In this document: positions 1 through 64,000 of the stretch, piece after piece
Numbering within the stretch: the first letter of the stretch is position 1
How the letters are laid out: each line of letters begins with the position of its first letter
Assembly (NCBI GenBank): GCA_963796685.1
Contig: CAWCMR010000006.1
Coordinates: forward strand, 261,460 to 325,459
From: an uncultured delta proteobacterium
GTDB lineage: Bacteria > Myxococcota_A > Polyangia > Fen-1088
DNA: 64,000 nt
Direction of reading: 5' to 3'
Made by a program: the position numbers and the translations under genes
The notes under the pieces: generated by a model
Databases searched by the model: none
Seen by the model: only the letters and a program-made list of their open reading frames with translations
What the model was told of the DNA's origin: nothing

Positions 1-143
1 TGGCCGAGTACCTGGCGGAGAGAATTGCCGACGCCATCGCCGAGCTGCCCGAGGAGGCCAGGCCGACCGAGCCCGCCAGCCTTCGCCTGCGCTTGCACGA
101 GTCGCCCAACGCCTGGGTCGGCTGCGACCGCCCGATCCCGTAG
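1..143 (+). CDS. 3' end of probable 6-carboxytetrahydropterin synthase (QueD/PTPS family), truncated by window edge
   Basis: Frame from nt 3 reads AEYLAERIADAIAELP...LRLRLHESPNAWV..., stop TAG 141-143; resembles the C-terminus of PTPS/QueD proteins. Confidence 0.5.
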   Translation, partial: AEYLAERIADAIAELPEEARPTEPASLRLRLHESPNAWVGCDRPIP

Positions 144-185
144 GTCGAATTCTTCCGACGACTCTGCCGCCCTGTGATCTACTCT

Positions 186-809
186 TCAGCCATAGTGCTC
201 TTCCAGACGAGCCAAGGCGACCAACAGACCGTTCAGGCTCGGGCATCGTAGACGTGCAGCATCAAGATCCCAAGCCTTCTCCACGAACGGGGCCATCGCC
301 CCATTGTAGTCAGGGCCCTGCAAGTAGCGCCCACTCCGCTCGTCCCGCCATACGATCGCCTCGCGCACGTCCCGATGGCGAGACTGAGACGCAAGCTCCA
401 GGAGAGTCGCCTTTGGATCTTGTAGACTTTCAGGGTTCGGCACACGAGCTGGCTTCCTCAGCCCCAGGAACTCTCCAAGATTGGTGTCGTCAGCAAGAAG
501 CCAGCTCTCGACCTCTCTAACTGCAACCCGGAAGATGAAATGTGGATGCTGGCGCCGTCCTGGCCCCAGCCACTCGGCCACGAGGTTCGGGGCACAAGGA
601 CTCTGATCGAGATCCGTGAGCAAAAGGAATGGCCCGGCTTTGGCGGCGTTGTTGAAACTCGCGGTCCGCTTCTTGAGGTAGCCGAACCCACCGTGGCAAT
701 AAACAGCGCCAATCTCATACTTAACAGATCTCTCCGAGAGAGCGCGTTTGAGAACATACTCACTGAGATTGTCCTCGACGGCTAGGCGTATTGGAATTCT
801 TGCCCTCAT
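186..809 (-). CDS. DUF4276-family TOPRIM-like protein
   Basis: 207 aa; VEDNLSE (TOPRIM Glu), LLTDLD (DxD), REVESWLLAD motif; start overlaps ATPase stop (ATGA). Confidence 0.7.
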   Translation of the reverse strand: MRARIPIRLAVEDNLSEYVLKRALSERSVKYEIGAVYCHGGFGYLKKRTASFNNAAKAGPFLLLTDLDQSPCAPNLVAEWLGPGRRQHPHFIFRVAVREVESWLLADDTNLGEFLGLRKPARVPNPESLQDPKATLLELASQSRHRDVREAIVWRDERSGRYLQGPDYNGAMAPFVEKAWDLDAARLRCPSLNGLLVALARLEEHYG

Positions 810-1963
810 GTTCTGAATAGGTCAAGTTGGCCGGCGTCTCGAGGTGCCGTAAGGGGGAGGACGGCATCCCCTACGGTCATTCCCTGTTCCAGAAGAAGTC
901 TGATGTCTTCCATGTTTTCCGCCAATTCGATAGCCGTTCCCTCACCACCGTTGGGACGCAGTAGCGCTACTTCACTCAACTTGATTCCGCGGTCGCCAAA
1001 GATCTCGGAGCTGTGCGAAGAGAGAATGACTTGGCGCCGGTGCGGTCTCTGGAGACGCCAGATCAGTGCTGGAAGCTTCGCGACGATCCGCGTATGTAGG
1101 GAGAGTTCTGGCTCTTCCAATAACAACAAGGAGTCGCCTTCGAGGAGTGACCACAGCAACCCGATTAGTCTCAAAGTACCGTCGGAAAACTGATCCTCCC
1201 GCTGGCGTCCCCCATGCGGCCTCCAGTGACGGTAGTGCGCTTCGAGATGTGGCAGTCCACGCTCGTCGCGAATATCCTTCAGCTCCTCAAGCTCGGGGAC
1301 AGCAGCTTTCAGGGCTGATTCAATCTTGGCCAGACGAGAGCGCCGTGTCTTTTCTGGTGTTCCGACAATTCTCTCCAGAAGCCTCAGTCCGAACGGATCT
1401 TCTGTCGCGGTCTCTCGGTTGGCGAGGCTGGGGTACTTCAATAGCTGAGGAACAAGGTGCAAGTATAGAGTCTTTTGGAACGCTTCGGCGATAACCCGAA
1501 AGGCTTTGTTTGAGCCGATATGCTCAAGATGAGTCTCTTTCAAGCGCTGGTCATCACCCTTGTCTGGATCGTCGGGACGATTGAGCAGGAGGTGCTCGTC
1601 TCGCCATATTCTCTCGTAGCGAAGTAGAAACCTCCGCGCACCCCGCGACTCCTGATACAGGCCAATGCCGTATCGCCACTGAGGGCCATCATGGCCTTCC
1701 GATTCAGACAAGGTCGCCTCAATCTCGACATCTGGATAGCGCCGAGCGGCCAGGCACCGAATCTTGGACAGGCCGCCACGTTCTTTGATGGCCTGCTGCA
1801 ATCCTCCTCCGTCCTTCGCAATATCACGGAGGAAGCGAAAGACATCGAGGAGGTTCGACTTGCCGCTTGCGTTGGGCCCTGTGATGAACAGCCGCTCTCC
1901 GATGGGCAGGTCGACATCGACGAAGTTCCGCCAGTTCCTAAGCTTCAGGTGGGTGAACAACAT
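806..1963 (-). CDS. ABC/SMC-type ATPase (AAA_15/AAA_21 family)
   Basis: 385 aa; Walker A GPNASGKS, signature FSDGT, Walker B LLLEEPE, H-loop SSHS. Confidence 0.88.
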   Translation of the reverse strand: MLFTHLKLRNWRNFVDVDLPIGERLFITGPNASGKSNLLDVFRFLRDIAKDGGGLQQAIKERGGLSKIRCLAARRYPDVEIEATLSESEGHDGPQWRYGIGLYQESRGARRFLLRYERIWRDEHLLLNRPDDPDKGDDQRLKETHLEHIGSNKAFRVIAEAFQKTLYLHLVPQLLKYPSLANRETATEDPFGLRLLERIVGTPEKTRRSRLAKIESALKAAVPELEELKDIRDERGLPHLEAHYRHWRPHGGRQREDQFSDGTLRLIGLLWSLLEGDSLLLLEEPELSLHTRIVAKLPALIWRLQRPHRRQVILSSHSSEIFGDRGIKLSEVALLRPNGGEGTAIELAENMEDIRLLLEQGMTVGDAVLPLTAPRDAGQLDLFRT

Positions 1964-2110
1964 TTGGCACTCTTATATCCCATGGTGATCGTACCTTACC
2001 TCCGTTCTAGCGGGCAAGGTAGTAGCGTCGTCTCCACCTGAGTCGGCCTCTCGCCGAAACCTGCCTCTTGCGTGCTGTGCGGGACCCGACCCATGGTAGT
2101 GTTCGCCGAA

Positions 2111-3020
2111 ATGACCGCCGCTCTATCCCTGCCTCTCGCCTTGCTGAAGGCGATGCGACCCAAGCAGTGGGTGAAGAACCTGCTCTTGTTCGCCGGTTTC
2201 GTGTTCACCGTCAACGAGCGCTGGCATCCCATGTCGCCCGCCATGTGGACCTACCTATCGCGGGCTGCGGCTGCCTTCGCGCTGTTCTCGCTGGTGTCGA
2301 GCGCGGTCTACCTCGCCAACGATGTGCTCGATGTGGAGAACGACCGCCAGCACCCCACCAAGTGCAACCGCCCCATCGCCTCCGGCGCGCTACCCGCCTG
2401 GCTGGCGGTGCTGGTGGCGCTGCTGCTGATCCCGGTCTGTCTGGTGGGCGCCTATGTCCTCCAGCCGTTCTTCGCCCTGGCGATGGGGGGCTACCTGGTC
2501 ATGCAGGTGGGCTACCTCTTCGTGCTCAAGCACATCGTCCTTCTGGACGTGTTCATCCTGGCGCTGGGCTTCGTCATCCGCGCCGTATCGGGCGCCGTGG
2601 TGATCGGCGCGGTGATCTCGCCGTGGCTATACACCGTCACGCTGCTCGGTTCGCTGTTCCTCGCGCTGTGCAAGCGTCGCGGCGAGCTGGTGCTGCTGGA
2701 AGGCCGCGCGGGCGGCCATCGCAAGATCCTCGAAGCTCTACACGCCGTCCCTGCTCGACAGCCTGATCAGCATCGTAGCGTCGTCGACCATCATGGCGTA
2801 CTCGCTATACACCTTCACGTCGCCCAAATTGCCGGCCAACAACCTGATGATGCTCACCATCCCGTTCGTCATCTTCGGGATGTTCCGCTACGTGTACCTC
2901 TCGCACTCGCGCAACGCGGGCGGCACCCCGGAAGAGGTGTTTCTCAAGGATAGGCCACTCATCATCACCATCGGGTTGTGGATCGTCACCACCGGCCTCA
3001 TCCTGGGCCTCGACCGCTGA
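2111..3020 (+). CDS. UbiA-family decaprenyl-phosphate phosphoribosyltransferase (frameshift near 2733)
   Basis: RPKQWVKN, NDVLDVENDRQHPTKCNRPIASG motifs; C-terminus (AYSLYT...TIPFVIFGMFRY...PEEV) continues in another frame to 3020. Confidence 0.85.
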
Positions 3021-3190
3021 CGATTGCTACGACGTTGGACAACGCGGCGTCGAACGCTTGCAACCGACCAATGATGGATTTCTCGACAAACTAACCCAAC
3101 TTCGTGGCAGTCGCCTGCACGCCCGACATCTCCACCGCGAGCCTTAGGTTCATCGTGCCGACCAGAGCGTACGGCGCCTGGGCCGTCCTG

Positions 3191-6100
3191 TCATCGATCC
3201 GAGAAGCTCGGGTGCGGATAGAGGGGAGGCTTTCGGTTGCGGCTGGTCTGTTGGCGGACCTCGACGTCGGCGAACAGGAGCGGTGGAGCGATGATCGAGG
3301 ACGGCAAGCCAAGGCCGGCGAATCCGTCGATGAAGTTGAGGACATAGGGATCCCGCCCCGCCGCGACGATGTCCTTGAGGGACCGCGGCACCAGGCCTTC
3401 GAGGGTGAAGCCGCGAACGAGCTCCCTCTTTCCCGTTCTTGAGCCGATACGCCACCAGGGGAAGGACAGAGGGCGTGCCGCCGCCACCTCTTCCGCTGGT
3501 GAAGAAATGAAACATCTGCTCGGCGAAATCGGCCATGTCGACCATGCCTCCCGTCGTGGCGTCGTCGACCAGCCGGACGATGTAGGCATCGCAGTGCCTG
3601 GCTTTGCTCTCCTTGGCCAGTCGATCCAGCAATGCCTGGCGTGTCAGTCCGCCCTTGGCCGTGACGAAGAGATTGGCTATGTGTCCCTTCACGCCGGCCA
3701 TCTGGGTCGCGCGGCCGTGGCCGTTCGAGCGAGCCACGTCCTTGCTTGGCGTCCGCGACATCAGCAACGTCTTGAGAACGCCCGCCTCGATTAGCGAGAC
3801 CTTTTGTGCCGGAACGCCCTCGTCGTCGGCGTGGTAGCTGCCCAGCAGGAATTCCTTGCCGGGGCCCAGCTCGGATCGGGGATCGTCATAGACCGAGAGA
3901 AATGGGGCGGCGACCCGCTGGCCGATCTTGCCCGCGAATTCGCGAGATCCGGCGGCCAGGCGTCCCTCGCCGACGGCCGTCCTGGGTGGGGGTGTTCCCG
4001 CGAGGTGCTCGGCGAGCAGGCTCTTGACGATCTGACCGGCCGCAGGCCCCTCGAACAGGACCAGGGCGGTGCCGCTTTCGGGGATCGCGGCACCGGTTTC
4101 ATCGCTCAGCTCTTGGGCCAGCTCCATGTCGGCCGGCGCGGGCAATCCGTCGACGGTCTTGGCGGTGAATGCCACCATGTCGGACAGCCGCATGCCATCA
4201 GGGGCCTGGGTCGTGGCCGAGACGTCGAGGCGCACCAGGCTGTCGCGTTCGTCCGCCCAGGCGCCACCACTGCCCAGATAGCGCTGCCGGCCCACCGCGT
4301 GTATGGCCTCGACGTGTGAGGTGGCGATGCGCGGATAGGACTGAAACAAGGCGGACAGCTTGGTCGCAAGCTCGCGCAGCGGGCCCGCCTCGGGCGCTGG
4401 GAAGACGGGCAAGGACACGGTCTTCGCCGGCGCTTGCGCGGCGAAGTCGGGGATTTTGTCCTCGGCGGACGCGCTGTGTCCATCGGCAGACGCCTTCTTC
4501 TTGGCCAACATGTCCACGGCGCGCTTGTAGGCCTCGTCGGTGCGCAGCCACAAGGCCCGCCTGGCCACGAGGTAATCGTCGTCGAGCGGAAGCACGCCGA
4601 AGCCGCCGGGGGCCATGAAACCGAACCCGCCCTCCGCGAAATTGCTGCTGTCGAAGCTTGCTTCTCCGACCCTGACCTCGCTGCGCAGAGTGCGCGACCG
4701 ATGCTGGGACTGGCTGGTGATCGCTCCGAAGGTTGCGCCGACGCGTGCGAAGTCACCCTCGGTCACCGTGTAGGCGGCGAAGTGTGGACGCGGTTGCTCC
4801 TCCACGCGCATTTCGGCCATGGTGCGACCAAGCTCATCCTCCATGGCCCGGCGAACGGGGTCCTCGGCGGAGGACGGGGCCGCGGCCGGTGGCGGCGGCA
4901 GCACCGGAGGCTTGTCGCTGCCTTTCTCTTTTCGCTCGACCTCGATCTGTTGCACGAGGAGGCTCGGGCTGGTCGCTGACACCGGCACGAAGCCGGACTC
5001 GGCGCCGCAATACCCGTTGAAGGTCTGGTAGTCGTCGGTCGCCGCCATGATCTTGTTCAAGGCGGTGAGCGGGGTACCGACGATGTCCACTCCACGCAAC
5101 AGCTCGTCGGGGCGGCCGTCGGTCCACACGCGATAGACCAGGATTGGCAACACCTTGAAGGCCTGCGGCATGAAGCGCTCGGTATTGGTGAACCCGCCCG
5201 AGATGTCCCGGAAGAGGAGGCCGAACGGCTTGCCCTGTCGTCGGGCCTCGTCACGCAGGCGCCGCCTCAGCTCATCGCTCGACACGGCCAACGCCGGCTG
5301 TACGACCAGATTTCCTTGCCGTGCTACCACGGCGCGCCCATCCTCGCGCCGTCCATGCCCGTTCGAGTGCATGAAGTTGCGGGTCGGAGACCGGCCCATG
5401 AGGAAGCTCTTGAGCACACCACTCTCGACCAAAGGCGCTCGCTGCCCCGGCACGGCTTCGTCGTCGAAGCGATACGAGCCGTTCAAGCTCTCAGGACCAA
5501 TACGCGCGATCGTCGGATCGTCGTAGATCGAGATGAAAGCGGGCATCACGGCTTGGCCAATCTTCTTGGCGAAGGTCTGCCCTTCCTCGTCGCGTTTCTG
5601 CCGATGGCCCTCCACGCGGTGGCCGAAGATCTCGTGGAAGAAGACAGCCGCCGCCTTGCCCTCCAGAATGGCCGGCCCGACGAAGGGCTCGGCCAGCGGT
5701 GCCCGGCGCAGGGCCTGCAAGTCCGCGATGATGGCATCGGCCGCGCGGTCCAGCGTGGCTTCATCGGGTAGCCCGCCCACCTCGGTGGCATCGAAGGTTT
5801 CGTGCCGCTCCATATCCATGCCGTCCTCGGCGCGCGTGCTGGCCTGGATGGAGATCCGCGCGTAGTTGCGGCCGGTCTGAACACTCGATCCCTCCGAGTT
5901 GGTGAGCCAACGGTTCACGCTCTTCACCTCGAGCGCGACGTGCGCGCTCCGGATATCCGGAAGGTTGCGCAAGCGCGCCGAGAGGCGCCGCACGCGTGCC
6001 TCCCAGGCTGCAACATCCAGCGTGACCGACGCTGGCGACTCGACGAAGGTGACGGGCTTTTCATGGGAAAAGTCGTCCGAGGGATCCTCCTCGGCCGTCT

Positions 6101-6695
6101 TGCTCTTCCTTTCCGACTTTACCTTGAGCAACCGCTCGAGCGCCGCCTTGTAGCGCCTGTCGGTCTCGGCCCAGGCCACCGCCCGGATGGCGGCGGGAAC
6201 GTCCTCGAGGGGCAGGGGCACCGAGCTGCCCACGATGGCATCGAAGTCGAATGCAAAAGCCCCGCGCAGGGCATGGGTGGAGTCGAGCGTGTTGGTTCCG
6301 ACGCGAACGTCGATGGTCAGCGCGCGCGTGCGTTGGTCGATCGAGCCGAGCAGCGCTCCTTCGCTGGCCGAGATGTTGATGTCGCGCCGATCGTGGACCT
6401 CATAGCCGATGAAGTAGGGAGGCGGATTCTGGCTCTTGGCGAGAGCGGCCATCGCCCGGTGCAACTCCTCCTCGAGAACGACCAACTCGGGCGCTTTGCT
6501 GCCGTCAGTGCCCCGGAGCGGAGCGATGCGCACGATCTCCGGAAGCCGTGCAGGCCGAGCGGCCGTGGGCAGGGTGTCGCCCAGAACAGGCCTCGCGCCT
6601 TTCGCTACCTTGTGGCCAGCACAGGCGAACGAGAGGGTCGTGGCAAGAACAGCCGTTGCAAGAGGACGTTTGAAGGCAATGAGCATAGAAGGCAC
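3191..6695 (-). CDS. Fused TldD-TldE(PmbA)-like metalloprotease with lipoprotein-like signal (frameshift near 3425)
   Basis: Two tandem TldD/PmbA-type domains (YDDP, SNGHGR, ELLRG/ELVRG motifs twice). First has FFHEIFGH and GYCG; second lacks them. True C-terminus lies in the ORF ending 3191. Confidence 0.8.
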
Positions 6696-6789
6696 GGTCC
6701 TTTCGACGCACTATGGTACCAGCATGCGTGCGGAACGGACAGCGGCGTGATTCAACGCCTCCATGATCTCCCACGGATCCGCGCCAGCG

Positions 6790-8562
6790 TCAGCGGACCA
6801 CCACGGCCACGTAGGCGCCGAGGTCCCCGACGTCCACGGTCACCGTGCCCGCGTTGTAGGCGACGGGTACGGTCTTGTCGGCCGCGAAGTCCGGTGAGGC
6901 CAGGGTCACCGAGGAGGGCTGGCTTGCGACGGGGAAGCTCGCGGTGACGCCCGGCTGGGTGACGACACCGGCCGCATAGTTGTGGTTGATGAGGTGAAGC
7001 ACGGTGCCGCCGTCGGGAAGGCTGGCGAGCACGGTGGTCAGGTTGGACGCCGAGACCGTGGCGACGTCGGCCAGCTCTTGCGCCCCCAGGTAGATCGCCG
7101 CGTGGTTACGATAGTAGGTTTCGAGCTGCTGGAAGAAGCCCATCATGCCGAGCGCGGTTGCGGTGTTGCTGTCGGTGGTGGTGGCCAAGGGCGGCGCGAA
7201 CAGCATGCCGAGCGCCCAGACCTCCGCGCCGTACAGCCGGAAGTAGTCCTGCCGGCCCTGCGGCGTGAGCCCGTAGTACCGATCCATGGAGGAGGTTGGC
7301 CAATCGAGGAAGAGCACGATGGGCACCTCGTGGCCGCCCACCGCGTCGACGATCTGCTTGGAGCGTGCCTTGAAGCCCTCGAGCGCGGTCTTGAACGAGC
7401 GCGTGCCATCGAGGTCGGCCCCCTGGCGCGGCACCCAATTCACCTCCGTGTTGCCCGGCCCGTCCCGGTTTCCGTCGTACAGACCGATGGTCTGGAAGTC
7501 GACGAACGGAAAGGTGCCGTTGGCGCTGATGAGGATCTCGCGACCGTAGGTCTGGCGTGCATAGGTGCGCAGGGCCACCACGATGCGCTGCCAATACACC
7601 AGGGCGGGGTAGGTTTCGAGGAACGTCCCGCTCGACGGGTTCGGGCGATTGTTCACGCTGGTGCCCCAGTCGGCGGCCAGCGGGTTGCGCGCGCTGCTCA
7701 GCGGGTTCGACTGGGCGCCGTGCCGGGCCAGGTATCCGCGGTAGTCGAAGCCGCGCCCGCCACTTTGCCCCGTGCAGTCGAGGTGGTCGTCGGCGGCGAC
7801 ACCGAGCGCGGCCAGCGCCGACGAGGAGCCCGCGTATTTCGCGCACAGATAGGCGCCGAAGTCCGCCACGTGGTAGTCGTCGAAGCCCTCGTTGCCGCCC
7901 ACCCAGTTGGCGCCGGTGTAGCCGCCGAGGATCTCGTCGTAGTGCAGGCCGTCCACGCCGCCGTCGAGCTGGATCTTGCCGATGTCCACCAACCGCTGCT
8001 GGTAGGCGGGATTGGCCAGGGTGGCCCGGTACGCGTTGGCCGCGATCTCCCCGTGCGGGACAGGCTGGCCCGAGGCATCGCGACTGACCTGATCGGAGAA
8101 GTCCGCGGCGCTGACCTCGTCTTGAAAGAGCACCGACGCCGTGGTGCCGCCCATGAACAAGGTGCCCTGCGCAACGCAAGCGCGCACAAACGCGAACTTG
8201 TAGTCGCCTGGCTTCAGCCCCCAGGTATCCCAGCGCGCCCAGGCGCGAGGCAGCAGGTCGGGGGCCAGCGCGAGCACCTGTGCGTCCTGTCCATCGGTGA
8301 CCACCTGGCTGAAGGCGGGGAAGATCAGCTTCGACAGATCGGCTTGGCCGAAGGCGCGGGGATCGTATTGGCCCGGCTGGATGGCCGGCAGGTCCGAGGT
8401 GTCGTAGTGGGTGACGCTGCCGCCCGGGCCGTCGCTCGCTCCGCCTGCATCCCCCTTTGGGGGCGTCGTGCCGGGCGAGGCGCCGCCGCCACAGGAGAGC
8501 AGCGCCATCGCGGCACCGAAGGTGGTGGAGGCACGTGACAGACCGCCAAGGCGAAAACGCAT
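6790..8562 (-). CDS. Secreted lipoprotein, possible TIM-barrel glycoside-hydrolase-like enzyme
   Basis: AAGGAG RBS; lipobox LLSC; Gly/Pro linker; GVDGLHYDE motif; C-terminal beta-rich domain (VLHLINHNY). Confidence 0.55.
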   Translation of the reverse strand: MRFRLGGLSRASTTFGAAMALLSCGGGASPGTTPPKGDAGGASDGPGGSVTHYDTSDLPAIQPGQYDPRAFGQADLSKLIFPAFSQVVTDGQDAQVLALAPDLLPRAWARWDTWGLKPGDYKFAFVRACVAQGTLFMGGTTASVLFQDEVSAADFSDQVSRDASGQPVPHGEIAANAYRATLANPAYQQRLVDIGKIQLDGGVDGLHYDEILGGYTGANWVGGNEGFDDYHVADFGAYLCAKYAGSSSALAALGVAADDHLDCTGQSGGRGFDYRGYLARHGAQSNPLSSARNPLAADWGTSVNNRPNPSSGTFLETYPALVYWQRIVVALRTYARQTYGREILISANGTFPFVDFQTIGLYDGNRDGPGNTEVNWVPRQGADLDGTRSFKTALEGFKARSKQIVDAVGGHEVPIVLFLDWPTSSMDRYYGLTPQGRQDYFRLYGAEVWALGMLFAPPLATTTDSNTATALGMMGFFQQLETYYRNHAAIYLGAQELADVATVSASNLTTVLASLPDGGTVLHLINHNYAAGVVTQPGVTASFPVASQPSSVTLASPDFAADKTVPVAYNAGTVTVDVGDLGAYVAVVVR

Positions 8563-8645
8563 GAGCTTTGCTCCTTCGTATAGCAGAGTCGCATGTCGTC
8601 CCGGGCGGCTCAGCCGTGCCCCCCGGGTCAATGGTCAATCCCGAG

Positions 8646-9935
8646 CTACGTTCCCATCGCCGCCGCCAGATCCTTGGCCGGGTCGTCGCCGGTCAAGCGC
8701 AAGTCGAGCTTGTCTTGCAGCACCTTGAAGACTCCGGGCGTGATGAAGGCCGGCGCATTCGGGCCGATGGCGATCTTCTTCACGCCCAGCGAGAGCAGGG
8801 TGAGTAGCACGGCCACCGCCTTTTGCTCGAACCACGACACGACCAAGGTCAGCGGCAGGTCGTTCACCGTGCAGTCGAAGGCCTTGGCCAGCGCGACCGC
8901 GACCTGGATGGCGCCGTAGGAATCGTTGCATTGGCCCATGTCCATCAGGCGCGGCAACCCGAGGTGGGTGCCGTAGTCGTGCTCGCGGATGCGGAACTTG
9001 CCGCAGCCGAGGGTCAGGATGAACGAGTCGGGCGGGGTCAGCCTGGCGTACTCGGTGAAGTAGTTGCGCCCCACCTCGGCGCCGTCGCAACCGCCGATGA
9101 CGAAGAAGCGGCTGATCTTGCCGGCCTTGACCGCGTCCACGATGGTCGGTGCCAGCGCCAGGATCGTCGAGTGGTGGAAGCCGACGGTCGACTTCTTGAT
9201 TGGCGAGGCGGGCAGTGGCGCGCATGCCCTGGCCTTGGCGATGACCGCGGAAAAGTCGTTCGTCGTCAGGCGCGTGCCGCCCGGGACCGCGGTGGCGCGC
9301 GTGGTGAACAGGCGCCCGGCGTAGCTTTGCGGCGGAATGACCACGCAGTTGGTGGTCGCGAGCACGGCACCCGAGAAGGCGGCGAACTCGCTGCGCTGCT
9401 TCTGCCAGGCGCCGCCGAAGTGCCCGGCCAGGTTGGGGTGGTTGCGCAGGTTCGGGTACATGTGCGCGGGCAGCATCTCGCCGTGGGTGTACACCTTCAC
9501 CTCGGTGCCCTTGCACTGGTCGAGCAGGTCGGCGAGATCGACCAGGTCGTGGCCGGTGACGAGGATGCCGGGGCCCGCCTGGGTGCCCTCGGAAACCTCG
9601 GTGGGCGAGGGCTGGCCGAAGCGCCGCACGTGCCCCTCGTCGAGGAGCTGCATCACGCGCAGGTTCTTGCGGCCAAGCTCCATGGCGTACTCGAACAGCG
9701 TGCCCAGGTCGAAGCTCACGTTGGTCAGCGTCGCGAAGAGCGCTTCCTCGATGAAGGCGTTGACGGACTCGTCCACCATCCCGAGGCGGCGGGCATGGTG
9801 GGCGTAGGCCGCCATACCCTTGAGGCCGTAGAGGATGGTTTCTTGCAGCGATTGCACGTCCGGATCCTTGCCGCACACGCCGGGGCCGGTGGTCGCGCAG
9901 CTCTTTCCGAATTGCTCACATTGGTTGCAGAACAT
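8646..9935 (-). CDS. hcp: Hybrid cluster protein (hydroxylamine/NO reductase), short form
   Basis: MFCNQCEQ...CGK, TGHDL, YTHGEMLPAH, TTNC, GGCDG, GQCND, SWFEQKA motifs; AAGGAG RBS; 429 aa. Confidence 0.95.
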   Translation of the reverse strand: MFCNQCEQFGKSCATTGPGVCGKDPDVQSLQETILYGLKGMAAYAHHARRLGMVDESVNAFIEEALFATLTNVSFDLGTLFEYAMELGRKNLRVMQLLDEGHVRRFGQPSPTEVSEGTQAGPGILVTGHDLVDLADLLDQCKGTEVKVYTHGEMLPAHMYPNLRNHPNLAGHFGGAWQKQRSEFAAFSGAVLATTNCVVIPPQSYAGRLFTTRATAVPGGTRLTTNDFSAVIAKARACAPLPASPIKKSTVGFHHSTILALAPTIVDAVKAGKISRFFVIGGCDGAEVGRNYFTEYARLTPPDSFILTLGCGKFRIREHDYGTHLGLPRLMDMGQCNDSYGAIQVAVALAKAFDCTVNDLPLTLVVSWFEQKAVAVLLTLLSLGVKKIAIGPNAPAFITPGVFKVLQDKLDLRLTGDDPAKDLAAAMGT

Positions 9936-9997
9936 GATGGAAGCTCCTTGGGGGTGGGTTGCTGGCGCGACCATGGCAGGGTCGTGAGCGCGGCGCC

Positions 9998-10011
9998 TTG
10001 ATCTGGATCAA
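9998..10011. promoter_or_regulatory. FNR/HcpR-type binding box
   Basis: Exact TTGAT-CTGG-ATCAA between the divergent hcp and Crp/Fnr genes. Confidence 0.85.
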
Positions 10012-10034
10012 GCAACCGCGCAATCTTCCCCGCC

Positions 10035-10700
10035 ATGGACAAAGGCGCCATCATCGGAGGTTGTTCGCTCTTTCAAGGCGTGGGCCTGGGGCACAAGCGA
10101 CGGTTGGTCGCGATGGCGCGCAAGCTGAGCTTTCCGGCCGGCACGCTGGTATTTCGACAGAACGATCCTTGTCCCGGTCTCTACTGTGTCGGCAGCGGCG
10201 TCGTCCGCATCTATCGCATCGGCGTCGGCGGCAAGGAGCACACCCTGCACATGGCCGGTCCCGGCCAGACCTTCGCCGAGGTCGCGGTCATCGGCGGATT
10301 TCCCTGTCCGGCCTTTGCCGAGGTCACGCAGGCCGCGCAATGCGCCCTGCTTCCCGCCCGCGCCTTTCATGCCATGCTTCGCGAGGAGCACGCGTTTTGT
10401 CTCGAGCTTCTCATCGGCATGAGCCATTGGGTGCGCCATCTCACCGGCCTGCTCGAAGACATCACCCTGCGCGACGCCAGTGGCCGCGTGGCACGCCATC
10501 TGCTCCAAGCCGACCACGATGCCCGCGGCACCGTCGGGCTGGCCGGGCTCAAGAAGCACATCGCCTCGCATCTCAACCTGACCAGCGAGACCTTCTCGCG
10601 CGTGCTGCGTCGGCTGGCCGACGCCGGCGTCGTCGTGCTGGTCGACGAGAGGCGCCTGCGCATCGTGGACCGGAAGGCGCTCGAGGGGCTGAGCGAGTAG
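10035..10700 (+). CDS. Crp/Fnr-family transcriptional regulator (HcpR/Dnr-like)
   Basis: cNMP-binding-like N-domain (GQTFAE) and HTH with ETFSR; divergent from hcp. Confidence 0.9.
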   Translation: MDKGAIIGGCSLFQGVGLGHKRRLVAMARKLSFPAGTLVFRQNDPCPGLYCVGSGVVRIYRIGVGGKEHTLHMAGPGQTFAEVAVIGGFPCPAFAEVTQAAQCALLPARAFHAMLREEHAFCLELLIGMSHWVRHLTGLLEDITLRDASGRVARHLLQADHDARGTVGLAGLKKHIASHLNLTSETFSRVLRRLADAGVVVLVDERRLRIVDRKALEGLSE

Positions 10701-10753
10701 GACGAGCGGGGGCGCACCCAACCGGCGGCTTCTGGCGCAAATCCGGGACCGGC

Positions 10754-10782
10754 TTGATACCTGTTCGGATGTTCAGTATAGT
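10754..10782 (+). promoter_or_regulatory. Sigma70-type promoter with LexA-like imperfect palindrome in the spacer
   Basis: TTGATA-N17-TATAGT; spacer holds CTGTTC-GGAT-GTTCAG; GTG start 6 nt after the -10. Confidence 0.6.
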
Positions 10783-10788
10783 GGTCGT

Positions 10789-11934
10789 GTGGCATTGGTC
10801 AGGGTCGTTCCCTCGGTCGAGACCTCGCTCGCGGCGCTCACGCGAGCGGCTCGCCACGACATGTCTTGCGCATGCGGCCCCAGCCAGCATCGCCAGCGCG
10901 GCGCGGACGGTCTGTGGATCTACCCGGCGGCGCTGCCGTCCGGCCGGCGCGTGCCGATGCTCAAGGTGCTGCAGGCCTCCGGCTGCGAGCGCTCGTGCGT
11001 CTACTGTGTCGAGCGCTGTGGCGGGCAGGGACCGGGCGCCAGCCTCGAGCCCGAGCAACTGGCCGGTGCCTTCGTCGACCTTCATCGCAGCCGGCGCGTC
11101 GACGGGCTGTTTCTCTCGTCGGCCATCCGGGGCGGCGCGGTGGCGACCATGGACCGCATGCTGGGCACGGCCGAGCTCTTGCGCGCGCGCCACGGCTTTC
11201 GCGGCTACATCCATTTGAAAGTGATCCCTGGCAGCCGTCCGGATCAGGTCGAGCGCGCGATGGCGCTGGCCACGCGCGTGTCGGTGAACATGGAGGCGCC
11301 CAGCGCGGCCCATCTGGCGCGCATCGCGCCGGGCAAGAAGTTCGAGGACCAGATTCTCGCACCCATGCGCCAGGTGGCGCGTGCCATCGCGCGCGGCGAG
11401 TTCGCGCGCGCCGGTCAGACCACCCAGCTGGTGGTGGGCGCGGCCGGCGAGCAGGATCGCGAGGTAGTGGCCGCGGCCGCCTGGAGCTATCGCGAGCTCG
11501 AGATGGCGCGCGTCTACTACTCGGCCCTGCAACCGATCCCGGGAACGCCGGTGGCCGAGCGCCCGGCCGTGCCCTTCCTGCGCGAGCATCGCCTCTACCA
11601 AGTCGATTTTCTCCTGCGCAACTACGGCTTCTCGGTCGACGAGATCCACTTCGACGAGGCCGGGGCGCTGCCGCTCGATACCGATCCCAAGACCCTGTGG
11701 GCGCGCCGTCACCCCGAGCGCTTTCCGATCGAGATCAACCGGGCCGGGCTCCACGAGCTCGTACGCGTGCCGGGGATCGGGCCCCGCTCGGCCGCGCGCT
11801 TGCTCGCCATGCGCCGCACGCACCGCCTGCGTGACGTGGAGGCCCTGCGCGCCGCCGGCGCCTCGTGGAAGATCGCGTCGCCATTCCTTCTTCTCGACGG
11901 TAAACCGGCCGAGCGCCAACTGCGCCTGTGCTAG
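10789..11934 (+). CDS. Putative DNA modification/repair radical SAM protein with helix-hairpin-helix
   Basis: CERSCVYC motif, GLFLSS, YIHLKVIPG, REHRLYQ.D.LLR.YGF, DPK..WA, LVRVPGIG (HhH). Confidence 0.85.
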   Translation: MALVRVVPSVETSLAALTRAARHDMSCACGPSQHRQRGADGLWIYPAALPSGRRVPMLKVLQASGCERSCVYCVERCGGQGPGASLEPEQLAGAFVDLHRSRRVDGLFLSSAIRGGAVATMDRMLGTAELLRARHGFRGYIHLKVIPGSRPDQVERAMALATRVSVNMEAPSAAHLARIAPGKKFEDQILAPMRQVARAIARGEFARAGQTTQLVVGAAGEQDREVVAAAAWSYRELEMARVYYSALQPIPGTPVAERPAVPFLREHRLYQVDFLLRNYGFSVDEIHFDEAGALPLDTDPKTLWARRHPERFPIEINRAGLHELVRVPGIGPRSAARLLAMRRTHRLRDVEALRAAGASWKIASPFLLLDGKPAERQLRLC

Positions 11935-12071
11935 CGGGCGCGATTTCAACCGCTGGGGTTGACGATCGAAATTTCGCGCTTACAGTGAACGGACGAATCC
12001 GTGAGGCATGGTGCCCACGGACACGAAGACCCCGCCGGGAGCTGAAGGCCTCGGCGAAAGGAGAAGAGAAG

Positions 12072-12566
12072 ATGCAAACTGGAATCGTTTCGTGGTGGCG
12101 AGCGCACCGTGGACATTGTGGCGGTGCTTCGGCATGGAGCTGCAGCCCGGGCGGCCACCGAGGTCATGATTGGCCGGGGGGCGGCGACGGCGGCGGTGGC
12201 GGCGGCGGCGATGGCGACGGGTTTGGGGGATTCGGTGTGCGTCGACCGCTGCGCTTCTTCGCCTACAAGCTGGAGCTCGACGACCGTCAAGTCGCCGAGT
12301 TGGCGAGGATTCTCGACGAGATCAAGACCGAGCGGGCCCAAGCCGAAGTGGATCGTCGACGCACGTTGTCGGCCTTCGCCGATGCGATGGGCGGGGAGAC
12401 CTTCGACCAGGCCCGGGTCAAGGAGGCCGCGGACTTGCGCGTCGCCTCCGCGGAGAGGCTGCGTGACGCGGTCGCCAAGGCGCTCGCCCGCATCCACGCC
12501 CTGCTGAGGAACGATCAGCGCGAGCGTTTCGCCTATCTGATCCGAACCGGGGTCATCACCCTGTAG
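12072..12566 (+). CDS. Spy/CpxP-like helical protein
   Basis: LELDDRQ...IHALLRNDQRE (LTxxQ-type repeats); RBS upstream. Confidence 0.6.
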   Translation: MQTGIVSWWRAHRGHCGGASAWSCSPGGHRGHDWPGGGDGGGGGGGDGDGFGGFGVRRPLRFFAYKLELDDRQVAELARILDEIKTERAQAEVDRRRTLSAFADAMGGETFDQARVKEAADLRVASAERLRDAVAKALARIHALLRNDQRERFAYLIRTGVITL

Positions 12567-12630
12567 GCGGCAGGCAAACGCCGCAGTTTCGTGGGAGGGG
12601 CGGCCAAGCCCTCCCACGAGGGAGGTTGCC

Positions 12631-13581
12631 ATGTCCATGACGACTGCAACAAGCAATGCTCGCGAGGACCGCGAGGACCGCGACTTGCTCGACGCCTACT
12701 CACGAACGGTCACCAGCGTGGCCGAGCTGGTCAGTCCGTCGGTGGTGCGAATCGAGGCTTCGGGCAGCGGTTCGGGGTTCGTGACCACCCCCGACGGTTA
12801 CTTGCTCACCAACAGCCACGTCGTCAGTGGCGAGAAGCGTATCCACGTCACCCTGCAAGACGGGCAGCGCCTGCCGGCCCAGTTGGTGGGCGACGATCCC
12901 CACACCGACCTCGCGCTCTTGCGCATCGACGCCCCAAAACTGATCGCGCTCGCCTTTGCCGATTCGTCGGCCTTGCGCGTGGGACAATTGGCCATCGCGG
13001 TCGGCAATCCCTATGGATTCGACTGCACGGTGACCGCGGGAGTGGTCAGCGCGCTCGGCCGCTCCTTGCGCACGAAGACCGGACGCCTCATCGACGACGT
13101 CATTCAAACCGATGCCGCCTTGAATCCGGGCAACTCGGGTGGTCCGCTCGTCGATTCGCAAGGGCGTGTCGTCGGCGTGAACACGGCGGTGATCCTGCCC
13201 GCCCAAGGCATTTGCTTCGCCATCGCGGCGAACACGGCCGGGTTCGTCATGGGCAAGCTGATTCACGATGGCCGCATCCGCCGATCCCACCTCGGCATCG
13301 CCGGTCAAAACGTGCCCCTGCATCGCCGCGTGGTTCGTTTTCACGGTCTGGCCAGCGAAAGCGGCATTCTCGTCGTGTCGGTAGAACCCCAAAGTCCCGC
13401 CGCGCACGCCGGCCTGCATGATGGCGACCTGATCGTTGCCTTCGGCGATCGTCCCGTGGCCAGCATCGACGATCTTCACCGCCTGCTGACCGCCGAGCGC
13501 GCCGGCGTCCCCACGACGGTAACCATCCTTCGCGACCTCGAGAAACGCATGGTCCAGGTGGAACCCCTCTTGCGCGAATAG
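12631..13581 (+). CDS. HtrA/DegP-like trypsin serine protease with PDZ domain
   Basis: TNSHV, DLALL, GNSGGPL catalytic motifs; C-terminal PDZ (SPAAHAGL..GD); GGAGG RBS. Confidence 0.93.
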   Translation: MSMTTATSNAREDREDRDLLDAYSRTVTSVAELVSPSVVRIEASGSGSGFVTTPDGYLLTNSHVVSGEKRIHVTLQDGQRLPAQLVGDDPHTDLALLRIDAPKLIALAFADSSALRVGQLAIAVGNPYGFDCTVTAGVVSALGRSLRTKTGRLIDDVIQTDAALNPGNSGGPLVDSQGRVVGVNTAVILPAQGICFAIAANTAGFVMGKLIHDGRIRRSHLGIAGQNVPLHRRVVRFHGLASESGILVVSVEPQSPAAHAGLHDGDLIVAFGDRPVASIDDLHRLLTAERAGVPTTVTILRDLEKRMVQVEPLLRE

Positions 13582-13603
13582 CGGATGGCCTGACGTAGCC
13601 CTG

Positions 13604-14614
13604 TCAGCCAGCCGTCACCGAGAAGTTGGTGACCGCGAACGTGGCGTCCGCGCCGCCGGTCGACACCAACTCGACCCCGTAGTCGATGGCTCCGAGCGTG
13701 GAGCTGGCGGGGATCCAGCCCTTGCCGATGATGCAATCGAAGAACGACAGCAGGTTCACGGTGCCCGAGGTCACGTTCGTGGTGTCGACGAAGGCGATGT
13801 AGCTGCCACTCTTGTAGACGTCGTACGTTTGCCCGTCGAAGGTGACGGTGTCTTGGCGCGAACCCGAGGGCACCTGGTGGTAATTGTCCGTCCAGATCAT
13901 CACCTCGGTGGCGCCGCTGCTGGCGACGCCGTTGAGCCCAATATCGTAGGCGAGCTCGTAGATTCCGACCTGCGGCGCGGTGTGCGCAAAGCTACTTGAA
14001 AGGGTGGTAAACGAGCTGATCGCGGGCGCGTTGTTGAAGTCCTTGTGAACGTTGGGGTAGGTCTTGACGGCTCCGTCGCCGCTGTCGTTGTTCATCGTGG
14101 CGATCACGTACCAGTTGTTGTAGTCGCAGACGTACATGGTCTGCGACACCTGGTAGCCGGCTGCGTTCCAGGTGTCCGTATCCAGGTAATAACCGCTCAG
14201 CGTGATGCCGTCCTGGGGGTTGGACGCATTCATCGGCAAGACGTGCGTAGGATTCGTGCAAGTCTGCGACACCGCCGAAGTACCGCCGGTCGAGGTCCCA
14301 GGCCCCCCAGCAGCGCCGCCAGCGCCGCCTCCCATCCCGGCGCCACCCATACCGCCACTTCCACCGGAGCTGGACACCCCAGCGCCGCCGGAAGCGGTGA
14401 CAAGGCCGCCGTCCGTCGTGGATGTCGGGTTGGAACCGCCGCAACAGCAGAGCACAGTGAGCGCCGCGAGCAGCAGCGTGGGTCCATCGGGCGGCCATCT
14501 GCGGCCGACCGTCCGCTTCAACGGCTTTGGCGGCGCTTCCGCGATGTCATTTCTCGTCGGAATGATCGTCGCCCTCCTCCTTGGAGTACCAGTTCGCGAG
14601 CTCGATCCCGCCAC
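13604..14614 (-). CDS. GH12 endoglucanase-like lipoprotein with Gly-rich linker (start uncertain)
   Basis: VKTYPNV, AYDI, EVMIW, YGVE GH12 motifs; hydrophobic segment ending CCCG followed by a Gly-rich tether. Confidence 0.75.
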   Translation of the reverse strand: MAGSSSRTGTPRRRATIIPTRNDIAEAPPKPLKRTVGRRWPPDGPTLLLAALTVLCCCGGSNPTSTTDGGLVTASGGAGVSSSGGSGGMGGAGMGGGAGGAAGGPGTSTGGTSAVSQTCTNPTHVLPMNASNPQDGITLSGYYLDTDTWNAAGYQVSQTMYVCDYNNWYVIATMNNDSGDGAVKTYPNVHKDFNNAPAISSFTTLSSSFAHTAPQVGIYELAYDIGLNGVASSGATEVMIWTDNYHQVPSGSRQDTVTFDGQTYDVYKSGSYIAFVDTTNVTSGTVNLLSFFDCIIGKGWIPASSTLGAIDYGVELVSTGGADATFAVTNFSVTAG

Positions 14615-14912
14615 GAAGGATCTCCAGAATCTCGGGGCCAGCCTCGGTTTCGCTGATTATTCCGTTGGCGATAGCGCCGGCTACAGCCAGCTCGATGGCG
14701 TCTCCGGTGTATGTGGTGAAGAGCCGGCGATTGGGGCCTTGATGGAATTCGTGGATCCGCTGGTCCAGGTCGTGGGCGGTTATCGCGCCGCTGCGCCATC
14801 GAGCGAGCTCCCCGTCGAGGGTCGTCAGCTCCCGAGAGAGTTCTCGGTCGTAGGCAATGCCCGCGAGCTCGCGGATGCGCCGTCGCCGTGATTTTGTGAG
14901 ATCTCGCCTCAT
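14547..14912 (-). CDS. Hypothetical protein, last cassette-like gene (121 aa)
   Basis: ATG preceded by GAGGAG directly after the R' box GTTCGCC (14928-14934). Confidence 0.65.
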   Translation of the reverse strand: MRRDLTKSRRRRIRELAGIAYDRELSRELTTLDGELARWRSGAITAHDLDQRIHEFHQGPNRRLFTTYTGDAIELAVAGAIANGIISETEAGPEILEILRGGIELANWYSKEEGDDHSDEK

Positions 14913-14927
14913 GCCATCTCCTCGTCC

Positions 14928-14955
14928 GGCGAACGTCCTGGCGTTCAGCAGCAAG
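14928..14955 (-). repeat. Half attC (L'/R' only)
   Basis: Minus strand GCTGAACGCCAGGAC-GTTCGCC resembles the 3' half of the other attCs (GCTGAACGGCAAAGC-GTT); no R''/L'' partner found. Confidence 0.6.
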
Positions 14956-15097
14956 GGCGGAGGTAACCACCTTCAACGGGAGCCCAAGCGTGCCATCTGG
15001 TCCCGTCCCAGAAGGGCATAAGCAAGGGCTGCCGGCCATTGAGCTGCGAAAGATCGAGATAGGGGATATCGCTCAGGCTGATCAAATGGAGAGTCAT
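14945..15097 (-). pseudogene. Truncated cassette gene (50 aa) fused to half attC
   Basis: ATG shortly after attC1 R'; MTLHLISLSDIPYLDLSQLNGRQPLLMPFWDGTRWHAWAP... ends inside the half attC. Confidence 0.5.
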
Positions 15098-15107
15098 GGC
15101 TTGGTCG

Positions 15108-15214
15108 GGCTAACGCTTTGCCGTTCAGCTGCGAGCCCGTCGCACGAACGGTTCGTTGATGTTACTCCGATTTCCCTGCGGCGGGTTCGTCAGTCTGCAA
15201 CGGCTTGGTTAGCC
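15108..15214 (-). repeat. attC site 1
   Basis: Minus strand GGCTAAC-CAAGCCGTTGCAG...GCTGAACGGCAAAGC-GTTAGCC; toxin stop TAA lies in R''. Confidence 0.92.
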
Positions 15215-15500
15215 ATCGCCAAGTTCGAGCCGACGACGCCACGCCCTCGGATTGCGGCTGCCATGAAAGCAGGCAATCACCACGACGCACTCTGGATAGA
15301 CTCGATACAGAAGCCCAAAGGGAAACCGACGAATCGGCGCGCGACGAACGTCCCGGTAGAGAATCTGGTAGGACTCGGGCAGTTCGGAGATCGCGTTTGC
15401 AGCATGGGTAGCTGCACGAAGGAACTCAGCGCCGCTCATACCAACCGTTCGCGTCAGCCAGATCGGCCTCGGCTGCTGGCCGAAGAATGACCGGCTTCAC
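15209..15500 (-). pseudogene. RelE/ParE-family toxin broken by internal deletion/frameshift
   Basis: GTG start overlapping antitoxin stop gives MKPVILRPAAEADLADANGWYE; the rest (GAEFL...RRFPFGLLYRV...IACFHGSRNP) is in another frame with several residues missing. Confidence 0.8.
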
Positions 15501-15715
15501 CGTGAAGAGCCGATGCGACGAACCGCCTCGTCCCAGGCTGTGCCAGTCGGGCCTTCACGTTCCAGATCATCGAGGCGACCGTCGAGCTCTTCCCGCTGCG
15601 CTGGGGTCAAGGGAAGCAAGCTCGCAGCGGAACCAATGCTGTCCCAGAGCCTCCCGATCAGATCCAAACGCTCATCGGTACTGAGACGATCTACATCGAT
15701 AGCTGGCATGGCCAT
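15497..15715 (-). CDS. Addiction-module antitoxin (TIGR02574-like)
   Basis: LSTDERLDLIGRLWDSI...LTPAQREELDGRL...W motif; immediately upstream of the RelE/ParE toxin. Confidence 0.85.
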   Translation of the reverse strand: MAMPAIDVDRLSTDERLDLIGRLWDSIGSAASLLPLTPAQREELDGRLDDLEREGPTGTAWDEAVRRIGSSR

Positions 15716-15769
15716 GAACGTAGTATTCCACACTGCATCTGTCCTGCCAACCTGCACGCCGTAGCGTAT

Positions 15770-15870
15770 GGCTAACGCTTTGCCGTTCAGCGGCGCGGGC
15801 GCCGCACGAGCGGTTCGTTGATGTTACTCCGATTTCCCTGCGGCGACTGCGCTGCAACGGCTTGTTCGAC
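15770..15870 (-). repeat. attC site 2
   Basis: Minus strand GTCGAAC-AAGCCGTTGCAG...GCTGAACGGCAAAGC-GTTAGCC. Confidence 0.92.
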
Positions 15871-16141
15871 GGCGAACCCTCGTCCTTGTGAGCCTTCGAG
15901 ATTCATCACTATCGCCGCCGCTGCCGGCACCATGCTTCGCCGACCTGCCGCGGTTGCCGCCGCAAGCATTGATCGCTGCCGCAAGTGGCACGAACGGCGA
16001 CGCCCAGTCGCACGCCGACCAGAGATGTCGTCCCGTCCGAGCCCTCAGATACCGTCACCTTCCAAGTAGTTTGTCCGTCGAACGCCTTGCCGTTAAGCTG
16101 CGAGCGGCCGTCCGCGGCCGATCGACAGCTTCAACGGCTTG

Positions 16142-18118
16142 GTGATGCCTGGAGGTACCCATGAAACCATAAGGTGAAAGTCCTGAAGCGGTAGAAGATC
16201 GAAGCCGCATAGCTTGGGTGGCGCCGACATGGGAAATCCTGGCGGCGAAGCCCACCGACAAAGCCCCGCATGGCGGGGCGAGCAAGGGCGCGGGCCGCAA
16301 CGACGAGTGAACGTCTGGACAAGGCCCCGAGATGAAGGAACCCCGGGTGCCGAGCTGGCCAAGTAGGGGCGAAGGCAGTAGGTGACTCCAAACGCGATCT
16401 GGGGAGGCACCGCCCGGCGGGGTAAAGGACGGCAGCACGCGCTCAAGGTCATGGGAGAAAACAGGGAAGGGCTCCTCGCCCCGTGGAGAAAGCCCACGGA
16501 AGCAAGGTAGTCGCGCGAGCCGGAAGGCGAAGTGCGGTGAAGGCGAGAGCCTGACGGATGGGTCCGTATGAGCGAGGAAGCGGGGTAACGCCCGCGGAGC
16601 AAAGGGGCCCTGCCGGAGGCAATCGGAGCAGAGAAGCGAGGCAAGAGCGGGATGACAAAGCCCACCATCAGTTTGCAAGAACTTCGAGCGAAGATAGGCC
16701 AACGGGCGAAGTCCGCCCCTGCGCATCGCTTTTGGGGATTACACGTCCACATCAAGAAACTCGAAACGCTCGAAGCGGCGTACCTGGAGGCCAAGCGCAA
16801 TGGCGGAGCCCCTGGGTCAGACGGCGAGACGTTCGAGATGATTGAGGCGCAGGGCCGAGGAGAGTTTCTCGCGAAACTCGCCGAGGAACTGCGCGCGGAC
16901 ATGTACCACCCGAGGCCGTATCGACGAAGAGAGATTCCCAAGGAGGGCGGCAAAGTCCGCGTGATTTCGATTCCTGCGATTCGAGACCGCGTGGTGCAAG
17001 GCGCCCTTCGGCTGATTGTGGAACCAATCTTCGAAGCCGACTTCTCGGACAGCTCGTATGGGGCTAGGCCGGGACGAAGCGCGCATGAGGCAAGCGAGAA
17101 AGTGCGAATGGGATTGCGCCAGGGCCGACACCGCGTGGTCGACGTCGACCTGTCCCGCTACTTCGATACGATTCGGCATGACCGAATCTTGGCGAAGGTG
17201 GCAAGACGGGTTGTCGACAGCGATGTGCTGGCCATGGTGAAGCAGTTTCTCAAGAGCACCGGCGACCGAGGCGTGCCACAAGGCTCGCCGCTGTCACCCC
17301 TTCTCGCAAACCTCGCGCTCGACGACCTGGACCACGCCCTTGACCGAGGAGGCGGCACCATCACCTATGCGCGATACCTGGACGACATGGTCGTGCTCGC
17401 GGCCGACACCTCCAAAGGGCGGCAGTGGGCAGACCGAGCGCTCGTGCGCATCCGCCAAGAGGCGGAGGCCATCGGCGTGTCGCTCAACGCAGAGAAGACC
17501 CGTCTGGTCACGATAACGGAGCCAGGGGCGAGCTTTGCGTTTCTGGGATTCGAGTTTCGTTGGGAGCGGAAGCTCGAAGACTGGAAGATGGTATCCGAGC
17601 AGAACCCCGCGACCGAAGAAGGTCATCGCGGTCCTACAGGAAGTTGGGAGAATCTTGCGCAGGAGCCGCCACTTGCCTATGCCAGGGGCGGTTGCGCAGG
17701 TGAATTCTGTCCTGCGGGGTTGGGTGAACTACTTTCGTGTCGGCAACTCGGGGACGGCGTTCGGCAAAATCAAGTACGAGGTCGAACGCAAGGTGAGGCG
17801 ACTGGCGGCCAAGAAGTGCAAGCGCAAGGGATTCGGCTGGAAGCGGTGGAGTAGCGCCGTGGTGTACGGAACGTGGGGCCTCTTTCGAGACTACCGCGTG
17901 GTGTACTGGAGCGCGAAAGCATGCCCCGGCGGAACGGACGCATAACCCCGATGGAAGACGCCTTCGCGGTGAGCCGGATGCGGGAAATCCGCCTGTCCGG
18001 TTCGATGTGGCGGGGGCCGGAGACGGAGTGATGGAACCTCTAAACGGGCACGAAGCCGGAAACGGCGGACACAGCCAAGGGGCATCCTGCACACCACCGC
18101 GCCGGTCCCCGACCCGAC
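16142..18118 (+). mobile_element. Group II intron inserted in the attC bottom strand
   Basis: 5' GTGATG, 3' ...CCCGAC; domain V GAGCCGGATGCGGGAAATCCGCCTGTCCGGTTC at 17971-18003; long DVI; internal RT ORF. Confidence 0.9.
16652..17945 (+). CDS. Group II intron reverse transcriptase/maturase, no endonuclease domain (frameshift near 17570)
   Basis: APGSDG, IPK, DRVVQ, SYGARPGRSAH, DLSRYFD, PQGSPLSP, RYLDD, FLGF; maturase LRGWVNYF in the second frame. Confidence 0.93.
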
Positions 18119-18130
18119 TTCGACAGCCTA

Positions 18131-18586
18131 CTACAGTTCCTCGGCAACACGTTTCCACCAACTGTCCCGGGTCATCCGATACTTCTCGACGCGCTCGCAG
18201 AGGTCGGCGCCAGGAGCCGTGCATACATAGTTACCCCGCTCCCAGGATGACGTCTTGGTGTAGCCCATTTCCGTCATGATGTCGAAGGCCTCACTGTACG
18301 TGAGAGCGAACGTAGCCGTTTTCGACACGTCATCGAGATTCCAAACATACGCAATCAGCAGATTAGGGAACTTCGCGTATTTCTGGTCGAGGCCAAAGCT
18401 TCGATTGCTTGCAGCCTTCATCTGTATGGGGCGCGCTCGAAATGTTGGGACACTGGAGAGCAGATCGGCGTAGGCGATGAGGTCGACGCTACGGTCTCGG
18501 AGAGGCAGGGACACCTCAAGCCCGGAACGGATCAACTCGCCGACGAGATGATTGCGTCCGAGCAGCTCAACAATCTGTGAATCCAT
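18131..18586 (-). CDS. Cassette protein, PD-(D/E)XK nuclease-like
   Basis: 151 aa; E..G....EL...G, D..VDLI, PIQMK motif pattern; AAGGAG RBS right after R'. Confidence 0.6.
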   Translation of the reverse strand: MDSQIVELLGRNHLVGELIRSGLEVSLPLRDRSVDLIAYADLLSSVPTFRARPIQMKAASNRSFGLDQKYAKFPNLLIAYVWNLDDVSKTATFALTYSEAFDIMTEMGYTKTSSWERGNYVCTAPGADLCERVEKYRMTRDSWWKRVAEEL

Positions 18587-18604
18587 GCAGATGCTCCTTG
18601 GTCT

Positions 18605-18708
18605 GTCGAACGCTTTGCCGTTCAGCAGCGGGGGTGCCGCCGAACCGGCGACCGGATTCTACACGATGCCCCTGCGGCACCACCGTCTGCTGCAACGGCT
18701 TGTTAGGC
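18605..18708 (-). repeat. attC site 4
   Basis: Minus strand GCCTAAC-AAGCCGTTGCAG...GCTGAACGGCAAAGC-GTTCGAC; upstream gene stop TAA in R''. Confidence 0.92.
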
Positions 18709-20028
18709 GCCGCCCTTCGCCTTCGCGAGCCATGACTTGTATTCTGCTCTTTGGGCCGTAGGGACGGACTGACGATCCAACAGCGCTACGAGCTCTCGAT
18801 AACGAGCTGTGCAGTTCGGATTATTGGCCATCCGTTTACCAAGAACAACGGATGTCTTGGGTGCTTCAAGCATCAAGCCGATCTCCCGGGGAGAGAAGTT
18901 CCGGATCATCTTTTCGTAAGCGGACGTTGCGCCCCGAGAGAATCCCCAAGGATTTCCCACAGCGCAAATGACGACGGCCTCGACATACTCAGGCTGAACG
19001 GTCTCTGGAAGAGCGCCTTGTCCAGCCAGCTCGGCGAGCTGGTCTGCAAATGGAGGCTCGTTATAGAAGTTGTTGAACTCGTTATGCACGGCCAGGAGGC
19101 GTTGACAGACGCGGGAAATGAGGCCATGGCGTTCCATGTCGCTTAGCAGAGCAAAGATACCCAGCTTGGTGAAGAATGTCCGCGAGGCCTTCTGCCGGTC
19201 GACCTTGCCTTCGGCGACGTATTCGTTATGTCGATTAATTAGCTCCGACTTCGTCTTGTCAGAGAAGGTTTGAGAGAAACCTTTGCAGATATCCAGGCAA
19301 TTGACTCGCGTTTCCTCTGAGGAGTTCGGATCACAGAAGACTCCGTGGAGCATCGCAAAGATGAAATCGCGTTGGGAATTATGCGTTGCGCCGAGCCGCT
19401 CGATCCACTTCGAGGTCTGGGTCACTGAGAACTTTCCCGCCTTGAGCGCAGCCAGAAATGCCTGCGTATCGACACCCTTCGGGTTCGTGCCGGAGCCTAG
19501 GGCGTATTTCACGCACCGGTTCAGGAACGCCAGAAGCTCGTGGTCATCCAAGGTTCCGGTTGGAGGATGTGCCGACGAAAAGTTGTTTCTGACCTCTCGG
19601 CACTGGTTCAGAAAGAAGTGGGCTTCCTCATCTACCAGGTTGAGACTCAGGCATAGGTCGAGCAACTCCGAATCCTTAAGATCGCCCAGGGTCTCCTCTT
19701 CGAACGGCTTGCGCGTAATCTGGGCCACGACAGAGAGCCCGAAGCCTCTTACTTTCTCGCGGAGAGCAACCACGGACGAGTTCCAAGCATAGTTTACAGC
19801 TGCGTCGAATAGACCCGCAGCGACCGCCACACACAAACGGGCATGTTGCGCCGTCAACTTGTCTTTCGGAATCCCACCAATCACGCGTGGAAGGGACTGC
19901 CAGGCATGGGCGATCTCGTCGTCCGCAGCGAGCAGCTCGCGCGGAAGCGAGAGAGCCGCAGTCAGCCTCGCGAGCAGGTCACCGCTCGATCCGGTTACAT
20001 CTGGGAGCTTGATGAGTTCCTTCTTCAT
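18703..20028 (-). CDS. Cassette protein with HEPN-like N-terminal domain
   Basis: 441 aa; helical; RNNFSSAH (R-x6-H) motif; GAGGAG RBS. Confidence 0.6.
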   Translation of the reverse strand: MKKELIKLPDVTGSSGDLLARLTAALSLPRELLAADDEIAHAWQSLPRVIGGIPKDKLTAQHARLCVAVAAGLFDAAVNYAWNSSVVALREKVRGFGLSVVAQITRKPFEEETLGDLKDSELLDLCLSLNLVDEEAHFFLNQCREVRNNFSSAHPPTGTLDDHELLAFLNRCVKYALGSGTNPKGVDTQAFLAALKAGKFSVTQTSKWIERLGATHNSQRDFIFAMLHGVFCDPNSSEETRVNCLDICKGFSQTFSDKTKSELINRHNEYVAEGKVDRQKASRTFFTKLGIFALLSDMERHGLISRVCQRLLAVHNEFNNFYNEPPFADQLAELAGQGALPETVQPEYVEAVVICAVGNPWGFSRGATSAYEKMIRNFSPREIGLMLEAPKTSVVLGKRMANNPNCTARYRELVALLDRQSVPTAQRAEYKSWLAKAKGGA

Positions 20029-20142
20029 GTGACTCCTCTCAAGTGCGCCTAAGGTCTCGCGCGAAAATAACTGATCGCATTAGTCTGATTGCGGCGTGAC
20101 TGTGTAGTTCCAGTCACCTCTGAAACGGGCGGGGCGAAGATT

Positions 20143-21554
20143 GGCTCTCCTGACATCTTCATGGAAGCGCGGGCACCTTGAAGACGGGATGAAGGACAAC
20201 GCCTGAGCAGCAGAGGAAGATGAAGCCAATGAGGGCTTGAGCGTTGTGGAAGCCATAGGCCCTGCGGGTGATGACCCTGATCTTGCCATTAAGGCCCTCG
20301 GTTCTTCCGTTATTGAGCCCTGTGGCGACAATGGCCACGATGCCGTCCAGGTATTTCTTGATGGTCGCGGCGACCTTCTTGAAGGAAGGTAGTCTGGATC
20401 GCCTGGCCCAACTGATCCATTCTTCGAGCTTCTGTTTGACGACGTTGACCTGGCGACGACCGAGGATGTCGCAGATGGCGATCTTGAGCAGGTAGCCGCG
20501 ATAGAGTCGGGCATTGGTCTTCGGGAGGGTCGAAAGCCTCTCAGACTCGGCCCTGGATAGGTTCCACGGATTCTTGAGCAGAAGGTACTTGGTCTTCTTC
20601 AGTTGCCCGCGTTCGTCGGTGTCCTCCAGGAGTCGGACCTCCGCACGCCGGAGCTCGTCGAGTGCTTCCTGCACGAGTCTCTGAACGTGGAAGCGGTCGA
20701 AGACGATCTGCGCTTGTGGCGCTCGCGAGGTGACCGCGTCGATGTAGGCCGCGGACATGTCGATGGTGACGGTCTTGAGCTTGCTGGTTCGTTCCGGGCC
20801 GAGAGCGTCGAAGAAGCAGCCGAGCGTCGCAGCGTTCTTGCCCTCGTGGGCCCAGACGACCCGCTGCGAGACGTGGTCGACAACGACGGTGACGTACTCA
20901 TGGTGCCGCCGGTACGACAACTCGTCGACGCCGATGTGTTCGAGGTCCTCGAGGAGAAGGCTAGGATTCTCGGTGCCGCGGCACCACCCGCTGGATGATG
21001 GCGCCGACGGTGCGCCACGCGATGCGCATGGTTTCGGCCACCATCGTCTGGCTTGCTTGTTGGGCCAGATAGGCCACATGGTCCTCGAAGTCACGCGTGA
21101 AGCCGACCTTCGGCTCGGCCCAAGGGACCATCTCGATGACCACGCCGCACCGAGGACAGTCAACCCTGCGCAGGGTGTAGCGCAGAAGAACCTCCATCCC
21201 GCACGCGTCCAGATGCCGCCAGTTCCGAGCCCGAGCATCGAACACGTCATGGACCCGACATCCGCAGCCTGAGCAGTAGGGAACGGTCGTCGTTGGCGCC
21301 ACGTGCACCAATATGCCAAGCAGATCGAATTCGACCGCCAGGACACGGGTATGTGGAAATTGGAGTAGGTTTCGGAATAGGGTGGTTGCGCGCATGGGCT
21401 CCTGGGCTTGTGGGTTCTAGACAAGCCACACGATACCCCAGGTGCCCGTGCGCACTTCGTCTCCACCTCACCCGAAACTCATGCCGCCCACATCTCCGTC
21501 GACGACGTGCGTCGCACCTACGAGATCTCCCCTTACGAAGATGTCAGGAGAGCC
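20143..21554 (-). mobile_element. ISL3-family insertion sequence (1412 bp)
   Basis: Perfect 18-bp IR GGCTCTCCTGACATCTTC; 8-bp duplication CGAAGATT at 20135-42 and 21555-62. Confidence 0.95.
20159..21395 (-). CDS. ISL3 transposase (frameshift near 20970)
   Basis: Zn finger CSGC...CPRC, VPWA; IGVDE, IDMS, DRFH, EGLNGKIRVITRRAYGF. Confidence 0.9.
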
Positions 21555-22797
21555 CGAAGATTGACGGCTTCCATCTCCTCGTGTGCGACCTTGATTCCCT
21601 TTTTGTACGAGTTCCGGTCGGCGGCGGCGCGGATGTGGAGGCCCCGCTTTGTCGTTGTGGCTCCAATCAGATTGACGACGGTTTCGAGAGTCTCAAGCGG
21701 CCTCCCCCTCCAGTTCGCGGTGATGTGGCAGAACATCCGGTGTTCGATCTTGTTCCACTTGCTCGTCCCAGGCGGGTAGTGCGCTACTTGTATCCGCAAT
21801 CCGCTCTCGTCCGCGAATTCCTGAAGTTCTGTCTTCCAAAGACGCACTCGTGCCCCGTTGCTGCCACCTCCGTCCGCAGTGATGAGCAGCTCCTCCGCTT
21901 CCGGATACACTGCCTTGCCCATCCTCTTCCACCAACGACGGATGGTTTCCACTGCAAACTCGGCGGTGTCGTGGTCAATCCCCACGCTCACCCAACCCTC
22001 GTTCCTTGCGAGGTCGTACACGCCATACGGAATCGCCTTGCCGAGTTCCTTGTCAATGAAGTCATGAACCCGGACGGGAACCGGCGAACCCTTCGGCTCC
22101 CATTCGCGGCCTCCGTTCTTGAAATCGCCCAGGTTCTCCTTCTTTTTGGTGTCGACAGAGATTACAGGCAGCCCCTTCGACTGGAACTCCTTCGCCCGGC
22201 GGTTGATGTACTCGAACTGGGCATCTCGGTCTGGATCCTGCTTGCCCTCTCTGGTCTTGTGGTTTGCCTGCAGACTGTAGTCCAGATCCACCAGTAGCTC
22301 TCGCACCTTGGTTGCGCTGACCGGGTGCCCCTGCGCTGTCAGTTCTTCAGCGAGGCGCCGCGTGCCTTTGCTTGTCCAACGAAGCGGCGATTCCGGATCT
22401 CCTCGTGTAGCGGGGTCGATCAGACGCTCAAGGGCTTTGACCAGTTCTGGGTCCTGATCCTCAATGCGTTTGCGCCCAGCACCGGGGCGGCGCACCCTCT
22501 GTTCGCATGGTGCCGCCAATGGCGGCGTCTCCCGCTGCACCTGCAAATCTCTTTTCCCTGCAACGATTCTCTTGTGGCGCAGGCCGGTCGCGCGAGTGAC
22601 GATGGCGACGCCGCCGCGACCCAGTGATTCTGCTTCCGCTGCGGCCCACAGTCGAATCTGGCGCTCATTCAAAATGGGCGTCAGATCACAAAAGAGCTTT
22701 CGAACCCGTTCCACTTCGTCCATATTGCGACACTCTTCCCTTTGAGTGCACAATATACGCAATTGTCCCTATATGCGCTCCTTTATTTACGCGCGAG

Positions 22798-22965
22798 ACC
22801 TAACGCCCTGCCGTTCAGCGGCGAGGGCCGTAGGTGAAGGTCGATAGTAGCACTGCCGGGGCCGCGCGGCGGCCTTCCGATCATCAGATGAGCCGCGCGG
22901 CCCCGGCTCGTTGACCGTCGACCGAGAGTTGACAGGCCCTCGTCCGCTGCAACGGCATGTTCGAC
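22798..22965 (-). repeat. attC site 5 (168 bp), R' partly supplied by the IS end
   Basis: Minus strand GTCGAAC-ATGCCGTTGCAG...GCTGAACGGCAGGGC-GTTAGGT; internal GCCGGGGCCGCGCGGC inverted repeat. Confidence 0.88.
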
Positions 22966-23208
22966 AGCCAGGCCACCGACCTTCTCCAATTCCACTTCCA
23001 AACCCTTGACGAAATCGGTCCTCCTCGGCGCCAAGCTCTCGACTTAAGGCTCGTCGCCCACCACGAGGCTCACGACGCTGGTCCCGATCCAACCTTCAAA
23101 ATGGCACCAGTCCTGCCCGTGAGATCGGTCTTGCTGCTTCGATGATCGCGGGCCGCGCCCCATCATTGACCTACCCGCTTCCGGCGACTTCTTCCTCTGC
23201 GGCGGTCT

Positions 23209-23246
23209 GTCGAACTACCTATTAGCATGCGAAGAATAACATTAGC
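23209..23246 (-). other. Putative attI site
   Basis: Minus strand GCTAATGTTATTCTTCGCA-TGCTAAT-AGGTA-GTTCGAC: R box, 5-nt spacer, degenerate L box, AT-rich, no attC hairpin. Confidence 0.65.
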
Positions 23247-23501
23247 GCAGCGGCGGAAGGTGGGGTTTTCGGGCGGGTCGGGGGTTCGAATCCCTGCGAT
23301 TTCGCGTGGTTGGCGGTCGCGCTTGGCGCCTTGGGCGCTCGTGGCCGCTTCGTAAGCAGGATTCCGTCCGCGCGCGGGCGCTGCCAATTGGTGGTCTAGC
23401 GGTCGAGTGGGCTGCGTAGGCCAAGGCCGGTGACCAGGCGCGCGTCGGCCGATAGGCCCGCGTCCGCGAAGGTGGCGCAGGCCGCAAGGGCTTTCGGTGC
23501 T

Positions 23502-24287
23502 CTACACCACGATCCGGCGCCGCAGCCTGCGCACGGCGAAGGCGCCCGCCACCAGGGTCGTGAGGACCAGGAAGGCGAAGTCGGCGGCCAACATGGGCGA
23601 GAAGTGGGAGAGGGCGAGCGAGCGGGCCAGTCGGACGGCGTGGGTCAGGGGCAGAATTTCGGCCACTGGACGAAGCGCGCGCGGCAGGCTGGACAAGGGA
23701 AAGATGGTTCCGGAAAAGAAGAACATCGGCGACAGGAAGCCGGTGAAGTAGAAATTGAAGTGGTTGATGTTGCGGACGAACGAGGCCACCAGCAGCGAGA
23801 TCGCGCCGAACATGGTGCCGGTCAGAAATCCGATGGGCACGGCGAGCACGCCCATGGGCATGGGAATGGCACCGAAGAGGGACATGACCAGCACGACACA
23901 GGCGCTGAAGAACAGGCCTTTGCTGCCCGCCCACAGGATTTCGCCCACGAAGAGATCGTTGACGGTGACCGGCGCCGCGACCATCCCGTCGTAGGCCTTC
24001 TGGAATTCCAGCCGCACGAAGGTGCCGAAGGTGCACTCGTAGGACGACGTGAACATGGCCGAGGTCACGGGCAGCGCGGTGGCGAGAAAGACGAGATAGG
24101 GGATGCTGTCCATGGCCGCGATGTACCGGCCGAGGCCGAGCCCGATGCCCACCAGGAAGATCACCGGTTCGAGAAAGGGCGGCAGCCCGTTGCTGACCAG
24201 GTTGCGCGTGTACACGCGCATGTGGCGGTACCAGACGCTGTGCAGGCGCCAGGCGAGAGCCGGCGGATGAATGTCACTGGCGGGCAT
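23502..24287 (-). CDS. ABC-2 exporter permease (NodJ-like)
   Basis: Hydrophobic; PMFFFSGTIFP and PLTHAV motifs. Confidence 0.9.
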   Translation of the reverse strand: MPASDIHPPALAWRLHSVWYRHMRVYTRNLVSNGLPPFLEPVIFLVGIGLGLGRYIAAMDSIPYLVFLATALPVTSAMFTSSYECTFGTFVRLEFQKAYDGMVAAPVTVNDLFVGEILWAGSKGLFFSACVVLVMSLFGAIPMPMGVLAVPIGFLTGTMFGAISLLVASFVRNINHFNFYFTGFLSPMFFFSGTIFPLSSLPRALRPVAEILPLTHAVRLARSLALSHFSPMLAADFAFLVLTTLVAGAFAVRRLRRRIVV

Positions 24288-25206
24288 CGAGCCTCCTTCC
24301 GGTCGCCTTGAGAAAGACGTCCTCGAGGGTGCTCGGGCGTAGATGGAAGTCGCCGGGCGGCAGCTGGTCGGCGACTGTTTTCAGGGCCGCATAGTCCGCG
24401 GCGTACACGCTCACCGATTCTTCCGATTGCTCGACGCGCGCGGCCCCCGCGGGCAGGCGTTCGAGCGCCTGCGGCGCGAGCTTCACGTCGGTCAGCTCCA
24501 GCACGTAGGGCTCGATGTGGCTGCCAAGGAGCAACTTGGGGTTGCCGCGCAACACCGCCTTGCCGTTCTCGAGGATGAGGACGTCGTCGCAGAGCTGGAA
24601 CGCCTCCTCCATGTAGTGGGTGGTCAGCATGATAGTGAGGCCGCCGCGCTTGAGTTGGCGCAGCTTGTCCCAGATGGTGTGCCGCACTTGCGGATCGAGA
24701 CCGGTCGTCGGCTCGTCGAGAATGAGCAGGCGCGGCTCGTTGAGCAGGGCGCGCACGATGACCAGCCTGCGTTTCATGCCGCCCGAGAGCTCGCGGATGC
24801 TGGCCCGAGCCTTCTCGTGCAGCTCCATGAATTCGAGCAGCTCGGCGATGCGCGCCTCGGCCCGCTTGGCGGGGATGCCGTAGAGTCGGGCGAAGACGCG
24901 CAGGTTCTGCTGCACGTTCAGCTCCTCGTCCAGGTTGTCGTCCTGGGGCACCACGCCCGAGCGGCACTTGATTTCGAGCTCGTCACGCTCGGGATCGAAG
25001 CCGAACACCGAAACCGTTCCATGCGGCTCCGCGTCGCGCTCGGCCTTGCGATAGATGAGGCGCATGATGGTGCTCTTGCCCGCCCCGTTGCGCCCGAGCA
25101 GGCCGAAGCACGTCGAGGGCGCCACGTCGAAGCTCACCCCGTCGACGGCTTTCACGTCGCGGTAGGATTTGTGGACATTGTCGAAGACGATGACGGCATC
25201 AGCCAT
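24274..25206 (-). CDS. ABC exporter ATP-binding subunit (NodI-like)
   Basis: GRNGAGKS, LSGGMKRR, ILDEPTTGLDP, TTHYMEEA. Confidence 0.93.
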   Translation of the reverse strand: MADAVIVFDNVHKSYRDVKAVDGVSFDVAPSTCFGLLGRNGAGKSTIMRLIYRKAERDAEPHGTVSVFGFDPERDELEIKCRSGVVPQDDNLDEELNVQQNLRVFARLYGIPAKRAEARIAELLEFMELHEKARASIRELSGGMKRRLVIVRALLNEPRLLILDEPTTGLDPQVRHTIWDKLRQLKRGGLTIMLTTHYMEEAFQLCDDVLILENGKAVLRGNPKLLLGSHIEPYVLELTDVKLAPQALERLPAGAARVEQSEESVSVYAADYAALKTVADQLPPGDFHLRPSTLEDVFLKATGRRLDARQ

Positions 25207-25259
25207 GGCCGCCTAGGGTTAGCACAACCCGTCGACAATCCAAGCGGTCTCGCTCGGCG

Positions 25260-27447
25260 CTAATCTCGCCAGGCGTAGGGTGGCGCCGGGGTCTTGTCCG
25301 TGCCAGGGTCGAGACAGGTCGAGCCGTCGACGAAGCCCGAACAGGTGCCGCTTGCTCGGTCCGCGCGCAGCTCTACGTCGCCGATGAGCGCGCCTCCGCT
25401 GAGGTTTCGCCCCTCGAAGAAATCGAGGGGATAGAACGTCGTCATCGCCTTGGTCGAGGCACCCGTCACGGAGAACGCGCTGCCGAAGATCGTCAGAGCA
25501 CCGACGGTGGCATCCGCCACCTTGCCGCCAAGCACCTGGGCGTGGTCTTGGATCTTCGCCGAGCCGGTCACACCGTTGCCCGTCACCAGGGCATAGGGTC
25601 CGACGTAGACCGTGGAAGCCAGGCCGGACGGGCCGCAGCCGCCGCCGTTGGTGATGCGCACCGTGCCCGAGGGACAGGCGTCTAGTTTGCCACCCTGGAA
25701 TCCATCGGGCCAGGCGTTGGTCAACTGGATCATGTAGGGATAGCGCGGCACGGTGCCGTAGGCCTGATCCCAGACGATCTGCTGCTGGGTGGAAGGAGTG
25801 GCCGCGACGGCCAGGAAGAGGGACTCGCCCGCGTTGATGCAGAAATCGAGCGCGGCGTCCGAGCCGCTCTGCATGGTGCTGTAGCGGGCCTTCGTGATGC
25901 CGGAGTCGGTGGCGACCAGGCCCCAGCGCCAGTCCGGGCTGGGCGCGGCCGAGGTCACGCCACGGAAGGTGACGGTGACGCTGGTGGCACCGGCATCGGG
26001 ATAGAGCCGGATGATGTTGTAGCCGAAGCGTTGCGGTGCCCAGGAGAAGGGCGAGGCGAAGCGCCGGTTGTTGGCGTAATCGGTGTCGAGCGGCTCGACC
26101 TTGGTGAGGCGCAACCTGCGCTCGTTCTTCGATGTGTCGGTGACGAGACCATAGTTTTTGCGGAAGAGCGCCCCTTGATTGCCGCCCGCGGTGCTCTCGG
26201 GTGCAGGGTCCTGGTAGTCCCAGGTCACGTTGTGCATGGCCCAGTCGCCCGTGAAATCGTTGAGCTGGGTGATGGTCCAGCTTTGGCTGTTCATGATGGC
26301 GGTGAAGGGATCGCTTACCGCCTTGCCGTCCCAGATGGCGTTGACCGCGCTGTAGCAGTACTTGTCCTTCAGGTATTCCATGAACTGCCAGTTGCAGTAC
26401 CGGTCGCGCGTCGAGCCCAGGTAGAGGTGGGACGCGTTGGCCAACATCTCGGAACAGTGGACATTGCTCGCGTGGTATTCGACCTGCTGCTGCGCGGCCC
26501 AGTTGGCGTGGCTTTCGTAGATCCAGCCACAGGTGTTCGACTGGTTGCAGGCCAAGCCGCCCTCCACCGATTGCACGCCGTGCATGAACTCGTGGGCCAG
26601 GCCCCAGTGATCGGACAGGCCTCCGGTCCCAATCCACATGCCCATGCGACCCGTGCCGAAGGAGCCGCCCGTCAGCCCCCAATCGGAATGCACGTGGATA
26701 TTGGCCTTGTACTTGGTGGCGGAGTCGCACGCGGGCTCGCGCATGTAGATGGGGTTGCCGAAGTAGAGGCTCCACACGGTCTCCAGATGGTCGACCGCTC
26801 CTTGTGCCAGGGCAGCCGTGGTGGAGGCTTCGTCCCCGTAGACCGCGAAGTGAGCAGATTCCGAACGCAACGTCATGGCCGAGCAGCACGGATCGTTTTG
26901 CGGTCCCCCGGCCGTCCACGTGCCCGCCGTGCAGGTCGTGGGGGGCGCCGTCGGGCAGTTGCTTGCCCAGGTCGTCGTGGAGGAGCCCGGGTCGCAACTG
27001 CCTGGAGGCAGCGTGGTGTCGCCCGCGCCTGTGGTGCCGCCCGTGGCGATGGATCCGCCGGAGCCAACGCCACTGGTCGCGCCTCCGGTGCCGCTCTTCC
27101 CACCTGAGCCCGTCGCACCGCCCGCGGCACTGCCGCCCGAGCTCGTTGCGCCTCCGGAGCCGGCCGTGCCACCCGTCACGGTCGCGCCGCCGCCGGCCGA
27201 GCTTCCCCTGATCCGATCTGGCCGCTCGCGGTCGTCGTTCCACCAGCGAGCGATCCACCGCTCGAGCTGACGGCGCCTCCCAAGCCCGCGCTTCCACCCA
27301 AGCCCGTGGCTCCGCCCGAGTGTGACGTGCCACCTGAAGCCGACGCACCACCCGTGCCTGCACCCGGCGAGCTCCCCCGCTGTTGCAGGCCAGGGGACCT
27401 GTCGCCAACAGGACGAACAGTGAAGCCGAAGCCGAGCGAAGCGTCAT
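25260..27447 (-). CDS. Lipoprotein with Gly-rich tether and HExxH (DUF6055-like) putative metallopeptidase domain; N-terminal frameshifts
   Basis: GGAGG RBS and signal ending PLAC at 27447; main frame has LAHEFMH...WIYES. Confidence 0.65.
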
Positions 27448-27594
27448 CCTATCCTCCTGAAACTTTCGTCACGCAGGTAAGGTCGTGTTGGAGCGCTGAA
27501 TCGGCTCAAGTATCAGCGGATGGGCCGTTTTGGCCGCATGCGCGAAAGATAGCGCATCTCCATCATGGCGGTGCTTCGGCGCGGCTGCGAAAGA

Positions 27595-28332
27595 CTACAC
27601 GTGTCCGCCGCGCGCCTGGATGATGGCGTGAAGCCATCCATAGAAGCGCCACGCCCCGCCCAGGGCAACCAGCGCCGGCGACAGCATGCCGAAGGCGCAA
27701 ATCGCCTTGAACGGCCAGCGACCTTTGCCCGCGTGGACGAATAGGTACACGTAGGCGAGCGGCGAAAACAGGAAGATGAACAGTGCCCACCAATTGTGGC
27801 AATCGCGAAGCGCGCTGACGATCATCACGACCCAGACGACGAAGGCGAAAAGCCCGGCCACGATCGACAGCACGAAGATGGTCAGAAGCAGGTGGCTGAG
27901 CTGGGAGCGCTCGGGGGCGGTCAGGGGACTCGTGCCCGCCCGCATGAGCTTCGCATCCACCACGGTGGCCGCGATGGCGGGTCCGTCCTTCCACAGGCTC
28001 TTTCCCGACAAGGCCCTGCGCAGGTCCGCCCCGGTCGTGCGTGGCGGCTTGGCGGTCGCGGGAGCCGCGCTCGGCTCGCTGGCGCTGCTTTCATCGGCAC
28101 CCTCGGACGGCTCATCGGGGCTTGTCTTCGGCCGGTCCGCGGTTTCGATGACGATCCTGGCTTGGGCACGGTACTTGCGCGGGATCTGATCCAGGCGATT
28201 GACGAACACGTCGCGGCCGGTGCTCATGTCGCGGTACTTGTAGAAGGTCTCCCCGTGGCCTGACGCGCTCCACAGGACGAACCCGATGCACATGACTACG
28301 CCGAGCCGGGTCTTCGTCCGCGTCCCATTCAT
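27595..28332 (-). CDS. Membrane protein with DUF4124-like N-terminus
   Basis: Signal peptide, YKYRD..G...F......IP.KYR motif, three C-terminal hydrophobic segments. Confidence 0.6.
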   Translation of the reverse strand: MNGTRTKTRLGVVMCIGFVLWSASGHGETFYKYRDMSTGRDVFVNRLDQIPRKYRAQARIVIETADRPKTSPDEPSEGADESSASEPSAAPATAKPPRTTGADLRRALSGKSLWKDGPAIAATVVDAKLMRAGTSPLTAPERSQLSHLLLTIFVLSIVAGLFAFVVWVVMIVSALRDCHNWWALFIFLFSPLAYVYLFVHAGKGRWPFKAICAFGMLSPALVALGGAWRFYGWLHAIIQARGGHV

Positions 28333-28443
28333 GCCGCGATTGAACCGCGGCTTGGTGGATCGCGCAACAATTGCCACCCAACGGGCCAACAAGTCGACAC
28401 ACAAAAATTTGCGGTGAGCGGCCAGGTTTCCTACGATATGGGC

Positions 28444-28806
28444 ATGCTTCCAGAGCGCCGCCGGGCGGAACGAGATCGTCGCGAGAGCTGGCGAGTGCCG
28501 CTGGTGTGCGCGGTTCGCAACACGGTCGAGGGCCGACTGCACCTTGGCCAGTCCGAGGACATCGGTCCGGGCGGCATCACTCTACGCCGTCCGCGCGACG
28601 TGCCGATGTCGCCCGAGACCCCCATGACCTTGACCTTCGATCTGCCGGGAACGCTGCCCGGAACGCGAAGGACGATCGACGTGGTCGGTCGGGTGGTTTC
28701 GGATCGGCGCACAGGCTCGTTCCGGCGCACGGGTATCCGATTCGTCCGACCATCGTCCGAGCAGACGGCTCTGTTGTCCGAGTTCTGCCGGATGTTCATT
28801 TCCTGA
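28444..28806 (+). CDS. PilZ-domain (c-di-GMP binding) protein
   Basis: RRESWR (RxxxR) and DIGPGG motifs; TTGCGG-N17-TACGAT promoter just upstream. Confidence 0.8.
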   Translation: MLPERRRAERDRRESWRVPLVCAVRNTVEGRLHLGQSEDIGPGGITLRRPRDVPMSPETPMTLTFDLPGTLPGTRRTIDVVGRVVSDRRTGSFRRTGIRFVRPSSEQTALLSEFCRMFIS

Positions 28807-29086
28807 CGTCACAGGCGGAACCGCCCAGAGCGTTACCAGCTTTGTGGCAAGCCGCGAAACGCAGGGCGAAAGTGGCCGACAACGGCTGCAATGGGGTGAG
28901 AGCTGAGATGGATGTAAGGCAACGGGCGACTTGTCGTCGTGATCACCGTCGTGGCAGAGGGCAGCTACAGGACGCGAAACCATCTCTGGTAGGGAATGAC
29001 TGTTGTTGTGGCATCATAATGATCCCCGTGCTGGTGTCTTGCTCGATCTCGACACCGGCTCTTCTCGCTCGCAGCTCAGATCAACG

Positions 29087-30409
29087 ATGAAAAATTCAAG
29101 CTCTTCAGGGCGCAACCATCCGATGGAAGCCGCGCAGTTTCGCGGCAAGAGGGGAGCCGTGAGCCGCGCGCTGGTGCTGTTGTGGGGCCTGACCCTCGGG
29201 TCCGCTTGCGTGGATCTCACCCCGCCGCCCGAGGTGGTGAAATACCGCAATAGTTTGAATTCCGGCGGCGCGGTGGGCAGCATGGGCGGGGCGGACGAGG
29301 GGGGCGATACAGGTGGCGCGATAGCTGGCGGCGCGACTGGGACTGCCGGCACGACCGGAATCGCCGGTCAGATAGGCGCGGGAGGTGCCATCCTCCAGCC
29401 GGATGCTGGCGGCGGCGCGGGCACGGATGGCGCCACGGTCCTCGATGTCGCGTTGGGCAGCGGTGGAGCTGTCGGCACGGGCGGCGTCGTGGTCCAAGAT
29501 GGTGCGGCCAGCGGTGGCACCGGTGGCGCTACTGGTGCGGGCGGCGGGACCATCGACGCTTCGCCGGGCGCGGGTGGCTCGACCCCTGATGCACCGGTTG
29601 ACACGGGCGGCATGCTAGGCACTGGCGGCGTGGGCAGCGGCGGAGTGGGCACCGGAGGCACGACCGGAACGGCTGGTGCGACCGGCACTGGCGGCACGAC
29701 CGGGACGGCTGGTGCGACCGGCACTGGAGGCGTGGTCGGAACGGGCGGCACGACAGCGGGAACTGGTGGTGCCACCGGCACGGGTGGTGTGCCAGGGACG
29801 GGCGGCACGACCGGGTATAGCTGCGCGAGTGCCATCGTGCCGGCGAGCGGTGTGGTCACGGATTTCAGCGATTGGAATACCACCACTGGAAACTGGGGCT
29901 CGGGCGCGCTGACCGGGAACATCTACCAGTACGCCGGCACCGGCGCGACCATGAATCCCGCGAAAGTGGAAGGGACGCCCGTTGGTCTGCATTTGACCGG
30001 TACGGTGCCCGCGAGCGACTACGGTGGCGGCGGCATCACGTTCTTGTCGTGCGTGACGGTGGCGTCTTTCACCCGGGTCCAGTTCGACATTTACGGCGGA
30101 AGTCCAAACTGCTCCATCGAGCTCCAGCTCCAGACCTTCGACCAGCGTCCCGCCGACCAGACCCCGCCCGGTGGTTGCAAGGCCGACGGCGGCTCGAGTT
30201 GCTTCAAATTTCCCGTGATGAGCAAGGTCGTGGATCTTTCCACCACGATCACAACGCCGAAGACGGTATCCGCCACACTGGCAAACTTCACCAACTGGTC
30301 GGCGACAGCGGCTGGGCAAATCGTCGGGATGCAATGGCAGTTCACTGCCAGCGGCAGCAATAGCTGCTCGGTCAATGCGACCGTGACCAATATCAAGTTC
30401 GTGCCCTAG
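29087..30409 (+). CDS. Lipoprotein with long Gly/Thr tether and carbohydrate-binding-like domain
   Basis: Lipobox GSAC; GGTTGTAGATG repeats; beta-rich C-terminus (YGGGG...IVGMQWQF...TNIKF); start uncertain. Confidence 0.65.
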   Translation: MKNSSSSGRNHPMEAAQFRGKRGAVSRALVLLWGLTLGSACVDLTPPPEVVKYRNSLNSGGAVGSMGGADEGGDTGGAIAGGATGTAGTTGIAGQIGAGGAILQPDAGGGAGTDGATVLDVALGSGGAVGTGGVVVQDGAASGGTGGATGAGGGTIDASPGAGGSTPDAPVDTGGMLGTGGVGSGGVGTGGTTGTAGATGTGGTTGTAGATGTGGVVGTGGTTAGTGGATGTGGVPGTGGTTGYSCASAIVPASGVVTDFSDWNTTTGNWGSGALTGNIYQYAGTGATMNPAKVEGTPVGLHLTGTVPASDYGGGGITFLSCVTVASFTRVQFDIYGGSPNCSIELQLQTFDQRPADQTPPGGCKADGGSSCFKFPVMSKVVDLSTTITTPKTVSATLANFTNWSATAAGQIVGMQWQFTASGSNSCSVNATVTNIKFVP

Positions 30410-30499
30410 CTCGCCCTGGTCGGACGCATACTGGGAACGTCCGAAGTAATTGTTCGGCGTACTGCCCAGGTCGGTGGTCCATTGCCCGACAAGCTCCAG

Positions 30500-32023
30500 T
30501 TAGATCTCTTCGATCAGGATCTCGCGCTTGCGGCCCGGCCTGTGCTGCGCGGGCTCGGCGATCATGCGCGACACGCCCCACGCCGACACGAACTGTCCCT
30601 CGCGGCCAAGCCCGGGCAGGTTCTCGTTGCTGGCCAGATAGACGTTCTTGAGGCCGGTGGTGTGGGGCGCGCCACCCAGGCCGAGCACGCGCTGCAAATC
30701 GCAGCTCAGGGCGGGCGTCATTTGGGTGGGCGGAATGCCGGGGAGGCGTCCGTGTTCGCCCGGATCCACACGGGCCGCGGGTCCGAGCTCGGGCGGCAAA
30801 CCGTCGTGCGGCGAAGCCACCACGATCAGGTGGCGGTCGTGGAAGGGCATGATGCGCAGGAGCTCTTCGCGCAGCCGCGCGCGTACGACCGAGAGGTAGC
30901 CCAGGCTCTCGCTGGCCGAGGCCGAGACCAGGCATTCGAGCCAGATCGGGATCTGGTTCTGCTGCCGGGGAGGCGGCAGTCCCACGGTGATGCTGAAGGC
31001 GTTCTCCTCGAGATTGGGCTTGGCCGGATCCTTCACCGCGATCACGCGCGCGCCCATCCCCTCGGGCAGCGCCTCGGGGCGAACCAGCATGCACAGGGTG
31101 TAGCGGAAGCAGGCGGGCCGGATGGACGAGGCGATTTCGCGCAGCCGGCGAGGCGCTTCGCTGCCCGCCAGCGCCACCAGCGAGGCCGCCGAGCCGGCCC
31201 AGATCAAGCGGCCGAACCCGATGGTTTCGTTGCGCGGTCGCACCCGGAGCCCGTTCAGGTTTCCGCGCCGCCACACCAGCTCGGTCGGCACCACGTGCTC
31301 GCGAATCTCGCCCGAGAACGTGCTCAGCTTGTCCAGAAACAGGGTGCGCAGATCCGCCTCGCTGGCCAGGCGATGGAAACCTCGCCGCGTGACATCGTAG
31401 GCGCGCGCTTGCACCAGGCTGCCGAGATCGGCTGGGGAGAAACCGCTGGCCAGGGCACCCAGGGCGGCGATGCCGGCGCGCATCAGATGGTGAGGCGGAA
31501 GCGGCGCCAGCAAGTCGGCTTCCGAGGAAGGAAGCTGGGCCTGCACCCGGCTGACATCGCGTCGCTCCCAGAAGCCCTGCGGAGGTAAGGTCATGTCCGA
31601 ACCGAGGAGTGGATCGAGCACCGCGCTGGTGGACCGCAGGCGAGACAAGATGGGCTCGATGGTGCCGTGGTCGTCGGGGAACTCGCGCACCAGCTCTGCC
31701 AACACGGCCTCCACGCCCGAGGTGAACTCGACGCGGTGGTTGGGAAAGACGAACTGCAGCGAGGGCTGGGCTTGCGGGGCGCGGCGGCGAACGATCTGGG
31801 AATGTCCAAGCTCGCGCAAAATGCGCGCCACGGGTTCGGAATCGGGCGGAGGCAGGGTGCCTGGCTCGCGTGCCAGGGTGTAGGGCCCGGCCTGGAAGGT
31901 CGCCGGCACGGCGTCGTGCCCGCACAGAAGCACGCGCAGCCCGCGCCGACCGAGCAGGCTTGCGGCGATCAGCCCGGTCAGCTCGGAGCCATGGACCACG
32001 ACGTCGAAGTAGTTGGTATCCAC
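30500..32023 (-). CDS. FAD/NAD(P)-dependent oxidoreductase (phytoene desaturase-like fold)
   Basis: N-terminal FDVVVHGSELTGLIAA..L.RRG; C-terminal T.LKNVYL....LPGLG.EG. Confidence 0.75.
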   Translation of the reverse strand: MDTNYFDVVVHGSELTGLIAASLLGRRGLRVLLCGHDAVPATFQAGPYTLAREPGTLPPPDSEPVARILRELGHSQIVRRRAPQAQPSLQFVFPNHRVEFTSGVEAVLAELVREFPDDHGTIEPILSRLRSTSAVLDPLLGSDMTLPPQGFWERRDVSRVQAQLPSSEADLLAPLPPHHLMRAGIAALGALASGFSPADLGSLVQARAYDVTRRGFHRLASEADLRTLFLDKLSTFSGEIREHVVPTELVWRRGNLNGLRVRPRNETIGFGRLIWAGSAASLVALAGSEAPRRLREIASSIRPACFRYTLCMLVRPEALPEGMGARVIAVKDPAKPNLEENAFSITVGLPPPRQQNQIPIWLECLVSASASESLGYLSVVRARLREELLRIMPFHDRHLIVVASPHDGLPPELGPAARVDPGEHGRLPGIPPTQMTPALSCDLQRVLGLGGAPHTTGLKNVYLASNENLPGLGREGQFVSAWGVSRMIAEPAQHRPGRKREILIEEI

Positions 32024-32188
32024 GAGAAGCCGACAGTCTCCGGGAGCAGGGTGGAACGAGTCAACAGACAAGTCGCGGCAAGATGGATGCGCTGGACACC
32101 CATGACGAGGTGCCCATACCTGCGACGGTGGTTGACAGGGCGACCGAGCCGGTTGAAATTGGCCGTTCCTGCCTACGCAGATCCCACC

Positions 32189-33055
32189 ATGGCCTGGTAC
32201 AAACGAAGCAAGAAGGTAGACGAAGAGCCGCAGCTCGAAAAACGCAGCATTCCGGTCGGCGTTTTCACCAAGTGCCCTGGTTGCAACCAGGCGTTGCTCA
32301 CGGCGGACTTGCACAAGAACCTGGACGTCTGTCCGTCGTGCGATCACCACTTTGCCATGGCGACGCGCGACCGCATAGCCAGCATCATGGACGAGGGCAG
32401 CGCGGTGGAATTCGATCACGGTATCGACAGCATCGATCCCCTCGGTTTTCGCGATTCCAAGCGCTACAGCGACCGGCTCAAGTCGTCGCGCAAGTCGAGC
32501 GGAGAGGTCGAGGCCTTGCTGTCCCTCGCCGGGCGTATCGATGGCATCGAGGTCGAGACGGGGTTCTTCGTATTCGAATTCATGGGCGGGTCCATGGGGT
32601 CGGTGGTGGGCGAGAAGATCACGCGCGTCTTCGAGCGGGCGCTCGAACGTCGTGTTCCGGCGCTCATCTTCGCGGCCTCGGGCGGGGCGCGCATGCAAGA
32701 GGGCATTCTCTCGCTTATGCAGATGGCCAAAACCAGCGCGGCCATCGCCCGTCTGCGCGAGGCCCATGTTCCCTACCTGTCGATCCTGCTGCACCCCACC
32801 ACGGGCGGCGTGGCAGCCAGCTTCTCCATGCTCGGCGATCTGCACATCGCCGAACCCAGGGCGCTCATCGGCTTCGCTGGTCCGCGGGTCATCCAGAACA
32901 CGATGCGCCAGAGCCTACCGCCGGGCTTCCAGCGCTCCGAGTTCCTGCAAAGCCACGGCTTCGTCGACATGATCGTGCCGCGCAAGGAGCTGAAACCCAC
33001 CATCGCGCTCTGCCTGCGCTGGTTCGGCGTGCGGCCCGCGGCTGGCCAGAACTGA
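32189..33055 (+). CDS. accD: Acetyl-CoA carboxylase carboxyltransferase beta subunit
   Basis: CPGC...CPSC zinc finger, FMGGSMGSVVGEK, SGGARMQEG, GFAGPRVI, GFQRSEFL. Confidence 0.97.
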   Translation: MAWYKRSKKVDEEPQLEKRSIPVGVFTKCPGCNQALLTADLHKNLDVCPSCDHHFAMATRDRIASIMDEGSAVEFDHGIDSIDPLGFRDSKRYSDRLKSSRKSSGEVEALLSLAGRIDGIEVETGFFVFEFMGGSMGSVVGEKITRVFERALERRVPALIFAASGGARMQEGILSLMQMAKTSAAIARLREAHVPYLSILLHPTTGGVAASFSMLGDLHIAEPRALIGFAGPRVIQNTMRQSLPPGFQRSEFLQSHGFVDMIVPRKELKPTIALCLRWFGVRPAAGQN

Positions 33056-33058
33056 CCG

Positions 33059-34333
33059 ATGCCGGATTCGGAGCGAGGGCGGAAGATGGGCGAGCCCTAC
33101 CGCCGGTTCCTGGCCCGCCTGCAAGAGGCGCGCGGCCACGGCGTTTCCCTCGGCCTCGAGCGAGCTCGGCTCGCCCTCGAGCGGCTGGGCTCGCCCGAGC
33201 AGCGCGTGCCGGCCGTGCACATCGCGGGGACCAATGGCAAAGGCTCGTGCGCGGCGCTGACCGATTCCATCCTTCGCCAGGCGGGCCTGCGCACGGGGCT
33301 CTTCACCTCACCGCACCTGACCCGTTTCACCGAGCGCATCCGCATCGACGGTGAGGAGATCGACGGCGATCACCTGGCTCTGCTCGACGAGGCCGTGGCG
33401 GCCACCGCGGTGCCGTTGACGTTCTTCGAGATCTCCGCCGTGCTGGCTTTTCGCGCCTTCGCCGAAGCCCAGGTCGACCTCGCGATCCTGGAAACCGGTC
33501 TCGGGGGTCGCCTGGACGCGACCAGCGTCTGCCATCCCGTGGCTTGCGCCATCACCAGCATCGCCTTCGATCACGAGGCCATCCTGGGCAACACCCTCGG
33601 CGCCATCGCCTATGAAAAGGCCTGCATCGCCAAGCCGGGGATTCCGCTTTTTCTCGGGCCGCTGGCCAGCGAGGCCGACAGGCGGATCGCCGAGGTGGCG
33701 CGTGCCACGGGCGCTCCCGTCTTGCGTCCGGGCGTGGACTACCCGCCGGCGCCGGCCGCGCCGGCATTGCCCGGCTCGCACCAGCTTGCCAACGCCGCAC
33801 TGGCGGTGGCGATTTCCCGGCACGCGGCCGAGTCCCTCCGGCGGCCACTCGGCGACGATGCCGTCCTGCGCGGATTGGCCGAGGTGCGCTGGCCGGGCCG
33901 GCTCGAGCGCATCGGCGAGGTGCTGCTGGATTGCGCCCACAACGTCGAGGGTGCGGTCGCGCTCGTGGCCTCGATGCCGGAGGCGCCTTGCCGGATCCTG
34001 GTCACTTCGATCGTGCGCGACAAGAACGCGGCCGGCATGTTGGCGGTCTTGGCCCCGCAGTTCGATCGCGTGGTGCTCACGCGGTCGCAGAGCGACCGTG
34101 CCGCGGAGCCGGAGCAGCTCGCGGCCTTGGTGTCGGGCACGCGGAATGGAGAGCGCCAGGTCGTGTGCGTCGAGAATCCGGTGGCCGCGCTCACCCGGGC
34201 GCGCCAGCAAGCCGGCGAGGTGGCCGGTGGCCTGGTGGTGGTGGCGGGCTCGATTTTCCTGGTGGGCGAGCTGCGCGCGCACCTGCTCGGGCACGGCGAA
34301 GGCGCGGCCGAGGCCTCGGACCCGCTCCCGTAG
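33059..34333 (+). CDS. folC: Folylpolyglutamate synthase/dihydrofolate synthase
   Basis: AGTNGKGS, TSPHL..F.ERI, ETGLGGRLDAT, WPGRLE, DCAHN; follows accD. Confidence 0.95.
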   Translation: MPDSERGRKMGEPYRRFLARLQEARGHGVSLGLERARLALERLGSPEQRVPAVHIAGTNGKGSCAALTDSILRQAGLRTGLFTSPHLTRFTERIRIDGEEIDGDHLALLDEAVAATAVPLTFFEISAVLAFRAFAEAQVDLAILETGLGGRLDATSVCHPVACAITSIAFDHEAILGNTLGAIAYEKACIAKPGIPLFLGPLASEADRRIAEVARATGAPVLRPGVDYPPAPAAPALPGSHQLANAALAVAISRHAAESLRRPLGDDAVLRGLAEVRWPGRLERIGEVLLDCAHNVEGAVALVASMPEAPCRILVTSIVRDKNAAGMLAVLAPQFDRVVLTRSQSDRAAEPEQLAALVSGTRNGERQVVCVENPVAALTRARQQAGEVAGGLVVVAGSIFLVGELRAHLLGHGEGAAEASDPLP

Positions 34334-34415
34334 CTCGCCTGAATCCAGGTGGCGCGCCGCTTCATTTGCCGAAACCCGGAAACGGGGCTTATCATGGGGT
34401 CGGGGTGAAGCCAAC

Positions 34416-35102
34416 GTGCGCGCAACGACTTGTCTCCTGAGCACCGCTTTCATGGCATGGGTGGGCGTGTCCGCGACCTCGGGTCCAGCGGCTGCTCAGC
34501 CCGTCACGCCACTTGAAAAGAGCATGGAGGCCGTGCCGGGGCCGGCCCTGGGAATGAAGTACGAGGGCGTCGTTCCGGGCCCGACCGGCCGAAATCCCCT
34601 ACCCGCTGCACCCAAGGGGGGGCCGTACTTGGTGTGGACCGGCTTTCAAATGACGGCGACGGGATCGCGCGTTTTCTTGCAGACAACCCAGTCGGTGCAG
34701 TTCGATCTGAACGAAGGAGCGGTCAAGAAATCGGGCAAGTCGAAGCTTTCGGTGTTTCTACGTGGCTGCCGCATCTACATGGCCAACAACCGGCGCAAGA
34801 TCGACACGCGCTTCTTCGCGACGCCCGTCGCGGGGGTCTCCGCGCGACAGCGGGGGCGTGACGTGGAAGTGCGCTTGGCCCTGCGCGAGGCGGCCACCGC
34901 AGTTCCTCATAGCGAGGCCGGGCCCGACGGGACCCAATTCGTGATTCTCGATCTGCCCCCGGGCAAGGCCTCGTCCGAACCGAGCGCGTTGCAGGACCTG
35001 GCTGGCGAAGACACCCCCAAGTACAGCGACGGGGTCGCCGCTCCGGCTGCCGCCGATACACCGTCGCCCAAGGGCAAGAGAGCCAGTCGATCCGCGCGGT
35101 AG
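34416..35102 (+). CDS. Secreted hypothetical protein (AMIN-like)
   Basis: Signal peptide ending AAA-Q; GFQM...GSRVFLQ and NNRRKIDTRFF.TPV segments. Confidence 0.6.
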   Translation: MRATTCLLSTAFMAWVGVSATSGPAAAQPVTPLEKSMEAVPGPALGMKYEGVVPGPTGRNPLPAAPKGGPYLVWTGFQMTATGSRVFLQTTQSVQFDLNEGAVKKSGKSKLSVFLRGCRIYMANNRRKIDTRFFATPVAGVSARQRGRDVEVRLALREAATAVPHSEAGPDGTQFVILDLPPGKASSEPSALQDLAGEDTPKYSDGVAAPAAADTPSPKGKRASRSAR

Positions 35103-35129
35103 GAAATTTCGCATCAACAAGGAGTGCAT

Positions 35130-37784
35130 ATGAAGCGAGCATCGGTGTTGCGTGCAGCGTGCGCGATCGTGGGCGCGGCGGTTTCGGTTCTGGCTTGCTC
35201 GAGCTCGAACCCGACCCTGCCACCCGGGGTCATCCCGCTCGATAGCGGTCTCGGCGAGCGTGGGATCGCCAGTCAGCCCGATACCCTGCTCGAAGGAATC
35301 GAGGCCGGCTCTGTCGATACGAGCGTTCGCGACGGCGCCAACGACGAGGCAAGGGATGTCGCGAAGGATAGCCCGCTGCCCGCCGACAGCGCGGAGGCGG
35401 GTATCGACGCCTCGCCGCCTTCCACGATGACCGTCACCATCCTGTCGCCCGTTGCGAGCCCGGGCGTGGACGGCGGGGCCTCCGATCCGCCCGTCATCTC
35501 CAAGTCCGATCGTCTGGCGCCCACGGTCCAGGTCGAGGTCCACTCGATGGGCGGCGATCCCACGCTCGATGTCGTGACCCAGGTCAAGGCCTCGATCGTC
35601 GGCGAGAGCAGCAAATCGACCGGCGCAACCATCAGCTTGAACCAGACCCAGTACAGCATCGTCCCGGAATCGGGCAGCAAGGTCTATGTCTATGCCGATA
35701 CGCCGTTCGATCTCAGCGGGGTCGCGGGAGATTTCTACGATCTACAAATCGTGGCCACGACGGCGGGCGGCGTGGTGGGGACAGCGTCGCTACGCATCTA
35801 CATCGATGGCGGCCCCATCATCACCTTCCTGCAGCCCTCCGATGGCGCCTACGTCAAGGGCTCGGTCGTGGTCACCACCATGGTCGTCGACAACCGGTCC
35901 GGCGTGACTGGGGTGACCTTTTCCATCGGTCAGTACCCGATCGATCCATCCGCCGTCGCGAGCAATGGCGCCCAATACTCGACCACCATCGACTTCGGCA
36001 GCTTCAATCCACCCCTCGACGGCGCCCAGATCGTCACCGTGACCGCGACGAATGGCAACGGCAACAAGTCGATCGCCACGCGCAACTTCACCGTCGACAA
36101 CCAGGGCCCCACCATCAGCTCCACCAAGCCGGCCACCGGAGACATGATTGGCAGGATCATCAGCATCGAGGCCAAGGTCGATGACCCCGCCGGCGTCATG
36201 GATTCGTCGGTGATCGCGGTGGTCGCCAACGGAGATGTCCACTTCGAGGTCAGCCTGGTCAAGGGGACCGACGGAACCTACCGGCAACTCTTCGACACCA
36301 CCAAGCTTCCGATCTATGCCATCTTTCCCAGCATCTCTTTCCGCGCCCAGGATGTGCTCGGCAACGAGTCCTCCGTGGGATACCTGGTCTCTCTCGATAA
36401 CACGCCGCCCATCCTGGATCTCGATCCGCCGGCCAATTTCCGGATCATCAAGAAGGACGGAACCTGTAGCTGGCCGTTCGATCCGGTGGGTCCGGATGCC
36501 GTCGATGATGGCTCCGTGGTCACCCAGCTCTTCGATATCCGGGCTCGTGTCGAGGATCGGGGCAACAAGCCACTGACCGGGTCGGCCGACTTCGTGCCCA
36601 TCGCGGCGGTGGATCCGGCCACGGTGAAGGTGTTCATCCTCGACGACACGTCGCTACCCCTGGTCGTCGACACCTCCGATCCGCCGGATGGTATCTGCGA
36701 CGACATCAACCCCGACCTCGTGCCATCGGTCTCGCCACAGTCTTCCAAGGACGCCCAGCTTTTCGACATGGTGTCCATGCCCGCGAATGCGGGATCAGGA
36801 GACTTCTCGTACCAACCGGATCCACGTTTGCTTGTGGATGGCACTACTTGCAAGCCGAGCAACGACAGTCCACCGTCCGCCCTGTGCGACACGACCTACA
36901 GCCCGCTCAAGAACCAGGTCATGACCTATTCGCTCGGCTACTCTGCCTCGTTGCCCTCGATCTGGACCATCGCCCCCATCGTGGCCGATGGGTACCAGTG
37001 CGCCGGCCGCCAGTTCGATGCCTCGAACAGTCTTCACGACGGTTGGGCCTGCGTGGCCGTGGAGGCGAGCGACAAGCTGGGCAACAAGCAGGTCTCGCGG
37101 CCGATTCGCATCTGCGTGATCGTCACGCCGGGCAGTACGGCGTGCTCGGCGGCCAGCTTGGGTGGTGCCGACCTAGCCAGCATCACCCTTCCGTCATCAT
37201 CGGCGGGGACCACGGTTGTTACCACCAAGGCCCCGCTATCGGCTGTTGGTGGCGCGGCCATCAAGACCGGCGATATGATCATCTTCTCGAAGGTTTCGCC
37301 GTCGCCGTTCTCGATCATCAACGGTTCGCACACGGTTAGCCCGGCGGACGCCAGCGCAACCCAATTTGATCTGACGGACCTGTCCCCAACGCCGCTCACC
37401 CTCTATCTCGACAATCTCGACGGCAAGGCCCCCACATCGAAAGGTACCATCGGGCTGATTGCGCAGGACGGGGCTGAGATCCAAGTGGTCACCGATACCG
37501 CGGCCACCCAATTGGATCCCACATTCGCCGGCGCTGTTGTTCTGACGAGCACCGGCAATCCCCCGGCGGCCAGCGACAAACGATGGCTCGTCCACGATAT
37601 TCAGGCGACGGGGTTCATGCTGACTGAAAGCACCATCAAGCTTAGCGGCGCCGCTCTCCCCCCTTCCGTCCTTCCCGACTGCACCGGGACCGTCGTCAAG
37701 CAGACCTCGGGCTCGACGGTGGACGGTAGCCAGCCATGCAAACCGTGGAGGTCGTACTCCGAGTACGAAGACCTGTACCAGTGA
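35130..37784 (+). CDS. Large lipoprotein with Ig-like repeats and Cys-containing C-terminal region
   Basis: AAGGAG RBS; lipobox VLAC; repeated (V/L)DN.(G/P)P Ig-domain junctions. Confidence 0.75.
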   Translation: MKRASVLRAACAIVGAAVSVLACSSSNPTLPPGVIPLDSGLGERGIASQPDTLLEGIEAGSVDTSVRDGANDEARDVAKDSPLPADSAEAGIDASPPSTMTVTILSPVASPGVDGGASDPPVISKSDRLAPTVQVEVHSMGGDPTLDVVTQVKASIVGESSKSTGATISLNQTQYSIVPESGSKVYVYADTPFDLSGVAGDFYDLQIVATTAGGVVGTASLRIYIDGGPIITFLQPSDGAYVKGSVVVTTMVVDNRSGVTGVTFSIGQYPIDPSAVASNGAQYSTTIDFGSFNPPLDGAQIVTVTATNGNGNKSIATRNFTVDNQGPTISSTKPATGDMIGRIISIEAKVDDPAGVMDSSVIAVVANGDVHFEVSLVKGTDGTYRQLFDTTKLPIYAIFPSISFRAQDVLGNESSVGYLVSLDNTPPILDLDPPANFRIIKKDGTCSWPFDPVGPDAVDDGSVVTQLFDIRARVEDRGNKPLTGSADFVPIAAVDPATVKVFILDDTSLPLVVDTSDPPDGICDDINPDLVPSVSPQSSKDAQLFDMVSMPANAGSGDFSYQPDPRLLVDGTTCKPSNDSPPSALCDTTYSPLKNQVMTYSLGYSASLPSIWTIAPIVADGYQCAGRQFDASNSLHDGWACVAVEASDKLGNKQVSRPIRICVIVTPGSTACSAASLGGADLASITLPSSSAGTTVVTTKAPLSAVGGAAIKTGDMIIFSKVSPSPFSIINGSHTVSPADASATQFDLTDLSPTPLTLYLDNLDGKAPTSKGTIGLIAQDGAEIQVVTDTAATQLDPTFAGAVVLTSTGNPPAASDKRWLVHDIQATGFMLTESTIKLSGAALPPSVLPDCTGTVVKQTSGSTVDGSQPCKPWRSYSEYEDLYQ

Positions 37785-37805
37785 GGGGCGGCCGCCGCGC
37801 CGCCG

Positions 37806-40800
37806 TTACCAGGACGTGGTGTCGAGGCCGCGCGCGATGCGCTCGCGCGAGCGCGCGGGTGGCTTGCCGTACCAAGCGGTCTTGGCAGCGGGCGCGGCTT
37901 CGAGCTCGAAGGGGATGAAGAGCACCTTGAGGAAGCGGTTGCGCCCGATGCGCTCCCAGCCCACGATGCCGAGCAGGGCTTCCCACATGTAATCGCCGGG
38001 CCGTTTGATCTCCGATTCCCAGAAGGGAAAGACGAAGAGGTGCGACGTGCCGGCGTTGGCGCCGAGCCCCTTGCGATAGTAGATGTTCGGGAAGACGTAG
38101 GTCACGTCGGAGGTCGCACGCCTGACGCCGACGTAGAAGGGGAACGCGACGGTGGTGCTGCGTTCCGCGCTCCAGAAGCGCCAGAAGAGCGGGAAGGCGA
38201 TGGTGGTGGCGTCGGTCGGGCTGCTGTGGCGGTAGAAGAGCGGCGCGACGGTCGTGGTGGTACCGCTGACTTCGTTGCGATAGCGGAAGAAGAGCGGCAG
38301 CACCATGGTCAGCCGGCTCTGGTGGTAGGAATGGAAGTCGTAGACCAGGGGCAGGCCGATCGTCGTGGAGGACGTGATATCGCTGCGGTGCCAGACCAGC
38401 AGGAACCACGTGCTGAGCGACCGCTCGGGGCTGGTGTGCTCGTAATGGAGGAGGGGCGGGATGACCAGGGTGCGGGTGTCGGTGGCCTTGTCGTGATGGT
38501 AGAACCAAAGCGGAAAGAAGGTGTGGAAGCTGGACCGGGTGTCGTTGCGCCAGAAGAAATTGCCCGCGTACCACCACCGGCCGTCGTGTGTGCTCTTGTA
38601 GCCGAAGAGAAGGGTCAGCACGGCCTGCGAGGTCGGCGAATGGCGCTCGTAGAAGAGCGGCACGACGGCGTTGCTACCTGTTGATTTCTCTCCGTCGCGC
38701 GAGTACCAGGCGATGGGCAAAAGGCCACGCGTTCGTTCGCTGCCCTTGTGCGCGAAGTACAGCGGCCCGGCAAGGGTCATCGACTCGTCGGCGCGTTTGT
38801 CGGCGACGTGCCAGAAGAGCGGAAAGCCGACGGCCCAGCTATGGTTCTCGTCGCGGCTCTGGTACCACAGCGGAAGCACGGTCCGGAACATCGCGCTGCC
38901 GTGGTTCGATTGGTAGTAGAGCCAAGAGAGGATCTTGCGATCTCCATTTTGGCGATTGGTGTGCGACAGAAAGAGCGGCGTGACGAACAGGTCGCGCTTG
39001 GGAGTGTGTGCCGAAAGATAGAAGGGAATCAGCCCGGACGACGAGCCGCTTGGCGAATGGTGGGTGAAGTAGGGTCCGACCACGCTGGTGTGGGAATCGG
39101 GCGAGCTCGACAGCCACACGAAGGGAAAGAAGGTATCGAGGCGATAGCCGTCGTCCCGGCGCAGGCGGAAGAAGGTGGGAAAGACGTACGTGCCTTGTTC
39201 TCGCGGGTTCCGGTAATGGCCCCACAGGGGAAACAGCACTCGCGCCTGGTGCCCGGGACCATCCGTTGCGACATAGGGGCCCCACATGCGCGTCCGCTCG
39301 CCGGTGTCGAGCTGGGTGTGGTCGAGATAGAGCAGCGGGACTCCCTGCACGGCGAAGGACTGGTTGCGGTACCAGAAGTAGGGCCCGGCGAAGCCAGCCT
39401 GCTTGTCGGACGAGCGCATCCATGCCGTCACCGGCGAAACGAACAGGGTCGTGGCCGCGTTCCTGCGGTAGTGGAAGAGCGGAAAGACGGTCAGGCTGGT
39501 CTGGTCGCTGCCGCCCGGTTTAGCGCCGCGGCGGTAGTGGAAGAGCGGAAAGAAGGCGTCCGTGGTCTCACCGCCTTCCGTGCGGTGCAGGTAGTTGGCG
39601 ACCACGGTGGTCGTCCGATCCTTGGCATCGTCACGGAACCACCAGAACAGGGGAAACAGGGCAACGTGGCGCTGCTGGCCGCCGCCGCCCCAAAAGAGCA
39701 GGGGCAGAATGCCGGCGGCATAGCCCTTCGGATCGTCGTAACGGAAATAAGGCGGCGCGATGGTGGTCGCGGTGTGGTTGCGCTGGTCGACCAAATTCCA
39801 GTAGAACGGAAACTGGTAACGGTAACTGCCCTGATCGTCCCGCCCGGCGAAGTAGAGCAGGGGAAAGACCATGGTCGTCGACGTGTCCTTGCCGGACGAG
39901 GCGTAGTAGAACGGGAAGAACAGGGTGGAGACCGCCTCGGCCTTGCGGAAGCGCCAGAACAGCGGAAAGACGATGGCGTGGCTGCGATCCTTGCGGCTGC
40001 CGAAGAAGGCCAGAGGGAAAAGCCCGGCGCTGCTTCCACCATCGGCGAATTTGCGGTAGTAAGCCCACAGCGGAAAGATGCCGGCCGCGGTCAGCTTCTC
40101 GTCGGGCGAGTTGCGCCTGAAATAGAAGGGCAGAAACGAGTGGGCGGTGGCGCCGGTCGGGGCATCGCGAAAGTGCCAGAAGAGAGGAAAGAGCGCGTCG
40201 GTCGTGCCGGCGGGATCGTCGCGGTGGTAATACGGCCCGAGGATGGTGGTGTGTGCATCGCCCGGAATGTCGTGGTGATGGTAGTAGATGAGCTCGTAGT
40301 CGGTCTCGCCGGTCTTGTCGCGCCAATAGGCGAGCGGCGGGACGAGCATGGTCAGGTAGCGCGAGCCGGTCTTGTCGTCGCGTTGGTAGGTTCCGATCGG
40401 CCACAGGTGGAACGTCCGCGCCCCGTCGTCGTTGCTCTTGCGAAAATAGAAGGGCAGGACGAGCTGCCAGCTCGAGCCGGCCTTTTCGTCGCCGGCCCAC
40501 CAGGCCAGCAAGGCGAAGGTGCCGATGGACGAGCCCTTGCTGCGGAAGTGGAAGAGCGGCGGGAAAATGGTGGTGCTGGCGCCGGGCGAGCGGAAGCTCC
40601 ACAGCAGCGGGAAGAGGACATCGTAGCTCGACTCCCGCGAGCGGCCGTACCAGTAGAGCCATAGGAACGAGCCCGTGGTCGCCTTGTTCTCCACCGAGGC
40701 GTAGCCGAGCAGCGAGGCGAAGGTGCCGCCGGTCGGCGTGACGTTGCGATAGAAGAAGGGGATCGAGAGCAGGTTCTCGTCGTTCTTGTTCCGCCAATAG

Positions 40801-41648
40801 AAATTGAGCGGCAGCGCGTAGGTGAAGGCCGAGTCCTTGGAGCGCGTGGAAATCGCGAAGGGGAACAGCAGATCGAACTTCGCTGCCGGGCTTCGCGTCC
40901 AGAAATAGAGCAGGAACCACATGCCGAAAGACTTGCCGTGGTCGGGATCGCCGATCTTGAAGGACAGCAGCGGCGGCGCGGCCCAGCCGAATTTCGTCGA
41001 CAGGTAGAACAGCGGCCAGAGCGCCCACGAGCGCGCGTCGGGCTGCGTGGTTTGGGAATAGGGGGGGATGACCAGGACCACGCGCTGTTTGAGGCGGTCT
41101 TCCACGCGCCAGTAGAAGGGCGCGAGAATCAGGGTATGGCTCTCCGGGCTCCAGAAATGGAAATAGAGCGGCGCCACCACGCGATGGCCAGGGTTGCCCC
41201 GGTTGGAGAAGTAAAAGGGAATGAGGGAGGTGCTGCGGCCCTCTTTACGGTAGAGCAGGATATCGATGCCCCGTTCGAAGGGCTGGCAGGTGCCGCTTTC
41301 GCAGATGGTGCCCGCTGGACATTGGTCGTCGCGCTCGCAGGTCTGCGGGCCCCCGGCCGGGAGCGAGTGGGGCTGCGATGGGGTCTCCGGTTGTGCTTTG
41401 CTCTCCGGTACGGCCGTCATCTTGGGCGCGGGCGGCGGCTCTCGCGCCGGCACGGCTTTGGGCGTCGGCAGCGAGCTCTCGGGAGCCTCCTCTGCCTGGG
41501 CGGTATGAAAGGGCAGGAGTGTCTTCGGGGTCGGTCGGGCGAAGGGATCGAGATTGGTCGTGGCCCAAACCGGCGACGGAAAAAGCCATACCACCGCGCA
41601 GCCGAGGGTGGCGGCCAGGAAGGGCAGGGTAAGGCGAAGCTTCTTCAT
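37806..41648 (-). CDS. Giant exported protein built of about 17-aa FP(L/F)(F/W/Y) repeats
   Basis: 1280 aa from MKKLRL; signal peptide, Pro linker, CERDDQCPAGTICESGTC motif, then about 1100 aa of repeats. Confidence 0.85.
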   Translation of the reverse strand: MKKLRLTLPFLAATLGCAVVWLFPSPVWATTNLDPFARPTPKTLLPFHTAQAEEAPESSLPTPKAVPAREPPPAPKMTAVPESKAQPETPSQPHSLPAGGPQTCERDDQCPAGTICESGTCQPFERGIDILLYRKEGRSTSLIPFYFSNRGNPGHRVVAPLYFHFWSPESHTLILAPFYWRVEDRLKQRVVLVIPPYSQTTQPDARSWALWPLFYLSTKFGWAAPPLLSFKIGDPDHGKSFGMWFLLYFWTRSPAAKFDLLFPFAISTRSKDSAFTYALPLNFYWRNKNDENLLSIPFFYRNVTPTGGTFASLLGYASVENKATTGSFLWLYWYGRSRESSYDVLFPLLWSFRSPGASTTIFPPLFHFRSKGSSIGTFALLAWWAGDEKAGSSWQLVLPFYFRKSNDDGARTFHLWPIGTYQRDDKTGSRYLTMLVPPLAYWRDKTGETDYELIYYHHHDIPGDAHTTILGPYYHRDDPAGTTDALFPLFWHFRDAPTGATAHSFLPFYFRRNSPDEKLTAAGIFPLWAYYRKFADGGSSAGLFPLAFFGSRKDRSHAIVFPLFWRFRKAEAVSTLFFPFYYASSGKDTSTTMVFPLLYFAGRDDQGSYRYQFPFYWNLVDQRNHTATTIAPPYFRYDDPKGYAAGILPLLFWGGGGQQRHVALFPLFWWFRDDAKDRTTTVVANYLHRTEGGETTDAFFPLFHYRRGAKPGGSDQTSLTVFPLFHYRRNAATTLFVSPVTAWMRSSDKQAGFAGPYFWYRNQSFAVQGVPLLYLDHTQLDTGERTRMWGPYVATDGPGHQARVLFPLWGHYRNPREQGTYVFPTFFRLRRDDGYRLDTFFPFVWLSSSPDSHTSVVGPYFTHHSPSGSSSGLIPFYLSAHTPKRDLFVTPLFLSHTNRQNGDRKILSWLYYQSNHGSAMFRTVLPLWYQSRDENHSWAVGFPLFWHVADKRADESMTLAGPLYFAHKGSERTRGLLPIAWYSRDGEKSTGSNAVVPLFYERHSPTSQAVLTLLFGYKSTHDGRWWYAGNFFWRNDTRSSFHTFFPLWFYHHDKATDTRTLVIPPLLHYEHTSPERSLSTWFLLVWHRSDITSSTTIGLPLVYDFHSYHQSRLTMVLPLFFRYRNEVSGTTTTVAPLFYRHSSPTDATTIAFPLFWRFWSAERSTTVAFPFYVGVRRATSDVTYVFPNIYYRKGLGANAGTSHLFVFPFWESEIKRPGDYMWEALLGIVGWERIGRNRFLKVLFIPFELEAAPAAKTAWYGKPPARSRERIARGLDTTSW

Positions 41649-41683
41649 CCGTGCGCGAGAATCGGTGATGGAGTCTTGCCCGG

Positions 41684-42337
41684 TCACTGCGGCGGCAACA
41701 TCTTCCATTCGCTGTTTTCTCGCACGAAGGGAATGTCCACCGTCTCCGAGTCCTCGCCCTTCTGGCGCGTCACCTTCAGGATCGCATTGTCGCCCTTGAT
41801 GGACGAACCCTTGAACGTGAACTTGGTGCCCTCGACTTCCTTCTGCATCTTCTTGAGGCCGTCGCCAACCTGGCCGACCTGCATGGCCAGCATGCCCTGG
41901 AACATGAGCGCGTAGCAGTCGACGACCTTCTCCAGGCTGCCCTCGGCAAGCGCCTTGCGCCAGCGCTCGAAGGTCTTCTCCGGGGTCGAGAACTCCGCGC
42001 GCGGCGCCGGCAACTGGAAGGTGATGCTCTTGATCTTTTCCTTGGGCACCTTGACCGTCGTGCCTTGCGATTCGACCGAATACACGCCGTCGTAGTAATG
42101 AACGATCTTCGCGTTCATCTTGGTCTTATCGAGAAACTCGATGACCTCGGCCCGGGCAGGGCGAACCGTGGCGAGGACCACGATGCTGACCGTGGCCAAG
42201 CAGCAGATGAAATTAACCACAGCGGACACAGGGGACACGGAGAAGGAAGAAGCTCGGATCCAGGATCCGGAAACATCTTCTTCTCCGACCTCTGTGTTCT
42301 CTGTGTCCTCTGTGGTGAAATTCCGGAAAATCGTCAT
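41684..42337 (-). CDS. Secreted hypothetical protein (C-terminal NTF2/DUF4878-like)
   Basis: Signal ending ARA-E; STPEKTFERW...GDNAIL...FVRENSEWKM; AGGA RBS right after glyA stop. Confidence 0.7.
   Translation of the reverse strand: MTIFRNFTTEDTENTEVGEEDVSGSWIRASSFSVSPVSAVVNFICCLATVSIVVLATVRPARAEVIEFLDKTKMNAKIVHYYDGVYSVESQGTTVKVPKEKIKSITFQLPAPRAEFSTPEKTFERWRKALAEGSLEKVVDCYALMFQGMLAMQVGQVGDGLKKMQKEVEGTKFTFKGSSIKGDNAILKVTRQKGEDSETVDIPFVRENSEWKMLPPQ
42215..42315. repeat. Palindromic ACAGAG/CTCTGT element inserted in frame
   Basis: AACCACAGCGGACACAGGGGACACGGAG...CTCTGTGTTCTCTGTGTCCTCTGTGG arms flanked by TGAAATT direct repeats (42208-14, 42316-22). Confidence 0.75.
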
Positions 42338-42343
42338 GGGTTC

Positions 42344-43600
42344 CTAGGGAAGGAGGATGCCGGGGGCGGGAAACTTTCGGGTCACTTCTAGCACCTCGGC
42401 CAGAACCTTGGCCGCGGTCTCGTCGTCCGGCTTGCCTACCACGCGGTCCATCCATCCTGCGATCAGTTTCATCTCCGCCTCTCCCATGCCTCGACTGGTG
42501 ACCGACGGCGTGCCCAAGCGGACGCCGGACGGATCGAAGGGCTTGCGTGTGTCGTAGGGGACCGAATTGTAGTTGAGCTCCAGGCCGGCCTTGTCGAGTG
42601 CCTTGGCTGCCACCTTGCCCGGCACGTTCTTGTTCGAAAGGTCGATCAAGATGAGGTGGTTGTCGGTGCCCCCGGAGAACACGTGGAAGCCGCGGGCCAT
42701 CAGCTCGGCAGCCAGCACCTTGGCGTTGGCGACGACGTCGTGCGCATACTGCTTGAAGGCGGGCCGCGCGGCCTCGCCCAGCGCCACGGCAATTCCCGCG
42801 GTGGTGTGATCGTGGGGACCGCCTTGCAAACCGGGGAACACGGCCTTGTCGATGGGAGCGGCGTAGGGTTGCTTGCACAGGATCATGCCGCCGCGCGGAC
42901 CGCGCAGGGTCTTGTGCGTCGTGGTGGTGACTATGTCCGCATGCGGAACAGGTGTCGGGTGCGCGCCGCCCGCGACCAGGCCTGCGACGTGGGCCATGTC
43001 GACGGCGAAGCGCGCGCCTATCTCCTTCGCGATCTCGGCGAAGGCCGCGAAGTCCCAGTGGCGCGAATAGGCGGTGCCGCCGGCCCAGATCAGCAGCGGG
43101 CGCTCGCGACGGGCGATGTCCCGCACCTCGTCCATGTCGATGCGCCCGGTATCCTTGCGCACGCCGTACTGGACCGACTGGAAGAACTTGCCGGTGATGG
43201 AGACATTCCAGCCGTGGGTCAGGTGACCGCCCATGGGCAGGGCCAAACCCATGACCTTGTCACCTGGCTTGAGAAAGGCGAGGTAGACGGCGAGGTTGGC
43301 CGGCGAGCCCGAGTAAGGCTGCACGTTGGCGTGCTCTGCGCCGAACAAGGCGCAAGCGCGTTCCTGCGCCAGCGACTCCAGCGGGTCGACGTTTTGCTGC
43401 CCTTCGTAGTAACGCTTTTGGGCATAGCCCTCGCTGTACTTGTTGGTAAAGATCGAACCCGAAGCCTCGAGCACGGCGCGCGAGACGTAGTTCTCCGACG
43501 GAATCAGGCGGATCTTCTCGGCCTGGCGGCGTTCTTCGGCGCGCACCAGCTCGTGGACCCGTGGATCCGAGACTGACAGCGGTTCATCGACGACCTTCAT
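42344..43600 (-). CDS. glyA: Serine hydroxymethyltransferase
   Basis: LIPSENY, NKYSEGY, GGHLTHG, TTTHKTLRGPRGG, FPGLQGGP. Confidence 0.98.
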   Translation of the reverse strand: MKVVDEPLSVSDPRVHELVRAEERRQAEKIRLIPSENYVSRAVLEASGSIFTNKYSEGYAQKRYYEGQQNVDPLESLAQERACALFGAEHANVQPYSGSPANLAVYLAFLKPGDKVMGLALPMGGHLTHGWNVSITGKFFQSVQYGVRKDTGRIDMDEVRDIARRERPLLIWAGGTAYSRHWDFAAFAEIAKEIGARFAVDMAHVAGLVAGGAHPTPVPHADIVTTTTHKTLRGPRGGMILCKQPYAAPIDKAVFPGLQGGPHDHTTAGIAVALGEAARPAFKQYAHDVVANAKVLAAELMARGFHVFSGGTDNHLILIDLSNKNVPGKVAAKALDKAGLELNYNSVPYDTRKPFDPSGVRLGTPSVTSRGMGEAEMKLIAGWMDRVVGKPDDETAAKVLAEVLEVTRKFPAPGILLP

Positions 43601-43607
43601 GGCAGGC

Positions 43608-43636
43608 AAGCTAGTCTGCCAAGGGGGCAGAGTCAA
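43608..43636 (-). promoter_or_regulatory. Sigma70-type promoter of glyA (leaderless geometry)
   Basis: TTGACT-N17-TAGCTT-N7-ATG, no Shine-Dalgarno. Confidence 0.6.
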
Positions 43637-43747
43637 CGCGCACGAGAAGTTCCGCCGGCAAGCAACTTTTTTCAGCCGACAAGCAACTTCTTTTCGGTCG
43701 GGCCGAGAACCTTCGCGTCCTTTCAACACCTATGAGGAGACCCGACC

Positions 43748-44248
43748 ATGAACCAGAATCGCAATTTCTTCCGCAATGTTTCCTTCTCGCTCTGCCTTGC
43801 CGCCGTATCGCTGCTCGGCCCAGGCTGCGACCGCCACCAGGGCGCAGATGCCGACGAATCAGGTCAGGCCCTGCTGTCCCTGGCCCCCATCCCGGACGAC
43901 GTGACTTGCGTTCGCGTCACGGCAGCCGGGGAGTCCCGTTCTTCGGTGAACGACTTCGACGTGGTGCCGGGCGAAACGCTTACGCAGGCGCTCACCGGGC
44001 TGCCGGTGGGAGCCGTGGTCTTCTCGGCCAACGCCTATTCGGCGGCCTGCGCCAGCGTCACCAAATCGACCATTCCCATGTGGATCAGCGATGACAAGAC
44101 GGTCAACCTGGTCCAGGGAAAGAGCTCCAGCGTGACCTTGACCCTGTACAAGAACGGTCGCGCCAAGGTCAGCGTGGAATTCGCCGACCAAGCAGACGGC
44201 GGCATCTCGTCCAGCTCGGCGGACGCCGGCACGTCCTCGGGCGGCTAG
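43748..44248 (+). CDS. Hypothetical lipoprotein
   Basis: GAGGAG RBS; hydrophobic signal ending PGC; beta-rich domain. Confidence 0.7.
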   Translation: MNQNRNFFRNVSFSLCLAAVSLLGPGCDRHQGADADESGQALLSLAPIPDDVTCVRVTAAGESRSSVNDFDVVPGETLTQALTGLPVGAVVFSANAYSAACASVTKSTIPMWISDDKTVNLVQGKSSSVTLTLYKNGRAKVSVEFADQADGGISSSSADAGTSSGG

Positions 44249-44270
44249 AGTCGAGCAGACAAACCCGGCG

Positions 44271-44303
44271 GGCGGAGGGGACAACGCGCCTCTCCGCCTT
44301 CTT
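44271..44303 (+). terminator. Candidate terminator hairpin
   Basis: GGCGGAGGGG-loop-CCTCTCCGCC followed by TTCTT, 22 nt after the stop codon. Confidence 0.4.
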
Positions 44304-44307
44304 GCCG

Positions 44308-44504
44308 TAATCCCGCGATAGCCGCGGGAGGTCGTGGTCCTGGTCGTGGCCGTGGCCGTGGCCGGAGCGATCTTCGTCGGCCACGGCCACGGAAACGTCC
44401 ACGACGACGTCTACGACCACCACTCGCCGCTCCGATTGGGTGCGAGCCTCTATGGTGGAAAGGCGTCTCTTTCTGCTGCAGTCACTGCGCTTGTCGCGGG
44501 ATTA
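44308..44504. mobile_element. MITE-like repeat, copy 1
   Basis: Terminal IR TAATCCCGCGA...TCGCGGGATTA; homologous to 54611-54798. Confidence 0.8.
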
Positions 44505-44578
44505 GGGATCTTGCGTGAGCCATCGACGCGGCCAGCGCGCAATGATAGGTTGGCCCAAGAAGCGAGTCAGCGGTCAGC

Positions 44579-46075
44579 ATGTCAACCACCAAAGAGCTCA
44601 TTGGAACCCGCCTCGGGCGTTACACCATCGTCGAGCATTTGGCGACCGGCGGCATGGCCGAGATCTTCCTGGCCCGGCAAGAGGCCATGGGCAGGTTCAA
44701 GAAGGAGCTCGTGCTCAAGGTCTTGCAGACGCGCTGGGAAGAGCATCCCGAGGTCGTCGACATGTTCCTCGGCGAAGCGCGCATCTCGGCGCTCATGAAC
44801 CACCCGAACATCGTGAATGTGTTCGACGTGGCCGAGGACAACGGTCGTCACTTCATCGCGATGGAGCACATCACGGGGCGAACCCTGACCGAGCTCGCCA
44901 AGCGCGCCATCCAGGTGACCAAGTCGATTCCCGTCGAGGTCGGCGTCTTCATCGCGGCCGAGATCGCCAGCGCGCTCGCGTACATGTACGACGGCAGCGG
45001 GGGCTTGGGCGAGCCTTTCCGGGTGGTTCACCGGGATATCTCGCCGACCAACGTGCTCATCGGATCGACGGGCGAGGTGAAGCTGATCGATTTCGGCATC
45101 GCGCGCCAGGGACTGGCCGTCATCCAAGAATCCGGTGCGCGTCCCGGCAAAGTCACGTACATGTCCCCCGAGCAAGTGCGGGGCGCGCCCATCGATGGTC
45201 GCTCTGACATTTTCTGCCTGGGAACCATCCTCTACGAAATCACCCTGGGGCGACGGCTGTGGCGCGGACCGCGCGAGGTAGCGGTCAAGCGCATCGTCGA
45301 GGAGCGGCCCAAGCCGCCCACCTTCGTGCGTCGCGACTATCCGACCGATTTGGAGCTCATCGTCCTGCGCTCGCTGGAGAAGAAGCCGGAGGATCGCTAC
45401 CAATCGGCCACCGAGCTGCATGAGGACCTCCAGAATTTCCTGGCCCGGTCGGGTGCGCACCTGCGCAACAACTTCCAGATGGCCGACTATGTGGCCAAGA
45501 TCTTCTCGGAGGAAGCGGACGCGCTGATCTCCGATTCCGGTCGCCGCCGGGCGCAAGCCTTCGTCGAGGGCAGCGACGGGGTAGAGGCCGAGCAAGCGGA
45601 CCTGGACTTCGACGTCCAGCACTCCGAAGGCCCGGGTGCGGCCCTGGCCCGGGCCATGCGCGCCTCTGCGCTGGGTGTGTGGGCCGATGTTGGCGCGGTG
45701 GAGCCGGCGAGCGGCGCCGCGGAAGAATCCCAAGCCCCGGCACAGGTCGCCACCCATGATACCAAGAGTCAAGTGGCGGAAACGCCCGAACCGCTGTTCT
45801 CCGAATCCGCGCGCGATCTGGAACGGGCCGCGGAGGCGGAGGAAACCGCCAGAAAAGAGGAAGCCGCCAGAAAAGAGGATGCCGCCAGAAAAGAGGATGC
45901 CAAGCCCCATGCAGAGTCGGCGCACGCAGTGCTGCCGGTCCGGGTCGCGCCCAAGGCCGAGCAGAACGATGTCTCAGAGGACCTGCCCGGGCGCTGGAAC
46001 GGCATGGTGGTGGCGGGGATCGTGCTTGCGCTGGCCATGGCCGTGGGGCTGTTGTGGTGGTTGCGCGGATCCTAG
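44579..46075 (+). CDS. Ser/Thr protein kinase with C-terminal transmembrane helix
   Basis: ATGGMAEIF, LVLK, HRDISPTN, DFG, YMSPE, SDIF; 18-bp repeats (ARKEE/DA) at about 45847-45900. Confidence 0.95.
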   Translation: MSTTKELIGTRLGRYTIVEHLATGGMAEIFLARQEAMGRFKKELVLKVLQTRWEEHPEVVDMFLGEARISALMNHPNIVNVFDVAEDNGRHFIAMEHITGRTLTELAKRAIQVTKSIPVEVGVFIAAEIASALAYMYDGSGGLGEPFRVVHRDISPTNVLIGSTGEVKLIDFGIARQGLAVIQESGARPGKVTYMSPEQVRGAPIDGRSDIFCLGTILYEITLGRRLWRGPREVAVKRIVEERPKPPTFVRRDYPTDLELIVLRSLEKKPEDRYQSATELHEDLQNFLARSGAHLRNNFQMADYVAKIFSEEADALISDSGRRRAQAFVEGSDGVEAEQADLDFDVQHSEGPGAALARAMRASALGVWADVGAVEPASGAAEESQAPAQVATHDTKSQVAETPEPLFSESARDLERAAEAEETARKEEAARKEDAARKEDAKPHAESAHAVLPVRVAPKAEQNDVSEDLPGRWNGMVVAGIVLALAMAVGLLWWLRGS

Positions 46076-46183
46076 GCACTTCGTCGTGCGCGCGGGAAAA
46101 CATACCTCGTTGGTCGACCCGGGGGTGCATCCCTTGCCAGGGCTGTGCTACCCTGAGAAACCAAGGACTTTCCAGGATCTAGG

Positions 46184-48152
46184 ATGAAGTTCGTCTGCGA
46201 CCGCTGTCAGACCCGCTATTCGATCGCGGATGAAAAGGTAAGGCAGAAAATCCTGCGCATTCGCTGCAAGACGTGCGGCAATGTCATCGTGGTTCAGGGC
46301 GAGCGTTCTGCTGCCCCGGGTGGGGCCGCCCCGGCGGACGGCGGGGCTTCCGAGCATTTCGAGTCCGCCAGGACTGCGGTGTCGAGCGGCCCCAAGGCCG
46401 TGCCGTCGAGCGCGCCCAAGGCCGTGCCGTCGAGCGCGCCCAAGGCCGTGCCGTCGAGCGCGCCCAAGGCTGCGCCGTCGAGCGCGCCCAAGGCTGCGCC
46501 GTCGAGCGCATCCAAGTCGGCGGTTCATGGTCCACCTCCGCCCCCGCCCGCGGCGACGGCCGGCCCTGACCCTCTCGGCGGTCGGGTGGAATGGTACTTG
46601 GCCGTCGGCGGCGTTCGCAGTGGTCCTTTTTCGCGCGCCGAAGCCGCGCGGAGGATCCTTGCAGCCACTCCTGGCAAGGCCGTGCATGTCTGGAAAGAGG
46701 GGATGCCGGGCTGGAAGGCATCCGACGAGGTTTCAGTCATCGCTCGGGAGCTGAACCTGCTCAGGCCATCGCCGCCGCCACCGCCTTTCGAAACCGCAAA
46801 GGCCCCATCCGCACCGCCTACGTCCACGCCACCCAAGGTGGCGGCCATGCCGCCTACCCTCGCCAAAGCCACCAAGGCCCAAGAGCAGCCGGCCCCTCTC
46901 TTTCCCGGCAAACCCCTCAAGCCATCCCCCGCGGTCACGTCTGACATCGCTGTGGACATGGATTCGGGAGCCTTTTCCGACATCACGACCAAGAAGGCGA
47001 AGGCCGTCCACGAATCTGTCCAAAGAGCCGGACAAGGGCAGTTTCGCGGACAGCACGACCAAGAAGGGCAAGAACCTCGGCGCCCTGGAGGCTGACCCGC
47101 TGTTCTCGTCCGCGCCGGCCTTCGCCGAGAACGACAGAACACCGCCACCGGTTCATCCGTTGCCGCCGGTGGGCACGCAGGCCAAGCCTTCGACAGCCTC
47201 CAGCTCGGCAACCCTGCCGGTGGCCGCTGTTCCGGCCATCTCGTTCCACCAGCCTGCAATCGCGAGCCCGGCCGTCAGCTCTCATGCCTTGCCGGTGGTT
47301 GCGGCCGGTTCCACAGGTCCAGCCGTTCCTGTTGACCAACCAGATCTGGGTGGATTCTCCGACGTCATTCGCGCCGTTGCGGCCAGCGACCCGCCGAGCA
47401 GCCCGATGCAGGCCTTTGCCCCGTCTTTCGACCCATCGGTTTCCGAGACATTGTCCGCTCAGGTGACCCCCGGTGATGCGTTCTTGGGCGGTAGCCGACG
47501 TCCCGGTCTCAAGTATGTGGTGGCGGCAGGCGCGATCGTGGTGCTGGTCATTCTCATCGTCATGGTGACCTTGCGCATGGACACGCGAAAAGTTCCCGAC
47601 GTCGTTCCCGCCCATTCCTCGGCGAAGACCGAGCCGGAGGACGTGCCCGAGCCGAAGCCGGTTGCCGCCCAGCCGCCCAAATCCGTGCCAGTCGCCACCG
47701 AGGAGAAGCCCGCCCCGGCCGTGCGCCCATCGGGTAGGCGCTCGGGCAGGTCGTTGCGACGGATGGATGTGGGCCCCGAGCCCGAGCGGCAGTCCTCTGC
47801 GAAGGCGCCTTCCAAGCCGGGCCTGCCGGCGCGGCCCAACCCCTTCGACGAGACCAAGACCGTGTCGCAATCGCAGATAAGCGCGGTGGTACGCAACAAG
47901 GCAAACCAGGACGCACTGAAGTCGTGCTACGAACGCGCGCTGAAGATGGACAACCACCTCACCAGCGGGCGCATCGACGTGACGGTTTCCATCGGCACCT
48001 CGGGGATGGTGCAGCGGGTGGTCATCAATGCTCCGCCCAGCTTCATCCTCGTCGAGCCCTGCATCAAGAGCGCGGTGAAACGATGGGTCTTTCCACCCAA
48101 CATCGAGGAATACGGGACCAATTTCCCGCTCATCATGCAGGGCGGAATGTAG
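46184..48152 (+). CDS. Zinc-ribbon/GYF_2/TM/TonB-C protein (AgmX/GltJ-like); frameshift near 47003
   Basis: CDRC...CKTC, WYLAV....GPF...VWKEGM..W (GYF_2), TM segment, CYERALK....L..G C-terminal domain. Confidence 0.8.
46381..46516 (+). repeat. Intragenic 24-bp tandem repeat (about 5.7 copies, SSAPKA[V/A]P)
   Basis: GTCGAGCGCGCCCAAGGCCGTGCC units starting at 46381, 46405, 46429, 46453, 46477, 46501. Confidence 0.9.
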
Positions 48153-48191
48153 ACCAGGGCCGTTCGGCGGCGCGCTGCTACACTTCGGCCA

Positions 48192-50983
48192 ATGTCACCG
48201 ATCTCCCCCCGCCATCCCTACGTCGGCTTTCTTGGGCAGGTGCAGAAGCCGTCCCGCTACACGGGTGGCGAATATGGCGAGCGGCGCATCGCTCCCGCGA
48301 CGGCGAGGGCGCGCGTGTGTCTGGCCTTTCCCGACGTCTACGACATCGGGATGTCTCACCTCGGAACCAAGATCCTATACGGCCTTCTGGGCAAGACGGA
48401 GGGCATTGCGTGCGAACGCGTGTTCGCGCCCTGGCTCGACATGGAGAAGGAGCTGCGCAGCCGATCCCTGCCGCTGTACACGCTGGAGACCGCCAGCCCA
48501 CTGGGCGATTTCGACGTTGTGGGGTTCTCCTTGCAGTACGAGCTGAACTTCACCGGGGTGCTGAGCATTCTCGATTTGGGTGGGCTGCCGTTGCGCTGGG
48601 CGGCGCGCCGGGACCGCGACCCCTTGGTGCTGGCGGGCGGTCCCGTCGCCACGCACCCGGAACCGCTGGCGCCGTTCATCGACGCCTTCTTCATCGGCGA
48701 GGCGGAAGAGCTGCTGCCCGCGCTTTGCCTGGAGGCCGCGGACCTGCGACGGGCGAAGATCGCCCGTATGGAAATCTTGGCGCGTCTCGCGCAGAAGTAT
48801 CCTCTCTACGTTCCGGCGCTCCACGCGACCGAACGAGACGAAGCGACCGGATTCGTCGTGGTCGGCGAGCCGACCGATGCGCGGGTCTCCAGGCGCACCC
48901 GTCGCGTCTGGGTGAAGGCTCTCGACCGGTTCCCGTTTCCGGATGATTCGCCGTTGCCCCACGCCGAGGCGGTTTTCGATCGCATGGCGGTGGAGATCGC
49001 GCGCGGCTGCACCGAGGGTTGCCGGTTCTGCCAGGCCGGCGTCATCTACCGGCCGGTGCGCGAGCGCGATCCCGTCGCGGTCATCGATGCGCTCGTGGGC
49101 GGGATTCGCAAGGGAGGTTACGACGAGACCTCGCTGGCTTCGCTGTCGCCCGCCGACTACTCGTGCGTGACGCCTCTGGTTCGTCGGGCCATGGCCAAGC
49201 TGCGCGACGAGAAGGTCTCGCTGTCGGTGTCCTCGCTACGCGCCTACGGCCTCGATGAAGAGTTGCTTGGCGATCTGGCCGCTGGCGGCATCACCGGGCT
49301 CACCTTTTCACCCGAGGCCGGCACCCAGCGCATGCGCGACCTCATCAACAAGAACGTCACCGAGGACGACATCCTGGAATCCGCGGAGCGCGTGTTCTCG
49401 CGCGGGCACCAGCGCATGAAGCTCTACTTCATGATCGGTCTTCCGACGGAGACCGACGACGACGTCATCGGCATCGTCGAGACCGCCGCGCGCGTACAAG
49501 CCATCGGCCGGCGTTACCTGCGCGCCGCCAAGGTCACGGCCGCGGTGTCGACCTTCGTGCCCAAGCCGCACACGCCTTTTCAGTGGGCGGCCATGGACGG
49601 CCGCGAAGAGACGGCGCGGAAACACGGACTGCTCGCCGAGCATGCGCGTCGCCTGCGCGTGGAGCTGCGCACGCACGAGAACACCCAGTCGCATCTCGAA
49701 GCCATCTTCGCGCGCGGCGACCGCGCCTGCGCGGAAGTGCTGGAGCGCGCCTTCGAGCTCGGTTGCCGGTTCGACGGCTGGAGCGAAGCCTTCCGCCCGG
49801 ATCTCTGGCAGCAAGCCATGGACGAGGAGCGGACTGCCCACGGTTTCGACCCCGAGCGCTACCTCGGCGCCATCCCCGAAGCGGCACGCCTGCCCTGGGA
49901 CCACATCGACGTGGGGGTCGAGGACGAGTTTCTGCGCAAGGAGCTGCGCAAGGCGATGCAGGACAAGGTCTCTCCCCCGTGTGGAAAGCCGGCGGGCCGG
50001 CTTTTGCACCCCGCCAGCGTGACCGATGCCGAAGCGGCCGACGATCGCAAGCTGGTTTGTTACGACTGCGGGGTCGCGTGCGACCTCGGCGAGATGAAGC
50101 GCCAGCGGCTGTTCTTTCTGCGCCGGATGAACGCCTGGTCGCCGCGTACACCACTGCCGAGCGTGCGGCGAAGCGGCCCAAACAGCGGCCGTCGAAGCCG
50201 CCCCGACCCGCGACCGATTCCATGCAAGGCGAGCACGCTCGCTTTCGCCTGCGCTACAGCAAGCTCGGTCCCGCCGCCTTTCTCGCGCACCTGGATCTGG
50301 TCCGCCACCTGCCGCGCGCCTTCCGTCGCGCCGGCCTCGAGATCTACTATTCGAAGGGCTTTCACCCCAAGCCCGGGCTTGCCTTTGGTCCGGCTTTGGG
50401 TCTGGGGATTCCTTCTCTTGGCGAGTACCTCGACGTGAAGCTGGTGGACAAGGTGACACCCGACGAGATCCTGCAGCGCCTGCGCGCCGTTTCGCCGCCA
50501 GGGATTGAATTCTTGGCCGCGGCGGCGTTGGTGGACGGTGATCGGCCCCTCGGCCGCGTGCTCGCCGAATCGCACTATGCGGTTCGATTGCCCGAGGGCC
50601 TGTCTGCCCACACCGCCGAGGCCCTGTGGAACGCTGGCGCGCCGTTGCTGGCAACCCGCCGCGAGCGTAGCGACAGCCGAAGGCCCGACCGCGGCAACAC
50701 CAGCGACGTGCGCAAGAGCATCGTGTTCGCGAAGACGTGCGGGATCGAAGAGCGGCGGCTACTGGCCGAGAAGCTCGGCTGGCCGGAGGAGGAGCGGGTG
50801 CTCGCATTCGGCCTGGTGGTCAGCGCCCTGGGCAGTGCGAGGCCGGTGGAGGTGATCGAAGCCTTCTTCGGGGAGGAGGCGCCGGGCGGCTGCGAGATCG
50901 TGAGGATGGGGCTGTACGCGAGCGTCGCGGGCGACACCGTCGACCCGGTGGAAGTCGCGCGCTTGCGGGCGGACGCCCGATAG
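48192..50983 (+). CDS. TIGR03960-like radical SAM protein fused to TIGR03936/DUF2344-like domain; frameshift near 50155
   Basis: KPSRYTGGE, FPDVYDIGMSHLG, CTEGCRFC; second frame HLDL....RA.RRAG...YSKGFHPKP. Confidence 0.88.
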
Positions 50984-51081
50984 CATTGGGTGGGCGTCCC
51001 GCCAAGGGGTGGAAGGGGCGCGGCAACCCGCCTGGCACCTGCTTTCTTGCCAAGCTATACCTCCGACAGGGAGGAGAAGGC

Positions 51082-51945
51082 ATGCGCTCATGGCAGAAGA
51101 ATCTTGCAGCGATGATCGGGATGGCCGCGACGTTCAGCGGATGCGCGGGAAAGGCGGCCCAGACCTCACCACGGACGGTAGCGGACGCGACCAGCGAGCC
51201 ATCTCCGGTGACGGACCTTTTGCAACATCACCGCCATCACCACCACGGTGGTGTTCTGATGCTCATCGCGATGAGTCTCGACACGCTCGGGCTGTCACCC
51301 GAGGAGCAAGCGCGAATCGAAGCGATACGCTCGGATCTCATGGCCAAAATGGAACCTTCCAGAAACGACGAGCTCAAGCTGATTGGGCTTCTGGCCAGCG
51401 GCCTGGAGCAATCATCCATCGATCCGGCCAAGGTGAACGAGGCCATTGCTCAAATGGCGACCTCGTCCGAGGCCGTGCATGCAACCGCCATCGATGATTT
51501 GAACCGGCTTCACGGCATCCTGACACCGTCCCAGCGGCGGGCTCTGGTGGAGAAGGTGGAAGCTCATTGGCAATTGTGGAAACGCGCCAACACCGGCGAG
51601 AGGAGACCGACCGTTGCCATCGGGCAAGAGATCGGATTGACCTCCGAGCAAATCCGACGGGTGCAGAACGAGCTCGATGCGCAATCCCCGCCATCGCCCG
51701 AGAAGGAAAGCGAGATTCGGGATTACCTCCGCAATTTCTCGCAGGCGTTCACCGCGGACACCTTCGATGCAAGCACGCTCAAAGCGGCGAGCGGCGCCAA
51801 TCGCCAGATGTCAGAGTGGGGCGCAACCCGGCTGGCCCGCTTTTGCGAAGCGGTCAATCCTCTGCTTGCCAACGAGCAGCGGCAGAAGCTGGTCGATTTG
51901 TTGCGCGAGCATCTGACCCACGATGAAGGTCAAGCCAAGGAGTGA
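51082..51945 (+). CDS. Spy/CpxP-like lipoprotein with His-rich motif
   Basis: GGAGG RBS; lipobox FSGC; HHRHHHH; LSPEEQ/LTPSQ/LTSEQ repeats. Confidence 0.7.
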   Translation: MRSWQKNLAAMIGMAATFSGCAGKAAQTSPRTVADATSEPSPVTDLLQHHRHHHHGGVLMLIAMSLDTLGLSPEEQARIEAIRSDLMAKMEPSRNDELKLIGLLASGLEQSSIDPAKVNEAIAQMATSSEAVHATAIDDLNRLHGILTPSQRRALVEKVEAHWQLWKRANTGERRPTVAIGQEIGLTSEQIRRVQNELDAQSPPSPEKESEIRDYLRNFSQAFTADTFDASTLKAASGANRQMSEWGATRLARFCEAVNPLLANEQRQKLVDLLREHLTHDEGQAKE

Positions 51946-51949
51946 TGCC

Positions 51950-52339
51950 ATGACTCGACTGTTTTGCTTCGTACGCAAGTCTGCGGTTGTCGGCGCACTT
52001 TGTTGGACCGTCCTTTCCTTTGGCGGTTGCTATGCGGGCACCGGCTACGCCGTGGAGTCGGACGACTACGACGACCTGCCGCCCGACTTCGTCGTGACGG
52101 CGCAGCCCTATTACTTCGAAGGGCGGCCCACCTATTGGTACCATGACCATTGGCACTATCGAGACGGCGACCACTGGCGGTACTACCGTTCCGAGCCGGC
52201 GCCCTTGCGCGCGCTCCGGAACCAGCCGCGGTTTTCGCGCCAGGCGCCTCGCACGTACGAACGCCCCTCCCATCCACCGCCACCACCCGCACGCCCCCAA
52301 GCGCCGCGCGGCGGCGGCCATCGGATGCCGAGACGTTAG
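51950..52339 (+). CDS. Small lipoprotein with aromatic-rich core
   Basis: AAGGAG RBS; FGGC; PYYFEGRPTYWYHDHWHY. Confidence 0.6.
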   Translation: MTRLFCFVRKSAVVGALCWTVLSFGGCYAGTGYAVESDDYDDLPPDFVVTAQPYYFEGRPTYWYHDHWHYRDGDHWRYYRSEPAPLRALRNQPRFSRQAPRTYERPSHPPPPPARPQAPRGGGHRMPRR

Positions 52340-52358
52340 CATCGGGGCCTATCCGGTC

Positions 52359-54152
52359 ATGGCCTCTCGTATCGAAGACTACGCCCTCATAGGGGATACG
52401 CAGACCGCCGCCCTGGTAGGCCGGGACGGGTCCATCGACTGGCTGTGCGCGCCGCGCTTCGATTCCGCCGCCTGTTTCGCCGCGCTGCTTGGCGAGCCGG
52501 CGCAAGGGAGATGGTTGCTCGCTCCCCGCAAGGCGAACCCCGACCTGACTCGCAGGCGTTACCACCCTGGAACGCTCGTGCTCGAAACCACCTTCGTGAC
52601 CCCCGATGGCTCCGTTCGCGTGCTCGACTTCATGTCTCCTCGCGACGGCAAGCTGGAGGTGGTGCGCATTGTCGAGGGCATCGACGGTGAGGTCCCCATG
52701 CGCTTCGAGCTCGTGATTCGCTTCGACTACGGCTCGATCCTTCCGTGGGTCACGCGCTTGCCCGGCGGGCGGCTGCGCGCCATCGCGGGCGCCGACGCCC
52801 TGGTGCTCGACGCGGCCGTGGCGCCGCATGGCGAAGGGTTCACGACCGTGGCGGACTTCGTCGTCCGCCCCAAGCGGAGGCTGCCTTTCGTGCTCACCTG
52901 GTATCCGTCGAACGAGAGGGCCCCCGCGCCGATCGACGCCGAGGCTGCCCTTGCGGCCACCCTTGCCTGGTGGCGGGAATGGTCGGGACGGTGCCGTTAC
53001 CGCGGGCCCTGGCAGGAGGAAGTGCAGGCGTCGCTCGTCACGCTCAAGGCGCTGACCTACGCGCCGACCGGCGCCGTCGTCGCGGCGGCGACGACCTCGC
53101 TGCCGGAACGGCCGGGCGGCGTGCGCAATTGGGACTATCGCTATTGCTGGCTGCGCGACGCGACCTTCACTCTCTACGCGCTTCACCTGGCCGGCTATGC
53201 CAGTGAGGCTGCGGCCTGGCGAGACTGGCTGCTGCGGGCCGTGGCGGGCGATCCAGGCAAGCTGCAGATCATGTATGGGGTCGCCGGCGAGCGGCGGCTG
53301 CCCGAGATCGAGATCGACTGGCTGCCCGGCTACGAGGGCTCGCGTCCGGTTCGGACGGGCAACGCCGCCGTTCGCCAGCTGCAGCTCGACGTCTATGGGG
53401 AGGTGATGGACGCCCTCTACCAGACCCATCGCGCCGGGCTACCCTCGGACGCGACCGCGTGGCGATTGCAGGCGGCGCTGCTCGACTTCCTCGAGCGCTC
53501 GTGGGCGGGGCCCGACGAGGGGTTGTGGGAGGTGCGCGGCCCGCGCCAGCACTTCACGCACTCGAAGGTCATGGCGTGGGTCGCGTTCGATCGCGCGATC
53601 AAGTCCGTCGAGTCGCGGCGGCTGCCCGGGCCCGTCGACCGCTGGCGCAGGCTCCGCGACCAGATCCACGCCGAGGTTTGCGCGCACGGGTTCGACCCGC
53701 GCCAGGGGGCGTTTACCCAGGCGTACGGATCGTCTCATCTCGACGCCAGCCTCCTGCTCATCCCGCAGGTTGGTTTCCTGCCCGCCGACGACCCGCGTGT
53801 CGTGGGCACCGTGGCCGCCATCGAACGTGAGCTGCTGCGCGATGGCTTCGTCCTGCGCTACCCCCATGCGGGGCAAGACGGGCTGCCGCCCGGCGAGGGT
53901 GTCTTTTTGGCGTGCAGCTTTTGGCTCGCGGACTGCCATGCGCTGATGGGTCGGATGGACGATGCAAAGGCCCTCTTCGGAAGGCTCCTGGCCTTGCGCA
54001 ACGATGTCGGCTTGCTCGCCGAGGAGTACGACCCGGTCCTCCGACGCCAGCTCGGCAACTTTCCCCAGGCCTTTTCGCACGTCGGGCTCATCAACACGGC
54101 CTTCAACCTGACGCCCGCGCATACGCAGCCGGCGCGCCACCGCCGAGAATGA
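52359..54152 (+). CDS. GH15 glycoside hydrolase (trehalase/glucoamylase-like)
   Basis: IEDYALIGD, WDYRYCWLRD, QLDVYGE, WEVRG, LLAEE, GNFPQAFSH. Confidence 0.95.
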   Translation: MASRIEDYALIGDTQTAALVGRDGSIDWLCAPRFDSAACFAALLGEPAQGRWLLAPRKANPDLTRRRYHPGTLVLETTFVTPDGSVRVLDFMSPRDGKLEVVRIVEGIDGEVPMRFELVIRFDYGSILPWVTRLPGGRLRAIAGADALVLDAAVAPHGEGFTTVADFVVRPKRRLPFVLTWYPSNERAPAPIDAEAALAATLAWWREWSGRCRYRGPWQEEVQASLVTLKALTYAPTGAVVAAATTSLPERPGGVRNWDYRYCWLRDATFTLYALHLAGYASEAAAWRDWLLRAVAGDPGKLQIMYGVAGERRLPEIEIDWLPGYEGSRPVRTGNAAVRQLQLDVYGEVMDALYQTHRAGLPSDATAWRLQAALLDFLERSWAGPDEGLWEVRGPRQHFTHSKVMAWVAFDRAIKSVESRRLPGPVDRWRRLRDQIHAEVCAHGFDPRQGAFTQAYGSSHLDASLLLIPQVGFLPADDPRVVGTVAAIERELLRDGFVLRYPHAGQDGLPPGEGVFLACSFWLADCHALMGRMDDAKALFGRLLALRNDVGLLAEEYDPVLRRQLGNFPQAFSHVGLINTAFNLTPAHTQPARHRRE

Positions 54153-54225
54153 GAGGCCGAGCGTCTTCTCGTGCGCCGATCCGCCGGTGCGGCTTCGGAA
54201 AAGGCGCAAGGACGTCCGGCTTGAA

Positions 54226-54567
54226 TCAGGGTGAACAATCGGCGCCGATGAAGCAAGCCTGCACGTCGGTCTCGACCTGGGTCAAGGTGTTGCACTGGAG
54301 TGCCGCGGTACAGTTCACGAGTTGCGTGATCTTCGGGCATCCCCCGGTGGTGCACCTGGCGATGCACGTATCCACGGTTGCGTAGTTCGAACCGAGCAGC
54401 GTGCTGGGCGCGACCCCGAGCTTGGTTCCACAAGCAAAGAGGTTGTTGCAGGCGTCCGTGCACGTCTTGTCGGAACCGCCGCAATCGGCGATGCCAATGA
54501 AAGCGACAGCGGCAAGCATCGCCAACAAGGAGCGAAAAAGCCAGGAATGAGCCACGGGGACCTCCAA
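54226..54567 (-). CDS. Small Cys-rich secreted protein
   Basis: Hydrophobic N-terminus then multiple CxxxC motifs; start uncertain. Confidence 0.6.
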   Translation of the reverse strand: MEVPVAHSWLFRSLLAMLAAVAFIGIADCGGSDKTCTDACNNLFACGTKLGVAPSTLLGSNYATVDTCIARCTTGGCPKITQLVNCTAALQCNTLTQVETDVQACFIGADCSP

Positions 54568-54610
54568 AGGCGACTATACACCATCTGCGCGCAAGAGGCG
54601 CAGGGACCCG

Positions 54611-54798
54611 TAATCCCGCGACAAGCTCAGTGCTCTCGCGGAAGGCCGCAGAAAGAGACACCTTTCCACGATGGATGCTCGCACCCAATCGGAACGGCGA
54701 GTGGTGGTCGTAGTCGTAGTCGTCCCCGTGGCCGTGGCCGTGGCCGACGAAGATCACTCCAACCACGGCCACGACCTTCTGCGGCTATCGCGGGATTA
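54611..54798. mobile_element. MITE-like repeat, copy 2 (inverted relative to copy 1)
   Basis: Same terminal IR; its reverse complement aligns with 44308-44504. Confidence 0.8.
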
Positions 54799-54911
54799 GG
54801 GGGACCGATAACGCCTAAGGAAGCCAAGAAAGCAGGAAGAAGGAGAACAAGCTCATGCTCGCACCGGAGACAGATGCAGGGTAAAAGGCGACAAGAGGGA
54901 GGTCTTCGAGC

Positions 54912-55214
54912 ATGCGGAGGATTATCCGGACGTTGGGAATTCTCACGGTACTCTTCGCGATCGCTGTCTACGCCAGGGACTGTCGGATGTCCTTCAACCA
55001 GTGGAAGCAGTGTGGAGGGGATCCGGGGCGGCCAGGCATCGTGGGCGATTGGGTCCACTTCGATTGGAGACCCGCCGGAATATTCAGCGATGTCCTATAC
55101 GTCGATGGGAAACCTGCAGCCCGGCTCGTGAAATATCACTTTCACCTGGCCGACGACGTCATCGAGATTGCCTCGCTCGACGCGACAAAGACATCGCGGT
55201 ACTGCGGAAAGTAG
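54912..55214 (+). CDS. Small secreted hypothetical protein
   Basis: GGAGG RBS; signal-like N-terminus; 100 aa. Confidence 0.55.
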   Translation: MRRIIRTLGILTVLFAIAVYARDCRMSFNQWKQCGGDPGRPGIVGDWVHFDWRPAGIFSDVLYVDGKPAARLVKYHFHLADDVIEIASLDATKTSRYCGK

Positions 55215-55321
55215 GGGCTCCATGACATGACCATTCCGTTCCCCAAATCCGCGCTTGACAGACGCGCGCGGGTCGGGCGTTATCCCCCCTGGCCGCAACG
55301 GCAAAACAGGAGAAATGCGGA

Positions 55322-55894
55322 ATGAAGCTTCGCCCAGCGCCGCCCGAACGCAATTTGGTCGAACGTTCCGAGATCCTGGATGCCGTGTCCATGGCGCGCG
55401 TGGTGCGGCGGATCGCCTTCGAAATCGTCGAGCGTAACGGGCACGAGGCCTACTTCGTGGGTATTCGAACCGGCGGTGCCTTTCTGGCCGAGCGCATGGT
55501 GAAGCTGCTGGTCGAAGGCGGCGAGAAACGTCCGGACTTGGGCGCCATCGACATCGCGCTCTACCGCGACGATGTCTTCCTGGGCTTGACCAAACCCGAG
55601 ATCGGGCCGACCGATTTGAAGAAGACCATCGACGACCGCACCGTGGTTCTGATCGACGACGTCCTCTTCACCGGGCGGACCGTGCGCGCGGCCATGGACG
55701 TGCTGGCCGACTACGGCCGGCCGCGCGCGGTTCAGCTTGCGGTGCTGGTCGACCGTGGCCGGCGCGAACTGCCCATTCAACCCGACTACGTGGGAGTTCG
55801 TTTTCAGACCACGGCCGAGCAATCGGTGCGCGTGATGTTCAGCGAGCGCGGCGAGACCGATCGCGTGGTGCTGCGAGAAAGGAGCGGATCGTGA
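55322..55894 (+). CDS. pyrR: Pyrimidine regulatory protein/uracil phosphoribosyltransferase
   Basis: [28 protein letters not shown]. Confidence 0.95.
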
Positions 55895-56835
55895 CCGCGT
55901 CCCTGCCGTTTTCCCAGAAGCACCTGCTCGGCATGGAGCACCTTTCCGTCGAGGAGATCACGACCATCCTCGACCACGGTGAGCGCTTTCTCGAGATCGC
56001 CGAACGCCCCATCAAGAAGGTGCCCACCCTGCGCGGCAAGACGGTCATCAACCTGTTTCTCGAACCGTCCACGCGCACGCGCACGTCGTTCGAGATCGCG
56101 GCCAAACGCCTGTCCGCCGACGGGGTCAACTTCACCGCGTCGTCCTCGTCGACCACCAAGGGCGAGACCCTCATCGACACGGCGACCAACCTCGATGCCA
56201 TGAGCCCGGACATCGTGGTGATTCGCCACGCCCAGGCGGGCTCGGCACACCTGCTCACCAGGCACATCAAGGCGGCTGTCGTGAACGCCGGCGACGGCCA
56301 ACACGAACACCCGACACAGGCCTTGCTGGACGCCTCCACGATTCGCGCCCACAAGGGCAAGATCGCGGGGCTCACCGTGGTCATCTGCGGCGACATCGAC
56401 CACAGCCGAGTGGCCCGCTCGAACATCTTTGCGCTTCGCAAATTGGGGGCGAAGGTGCGCGTGGCCGGTCCGCGTTCGCTTCTGCCCCTCGGCATCGAAA
56501 GCCTGGGCGTGCAGGCCTTCGACCGCATCGAGCCGGCGCTGGAAGACGCGGACGTGGTGATGATGTTGCGCATCCAGCTCGAACGCAAAGCCGGTGGGCG
56601 CTTTCCCAACACGCGGGAGTATGCGCGCTACTTCGGGCTCAACGCCCACCGCCTGGCTCTGGCCAAGCCCGACGCCATCGTCATGCACCCCGGACCCATG
56701 AATCGCGGCGTCGAGATCGATCCCTCGGTGGCCGACGGACCACGCTCGGTGATCCTGGAGCAAGTCGCGCGCGGGGTGGCCGTTCGCATGGCCGTGCTCT
56801 ACCTGCTGGGCGGCGGTAGCGACGCAACGGAGTGA
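55891..56835 (+). CDS. pyrB: Aspartate carbamoyltransferase catalytic subunit
   Basis: EPSTRT, HPTQ, HSRVARS, MHPGP. Confidence 0.97.
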
Positions 56836-56893
56836 ATGGGAGTCTCGATCTTGACAGGTGCGCTTGTGAAGTCCTATGTGAGGAGCGTTTTTC

Positions 56894-58192
56894 ATGGCTG
56901 ACATTCTTCTGCGCGGTGGACGCGTGATCGATCCGGCACGCAACGTCGATGCAATCGCCGACGTGCTTCTGCAGAACGGCAAGGTTGCCAAGATCGAGCC
57001 TGGCATCGCGGCGCCGACGGCCAGAGACGCGCGCACCGTCGATGTCACGGGCAAGTGGGTCGTTTCTGGGCTCATCGACATGCACACCCACCTGCGCGAG
57101 CCCGGCCAGGAATACAAAGAGAACATCGAGACCGGCACCCGCGCCGCGGCCGCGGGTGGATTCACTGCGGTGTGCGCCATGCCCAATACGGTTCCGCCCA
57201 ACGACAACCGCGCCATCACCGAGCTGATGGTGCGCCGGGCACGCGAGGTCGGCGCTGTTCGTGTCTACCCCATCGGCTGCATCACGGCCGGGCAGAAGGG
57301 CGAGACCCTGGCCGAGATGGGCGAGATGAAGGACGCCGGTATCGTCGCGGTTTCCGACGACGGCCGCAGCGTCATGAACAGCGAGGTCATGCGACGCGCG
57401 CTGGAGTACGCGCGCGGCCTCGGACTGGTCGTCATCCAGCACGCCGAGGACACCTGCCTGTCGGCGGGGGGACCGGCCCACGAAGGCGCGGCGACGACAC
57501 GCATCGGCTTGCGCGGCCAACCGGCCGCGGCCGAATCAGCCATGGTGGCGCGCGATCTCGAGCTGGTGGCGCTGACAGGCGCCCGCTACCACGTGGCCCA
57601 TGTCAGTTGCGCCGAGACGGTGCGTTTGGTTCGCGAGGCCAAGCGGCGCGGCTTGCCCGTGACCTGCGAGGTGACCCCGCACCACCTGACCCTGACGGAC
57701 GAGGCTTGTGCCGGCTACGACACCGCGACGCGCGTGAATCCCCCCCTGCGCAGCGACCGCGATGTGGCGGCCATGCGCGAGGCGCTGGCCGACGGGACCA
57801 TCGATGCGGTGGCCACCGACCACGCGCCCCATTCCTCCCTGGAAAAGGACGTGGAGTTCGAACAGGCGGCCTCGGGCATGATTGGCCTCGAAACCGCTCT
57901 CGGGCTTTGCCTGGAGCTGGTGCACGCGAACCTCCTGACGCCGACGGCGCTCTTCGCACGTATGTCGACGGCGCCGGCCAGGATCCTCGGATTGCCAGGG
58001 GGGACGCTCGCTCCGGGCTCGGTCGCGGACGTGACGGTGGTGGATCCGCTGGTGACGTGGGTGTGCGATCCCAGCCGCTTCCGCTCGCGCTCGCGCAATT
58101 CGCCCTTTGGCGGGCGCAACATGCGCGGCCGGGCTATGCTCACCATCGTGGACGGAAACATCGCATTCGCTGAGGAGAAACTCGTTGGCTGA
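56894..58192 (+). CDS. pyrC: Dihydroorotase
   Basis: [26 protein letters not shown]. Confidence 0.95.
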
Positions 58193-59336
58193 CGACCCAC
58201 AGAACCCTTCGCCCGTGCCCGCCCTTTTGGCCTTGGAGGACGGTAGCGTCTATCGAGGCATGGCCTTCGGCGCGGCTGCTGATCAGGCCGGCGAGCTGGT
58301 GTTCAACACCGCCATCACGGGTTATCAGGAAATCCTGACCGATCCATCGTACCGTGGCCAGATCGTCATGATGACGGCGCCCGAGATCGGCAACGTCGGC
58401 GTCAACCTCGAGGACTACGAGTCGGTTCACCCGTTCTGCGCCGGGTTCGTGGTGCGCAACCTGGCCTCGCGCGTGTCGAGTTGGCGCTCCCAGGAGAGCC
58501 TGGGCGACTTCATGGCCAAGCACGGCGTGGCCGGCATCGCGGGCCTCGACACCCGTGCCATCACCAGGCGTTTGCGCATCGGCGGCGCCCAGCGCGCGCT
58601 CGTCACGCGCAACGTGGCGGATCCGGCCGCCGCCGTCGAACGCGCGCGCAAACACCCATCGCTGGAAGGTCGCGATCTGGTCCAAGAAGTCACCTCGGCC
58701 AAGCCCTACGCCTGGGATGAGGGCCTGTGGCAGACGCCCGGCAGCCGGAGAGTCGAGTTGCCCGTACGTCACCGCGTGGTTGCCTACGACTTCGGCATCA
58801 AGCGCGGCATCTTGCGCCGGCTGCGCGCCACGGGTTGCAGCGTCGAGGTGGTGCCGGCGCAGACCTCGGCCAAGGACGTGCTGGCGCAGAAACCCGACGG
58901 AATCTTCCTTTCCAACGGTCCCGGGGATCCTGCCGCCGTCGCCTATGCCGTCGAAGCCACCGCCGAGCTTTCCCGCGCCGGGCGGCCCATCTTCGGCATC
59001 TGCCTCGGCCATCAGATCCTGGGCCTCGCGCTCGGCGGCAAGACCTACAAGCTCAAGTTCGGCCACCACGGCGCCAACCATCCGGTCATGGATCTGACCA
59101 CGCGCAAGGTGGAGATCACGTCGCAAAACCACGGCTTCGCTGTCGACGTGGACTCGCTGGCCGGCAAGGCGGTGCTGACCCACGTCAACCTGAACGACAA
59201 CACCGTCGAGGGCATGCGCCACGACCGGCTGCCCATCTTCAGCGTGCAGTACCACCCCGAAGCGTCGCCCGGTCCCAACGATCCGAGCTACTTGTTCGAC
59301 CGCTTCATCAAGCTGATGGACGAAGCCCGGCGGTGA
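58185..59336 (+). CDS. carA: Carbamoyl-phosphate synthase small subunit
   Basis: [30 protein letters not shown]; TTG start inferred from GAGGAG. Confidence 0.96.
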
Positions 59337-60025
59337 CCACGGTCGAGCCCGCGGCCAGGCGCTGGGATCCTGGCATCATTCACACCTTGCTCGACGAGCT
59401 GGCGTCGCGGTTTGCCGGGCCGGGCCATCATGCGGATGTCGCAGCGGCTCGCGAGGAGTACTTCACCCGCTCCGGCAAGGTCTTCGAGGACGACGCCGAC
59501 GTGCACGAGTCTCGCACGGTCGCATTCCTGGAATGGTACGTGATCGAGCGACCGCTGGAATCCGGTCTGCCTCCCGTGATTGCCGCGCTCGAAGATGCCC
59601 GGACGCAGCCCACGCCCATGGAGCGTTTGCAAGCCCTGGCCAGTCTTGCCGGAAGCCATCGCAGTCTGTTCGACATCGCCCACGTGGACGGCAACGTCAT
59701 CGAGCTCGAGGACATCCTCGGCGGGGCGCGCTTTCGCGTGGTCGAACGCCGCAGCACCATCGGCTTCGAGGTGGGCGCCGTGGTCGAAGCCCGCGTGGTG
59801 TGGGATGGGGAGCAGCCGGTCTTTACCAAGACCTTCCTGTTCCACCCGCGCGATGCGCGCAGCGAGGTGCTCGACTACGTCGATGGGGCGCTCTCCGCGG
59901 GCACCGACCGCGACGAAATCATGTTTCATTTGGCCCGGCTGTACCTGCGCTGGCACCGACACGGTCACAGCAACGCGGCTCGCATTTACAAGGGCCCTGC
60001 GACGATTGGTCCCGTTCCGCTTTGA
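59333..60025 (+). CDS. Hypothetical protein translationally coupled to carA
   Basis: GTGA overlap; FLEWYVIER and SHRSLF segments; 230 aa. Confidence 0.7.
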
Positions 60026-60046
60026 TTCCATGATGACATGTACTAG

Positions 60047-61417
<1,371 letters not shown>

Positions 61418-61586
61418 TGCGATGCGAGAGCTGCGTTGCACAAGGACATATGCGCGGAGCAACAATTGTCGTTGGGAATGTCGTTTGCAGGCAGTTCTTC
61501 TGTCAGAATCCGGCTTGCCTCATAATGACTCCTACATATAATCGCCCGCCTAGCCGTCCGTCGATGCCCGTCGAAACGAGGAGCCC

Positions 61587-63303
61587 ATGAAGATCGTCTG
61601 TGATGCCTGTCAGGCTAAGTACTCCATTGCTGACGACAAAATCCAGGGTAAGGCATTCAAGATCCGATGCAAGAAGTGCAACCACATCATCGTGGTCAAA
61701 ACGGGTGGTGATGGGGCTGCGTCCGTTGCGGCGGTTGCCGAGAAGCCCAAGATGGTGGCGCCTGCCGCCCCAGCTCCTGCGGGCGAGCAGGGCGTCTGGC
61801 ACGTCGTGGTAGACGGCGATCAGGTCGGCCCTCTCACGGAAGCCGAGGTCAAGGACCGCCTTCGCGCCGGGCAAATCAACTCGGATACGCTGGTTTGGAA
61901 AGAAGGCTTCGCCGACTGGATGCAGCTTTCGACGGTTCCCGAAATGACCACCTTGCTGGCCCGGATTACGCGCAACCCGGCGGGCAAGCCCGCGGCGCGC
62001 GAGCCGGCGCGCCAGTCGGGCTCCATGCGTGCCGTGGCGGTCGCGGCGCAGTCCGCGGCCGAGGCCGATCCCTTCGGCGCGCCGACGGTGATCACGCCGG
62101 CCGGAACCGCGGATTTGTTCGCCTCCACCGCGCCGTCCGCCGTCCCGGCGGCGGTCGCGCCCGCGCCGTCCTCGCCGTTCTTGTTCGGGGGTGGGGCGGC
62201 CGCCCAGCCGGCCGAACAGGTCGTCATCAAGAATCCCGGTAACGGTGCGGGCGGGACGCAGTTGACCGGGCAGCGCAACGAGAACTCGGTGCTCTTCTCT
62301 TTGTCGAACCTCGAGGCACTGGCCGTGCCGAGTCACTCGGCGGGGATTCGACATCCTTCCGGAAGCTCCAACACCGAGGGGTCCGGCCTCATCGATATTC
62401 GCTCGATGGCGGCGATGACGCTCAACGATCGGGCCTGGCGAGATCCACCGTTCAACCGACTCCCTGCCCACGTTTTCCACGCCGCAGTTCTCGCCCGTGG
62501 CGCCCGTGCTCTTGCCCATGTCCAGCAGCGGGCCCCCCAAGTGGGTCTATCCCGTGCTGGGGTTGCTGGCCGTCGGCATCTTGGTGCTCGGCTACGGCAT
62601 CTACAAAGTCGCCGCCGCGCCCCCCCCAGGACAGCCCGTGGTCGTGGCACCTCCACCTCCGCCGCCGCCCCGGCCGGCGCCACCGGTGGCAGTCGCCCCC
62701 GTTGCTGCCAATCCGACCCCGGCGGCGGCCAAGCCCGCCTCTCCGACCGAAGCGAAGCCACCTTCCGAGGAGAAGGCGCCCGAGAAAGCCAGGAGCGCAT
62801 CGGGCAAGGGAGAACGGGGACATCACAAGGGCAGCGAATCGTCAGGCAAGAGCTCGGGCGAATCCGGCAGGAAGGGCTCGGAAACGGCCTCGTCATCGTC
62901 TTCTTCCCCCAGCACTTCCTCGGCGTCCAAATCGTCCGGCAAGAAGGGCGGCAATTCTCTCGACGACCTGCTCGGCGAGGTGGGCAACAAGAAGGGGGGA
63001 GGCGAAGCAAAACCCGCTGCTCCGGCGGTCAAGTTGGTCACCCTTACCCAAAGCGACATCGTCAACGCCATGAAGGGCGTGCAGCCCAGGGTGCAAAACT
63101 GCGCCAATCAGTTCAGGGTTCCTGGCACGGCCATGGCCACGATCTCCGTGGCTTCGGGCGGACACGTCAGCTCGGCAAAGGTGACCGGCAAGTTCGCCGG
63201 CACACCCACCGGCTCGTGCGTCGAGACGGCCGCCAAGGCGGCGAGATTCCCGCCTTGCCAGGGGATGTCCTTCCCTTGGCCCTTCACGCTCAGCCCACGT
63301 TAG
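61587..63303 (+). CDS. Zinc-ribbon/GYF_2/TM/TonB-C protein (AgmX/GltJ-like); frameshift near 62440
   Basis: CDAC...CKKC, WHVV....VGP...VWKEGF..W, TM segment, C-terminal TonB-like domain in the second frame. Confidence 0.8.
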
Positions 63304-63337
63304 TACGGTGCTGACGGCGAGAGAGTCTCAAGGCCCA

Positions 63338-63553
63338 GTGGCCACCGCGGTTCGAGCGCACATAGCCGGGACGGTCTGGAAGCTCGAAGTATCGTTCGAC
63401 GACGAGGTCGAAGAGGGCCAGACCGTGGCCGTGCTCGAGTCCATGAAGATGGAGATGCCGGTCGAGGCTCCCATCGCCGGACGCGTAACCGCGATTCACG
63501 TGACGCCCGGTCGGTTCGTCGAAGAGGGCGAATCGCTCATGGACTTGGGCTAG
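63338..63553 (+). CDS. Biotin carboxyl carrier-like protein
   Basis: GTVWK...LESMKMEMPV.AP..G. Confidence 0.88.
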   Translation: MATAVRAHIAGTVWKLEVSFDDEVEEGQTVAVLESMKMEMPVEAPIAGRVTAIHVTPGRFVEEGESLMDLG

Positions 63554-64000
63554 TCGTCGGGGGCTGCGGATTCGGTGGCCCTGCGTCGGGTGGACGGGGC
63601 GGAGGTGTCGGCTTGGGTGGCGGCGGCGCCGGTGGGCCTTCATCCTCGTGCAGCTTGGCGACGAACTTGTCGAGCAGCATCTGCTCATAGCGGTGTGGCA
63701 TTTCCGGGATCGAGATGGCGATCTTCGTGGCGTCGCGGCCCTCTCGGTCGGTGACGCGAATGAGCTGCGATCGAGCCCCTGCACGGCTTGGGACCGTCCG
63801 TGTAGTCGAACAGTACATAGGCGGCCGACTCGTCCTTTTCGACCACCGGGAAGCCTCGATCGACGCGCAGGAAGCGCACCGCCGCCGGCCAAACGCTGGT
63901 GATTGGATAGGGCGAGACGTCGACGACGCGAGCCCAAGCAGCGCTCGGGGCAAGCCACCCCATGGCGGTCAGGGCCGTTGCCACAAGACGGATGGAGCGG
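63537..64000 (-). CDS. Hypothetical exported protein, truncated by window edge; frameshift near 63770
   Basis: WPAAVRFLRVDRG...YVLFDY joins IPEMPHRYEQMLLDK...PPAPPP in another frame. Confidence 0.6.

Follow-up and report, generated by a model that had tools for sequence, protein, structure and literature searches.

Class 1 integrons with a truncated intI1 keep their attI site and their cassettes, and these cassettes can be mobilized only in trans. They are clinical elements carried on plasmids or transposons, in which intI1 is divergently oriented and usually cut by an IS. The locus described here lies in a 64,000 nt stretch of DNA (the window) from a soil bacterium and resembles them in having a truncated integrase gene with attI and cassettes in place. 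Unlike intI1, however, its intI has the orientation of the cassettes, and illegitimate deletion eroded it from the 5′ side.

Cury et al. 2016 (PMC4889954) list the loss of intI as one origin of CALINs, place half of the CALINs described in replicons encoding an IntI, and suggest integrases elsewhere in the genome as possible mobilizers of CALIN cassettes. According to the same paper, intI pseudogenes lay near just 15 of 279 CALINs, with 50% coverage of the profile being required, and attI was left unsearched, the site not being known in the majority of integrons. Compared with the CALINs described there, the present locus has an identifiable, conserved attI and a very short intI remnant, the 11 codons of which would fail the 50% coverage requirement. 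A CALIN comprises two or more attC sites on one strand, with no intI in the vicinity; the present array has, on the minus strand, seven cassettes, of which five are intact and two truncated, together with two half sites and five attC sites that a covariance model recognized, and the definitions of IntegronFinder would make the locus a CALIN. Set against a complete integron, it has an insertion site, attI, recognized by homology and position, and cassettes bounded by attC sites that form hairpins in the bottom strand (five model hits; fold z -2.2 to -8.5), while in place of an adjoining intI there are only 11 codons and a stop. Like a sedentary chromosomal integron, the locus is chromosomal and also present in a sister species, with which it has its distal cassettes in common while the proximal ones vary; it has attC sites homogeneous within the genome, and includes a toxin-antitoxin cassette among cassettes whose function is mostly unknown. 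Unlike a sedentary chromosomal integron, it has no integrase and just seven cassettes, and its genome holds several platforms instead of a single one: the complete integrons number three, and there are at least ten attC clusters besides.

The locus is very probably a chromosomal integron in which deletion has left only the last 11 codons of intI, and which now consists of this ΔintI, about 180 bp of spacer, attI and the seven cassettes. A ΔintI integron is an already known kind of relic; judging from the sequences compared, what appears to be new is that the same attI head is present in nine of the 13 genomes of the genus and that the majority of its copies lack intI. An initial annotation of the window had proposed an integrase-less array headed by an attI-like site. 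This was confirmed, with five attC sites, a genuine attI and no intI; its claim of a clean loss of intI and some of its ORF-less or empty labels did not stand.

The attI site and the remnant of intI

The attI site is on the minus strand at 23209..23260 (core 23209-23246) and includes two direct GTT boxes, GTTATTC (23240-23234) and GTTCGAC (23215-23209). The predicted crossover falls between G23215 and T23214, and cassette 1 starts at the G|TT of the site. The 38 nt of the core are exactly the stretch conserved at sites adjoining intI. Homologous sites were found 170-210 bp behind the intact intI genes of contigs C9 and C22 and also behind a truncated intI at C9:115368; between the lead region and the C9 locus with the truncated intI there was an alignment of 224 nt (E 1.4e-8). 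A 28-mer of the site (23213-23240) occurred four more times in 7.3 Mb with 3-5 mismatches, against about 0.005 occurrences expected by chance if base frequencies are assumed uniform. Two of these four copies lie behind intI (C9:33338) or truncated intI (C9:115368), while copies with eight mismatches head the C22 integron and an intI-less array on C8. In 15 aligned heads, column identity in attI was 0.83-0.97 and divergence was complete directly past GGTAGTT, the 15 heads leading into 15 different first cassettes. A further conserved block of the head (block 1; 23341..23370, minus strand) showed column identities of 0.85-0.97 over the 15 heads, compared with 0.5-0.7 for the flanking spacer; many copies have it as a single unit of direct repeats, about 20 nt long, in tandem. 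A scan of positions 22700-23600, which among promoter types covers the sigma-70 consensus only, detected no promoter-like sites.

Alternatively, the lead site might be a degenerate or truncated attC, and the array a fragment of a larger integron that was split by a rearrangement, its integrase lying elsewhere. Rearrangement is among the origins of CALINs listed by Cury et al. 2016 (PMC4889954), and the genome contains many arrays and IS elements. However, the segment 23205-23330 gave neither an attC hairpin (z +0.34; 126 of 200 shuffles folded equally well) nor a match to the attC covariance model, the site resembles the attI sites adjoining intI rather than the 3′ halves of attC sites, and the 3′-end of an intI is found upstream at the normal distance. 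A fragment of this kind is extremely unlikely. The site was thus rejected as a degenerate attC on its fold, the covariance model, its homology to attI and the spacing of the intI remnant; the attI-like site at 23209-23246 of the initial annotation proved by homology and position to be a real attI, the attC fold named there as its refutation being absent.

No match to the TIGR02249 profile was found up to about 40 kb away from the array, in agreement with the earlier remark that intI is missing and that an ABC permease follows (the ABC-2 permease gene ends at 23502). The loss was not clean, since an 11-codon remnant of intI and a 63-bp foreign scrap were left behind. The remnant (23396..23429, minus strand) comprises the last 11 codons of the gene (GLGLRSPLDR and one more) and a TAG stop. 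Its translation, ending in …GLGLRSPLDR and the stop, resembles the C-termini of IntI proteins (…GGCGVRSPLDR and stop), and it also aligned with four intI 3′-ends. A tblastn search for an intI remnant returned no match at E <= 1e-3 because the remnant is too short for this method; nucleotide alignments are the basis on which it was identified. The head found in the window was 93.8% identical over 225 nt to a head on contig C1 of a sister genome, G002, which bears a longer remnant (HVLNRGGLGVRSPLDR and stop), and 95.9% identical over 171 nt to another on G002:C9, which bears a decayed pseudo-intI. In the integrons of the window's own genome, intI is co-oriented with the cassettes and attI follows the intI stop codon by 170-210 bp; the window has exactly this geometry, minus the gene. 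The scrap (23430..23493, minus strand; about 63 bp) is similar to an internal piece of a PBP-like gene (80% identity over 85 nt to C25:376553-376637, E 2.6e-13) and separates the intI remnant from the ABC terminator, which is broken. Homology to G002 ends at 23493, inside the sequence that forms the terminator hairpin in G002.

The same locus in sister genomes

The array is bounded by chromosomal genes on both sides. Upstream, outside the integron, lies a gene for an ABC-2 type permease (23502..24287, minus strand; PF01061, E 1.5e-17), the flank being 94.5% identical to G002 up to window position 23493. Downstream lies a GH12 glycoside hydrolase gene with a lipoprotein-like leader (13604..14614, minus strand; PF01670, E 6.1e-16), which is 96-97% conserved in G002 and in genome G001; homology to G001 stops at 14527. 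In G002, whose flanks are about 95-97% identical to those of the window, the locus reads ABC permease, terminator, complete intI (TIGR02249, 451.6 bits; cut-off 265), an attI belonging to it, nine attC sites and GH12. The survival of an intI 3′-end in the window, together with a complete intI at the same locus of G002, therefore identifies the locus, with high probability, as a ΔintI integron. The segment 11952-15866, which covers cassettes 5-7, is 97.3% identical to G002; these three distal cassettes are common to both genomes, while the attI-proximal ones differ. The head found here (remnant, spacer and attI) is not orthologous to the one that G002 has at this locus; the sequences closest to it are on other G002 contigs (C1, C23, C8, C21 and C9). 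Simple in-place deletion therefore fails to explain the locus, and the sequences indicate that the head was replaced in one of the two genomes, either that of the window or G002.

A chimeric join in the assembly could also have removed intI. The genome is a metagenome-assembled one, with 26 contigs and 6.5% contamination, it is rich in repeats (attC sites, introns, and IS copies 98-100% identical), and the junction at 23493 was bridged by none of the contigs compared. However, a public run yielded a 260 nt contig that matches 23219-23478 except for one difference and so bridges attI, remnant and scrap; similar truncated heads with different junctions are found in other assemblies of the genus, and both flanks are collinear with G002. 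An assembly artefact is therefore very improbable. The 260 nt contig and the assembly may share one sample of origin.

Cassettes, attC sites and inserted elements

The covariance model, for which four attC sites of the window were used, recognized attC1 (22797-22967, 87.9 bits; a long, 171 nt type), attC2 (18604-18710, 106.2 bits), attC3 (16076-16149, 46.3 bits), attC4 (15769-15872, 111.9 bits) and attC5 (15107-15215, 115.6 bits), all on the minus strand. Folded as single-stranded DNA, their bottom strands gave z values of -8.5, -4.0, -5.9, -2.2 and -4.9 (attC1, -8.47). A weak orphan 5′ half (14481-14536, minus strand; 10.9 bits, E 0.83) runs into the GH12 gene, and a 3′ half on the same strand (about 14925-14960) was found by a motif search and missed by the covariance model. 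The array would have been built in the ordinary way, attI x attC recombination at G|TT adding circular cassettes, so that the first bases of each cassette are complementary to its own R″. The five pairs of leading box and R″ reported in the initial annotation are all present as written, with 9 of 9 positions complementary in each of the five intact cassettes: GTTCGACAG/CTGTCGAAC in cassettes 1 and 3, GTTCGACGG with R″ CCGTCGAAC in cassette 4, and, as further pairs, (G)TTAGGCGC/GCGCCTAAC and GTTAGCCAT/ATGGCTAAC. Cassettes 6 and 7 have no intact leading box/R″ partner.

All seven cassettes are on the minus strand. Cassette 1 (22804..23214) has no convincing ORF and ends in attC1; a homologue (74%) lies inside another array, G010:C18. 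Cassette 2, ending in attC2, contains a gene (18703..20028) for a 441-residue, all-helical protein with an N-terminal HEPN-like domain. This protein matched nothing in Pfam, NCBIfam or PADLOC. Its AF2 model (pLDDT 88) aligned by VIA-align with the HEPN protein 2hsb over 111 residues (residues 54-183; Z 10.6, rmsd 3.1) and with further HEPN chains at Z 7.9-9.2, values that helical models often reach. HEPN domains have a conserved Rx4-6H motif in a four-helix fold; here R147 and H154, six residues apart, were invariant in 24 sequences. The gene of cassette 3 (18131..18586) codes for a 151-residue protein whose model (AF2 pLDDT 92.8) matched eight chains in Foldseek at E <= 0.001, SPARDA nuclease chains at E 2e-4 among them, as well as Hjc, PvuII and I-Ssp6803I (TM-scores 0.4-0.5); D35, Q55 and K57 were invariant in 24 sequences. 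With a restriction-endonuclease-like fold and conserved acidic and lysine residues in the model, it is a predicted PD-(D/E)xK nuclease. Fold comparison thus backs the HEPN-like and nuclease-like labels given earlier to these two proteins.

Cassette 4 (15776..16082) is ORF-less and ends in attC4. Cassette 5 (15114..15775), ending in attC5, had been labelled a toxin-antitoxin cassette. Its type II antitoxin gene is intact (15497-15757; PF09720, E 4.9e-11; TIGR02574, 53.8 bits, cut-off 31.9), but the pair is not, the ParE-like toxin gene (about 15209-15508; PF05016, 20.3 bits, below cut-off) being split over two frames by a 17-bp deletion relative to the intact 102-residue toxin of G002. Cassette 6 (14934..15113) is truncated to a 50-codon ORF remnant and an attC 3′ half for which no hairpin (z -0.52) and no covariance-model match were obtained. 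Cassette 7 (14481..14933) includes a 121-codon gene (14547-14912) with no Pfam match or known family, followed by the orphan attC 5′ half. PADLOC assigned none of the seven cassette ORFs to a defence family, its RT models matching only the RT of an intron. The toxin-antitoxin pair, with its broken toxin, is the only classical conflict module of the array. The earlier reading of the array as a defence island is thus weak, despite the HEPN-like and PD-(D/E)xK folds.

Three elements have inserted into the array. An ISAzo13-family IS (20053..22800, minus strand), flanked by TTA and with inverted repeats GGTCTCGCGCG, lies in the R′ box of attC1; its transposase gene is at 21533-22762 (minus strand). 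Nested in it is an ISL3-family IS (20143-21554, minus strand) with an 8-bp duplication, AATCTTCG. The families were assigned with NCBIfam (NF033519, 570.7 bits; NF033550, 234.9 bits). Contigs from all four runs joined 20134 to 21555, that is, they lacked the ISL3 element. The third element is a group II intron (16142..18118, plus strand), which interrupts the attC3 bottom strand between …GTCGAA and CAAGCC…; it splits the site into 18119-18126 and 16076-16141, and rejoining the halves restores the attC consensus. Its ribozyme matched RF02003 (104.4 bits; gathering score 49) and, less well, RF00029 (38.9 bits; gathering score 40), and its RT ORF is at 16652-17854 on the plus strand (RVT_1, E 3.6e-34). 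Ribozyme domains, RT and insertion in the attC bottom strand opposite to cassette transcription are those of the group IIC-attC type, as in the introns of PMC3001079; the likeness is by insertion site and domains, the RT scoring 275.5 bits against a TIGR04416 cut-off of 300. Of the stretches first taken for ORF-less or empty, the large one between the nuclease cassette and attC3 is this intron; cassette 2 holds the two nested ISs. With two ISs and an intron landed in attC sites, two truncated cassettes and a broken toxin, the array appears to be decaying. The nested ISAzo13/ISL3 elements, the group IIC-attC intron, the frameshifted ParE toxin and the intI remnant had all been missed in the initial annotation.

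Platform heads across the genus and integrases elsewhere

The attI-bearing head was found 30 times in the nine genomes, eight times in G002 alone. Behind ten heads without a complete intI, same-strand attC sites were present. A full IntI-like frame was present upstream in only two of 23 loci examined, and in 12 of the 23 none was detected at E <= 1e-3, short remnants aside. The truncation points differ among the window and G002:C1, C8 and C23, which suggests repeated, independent losses of intI.

These heads might form maintained satellite platforms, in which block 1 and attI are under selection without an integrase in cis and are still fed cassettes by the IntI of the same genome's intact integrons; many landing pads would in that case share one set of integrases. 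The ten heads preceding attC sites and the scarcity of intI upstream are in line with this, as is the conservation of the two blocks (0.83-0.97, against 0.5-0.7 in the spacer of the 15 heads) before a first cassette that is always different. However, this conservation could date from a time when every copy had its own intI, and a single genome contributed six of the 15 aligned heads, which are close copies. Further, the head itself was the search query, so copies with a deleted head are undetectable and the picture is biased. Partial heads also exist: C13 lacks attI, while C14, C25 and C5 lack both block 1 and attC. No duplicates of this array's cassettes, which recent traffic might produce, were found elsewhere in the genome, and the array itself is marked by ISs, an intron, truncations and a broken toxin. 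Maintenance as a satellite platform is therefore a tentative and rather doubtful reading of the window.

As a ΔintI integron, the array would now be a passive store, whose attC sites, and probably attI, may remain usable by integrases encoded elsewhere. An integrase elsewhere had been anticipated in the initial annotation, and three intact intI genes above the curated cut-off (474, 462 and 410 bits) are present in the same genome; service in trans is therefore possible, and from these sequences it is plausible that the array is served in this way.

The intI remnant and the attI site

The integrase gene preceding the array appears, from its sequence, to have been eroded rather than cleanly lost. 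The initial annotation had allowed for a clean loss of intI; the 3′ end of the gene is still present, 184 bp upstream of the crossover (G23215|T23214, minus strand). This remnant (23396-23429) reads …GGC CTT GGC CTA CGC AGC CCA CTC GAC CGC TAG (GLGLRSPLDR*), while the C-termini of the three IntI proteins of the genome containing the window (G000) read …GGCGVRSPLDR, …GACGVRSPLDR and …GPGGVRSPLDR. A tblastn search returned no match for the remnant in the window, where it is too short for the method. The segment from the remnant to the attI site (23429-23205) was 93.8% identical over 225 nt to a locus in another genome of the genus (G002:C1), which retains more of intI (HVLNRGGLGVRSPLDR*), next to unrelated DNA. 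Identity to a further locus of that genome (G002:C9), which has a decayed pseudo-intI followed by the same spacer and attI, was 95.9% over 171 nt. Within G000, the lead region aligned over 224 nt (E 1.4e-8) with a truncated-intI locus (C9:115355-115563). The 63 bp that separate the remnant from the ABC permease gene showed 80% identity to part of the interior of a PBP-like gene (C25:376553), with a microhomology at the junction (CGGCCTTGGC vs CGCCTTCGGC). The ABC-side homology to G002 stops at 23493, within the position of a terminator hairpin in G002.

Sequence comparisons also indicate that the attI-like site of the array (core at 23209-23246) is a real attI. The initial annotation had named a degenerate attC fold as the result that would speak against this site. 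Such a result was not obtained, since the region 23205-23330 was unfolded (z +0.34, equalled in 126 of 200 shuffles) and gave no match to the attC covariance model. Three integron integrase genes of G000 score 474, 462 and 410 bits with TIGR02249, each above its curated cut-off, and the genome also has one fragment of the C-terminal part. The complete genes lie at C9:33503-34444, C22:232551-233489 and C6:1518-2459. All three have attC sites downstream on the same strand as intI, a co-orientation with the cassettes that is known from the literature. In the DNA between the intI stop and the first cassette, the C9 intI is followed by GTTATTCCTCGCGGGCTAAGAGATA|GTTCGAC (the window has GTTATTCTTCGCATGCTAATAGGTA|GTTCGAC) and the C22 intI by …GCAGGCTAATAGTAA|GTTCGAC. 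These two counterparts of the window attI lie 170-210 bp past the intI stop, exactly where the first cassette starts. A fuzzy search of G000 with a 28-mer of attI found seven places, four of them with 3-5 mismatches, for which ~0.005 matches would be expected by chance (calculated with uniform base frequencies). At eight mismatches ~4-5 matches would be expected by chance, and it is their location alone that makes the C22 and C8 copies count. Copies of the motif heading other arrays, a check proposed in the initial annotation, were found in G000 and, beyond it, in the genus.

A scan for the sigma-70 consensus across the head, that is, the intI remnant, spacer and attI (22700-23600 scanned), gave 0 sites. 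A stretch of the spacer resembling a T-arm (GGGATTCGAACCCCC, 23293-23279) was considered as a tRNA remnant and rejected: ARAGORN found no tRNA in the window, the stretch is among the least conserved parts of the head (identity 0.65), and the likeness was treated as chance.

attC sites, inserted elements and cassette contents

The integron-type cassette array occupies the minus strand from 23500 to 14480. A covariance model trained on four of its sites detected five attC sites in the window, all on the minus strand and scoring 46-116 bits: attC1 (22797-22967), attC2 (18604-18710), attC3 (16076-16149), attC4 (15769-15872) and attC5 (15107-15215). Their bottom strands form imperfect hairpins beyond those of shuffled controls (z -8.5, -4.0, -5.9, -2.2 and -4.9, respectively). 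Also on the minus strand, a motif search located an attC 3′ half lacking its 5′ partner (~14925-14960; no fold, z -0.5), and the covariance model a 5′ half lacking its 3′ partner (14481-14536; no fold, z +0.5). The five pairs of leading box and R″ listed in the initial annotation were all recovered, each perfect over 9 nt, as expected of the mark left by cassette integration at G|TT. With the same model, the whole G000 genome yielded at least 71 attC sites at E <= 0.01, 150 of 5716 first-look candidates having been scored.

An ISAzo13-family element (22800-20053; NF033519, 570.7 bits), which has GGTCTCGCGCG inverted repeats and TTA on its flanks, directly follows the GTTA of the attC1 R′ box. 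Nested in it is an ISL3-family element (21554-20143) with an 8-bp duplication (AATCTTCG). Removal of both elements restores GTTAGGCGC, so that the second of the box pairs holds. For the comparison with public runs, Logan contigs of the four best runs were used (shares of words 0.32-0.41). ISAzo13 without ISL3 was present in the contigs of all four, and this was the sole solid alternative joint. Joints between attC/attI sites had a shorter side of only 20-28 nt, located inside repeats, and were thus unusable for detecting excision circles. A second ISAzo13 copy in G000 (C10:8338-9699) adjoins an attC (C10:8298-8371), placed and oriented as at attC1; the two attC-adjoining copies suggest either a target preference or the duplication of an attC+IS unit.

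After the nuclease-like gene, where the initial annotation saw an 'empty' stretch, a group II intron of ~2 kb was found on the plus strand (16142-18118). It matched Rfam RF02003 (104.4 bits) and RF00029 (38.9 bits), and its reverse transcriptase matched RVT_1 (E 3.6e-34) and TIGR04416 (275.5 bits, below the cut-off of 300). The intron splits attC3 in the bottom strand, between …GTCGAA and CAAGCC…, in the orientation opposite to the cassettes. Insertion of this kind, into the attC bottom strand and opposite to the cassettes, is described for group IIC-attC introns (PMC3001079). Other arrays of G000 hold intron copies of 97-98% identity (C8:662629-664567), and G001, a further genome of the genus, has at least six.

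The 441-aa cassette protein has 483 relatives and an AF2 model of pLDDT 88, and it matched nothing in Pfam, NCBIfam or PADLOC. Residues 54-183 of the model aligned with the HEPN structure 2hsb (VIA-align; Z 10.6, rmsd 3.1, 111 residues aligned); other HEPN matches, including sacsin, the AbiA C-terminal domain and SO_3166, had Z 7.9-9.2. According to a VIA-align warning, Z values such as these, that of 2hsb included, are common for helical models. Foldseek against the PDB gave no match at E <= 0.001, and the HEPN lead comes from VIA-align only. R147 and H154 are invariant in 24 sequences. The 151-aa cassette protein (313 relatives; model pLDDT 92.8) is predicted to adopt a PD-(D/E)xK fold, with Foldseek matches to SPARDA nuclease chains (E 2e-4) and also to Hjc and PvuII; D35, Q55 and K57 are invariant. 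The ESM Atlas assigns the two proteins to clusters without names, the leads being PDDEXK_5 on 20% of the members of one cluster and AF_1680 on 10% of those of another. The initial labels 'HEPN-like' and 'nuclease-like' thus probably hold at the level of the predicted fold. The proposal of a 'defence island' fared less well, as no cassette matched a known defence family in PADLOC. Chromosomal integron cassettes are described as often encoding defence systems (Darracq et al., bioRxiv 10.1101/2024.07.02.601686), which makes the idea reasonable for this array by analogy. The HEPN-like and PD-(D/E)xK proteins, each from a large unannotated family, are candidate members of conflict systems.

In the toxin-antitoxin cassette the antitoxin is intact. 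Compared with G002, where the ParE-like toxin is an intact 102-aa ORF, the toxin of the window (15209-15508, minus strand) lacks 17 bp and is divided between two frames. A contig of run X1 carries 17 additional letters at 15432. One of the stretches described as ORF-less is the intron. The ORF-less cassette 1 has a homologue (74% over 353 nt, attC included; window 22969-23121) inside the array of another species (locus L048, G010:C18, 587-938). That copy has a short tandem duplication and no long ORF in common with the window, and the product of cassette 1 may be a small protein or an RNA.

The same locus in relatives and comparison with known CALINs

G002 is 94.5% identical to the window over the ABC genes and 97.3% over 11952-15866. 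Between the same flanks it carries a complete integron with an intI of 364 aa (TIGR02249, 451.6 bits), its own attI (…CATAATACTA|GTTAGCC) and nine attC sites. Both share the orphan half attC and three cassettes, namely the toxin-antitoxin, the truncated and the last one; closer to attI than the toxin-antitoxin cassette, all sequence differs. The G002 head at this locus is not the orthologue of the window head, and the head must therefore have been replaced in one lineage. No array adjoins the ABC genes of G001 or G010. The G001 flank containing the GH12 gene (13604-14614 in the window) is conserved to window position 14527, and next to it lies a vestigial short cassette. At this locus (L016, G001:C7, 1900-2250) the GH12 flank leads into the orphan attC half known from the window, then a single very short cassette and an incomplete attC, which looks like the vestige of the array; the ABC genes of G001 lie on a different contig.

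By definition, the array of the window is a CALIN (an attC cluster with no integron integrase nearby). Cury et al. 2016 (PMC4889954) proposed loss of intI as one origin of CALINs, and their mobilisation by integrases encoded at other places of the genome; Ghaly et al. 2021 (PMC8618304) restate this. Particular to the array of the window are an attI that can be named and an intI stump below the size that the published pseudogene screen could detect. Equally particular are the complete counterpart that the sister genome G002 has at this locus and a head from a multi-copy family. For almost all chromosomal integrons no attI is known, and CALINs are therefore commonly handled as attC clusters without identity, their origin uncertain. 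For the CALIN of the window the origin is directly readable from the intI stump, the recognisable attI and the complete element in the sister genome. Among the papers listed for integrons in Myxococcota, no title concerned such integrase-less platforms.

A family of heads in the genus

A search of 13 genomes of the genus with window positions 23200-23440 gave 30 matches in nine genomes, eight of them in G002 alone; such a query is biased towards intact heads. Nineteen heads were aligned and conservation was measured on 15, leaving out the two C9 heads of G000 (with a different spacer) and the partial heads at C14 and G012:C3. Column identity was 0.85-0.97 in the block 23370-23341 and 0.83-0.97 in attI (23260-23215), against 0.5-0.8 in the remainder; after GGTAGTT each aligned copy continues with a different sequence. 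Twenty-three of the loci were searched by tblastn with an IntI protein (E <= 1e-3). A full-length match was obtained at two loci (G007:C11 and G000:C9), a near-full match with an internal stop at one (G002:C21), and C-terminal pieces of 123, about 105, 69 and 18 residues at four. The other 16 gave no match at this threshold; among them the window, G002:C8 and G002:C23 have shorter intI remnants visible by eye. At least ten heads that have no complete intI lead into attC sites on the same strand. An intI over the cut-off is present in 11 of the 13 genomes, with a maximum of three per genome. As far as these comparisons go, the graded series of remnants fits a repeated erosion of redundant integrase genes.

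A tentative and rather doubtful extension of this, 'few integrases, many platforms', is that the heads are kept by selection as landing pads served in trans by IntI. The conserved head of ~230 bp (tandem-repeat block plus attI) would exist in up to eight copies per genome, most of them without an integrase gene and each heading its own cassette array. Two to three intact IntI proteins would serve these landing pads in trans, and intI, then redundant, would be eroded repeatedly from its 5′ side. The clustering of truncation points was considered as evidence for selection and set aside as not a strong argument, since heads destroyed by deletion escape the head query. The presence of many conserved integrase-less attI heads in one soil genus makes it testable whether CALINs are dead relics or working parts of a genome-wide cassette network.

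The block 23341-23370, the best conserved of the spacer, is one unit of a ~20-nt tandem direct repeat (GGAATCCTGCTTACGAAGCG-like, two units ~10 nt apart) seen in many heads, the first unit being degenerate in the window; this tandem-repeat block may be a protein-binding site. Three solo copies of the attI part of the head occur in G000, at C14:150426-150501, C25:48655-48696 and C5:417587-417641, and none has an attC in its vicinity or IntI-like sequence upstream; that on C14 lies ~95 bp behind a P-type ATPase gene. A second integrase-less array of G000, with nine attC sites (C8:659656-672377), is headed by an attI nearly identical to the one in the C22 integron and retains the last bases of intI (…CTCTCGACCGCTGA). 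Upstream of an array of three attC sites (G000:C13:46573-48379) lies a 157-nt stretch with 79.6% identity to the remnant and spacer of the window; it is without the window's attI, the similarity ending ~75 nt before the crossover. Finally, at locus L039 (G002:C21, 2176-2964), where an internal TGA interrupts the head's own intI, attI is directly followed by a second frame resembling a tyrosine recombinase (33% identity to IntI, TIGR02249 positions 5-176).

Follow-up and report, generated by a model that had tools for sequence, protein, structure and literature searches.

Insertion at attC sites is given as a trait of class C group II introns alone in a 2015 review (PMC4424553). The introns concerned, denoted IIC-attC introns (e.g. 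S.ma.I2 and Kl.pn.I3), encode a protein lacking an endonuclease, and lie antisense in the bottom-strand R'' box, splitting the attC. Their consensus insertion site is described as TTGT/T, and targeting in class C as a combination of 3-4 bp of IBS1 and a hairpin (PMC7923331). IIB introns have also been reported with integrons, namely the class E fragments H.ha.F1 and H.ha.F2 from a Halorhodospira CALIN, and UHB.I2 of class CL1 (Sonbol and Siam 2021, PMC7923331). These lie beside attCs or attC-like hairpins in toxin-antitoxin-rich arrays, and in the account given there they are 5'-truncated fragments or, in sense orientation, an intron that follows an attC; no position within R'' is defined for them.

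Two further kinds of intron invite comparison. Variety g2 of the former class F (M.xa.I1, Sg.ce.I1, B.th.I3) has no endonuclease domain and is marked by the motif FADD, and the RNA of class F is described as being of a typical IIB type (PMC3552965, Toro and Martinez-Abarca 2013). B.c.I4-type introns, listed with an altered 3' end in PMC4424553, have additional RNA separating domain V from the 3' splice site.

Here we describe a group II intron found in a stretch of 64,000 nucleotides, referred to below as the window (the whole stretch that was analysed). Very probably it is a full-length, endonuclease-less bacterial group II intron of a non-class-C clade with the motif YLDD, which has entered two attCs independently by base-pairing retrohoming. 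Like the IIB introns already described with integrons it is not of class C and lies in an attC. Unlike those introns, as they are described, it is full length, and its RT class differs from the CL1 of UHB.I2. It adds to the known cases an intron of another lineage with a base-exact position in R'', present in two attCs, and with its exon pairing worked out.

The intron and the attC that it splits

The inserted element occupies exactly 16142-18118 on the + strand (1977 nt) and reads 5' GUGAUG ... GACCCGAC 3', with AC as its last two bases. Its ends were fixed by a neighbouring intact attC (GTCGAACAAGCCGTTG) and by a second copy, and they are exact and unambiguous since removal of 16142-18118 restores GTCGAA|CAAGCCGTTG, the same as in the intact attC at 15855-15870. 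The first-pass annotation of this DNA had placed the intron at 16077-18124; these positions are correct as the outer ends of the split attC, from R' to R'', and not as those of the intron. The GUGAU variant at the 5' end (GTGATG in the DNA) is common to all six clade members in which a 5' end is available.

The 5' exon (16077-16141, + strand) is the bottom strand of an attC, running from R' (16077-16083) through L', the loop and L'' to ...CAACGGCTTG. The 3' exon begins with TTCGAC (18119-18124, + strand), the remainder of the bottom-strand R'' box, and the site on the intron strand is CAACGGCTTG|TTCGAC, i.e. G|TT of the bottom-strand R''. RNAfold gives the ligated site as a long imperfect hairpin (-51.7 kcal/mol), and the R'' (GTCGAA|C) and R' (GTTCGAC) of the split attC are inverse. 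The intron, on the + strand, runs opposite to the cassette ORFs (- strand); it is antisense to the cassettes and in the bottom strand of R'', as the annotation had stated.

The cassette array spans 15210-22965 (- strand), with attCs starting near 22961, 18704, 18124 (the split attC), 15866 and 15210. The neighbouring attCs (- strand) start with GTCGAAC/GCCTAAC/GGCTAAC followed by AAGCCGTTG..., and end in ...AACGGCAA(A/G)GCGTT.... In the four intact neighbouring attCs and in the reconstructed split attC, the first six cassette bases complement the cassette's own R'', which is a signature of cassette circles. The array contains a ParE-like/antitoxin pair and an ISL3-family IS (transposase ORF at 20159-21466), and the cassette of the split attC carries an ORF of 151 aa (18131-18586, - strand) with no Pfam match. 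No IntI homolog was found within the window, and the array is by that criterion a CALIN. The genome has three full-length IntI homologs, 48-54% identical to IntI1 (on contigs C22 and C9, and at C6:1512-2462), as well as fragments; the full-length homologs sit on other contigs or at a distance on C6.

Part of ribozyme domain I (16168-16305, + strand) matches the Rfam model group-II-D1D4-4 (RF02003) over its full length (1-138) with 104.4 bits and an E value of 3e-22, against a gathering score of 49. Domain V (17971-18003, + strand) is 33 nt long with an AGC triad at 17972-17974. The Rfam model of domains V and VI (RF00029) falls just short of its gathering score (38.9 bits against 40) owing to the stretched domain VI. 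In the consensus fold, the bulged A of this extended domain VI (18008-18118, + strand) is at 18112, a distance of 7 nt from the 3' splice site. The fold was built from 23 sequences (22 of the 83 distinct pattern-match sequences, and the relative L009). It consists of domain V and a long domain VI with an unpaired A in the basal helix, 7 nt before the 3' end. Compensatory changes occur in 22 of its 34 pairs, and the pairs of domain V covary. The 115 nt between domain V and the 3' end are conserved, not junk: the spacing is kept across the clade in 88 pattern matches (83 distinct sequences). In B.c.I4 the extra RNA is reportedly a tail after domain VI, whereas here the extra length is inside domain VI and the bulged A keeps its distance from the end.

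A second copy of the intron, which the annotation had not noted, is found at C8:662643-666039, and is 97.5% identical to that of the window without gaps over 1925 nt. It is interrupted after nt 60 by an ISL3-family IS of 1412 bp, where 8 nt are shared by the two intron matches, read here as an 8-bp target duplication. The flanks are those of a different attC (...CAGCTTCAACGGCTTG|TTAGCCGGCC), in which the insertion is at the identical position. This attC differs from that of the window in R', loop and R'' (GGCTAAC/TTAGCC as against GTCGAAC/TTCGAC), and both split attCs are internally complementary. As the attC of the second copy has its own matching R' and a different loop, we read the two copies as independent insertions.

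Lineage and encoded protein

The RT tree comprised 95 rows and 310 columns (IQ-TREE quick search, SH-aLRT support only, midpoint root). Matches of fewer than 240 query residues or with stops (including L009), the loci L001-L005 and the metagenome loci were left out. The window intron, its second copy and the relatives L006, L007 and L008 form the YLDD clade with an SH-aLRT of 100. This clade of five rows is sister (100) to a FADD-rich clade of 68 rows, together making 73 rows. Two Klebsiella plasmid introns, recognised as IIC-attC by their context, served as references. Both are antisense, one lying between arr-2 and aac(6')-Ib beside intI1 (L086) and the other after blaIMP-4 (L087). They group together elsewhere in the tree (96) and are joined by L094 (98). 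The RNA also differs: of 19 sources searched, the 11 with a D1D4-4 match all have the window's type of intron, whereas L086, L087 and L094 match D1D4-3 and D1D4-1. Class C introns have a shorter domain V with a CGC triad, and lack an EBS2. The intron is not of class C, and stands apart from the class C-attC introns as an independent lineage, as the first-pass annotation had proposed on the strength of a set of features which are all present: a 33-nt domain V with the AGC triad, a long domain VI, the GUGAU 5' end, the YLDD motif and a protein without an endonuclease domain.

The RT5 motif among the 95 rows is FADD in 58 (all of them relatives), YADD in 23 and YLDD in five; SADD, FLDD, YCDD and YIDD occur in one row each, and five rows have no match. 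As FADD is given as the mark of variety g2 (PMC3552965), its presence in the sister clade would place the YLDD clade beside g2. The annotation had called the lineage class E-like; the motif points instead towards g2. The window intron also resembles g2 and class F in having no endonuclease domain, and differs from g2 in having YLDD rather than FADD; this comparison with g2 was made through the motif. No paper linking the YLDD motif with group II introns was found in a literature search, and PMC8919778 holds no map from the Rfam D1D4 models to intron classes. The YLDD clade is small, with four of the 80 best genome loci (L006-L009, 76-93% identical) and two of the 80 best metagenome loci (L095 and L096, 82%). 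Among the other introns compared, L089 from pSymA of S. meliloti is presumably RmInt1; an identification of L090 from B. thuringiensis as B.th.I3 was ruled out by its site.

The RT/maturase is encoded in domain IV, at 16652-17945 (+ strand), with the RT domain at about 16934-17557, the YLDD motif at 17375-17386, domain X (GIIM) at about 17631-17849 and a change of frame at 17570. RVT_1 (E 3.6e-34, in the ORF from 16652) and GIIM (E 7.2e-15, in a second frame, 17535-17945) are the sole families found by the Pfam search, which detected no endonuclease domain. An extra base at 17570 puts RT and X out of frame with one another in the assembly, which the annotation had missed. In L006-L009 there is a single open frame (...FRWERSSKTGGWY...) without this base. 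Both assembly copies have a one-base insertion, which is an A in the window and a C two positions further on in the second copy. The copies differ at 48 of 1925 positions, with a bias to synonymous sites: there are 24 synonymous and 13 nonsynonymous changes in the RT frame, and three and one, respectively, in the X frame. This pattern shows what appears to be past selection on the protein.

Near-identical contigs from three of four public runs are missing the base at 17570, namely one contig in X1, one in X4 and two in the RNA library X6 (72.6 of 147.3 depth); run X16 has no cover at this position. Intact alleles therefore exist in nature, and the extra base is either an assembly error, which we guess to have arisen at a GAGCTC-type palindrome, or a recent lesion. 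No contig joins 16141 to 18119 in the RNA runs X6 and X16, though contigs cannot show absence.

Exon pairing and the choice of target

The last 7 nt of the 5' exon (16135-16141, + strand) form IBS1, CGGCUUG, which pairs at six of seven positions, including one G-U and with one mismatch, with EBS1 (CAAGUAG), a 7-nt hairpin loop at 16360-16366 (+ strand). In 24 introns of the wider clade, inserted at many different targets, the sequence of the EBS1 loop changes together with that of the 5' exon. When EBS1 was compared by eye with the last seven exon bases, all seven matched in 16 of the 24 introns, six in a further seven (the window included) and five in one. Because of this covariation, targeting resembles ordinary sequence homing. 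A candidate EBS3, tentatively placed at A16425 (+ strand; intron position 284), pairs with the first base of the 3' exon (IBS3, T at 18119). This position fits at all six informative sites, with A facing T (window and L009), G facing C (L006, L007 and L095) and, as a wobble, G facing T (L008). Intron positions 293 and 460 were rejected as EBS3, being contradicted by L006, and a further candidate, position 143, is not covered by L006, which includes only part of the intron. No consistent covariation of an EBS2 was seen among the relatives; the window has a 5-bp match, UGAAG/CUUCA, with a possible IBS2 (CTTCA) at 16129-16133 (+ strand). The exon complementarity that the annotation had anticipated is thus present in EBS1 and, tentatively, in EBS3. 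We take three features of the intron to be of IIB type, namely the length (33 nt) and AGC triad of domain V, the EBS1 loop of 7 nt and an EBS3 consisting of one base.

Insertion into attCs is seen within the clade only in the two copies of this genome. The sites of the other members with a known 5' junction and flank (L007, L008, L009 and L095) are not attC-like, nor are those of L096 (5' junction only) and L006 (3' junction only). L008 and L009 share the site AAAA(C/G)TTG|TTCAAA, which lies within an inverted repeat preceding a co-oriented gene. L007 lies at GTGTTGA|C, L095 at ATAGTTGT|C and L096 at ACAATTGA|, and the 3' exon of L006 starts with C. The annotation had suggested that the lineage converged on attC hairpins, a proposal against which homologs at unrelated sites would count, and the relatives have largely been found at such sites. 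The lineage is not dedicated to attCs. The choice of target looks to be explained by the predicted pairing of EBS1 and EBS3 with IBS1 and IBS3, an ordinary IIB-type exon pairing, and the attC family happens to supply a matching sequence.

The site is shifted by one base relative to that of the IIC-attC introns, as had been claimed from the sequence alone. The junctions of L086 and L087 (...TTGT|GTACG... and ...CCCGAT|TA...) are at GT|T in R'', which agrees with the published TTGT/T, and the shift to G|TT in the window therefore holds. Where the references have TTGT|T, the window intron has CTTG|TT and a 7-nt EBS1.

Some observations count against this account. Pairing of EBS1 with the attC is imperfect, and folding of the attC would hide IBS1 and the possible IBS2, both of which are part of its stem. 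Genome-wide there are 117 matches to the 9-nt bottom-strand motif and 50 to a less strict version that is followed by TT. Ten matches were found to the 13 nt of 5' exon common to both occupied sites. Two of them are the occupied sites, two lack the TT, and the remaining six, all attCs and followed by TT, are empty. A broader proposal, that homing to attCs has arisen a second time, in a group II lineage unrelated to class C, is held tentatively and at somewhat less than even odds. It would have EBS1 and EBS3 reading the conserved spacer and R'' of the bottom strand and not the shape of the hairpin, and the YLDD and FADD clades together might have a preference for the 3' foot of bulged, single-stranded hairpins, such as the domain V ends of other introns and, here, attCs.

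Recognition of hairpin shape, as in class C, would be a different explanation, with the clade preferring the 3' foot of bulged stem-loops and pairing only fine-tuning the position. Both copies in this genome are indeed in the 3' strand of an attC hairpin, L008 and L009 are within an inverted repeat, and a strict pattern finds the domain V of another intron ahead of 25 of the 96 start-motif matches in the sister clade (more by eye). However, no hairpin is found immediately upstream of L007, L095 or L096, and widely differing exons are matched by covariation in the 7-nt EBS1. Since domain V is conserved in sequence as well, an intron could home into it without recognising its shape. We regard this explanation as unlikely. 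That the intron is simply a divergent class C-attC intron is highly improbable. The strand and box are the same as in class C-attC introns, and in a PDB search the RT best matches GsI-IIC (164 bits), followed by TeI4h (93) and LtrA (89). These we take to be class C, CL and ML proteins, the best being of class C; to our knowledge no structure of a class D, E or F RT has been solved. The class C assignment is contradicted by the RT tree, the RNA model, the long EBS1, the length and triad of domain V and the one-base shift of the site.

It is rather more conceivable, though still doubtful, that the window copy is a dead relic, in which a real frameshift at 17570 truncates the protein before the maturase domain and leaves neither efficient splicing nor mobility. 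RT and X are out of frame in both assembly copies, and at nearly the same place, so that both may be dead; the second copy is also broken by its IS, and the six matching attCs stand empty. Against this, the extra bases differ (A and C) within a GAGCTC-type palindrome, and our guess would be a systematic long-read error. Palindromes of this type can be methylation sites. The near-identical contigs from X1, X4 and X6 without the extra base also argue against a relic, as does the substitution pattern, which points to selection on the X frame. A single insertion, with half an attC and the intron later moved to another cassette by integrase-mediated or homologous recombination, would account for the 16 bases upstream that are identical in both copies. 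We consider this very unlikely, as the attCs differ at several positions further upstream, R' and R'' match one another within each split attC, and the copies have diverged by 2.5%.

Expected consequences for the array, and other introns of the genome

Under the preferred reading, homing by base pairing, the intron would enter the bottom strand of the attC by retrohoming. EBS1 would pair with CGGCUUG, made up of the spacer and the first R'' base, and EBS3 with the next T, setting the intron at G|TT and antisense to the cassettes. As the protein has no endonuclease, priming presumably takes place on single-stranded DNA at the replication fork, by analogy with what PMC4424553 describes. The same element would have homed independently into the second, different attC, the attC family offering approximately 45 copies of a matching sequence.

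The R'' box, split by the intron as the annotation had observed, is now about 2 kb from L'', L' and R', and folding of the bottom strand should therefore no longer bring an R box together. The split attC would then no longer fold into a recombination substrate, and the flanking cassettes would be fused, with the cassette at 18131-18586 tied to the next one. Disabling of the attC should thus follow from the split. Being antisense to the cassettes, the intron would not be spliceable from cassette transcripts.

An intron with ordinary sequence homing can thus colonise attC sites, and would thereby join cassettes and fix part of an array in place. This suggests that attC families with conserved spacers may act as repeated landing pads for retroelements. 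The locus also provides a natural system for separating sequence recognition from structure recognition of attC DNA.

Among the other group II introns of this genome, a D1D4-6 copy at C8:673k was considered as an attC insertion and rejected, as it is truncated and not in an attC. The other intron families present are of the D1D4-6 type, near the second copy, and of the D1D4-3 type.

Integron content of the genome and occurrence of the intron family in soils

The source genome of the window carries several cassette arrays on several of its contigs, with one attC family common to all of them (C25:1551-1566k, C25:1869-1876k, C10:0.3-7.6k, C2, C22:234-236k and C8:661-672k, where C-numbers denote contigs), together with three full-length integron integrase homologs and further integrase fragments. 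This integron complement is unusually rich for a single genome. In the window, two neighbouring cassettes on the minus strand (15209-15757) were picked out by Pfam as antitoxin and toxin candidates, each followed by its own attC. The product of one is a putative antitoxin (Unstab_antitox, E 4.9e-11), while the other has a weak match to a ParE-like toxin (E 8.5e-4, under the Pfam cut-off), a pair which fits the toxin-antitoxin richness reported for arrays bearing introns.

The element family of the YLDD intron under study is widespread in soils. When window positions 16000-18300 were compared with three public sequencing runs (X1, X16 and the RNA library X6), which are metagenomes and metatranscriptomes from soil and peat, contigs at least 90% similar to the intron, but with different flanks, were found. 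These data sets also contain an unoccupied attC belonging to the same family, in which GGCTTG is followed by TTCGACACC.

Insertion sites and domain V of related introns

Many relatives in the FADD clade, the large sister clade of the YLDD clade, sit inside other group II introns. The insertion point of these nested introns lies directly 5' of the final base of the host domain V (...GUCCGGUU|C), and examples with the 5' junction near locus position 2487 include L011, L018, L023, L036, L037, L043, L045 and L058, among others. A scan of 154 loci gave 96 start-motif matches in 87 loci, around 10 of these matches being false internal ones; a strict pattern flagged nesting in 25 of the 96, and further cases were seen by eye. 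The 5' flank of the YLDD-type relative L009 (positions about 2340-2400) codes for a piece of another reverse transcriptase (IMEPVFEADFYPVSYGFRPG), and its insertion site may lie within the remnant of another intron.

In several FADD-clade introns (L030, L033, L041, L061, L062 and others) the domain V triad is CGC, not AGC, and therefore CGC is not restricted to class C.

Other mobile elements in the genome

The second copy of the intron under study is split after nt 60 by a 1412-bp ISL3-family insertion sequence (C8:664568-665979). The two flanking intron matches share an 8-nt overlap, which we interpret as a target duplication of 8 bp. The transposase of this insertion sequence occurs again inside the window's cassette array (ORF 20159-21466, window about 20080-21500).

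The genome also contains approximately eight copies of a class C-like intron of the D1D4-3 RNA type, with 36.5% RT identity to the intron under study. At C8:379000-384500 (L176) two 2236-bp copies stand in tandem, bordered by runs of ~79-nt repeats.

Follow-up and report, generated by a model that had tools for sequence, protein, structure and literature searches.

Here we report an insertion sequence (IS) of the ISAzo13 family that lies inside the recombination core of an integron attC site, a position that is more likely a side effect of the element's taste for TTA and TAA trinucleotides than a dedicated strategy. Positions 20053-22800 (minus strand) of the window, by which we mean the whole 64-kb stretch of DNA that was analysed, are confirmed as a genuine ISAzo13-family IS inserted via a 3-bp TTA/TAA duplication. 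In the R' core (G|TTAGGC) the element immediately follows the G, which puts the insertion exactly at the attC crossover point, where an earlier note on the same DNA had placed it. With a probability of roughly 0.55, we attribute this position to ordinary DDE transposition by an ISAzo13-family IS; the trinucleotide that this IS requires as its target happens to be part of the attC core.

The element measures 2,748 bp with a second IS nested in it and 1,328 bp without. Its terminal inverted repeats begin GGTCTCGCGCG at 20053 (plus strand) and 22800 (minus strand); the transposase-proximal repeat (GGTCTCGCGCGTAAATAAAGG...) spans 22773-22800 on the minus strand and the distal repeat (GGTCTCGCGCGAAAATAACTG...) spans 20053-20080 on the plus strand. 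The terminal bases are complementary at 11 of 11 positions and the inverted repeat runs to about 28 nt, while a 21-nt pattern of the IS end gave two matches against 0.01 expected. The trinucleotide that the IS duplicated, as the earlier note had recognized, reads TAA on the plus strand and TTA on the minus strand. Its attC-side copy (22801-22803, minus strand) completes the G|TTA of the R' core, and its cassette-side copy (20050-20052, minus strand) is followed by GGCGCAC, which holds the original R' box and the start of the cassette. Read on the minus strand, the junctions are ...CAGGGCG-TTA-(GGTCTCGCGCG...CGCGCGAGACC)-TTA-GGCGCACTTGAGAGGAGTCACATG.

The transposase is encoded by an ORF of 409 aa (21533-22762, minus strand) that matches the Pfam family PF07592 at 3.3e-140, and the protein of an intact copy scores 589.7 bits against the NCBIfam profile NF033519, where the cut-off is 200 and the match takes in positions 2-387 of 387. 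The only other transposase family match, IS630, is weak at 43 bits and falls under its cut-off. In a pairwise comparison, residues 1-403 are identical to those of the intact 420-aa protein (403/403), but the final 17 residues are lost and six residues are read from the nested IS instead. The element length comes from a genome BLAST, which found four intact copies of 1,328 bp with 98.6-99.9% identity, each carrying a single 420-aa ORF. A 3-bp target duplication is stated for the ISAzo13 family in the available text of PMC10045372. The profile match, the 3-bp duplication, the inverted repeats, the single ORF and the length of ~1.3 kb were all found here, and the element differs from the family in nothing essential, being a plain member. 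The eukaryotic relative of this family is Zator.

The earlier note had described one ISAzo13 element; the family assignment holds by both PF07592 and NF033519, but the stretch is composite. An ISL3-family IS of 1,412 bp with perfect 18-bp inverted repeats (GGCTCTCCTGACATCTTC) is nested at 20143-21554 (minus strand), and the 8-bp duplication CGAAGATT produced by its insertion stands at 20135-20142 and again at 21555-21562. In BLAST against intact copies of the same genome, nucleotides 1-1246 of the ISAzo13 element correspond to window positions 21555-22800 and nucleotides 1239-1328 to positions 20053-20142, which include the 8-bp repeat, and the two parts overlap by 8 bp. Contigs of four public runs join 20134 to 21555, in line with the element length given without the nested IS. 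The ISL3 element arrived later, inside the ISAzo13 element, and clipped its transposase. Its own transposase (PF01610, 6.1e-71, plus PF13542 and PF14690) is broken into two frames (20961-21395 and 20159-21466) by one extra base near 20967, and at 20967 one base is missing in the contigs of four runs. The genome holds 14 full ISL3 copies (ten of 1,411 bp, two of 1,410 bp and two of 1,412 bp), 12 of which are flanked by 8-bp duplications; transposase domains, inverted repeats and the 8-bp duplication place the nested element in the ISL3 family.

The attC at the insertion point belongs to the long class and spans 22798-22965 (minus strand), with the R' box GTTAGGT at 22798-22804, the crossover G at 22804, the R'' box GTCGAAC at 22959-22965 and the spacer AGGGC; its bases 22798-22800 are contributed by the IS. 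From the 3-bp duplication only, we infer an empty site of G-TTA-GGCGC, in agreement with the earlier reconstruction. The new junction, GTTAGGT, fits the consensus GTTRRRY by virtue of the duplicated TTA and the GG terminus, as had been claimed. The duplicated TTA and the GG at the start of the IS preserve G-TTA-GG in the attC, and the predicted hairpin does not change: the bottom-strand fold is -59.8 kcal/mol for the IS junction and -59.8 kcal/mol for the empty junction rebuilt by script, and the corresponding values for a second IS-occupied attC of the genome are -25.5 and -25.7 kcal/mol. Since TWA duplications and GG ends are found family-wide, the rebuilt R' box follows automatically. The IS now forms the first 2.75 kb of the next cassette, which confirms its described role as the 5' part of that cassette, and the attC should stay usable by the integrases of this genome, so that the IS could travel with the cassette. 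An unoccupied copy of the junction was found in none of 88 related genomes, where the DNA of the cassette ORF had no match beyond its attC. In four soil runs of one study the contigs cover both IS elements and do not reach the cassette ORF, and they are therefore uninformative on the unoccupied junction.

Five ISAzo13 copies were found in the genome, and in all five a TWA duplication is followed by G on the distal-repeat side. Two of them share their orientation and occupy one and the same nucleotide position in two separate attCs, and a third was found within an array at a distance of 36 bp from an attC. Tabulating the flanks of all copies, the check put forward with the earlier claim, thus gave an association with attC for two of five, but an attC core is absent at the other three, at a 98% identical copy in the sister genome G036 and at two derived MITEs of G036. 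A DNA search through 89 genomes of the family (for the order, the same set) and 401 genomes of the class found near-identical copies in these two genomes only. The pattern GAACGSCANNSCGTTAGG has 15 matches in the 89 family genomes, two of which are the IS junctions of the own genome and 13 plain attCs. An exact end pattern matched five stretches in the genome contigs database, where only one resembles an IS end (L049, which follows TAA with no attC seen); the other four look like chance matches. A 28-nt pattern for both ends gave no matches in metagenome contigs.

More distant relatives define the target of the family. Ends could be assigned for 15 elements in related genomes, and 12 of these carry identical TAA/TTA duplications and GG..CC ends. 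A metagenome set comprised 80 loci with transposase relatives at 52-65% identity; a pair of inverted repeats with a duplication was present at 24, and TAA/TTA together with GG..CC ends at 15 of these, the remaining 56 loci being mostly contigs that end at the IS. The TWA identity of the duplication and the consensus C-TWA-G were derived here from 25 sites, with C before the trinucleotide in 72% and G after it in 72%. None of 27 related ISAzo13-family insertions lies at an attC; the G|TTA context occurs in three of them, one abutting the end of another IS and two without an attC-like fold. Most copies and close relatives therefore do not share the attC position.

The ordinary reading draws on this target, on its scarcity and on the behavior of cassette arrays. 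The IS inserted through a 3-bp staggered cut at TTA, one of whose two positions is G|T, where integron integrases also cut. The family-wide TWA target, usually with G on the distal-repeat side, would also fix the orientation of the element at G-TTA-G. In this genome of 64.6% G+C, 7.31 Mb hold 17,577 TWA sites, where base composition predicts about 80,800, a scarcity that may channel the IS into few TTA and TAA sites. Cassette arrays are probably tolerant of IS elements of any kind and, being richer in TWA, act as sinks for them: they have 5.4 TWA sites per kb compared with 2.4 per kb genome-wide, and 6 of the 14 full ISL3 copies are located within or next to arrays, at distances of 119-1,250 bp to a crossover G, although the arrays make up about 1% of the genome. 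These three factors jointly could yield both attC insertions, and a device for attC recognition would be unnecessary. Carriage of the IS with the cassette would then be a by-product; any IS inside a cassette would ride along, and hitch-hiking therefore does not depend on the crossover position. The unit of IS plus cassette was seen at no second place among the five own-genome copies and in the 88 related genomes. Against this reading we note that two of five copies occupy the identical position in attCs with differing flanks, at a low probability, and that the attC sites have G before TTA while the relatives prefer C. The rare spacer that the two sites share hints at additional specificity.

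The main alternative, which we hold to be possible but less probable, is that this IS lineage, not the whole family, has a true preference for the R' end of attCs. It would recognize an extended sequence, approximately CAGGGCG-TTA-G, or else the base of the attC hairpin when this is extruded or single-stranded, and would gain a place to land without harm and the chance to move with cassettes. The attC R' TTAs are only 16 of 17,540 TWA sites, and the probability that at least two of five insertions fall on them is 8e-6 if the choice over TWA sites is uniform and 1.5e-5 if it follows a model of sequence preference derived from 25 related insertions. In this model the scores of the attC sites are close to average (31.0 of a total weight of 25,270). 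Within arrays, the probability of at least two of three is 0.005 for uniform choice and 0.014 for the weighted model. With the copy in the window excluded, at least one of the other four copies at such a site has a probability of about 0.005 (0.00123 per insertion), but when the choice is also restricted to arrays the value rises to about 0.13, and the number of events is two.

The sequence and structure around the insertions speak on both sides of this alternative. The spacer CAGGGCG is present in both occupied attCs, in 4 of 16 attCs with GTTA and in none of 62 others (chance about 0.05), but unoccupied attCs with CAGGGCG-TTA-G exist as well (C5:138565 and C9:114069, which may be one locus assembled twice). 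The third copy close to an attC counts in favor of the preference, as does the relative L097, whose insertion lies in the loop (3 nt) of a perfect palindrome of 11 bp. No general preference for hairpins appears, since 23 related sites have a mean fold of -11.2 kcal/mol compared with -12.8 kcal/mol for 300 random TWA sites, all from the own genome (one-sided P 0.96). The G found after the duplication in every own copy already accounts for the shared orientation, and the copies outside attCs, in both the own and the sister genome, together with the relatives, weigh further against a preference. The proposal of an attC targeting strategy thus retains the two copies at one attC nucleotide in its favor, and it is opposed by the absence of attC among the 27 relatives and the weak support within arrays once the copy in the window is set aside. 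The fuller version, in which one ISAzo13 lineage evolved a real preference for the R' core and its duplication and GG terminus regenerate the attC, we consider unlikely.

Both the ordinary reading and the lineage preference take the site for an attC, and its sequence features indicate that it is a genuine one, for which recombination by an integrase is predicted. It is among the 56 sites in the genome found by a strict R''/L''...L'/R' pattern, has a PWM score of 31.2, aligns with six others as one of seven conserved long members of 167-170 nt and has a bottom-strand DNA fold of -59.8 kcal/mol with a z-score of -7.3. The site has the form GTCGAAC ... GTTAGG(C/T) with the inner pair GCCGTT/AACGGC, and in the predicted fold its AAC triplet pairs with its GTT triplet. 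In the minus-strand reading, the L''/L' stem carries a bulged G and A on its 5' arm, and in the bottom-strand fold of both IS-occupied attC loci two single bases bulge from the 3' arm, which is the R''/L'' arm, where extrahelical attC bases are expected.

It is very improbable that the site is not a functional attC and that its overlap with a crossover point is merely nominal. This would fit with the absence of an integrase gene from the 64-kb window (the nearest intI on the contig lies about 275 kb from the array), with R' boxes that are mostly GTTC (44 of 78) and depart from GTTRRRY, and with imperfect R''/R' pairing. A canonical attC scan (RYYYAAC ... GTTRRRY, at least 6/7 complementary) found none in the window, and it was replaced by family-specific patterns because of this imperfect pairing and the mostly GTTC cores. 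The strong predicted fold with bulged bases on the expected arm stands against a nominal overlap, as does the distribution of this attC family: its members directly follow each of the three intI genes of the genome (C9, C22 and C6; 410-474 bits, cut-off 265), number 78 in arrays of 2-15 sites, and occur in related genomes from five genera of the bacterial family. Inverse cores, extrahelical bases, arrays of co-oriented cassettes and intI in the genome were thus all found.

Within the window, the occupied attC is the first of six in a minus-strand array. The next attC (18605-18708, minus strand; R' GTTCGAC, crossover G 18611) closes the IS-bearing cassette, and four further attCs follow at 14934-16107 (minus strand; crossover G 14934, 15114, 15776 and 16083), two of them with full sites at 15108-15214 and 15770-15870. 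The IS and an ORF of 441 aa form one cassette of 4,193 bp, from 22803 down to 18611. The ORF (18703-20028, minus strand) has no family match, starts 22 nt past the R' core and has AGGAG 5 nt before its ATG; a consensus promoter scan of 19900-23300 gave no promoter-like sites. That the integron itself spread both attC-linked copies, with IntI excising and re-inserting the IS-bearing cassette, can be set aside as the least probable reading: the IS does lie wholly within a cassette between intact attCs and the genome has three integrase genes above the curated cut-off, but a moved cassette would keep the same downstream sequence, whereas the two occupied attCs are followed by TTAGGCGCACTTGAG and TTAGCCAGACCGAGC, the upstream attCs differ too (168 nt and 71 nt), and the DNA of the 441-aa ORF occurs once in the genome and in none of the 88 related genomes.

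As it stands, the ordinary reading presents an IS with an AT-only target that is funnelled in a GC-rich genome to few sites, the attC core being one class of them, and cassette arrays in this genome that gather unrelated IS elements. A small addition of practical use is the C-TWA-G target context of the ISAzo13 family, which was obtained from 25 independent insertions. If the lineage preference were real, a plain cut-and-paste transposase would make use of the integron crossover site and leave it undestroyed, which would be a new way for an IS to enter and travel with gene cassettes, and the IS may then bring read-through transcription or homology for rearrangement into arrays.

A known likeness is the IS1111-attC group (ISPa21, ISPst6, ISKpn4), in which an IS is likewise found repeatedly at a fixed attC position. 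According to the available text of the respective sources, these elements have DEDD transposases guided by seekRNA (PMC11187229) and have their insertion point close to attC's 5' end, in antisense orientation relative to the cassettes (PMC3001079). The element reported here has neither the DEDD transposase nor the 5'-end antisense insertion; compared with the IS1111-attC group as described there, it combines a DDE enzyme, a 3-bp duplication, a position in the 3' R' core and sense orientation, and two of its five copies are at attC. Group IIC-attC introns are likewise mobile elements in attC sites that leave the cassette array undestroyed. In the available text of PMC3001079 they are retroelements in attC's bottom-strand sequence, opposite to cassette transcription, and their mechanism is unrelated to that of the IS. 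Should the preference be real, it would constitute a third, mechanistically independent route of attC parasitism beside IS1111-attC elements and group IIC-attC introns, and the only one that leaves a whole attC upstream, with the sense-oriented element heading the next cassette.

Read on the minus strand, the locus begins with an attC (22965 to 22804), followed by a TTA (22803-22801, the attC-side copy of the target duplication), an ISAzo13-family element with ends GGTCTCGCGCG... and ...CGCGCGAGACC (22800 to 20053), the second TTA (20052-20050), then GGCGCACTTGAGAGGAGTCAC, the ATG of a 441-aa cassette ORF (20028 to 18703) and the next attC (18708-18605). The junctions are as described in the earlier note, and the window contains two matches to the 21-nt end pattern versus 0.01 expected. 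The IS and the ORF, which has no Pfam or NCBIfam match, now form a single cassette unit of 4,193 bp. The element is not a single IS but two, one nested inside the other. The ORF at 21533-22762 encodes the ISAzo13-family transposase (PF07592 at 3.3e-140; an intact copy scores 589.7 bits with NF033519, cut-off 200), and the 1,412-bp ISL3-family IS nested at 20143-21554 has perfect 18-bp inverted repeats and an 8-bp duplication, CGAAGATT. Whole-genome BLAST identified four uninterrupted 1,328-bp ISAzo13 copies in the source genome, in which both window pieces overlap by exactly the 8 bp of the ISL3 duplication, and position 20134 is joined to 21555 in contigs of four public soil runs from one study. 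The last 17 of the 420 transposase residues were replaced through the ISL3 insertion, and the others are identical (403/403). The nested ISL3 transposase is split over two frames, with one extra base near 20967 that is absent from the contigs of the four public runs; ten of the 14 full ISL3 copies in the genome are 1,411 bp long, versus 1,412 bp in the window.

The source genome (7.31 Mb in 26 contigs, numbered with C below; 64.6% G+C) encodes three integron integrases above the curated cut-off (C9:33503-34444, C22:232551-233489 and C6:1518-2459), each co-directional with the array beyond its 3' end, as in 'inverted' integrons. A strict attC pattern (R'' ending in AAC, 1-4 nt, L'' ending in CGTT, the reverse-complement L', a spacer and GTT) matched 56 sites, among which C15:117167 and C25:354418 were judged to be chance matches. 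A position weight matrix built from the 25 nt ending at the crossover G, and thus blind to downstream sequence, gave 88 matches versus 5 in the reversed genome. The crossover G is followed by TT in 78 of these 88 (44 TTC, 18 TTG and 16 TTA), so that most R' cores (GTTC in 44/78, GTTG in 18, GTTA in 16) deviate from the textbook GTTRRRY. High-scoring attC 3' halves lacking this TT were seen at C2:9538 (score 32.1, followed by CTCGAC), C8:200788, C16:25125 and C25:1492413, and may have arisen by mutation or be junctions with some other sequence. The same attC pair with identical flanks is present at C5:138044-138565 and C9:114069-114586, either as an assembly duplication or as a real repeat, and would reduce the distinct GTTA attCs from 16 to 15. 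Because the window holds six matrix attCs on its minus strand and no integrase gene, the nearest on the same contig lying ~275 kb away, it holds an integrase-less array.

The attC adjoining the IS is genuine. It is one of seven conserved long members (167-170 nt), and its predicted bottom-strand fold (-59.8 kcal/mol, z -7.3) pairs the AAC and GTT triplets, while the R''/L'' arm carries two bases that bulge out. The long class has a conserved inner part with a perfect 16-bp hairpin (22855-22870 / 22892-22907), and its seven members (22798-22965 and six other genomic sites) show almost no differences in the variable region, a part that usually varies between attCs. Integron crossover falls between G and TT, and bulged bases play a role in attC. 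After the insertion G-TTA is kept by the duplication and the IS supplies GGT in place of GGC. The fold with the IS junction equals that with the scripted empty junction (-59.8 vs -59.8 kcal/mol), the corresponding values at the second occupied attC are -25.5 vs -25.7 kcal/mol, and AAC/GTT pairing is the same in occupied and rebuilt-empty folds. Given the unchanged fold energy and pairing, it is structurally reasonable that the attC should stay usable.

The ISAzo13 element is present in five copies in the source genome. Two of them, in the window and at C10:8368, lie at exactly the same position in two distinct attCs and in the same orientation, and represent independent transpositions because their flanks differ on both sides. 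The third lies antisense 36 bp ahead of an attC in another array, where it has cut off the end of a cassette ORF; the fourth, on C25, interrupts an apparently continuous ORF by our reading of its flanks (a long open frame enters the junction); and the fifth, on C5, has no attC nearby. The attC association suggested by the earlier note holds to the nucleotide for 2/5 copies, and the other three are not at an attC core. A sister genome carries a 98% identical copy with decayed ends and unequal flanks (TGA/TAA) as well as two IS-derived MITEs of ~155 bp, and none of these three is at an attC. The MITEs (L148 on its contig C14 and L149 on its C1) bear both ISAzo13 ends, and a TTA duplication flanks at least one.

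On the best-supported reading, the element is an ordinary IS of a known family, with an AT-only target that the attC core happens to provide. A 3-bp target duplication is published for the ISAzo13 family (PMC10045372). The target consensus obtained here from 25 related insertions is C-TWA-G. In related genomes, 12 of the 15 elements whose ends could be assigned have TWA duplications with GG..CC ends, as do, among 80 metagenome loci examined, 15 of the 24 with a repeat-plus-duplication pair; since these features are family-wide, the rebuilt R' box is automatic. A G follows the distal duplication in all five copies in the source genome, which by itself dictates the shared orientation at G-TTA-G. 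None of 27 related ISAzo13-family insertions is at an attC, and the 13 GTTAGG attCs found outside the source genome, in 89 related genomes carrying the same attC family, are all unoccupied. Foldability at related insertion sites is not above that of random TWA sites. One related element (L097) is inserted in a perfect 11-bp palindrome, at its 3-nt TTA loop (GGATGCACCAC TTA GTGGTGCATCC). Three others (L014, L054, L081) abut another copy's end with a common TWA, which suggests that insertion is favoured at a TWA that adjoins an IS-like GG end. Cassette arrays collect IS elements anyway, as 6 of the 14 full ISL3 copies are in or beside arrays, and their distance to a crossover G varies from 119 to 1,250 bp. 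These copies, on C2, C6, C8 and C25, have AT-rich 8-bp duplications, and arrays make up ~1% of the genome; two on C2 are arranged head to tail (636-2045 and 2054-3463) with the duplication ACAATTCA common to both.

It is possible that this IS lineage truly targets the attC R' core. In its favour, the sequence model gives the attC sites no advantage, as they score about average, the base before TTA is G there versus the C preferred by relatives, and both occupied sites have the spacer CAGGGCG, a rare one present in just 4 of the 16 GTTA attCs. Among 17,577 TWA sites in the source genome 16 are attC R' TTAs, and the probability of at least two of five copies landing on them is 8e-6 under uniform choice and 1.5e-5 under a sequence model from 25 related insertions; within arrays (387 TWA sites), at least two of three has a probability of 0.005 (uniform) or 0.014 (weighted). 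TTA/TAA are strongly depleted in this genome, with ~80,800 expected from base composition. A fairer test leaves out the window copy, because the hypothesis arose from it, and by our own arithmetic the probability of at least one of the other four copies at an attC is then ~0.005 genome-wide, or ~0.13 for the two other in-array copies only. The targeting strategy proposed for the IS is possible but rests on two events, and ordinary transposition is still ahead.

Hitch-hiking on cassettes, also proposed, does not need the crossover position, because any insertion within a cassette travels with it. No trace of a moved IS-bearing cassette was found: the two attC-linked copies sit ahead of different cassettes, and the 441-aa ORF occurs once in the source genome, its DNA matching none of 88 related genomes.

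Insertion at the attC core is a real and neat observation, and a full-text literature search found no paper that connects ISAzo13-family elements with attC sites or with integrons. The known attC-specific elements, the IS1111-attC group and the group IIC-attC introns, differ in that they insert near the attC 5' end in antisense orientation (PMC3001079), and the IS1111-attC group is guided by a seekRNA (PMC11187229).
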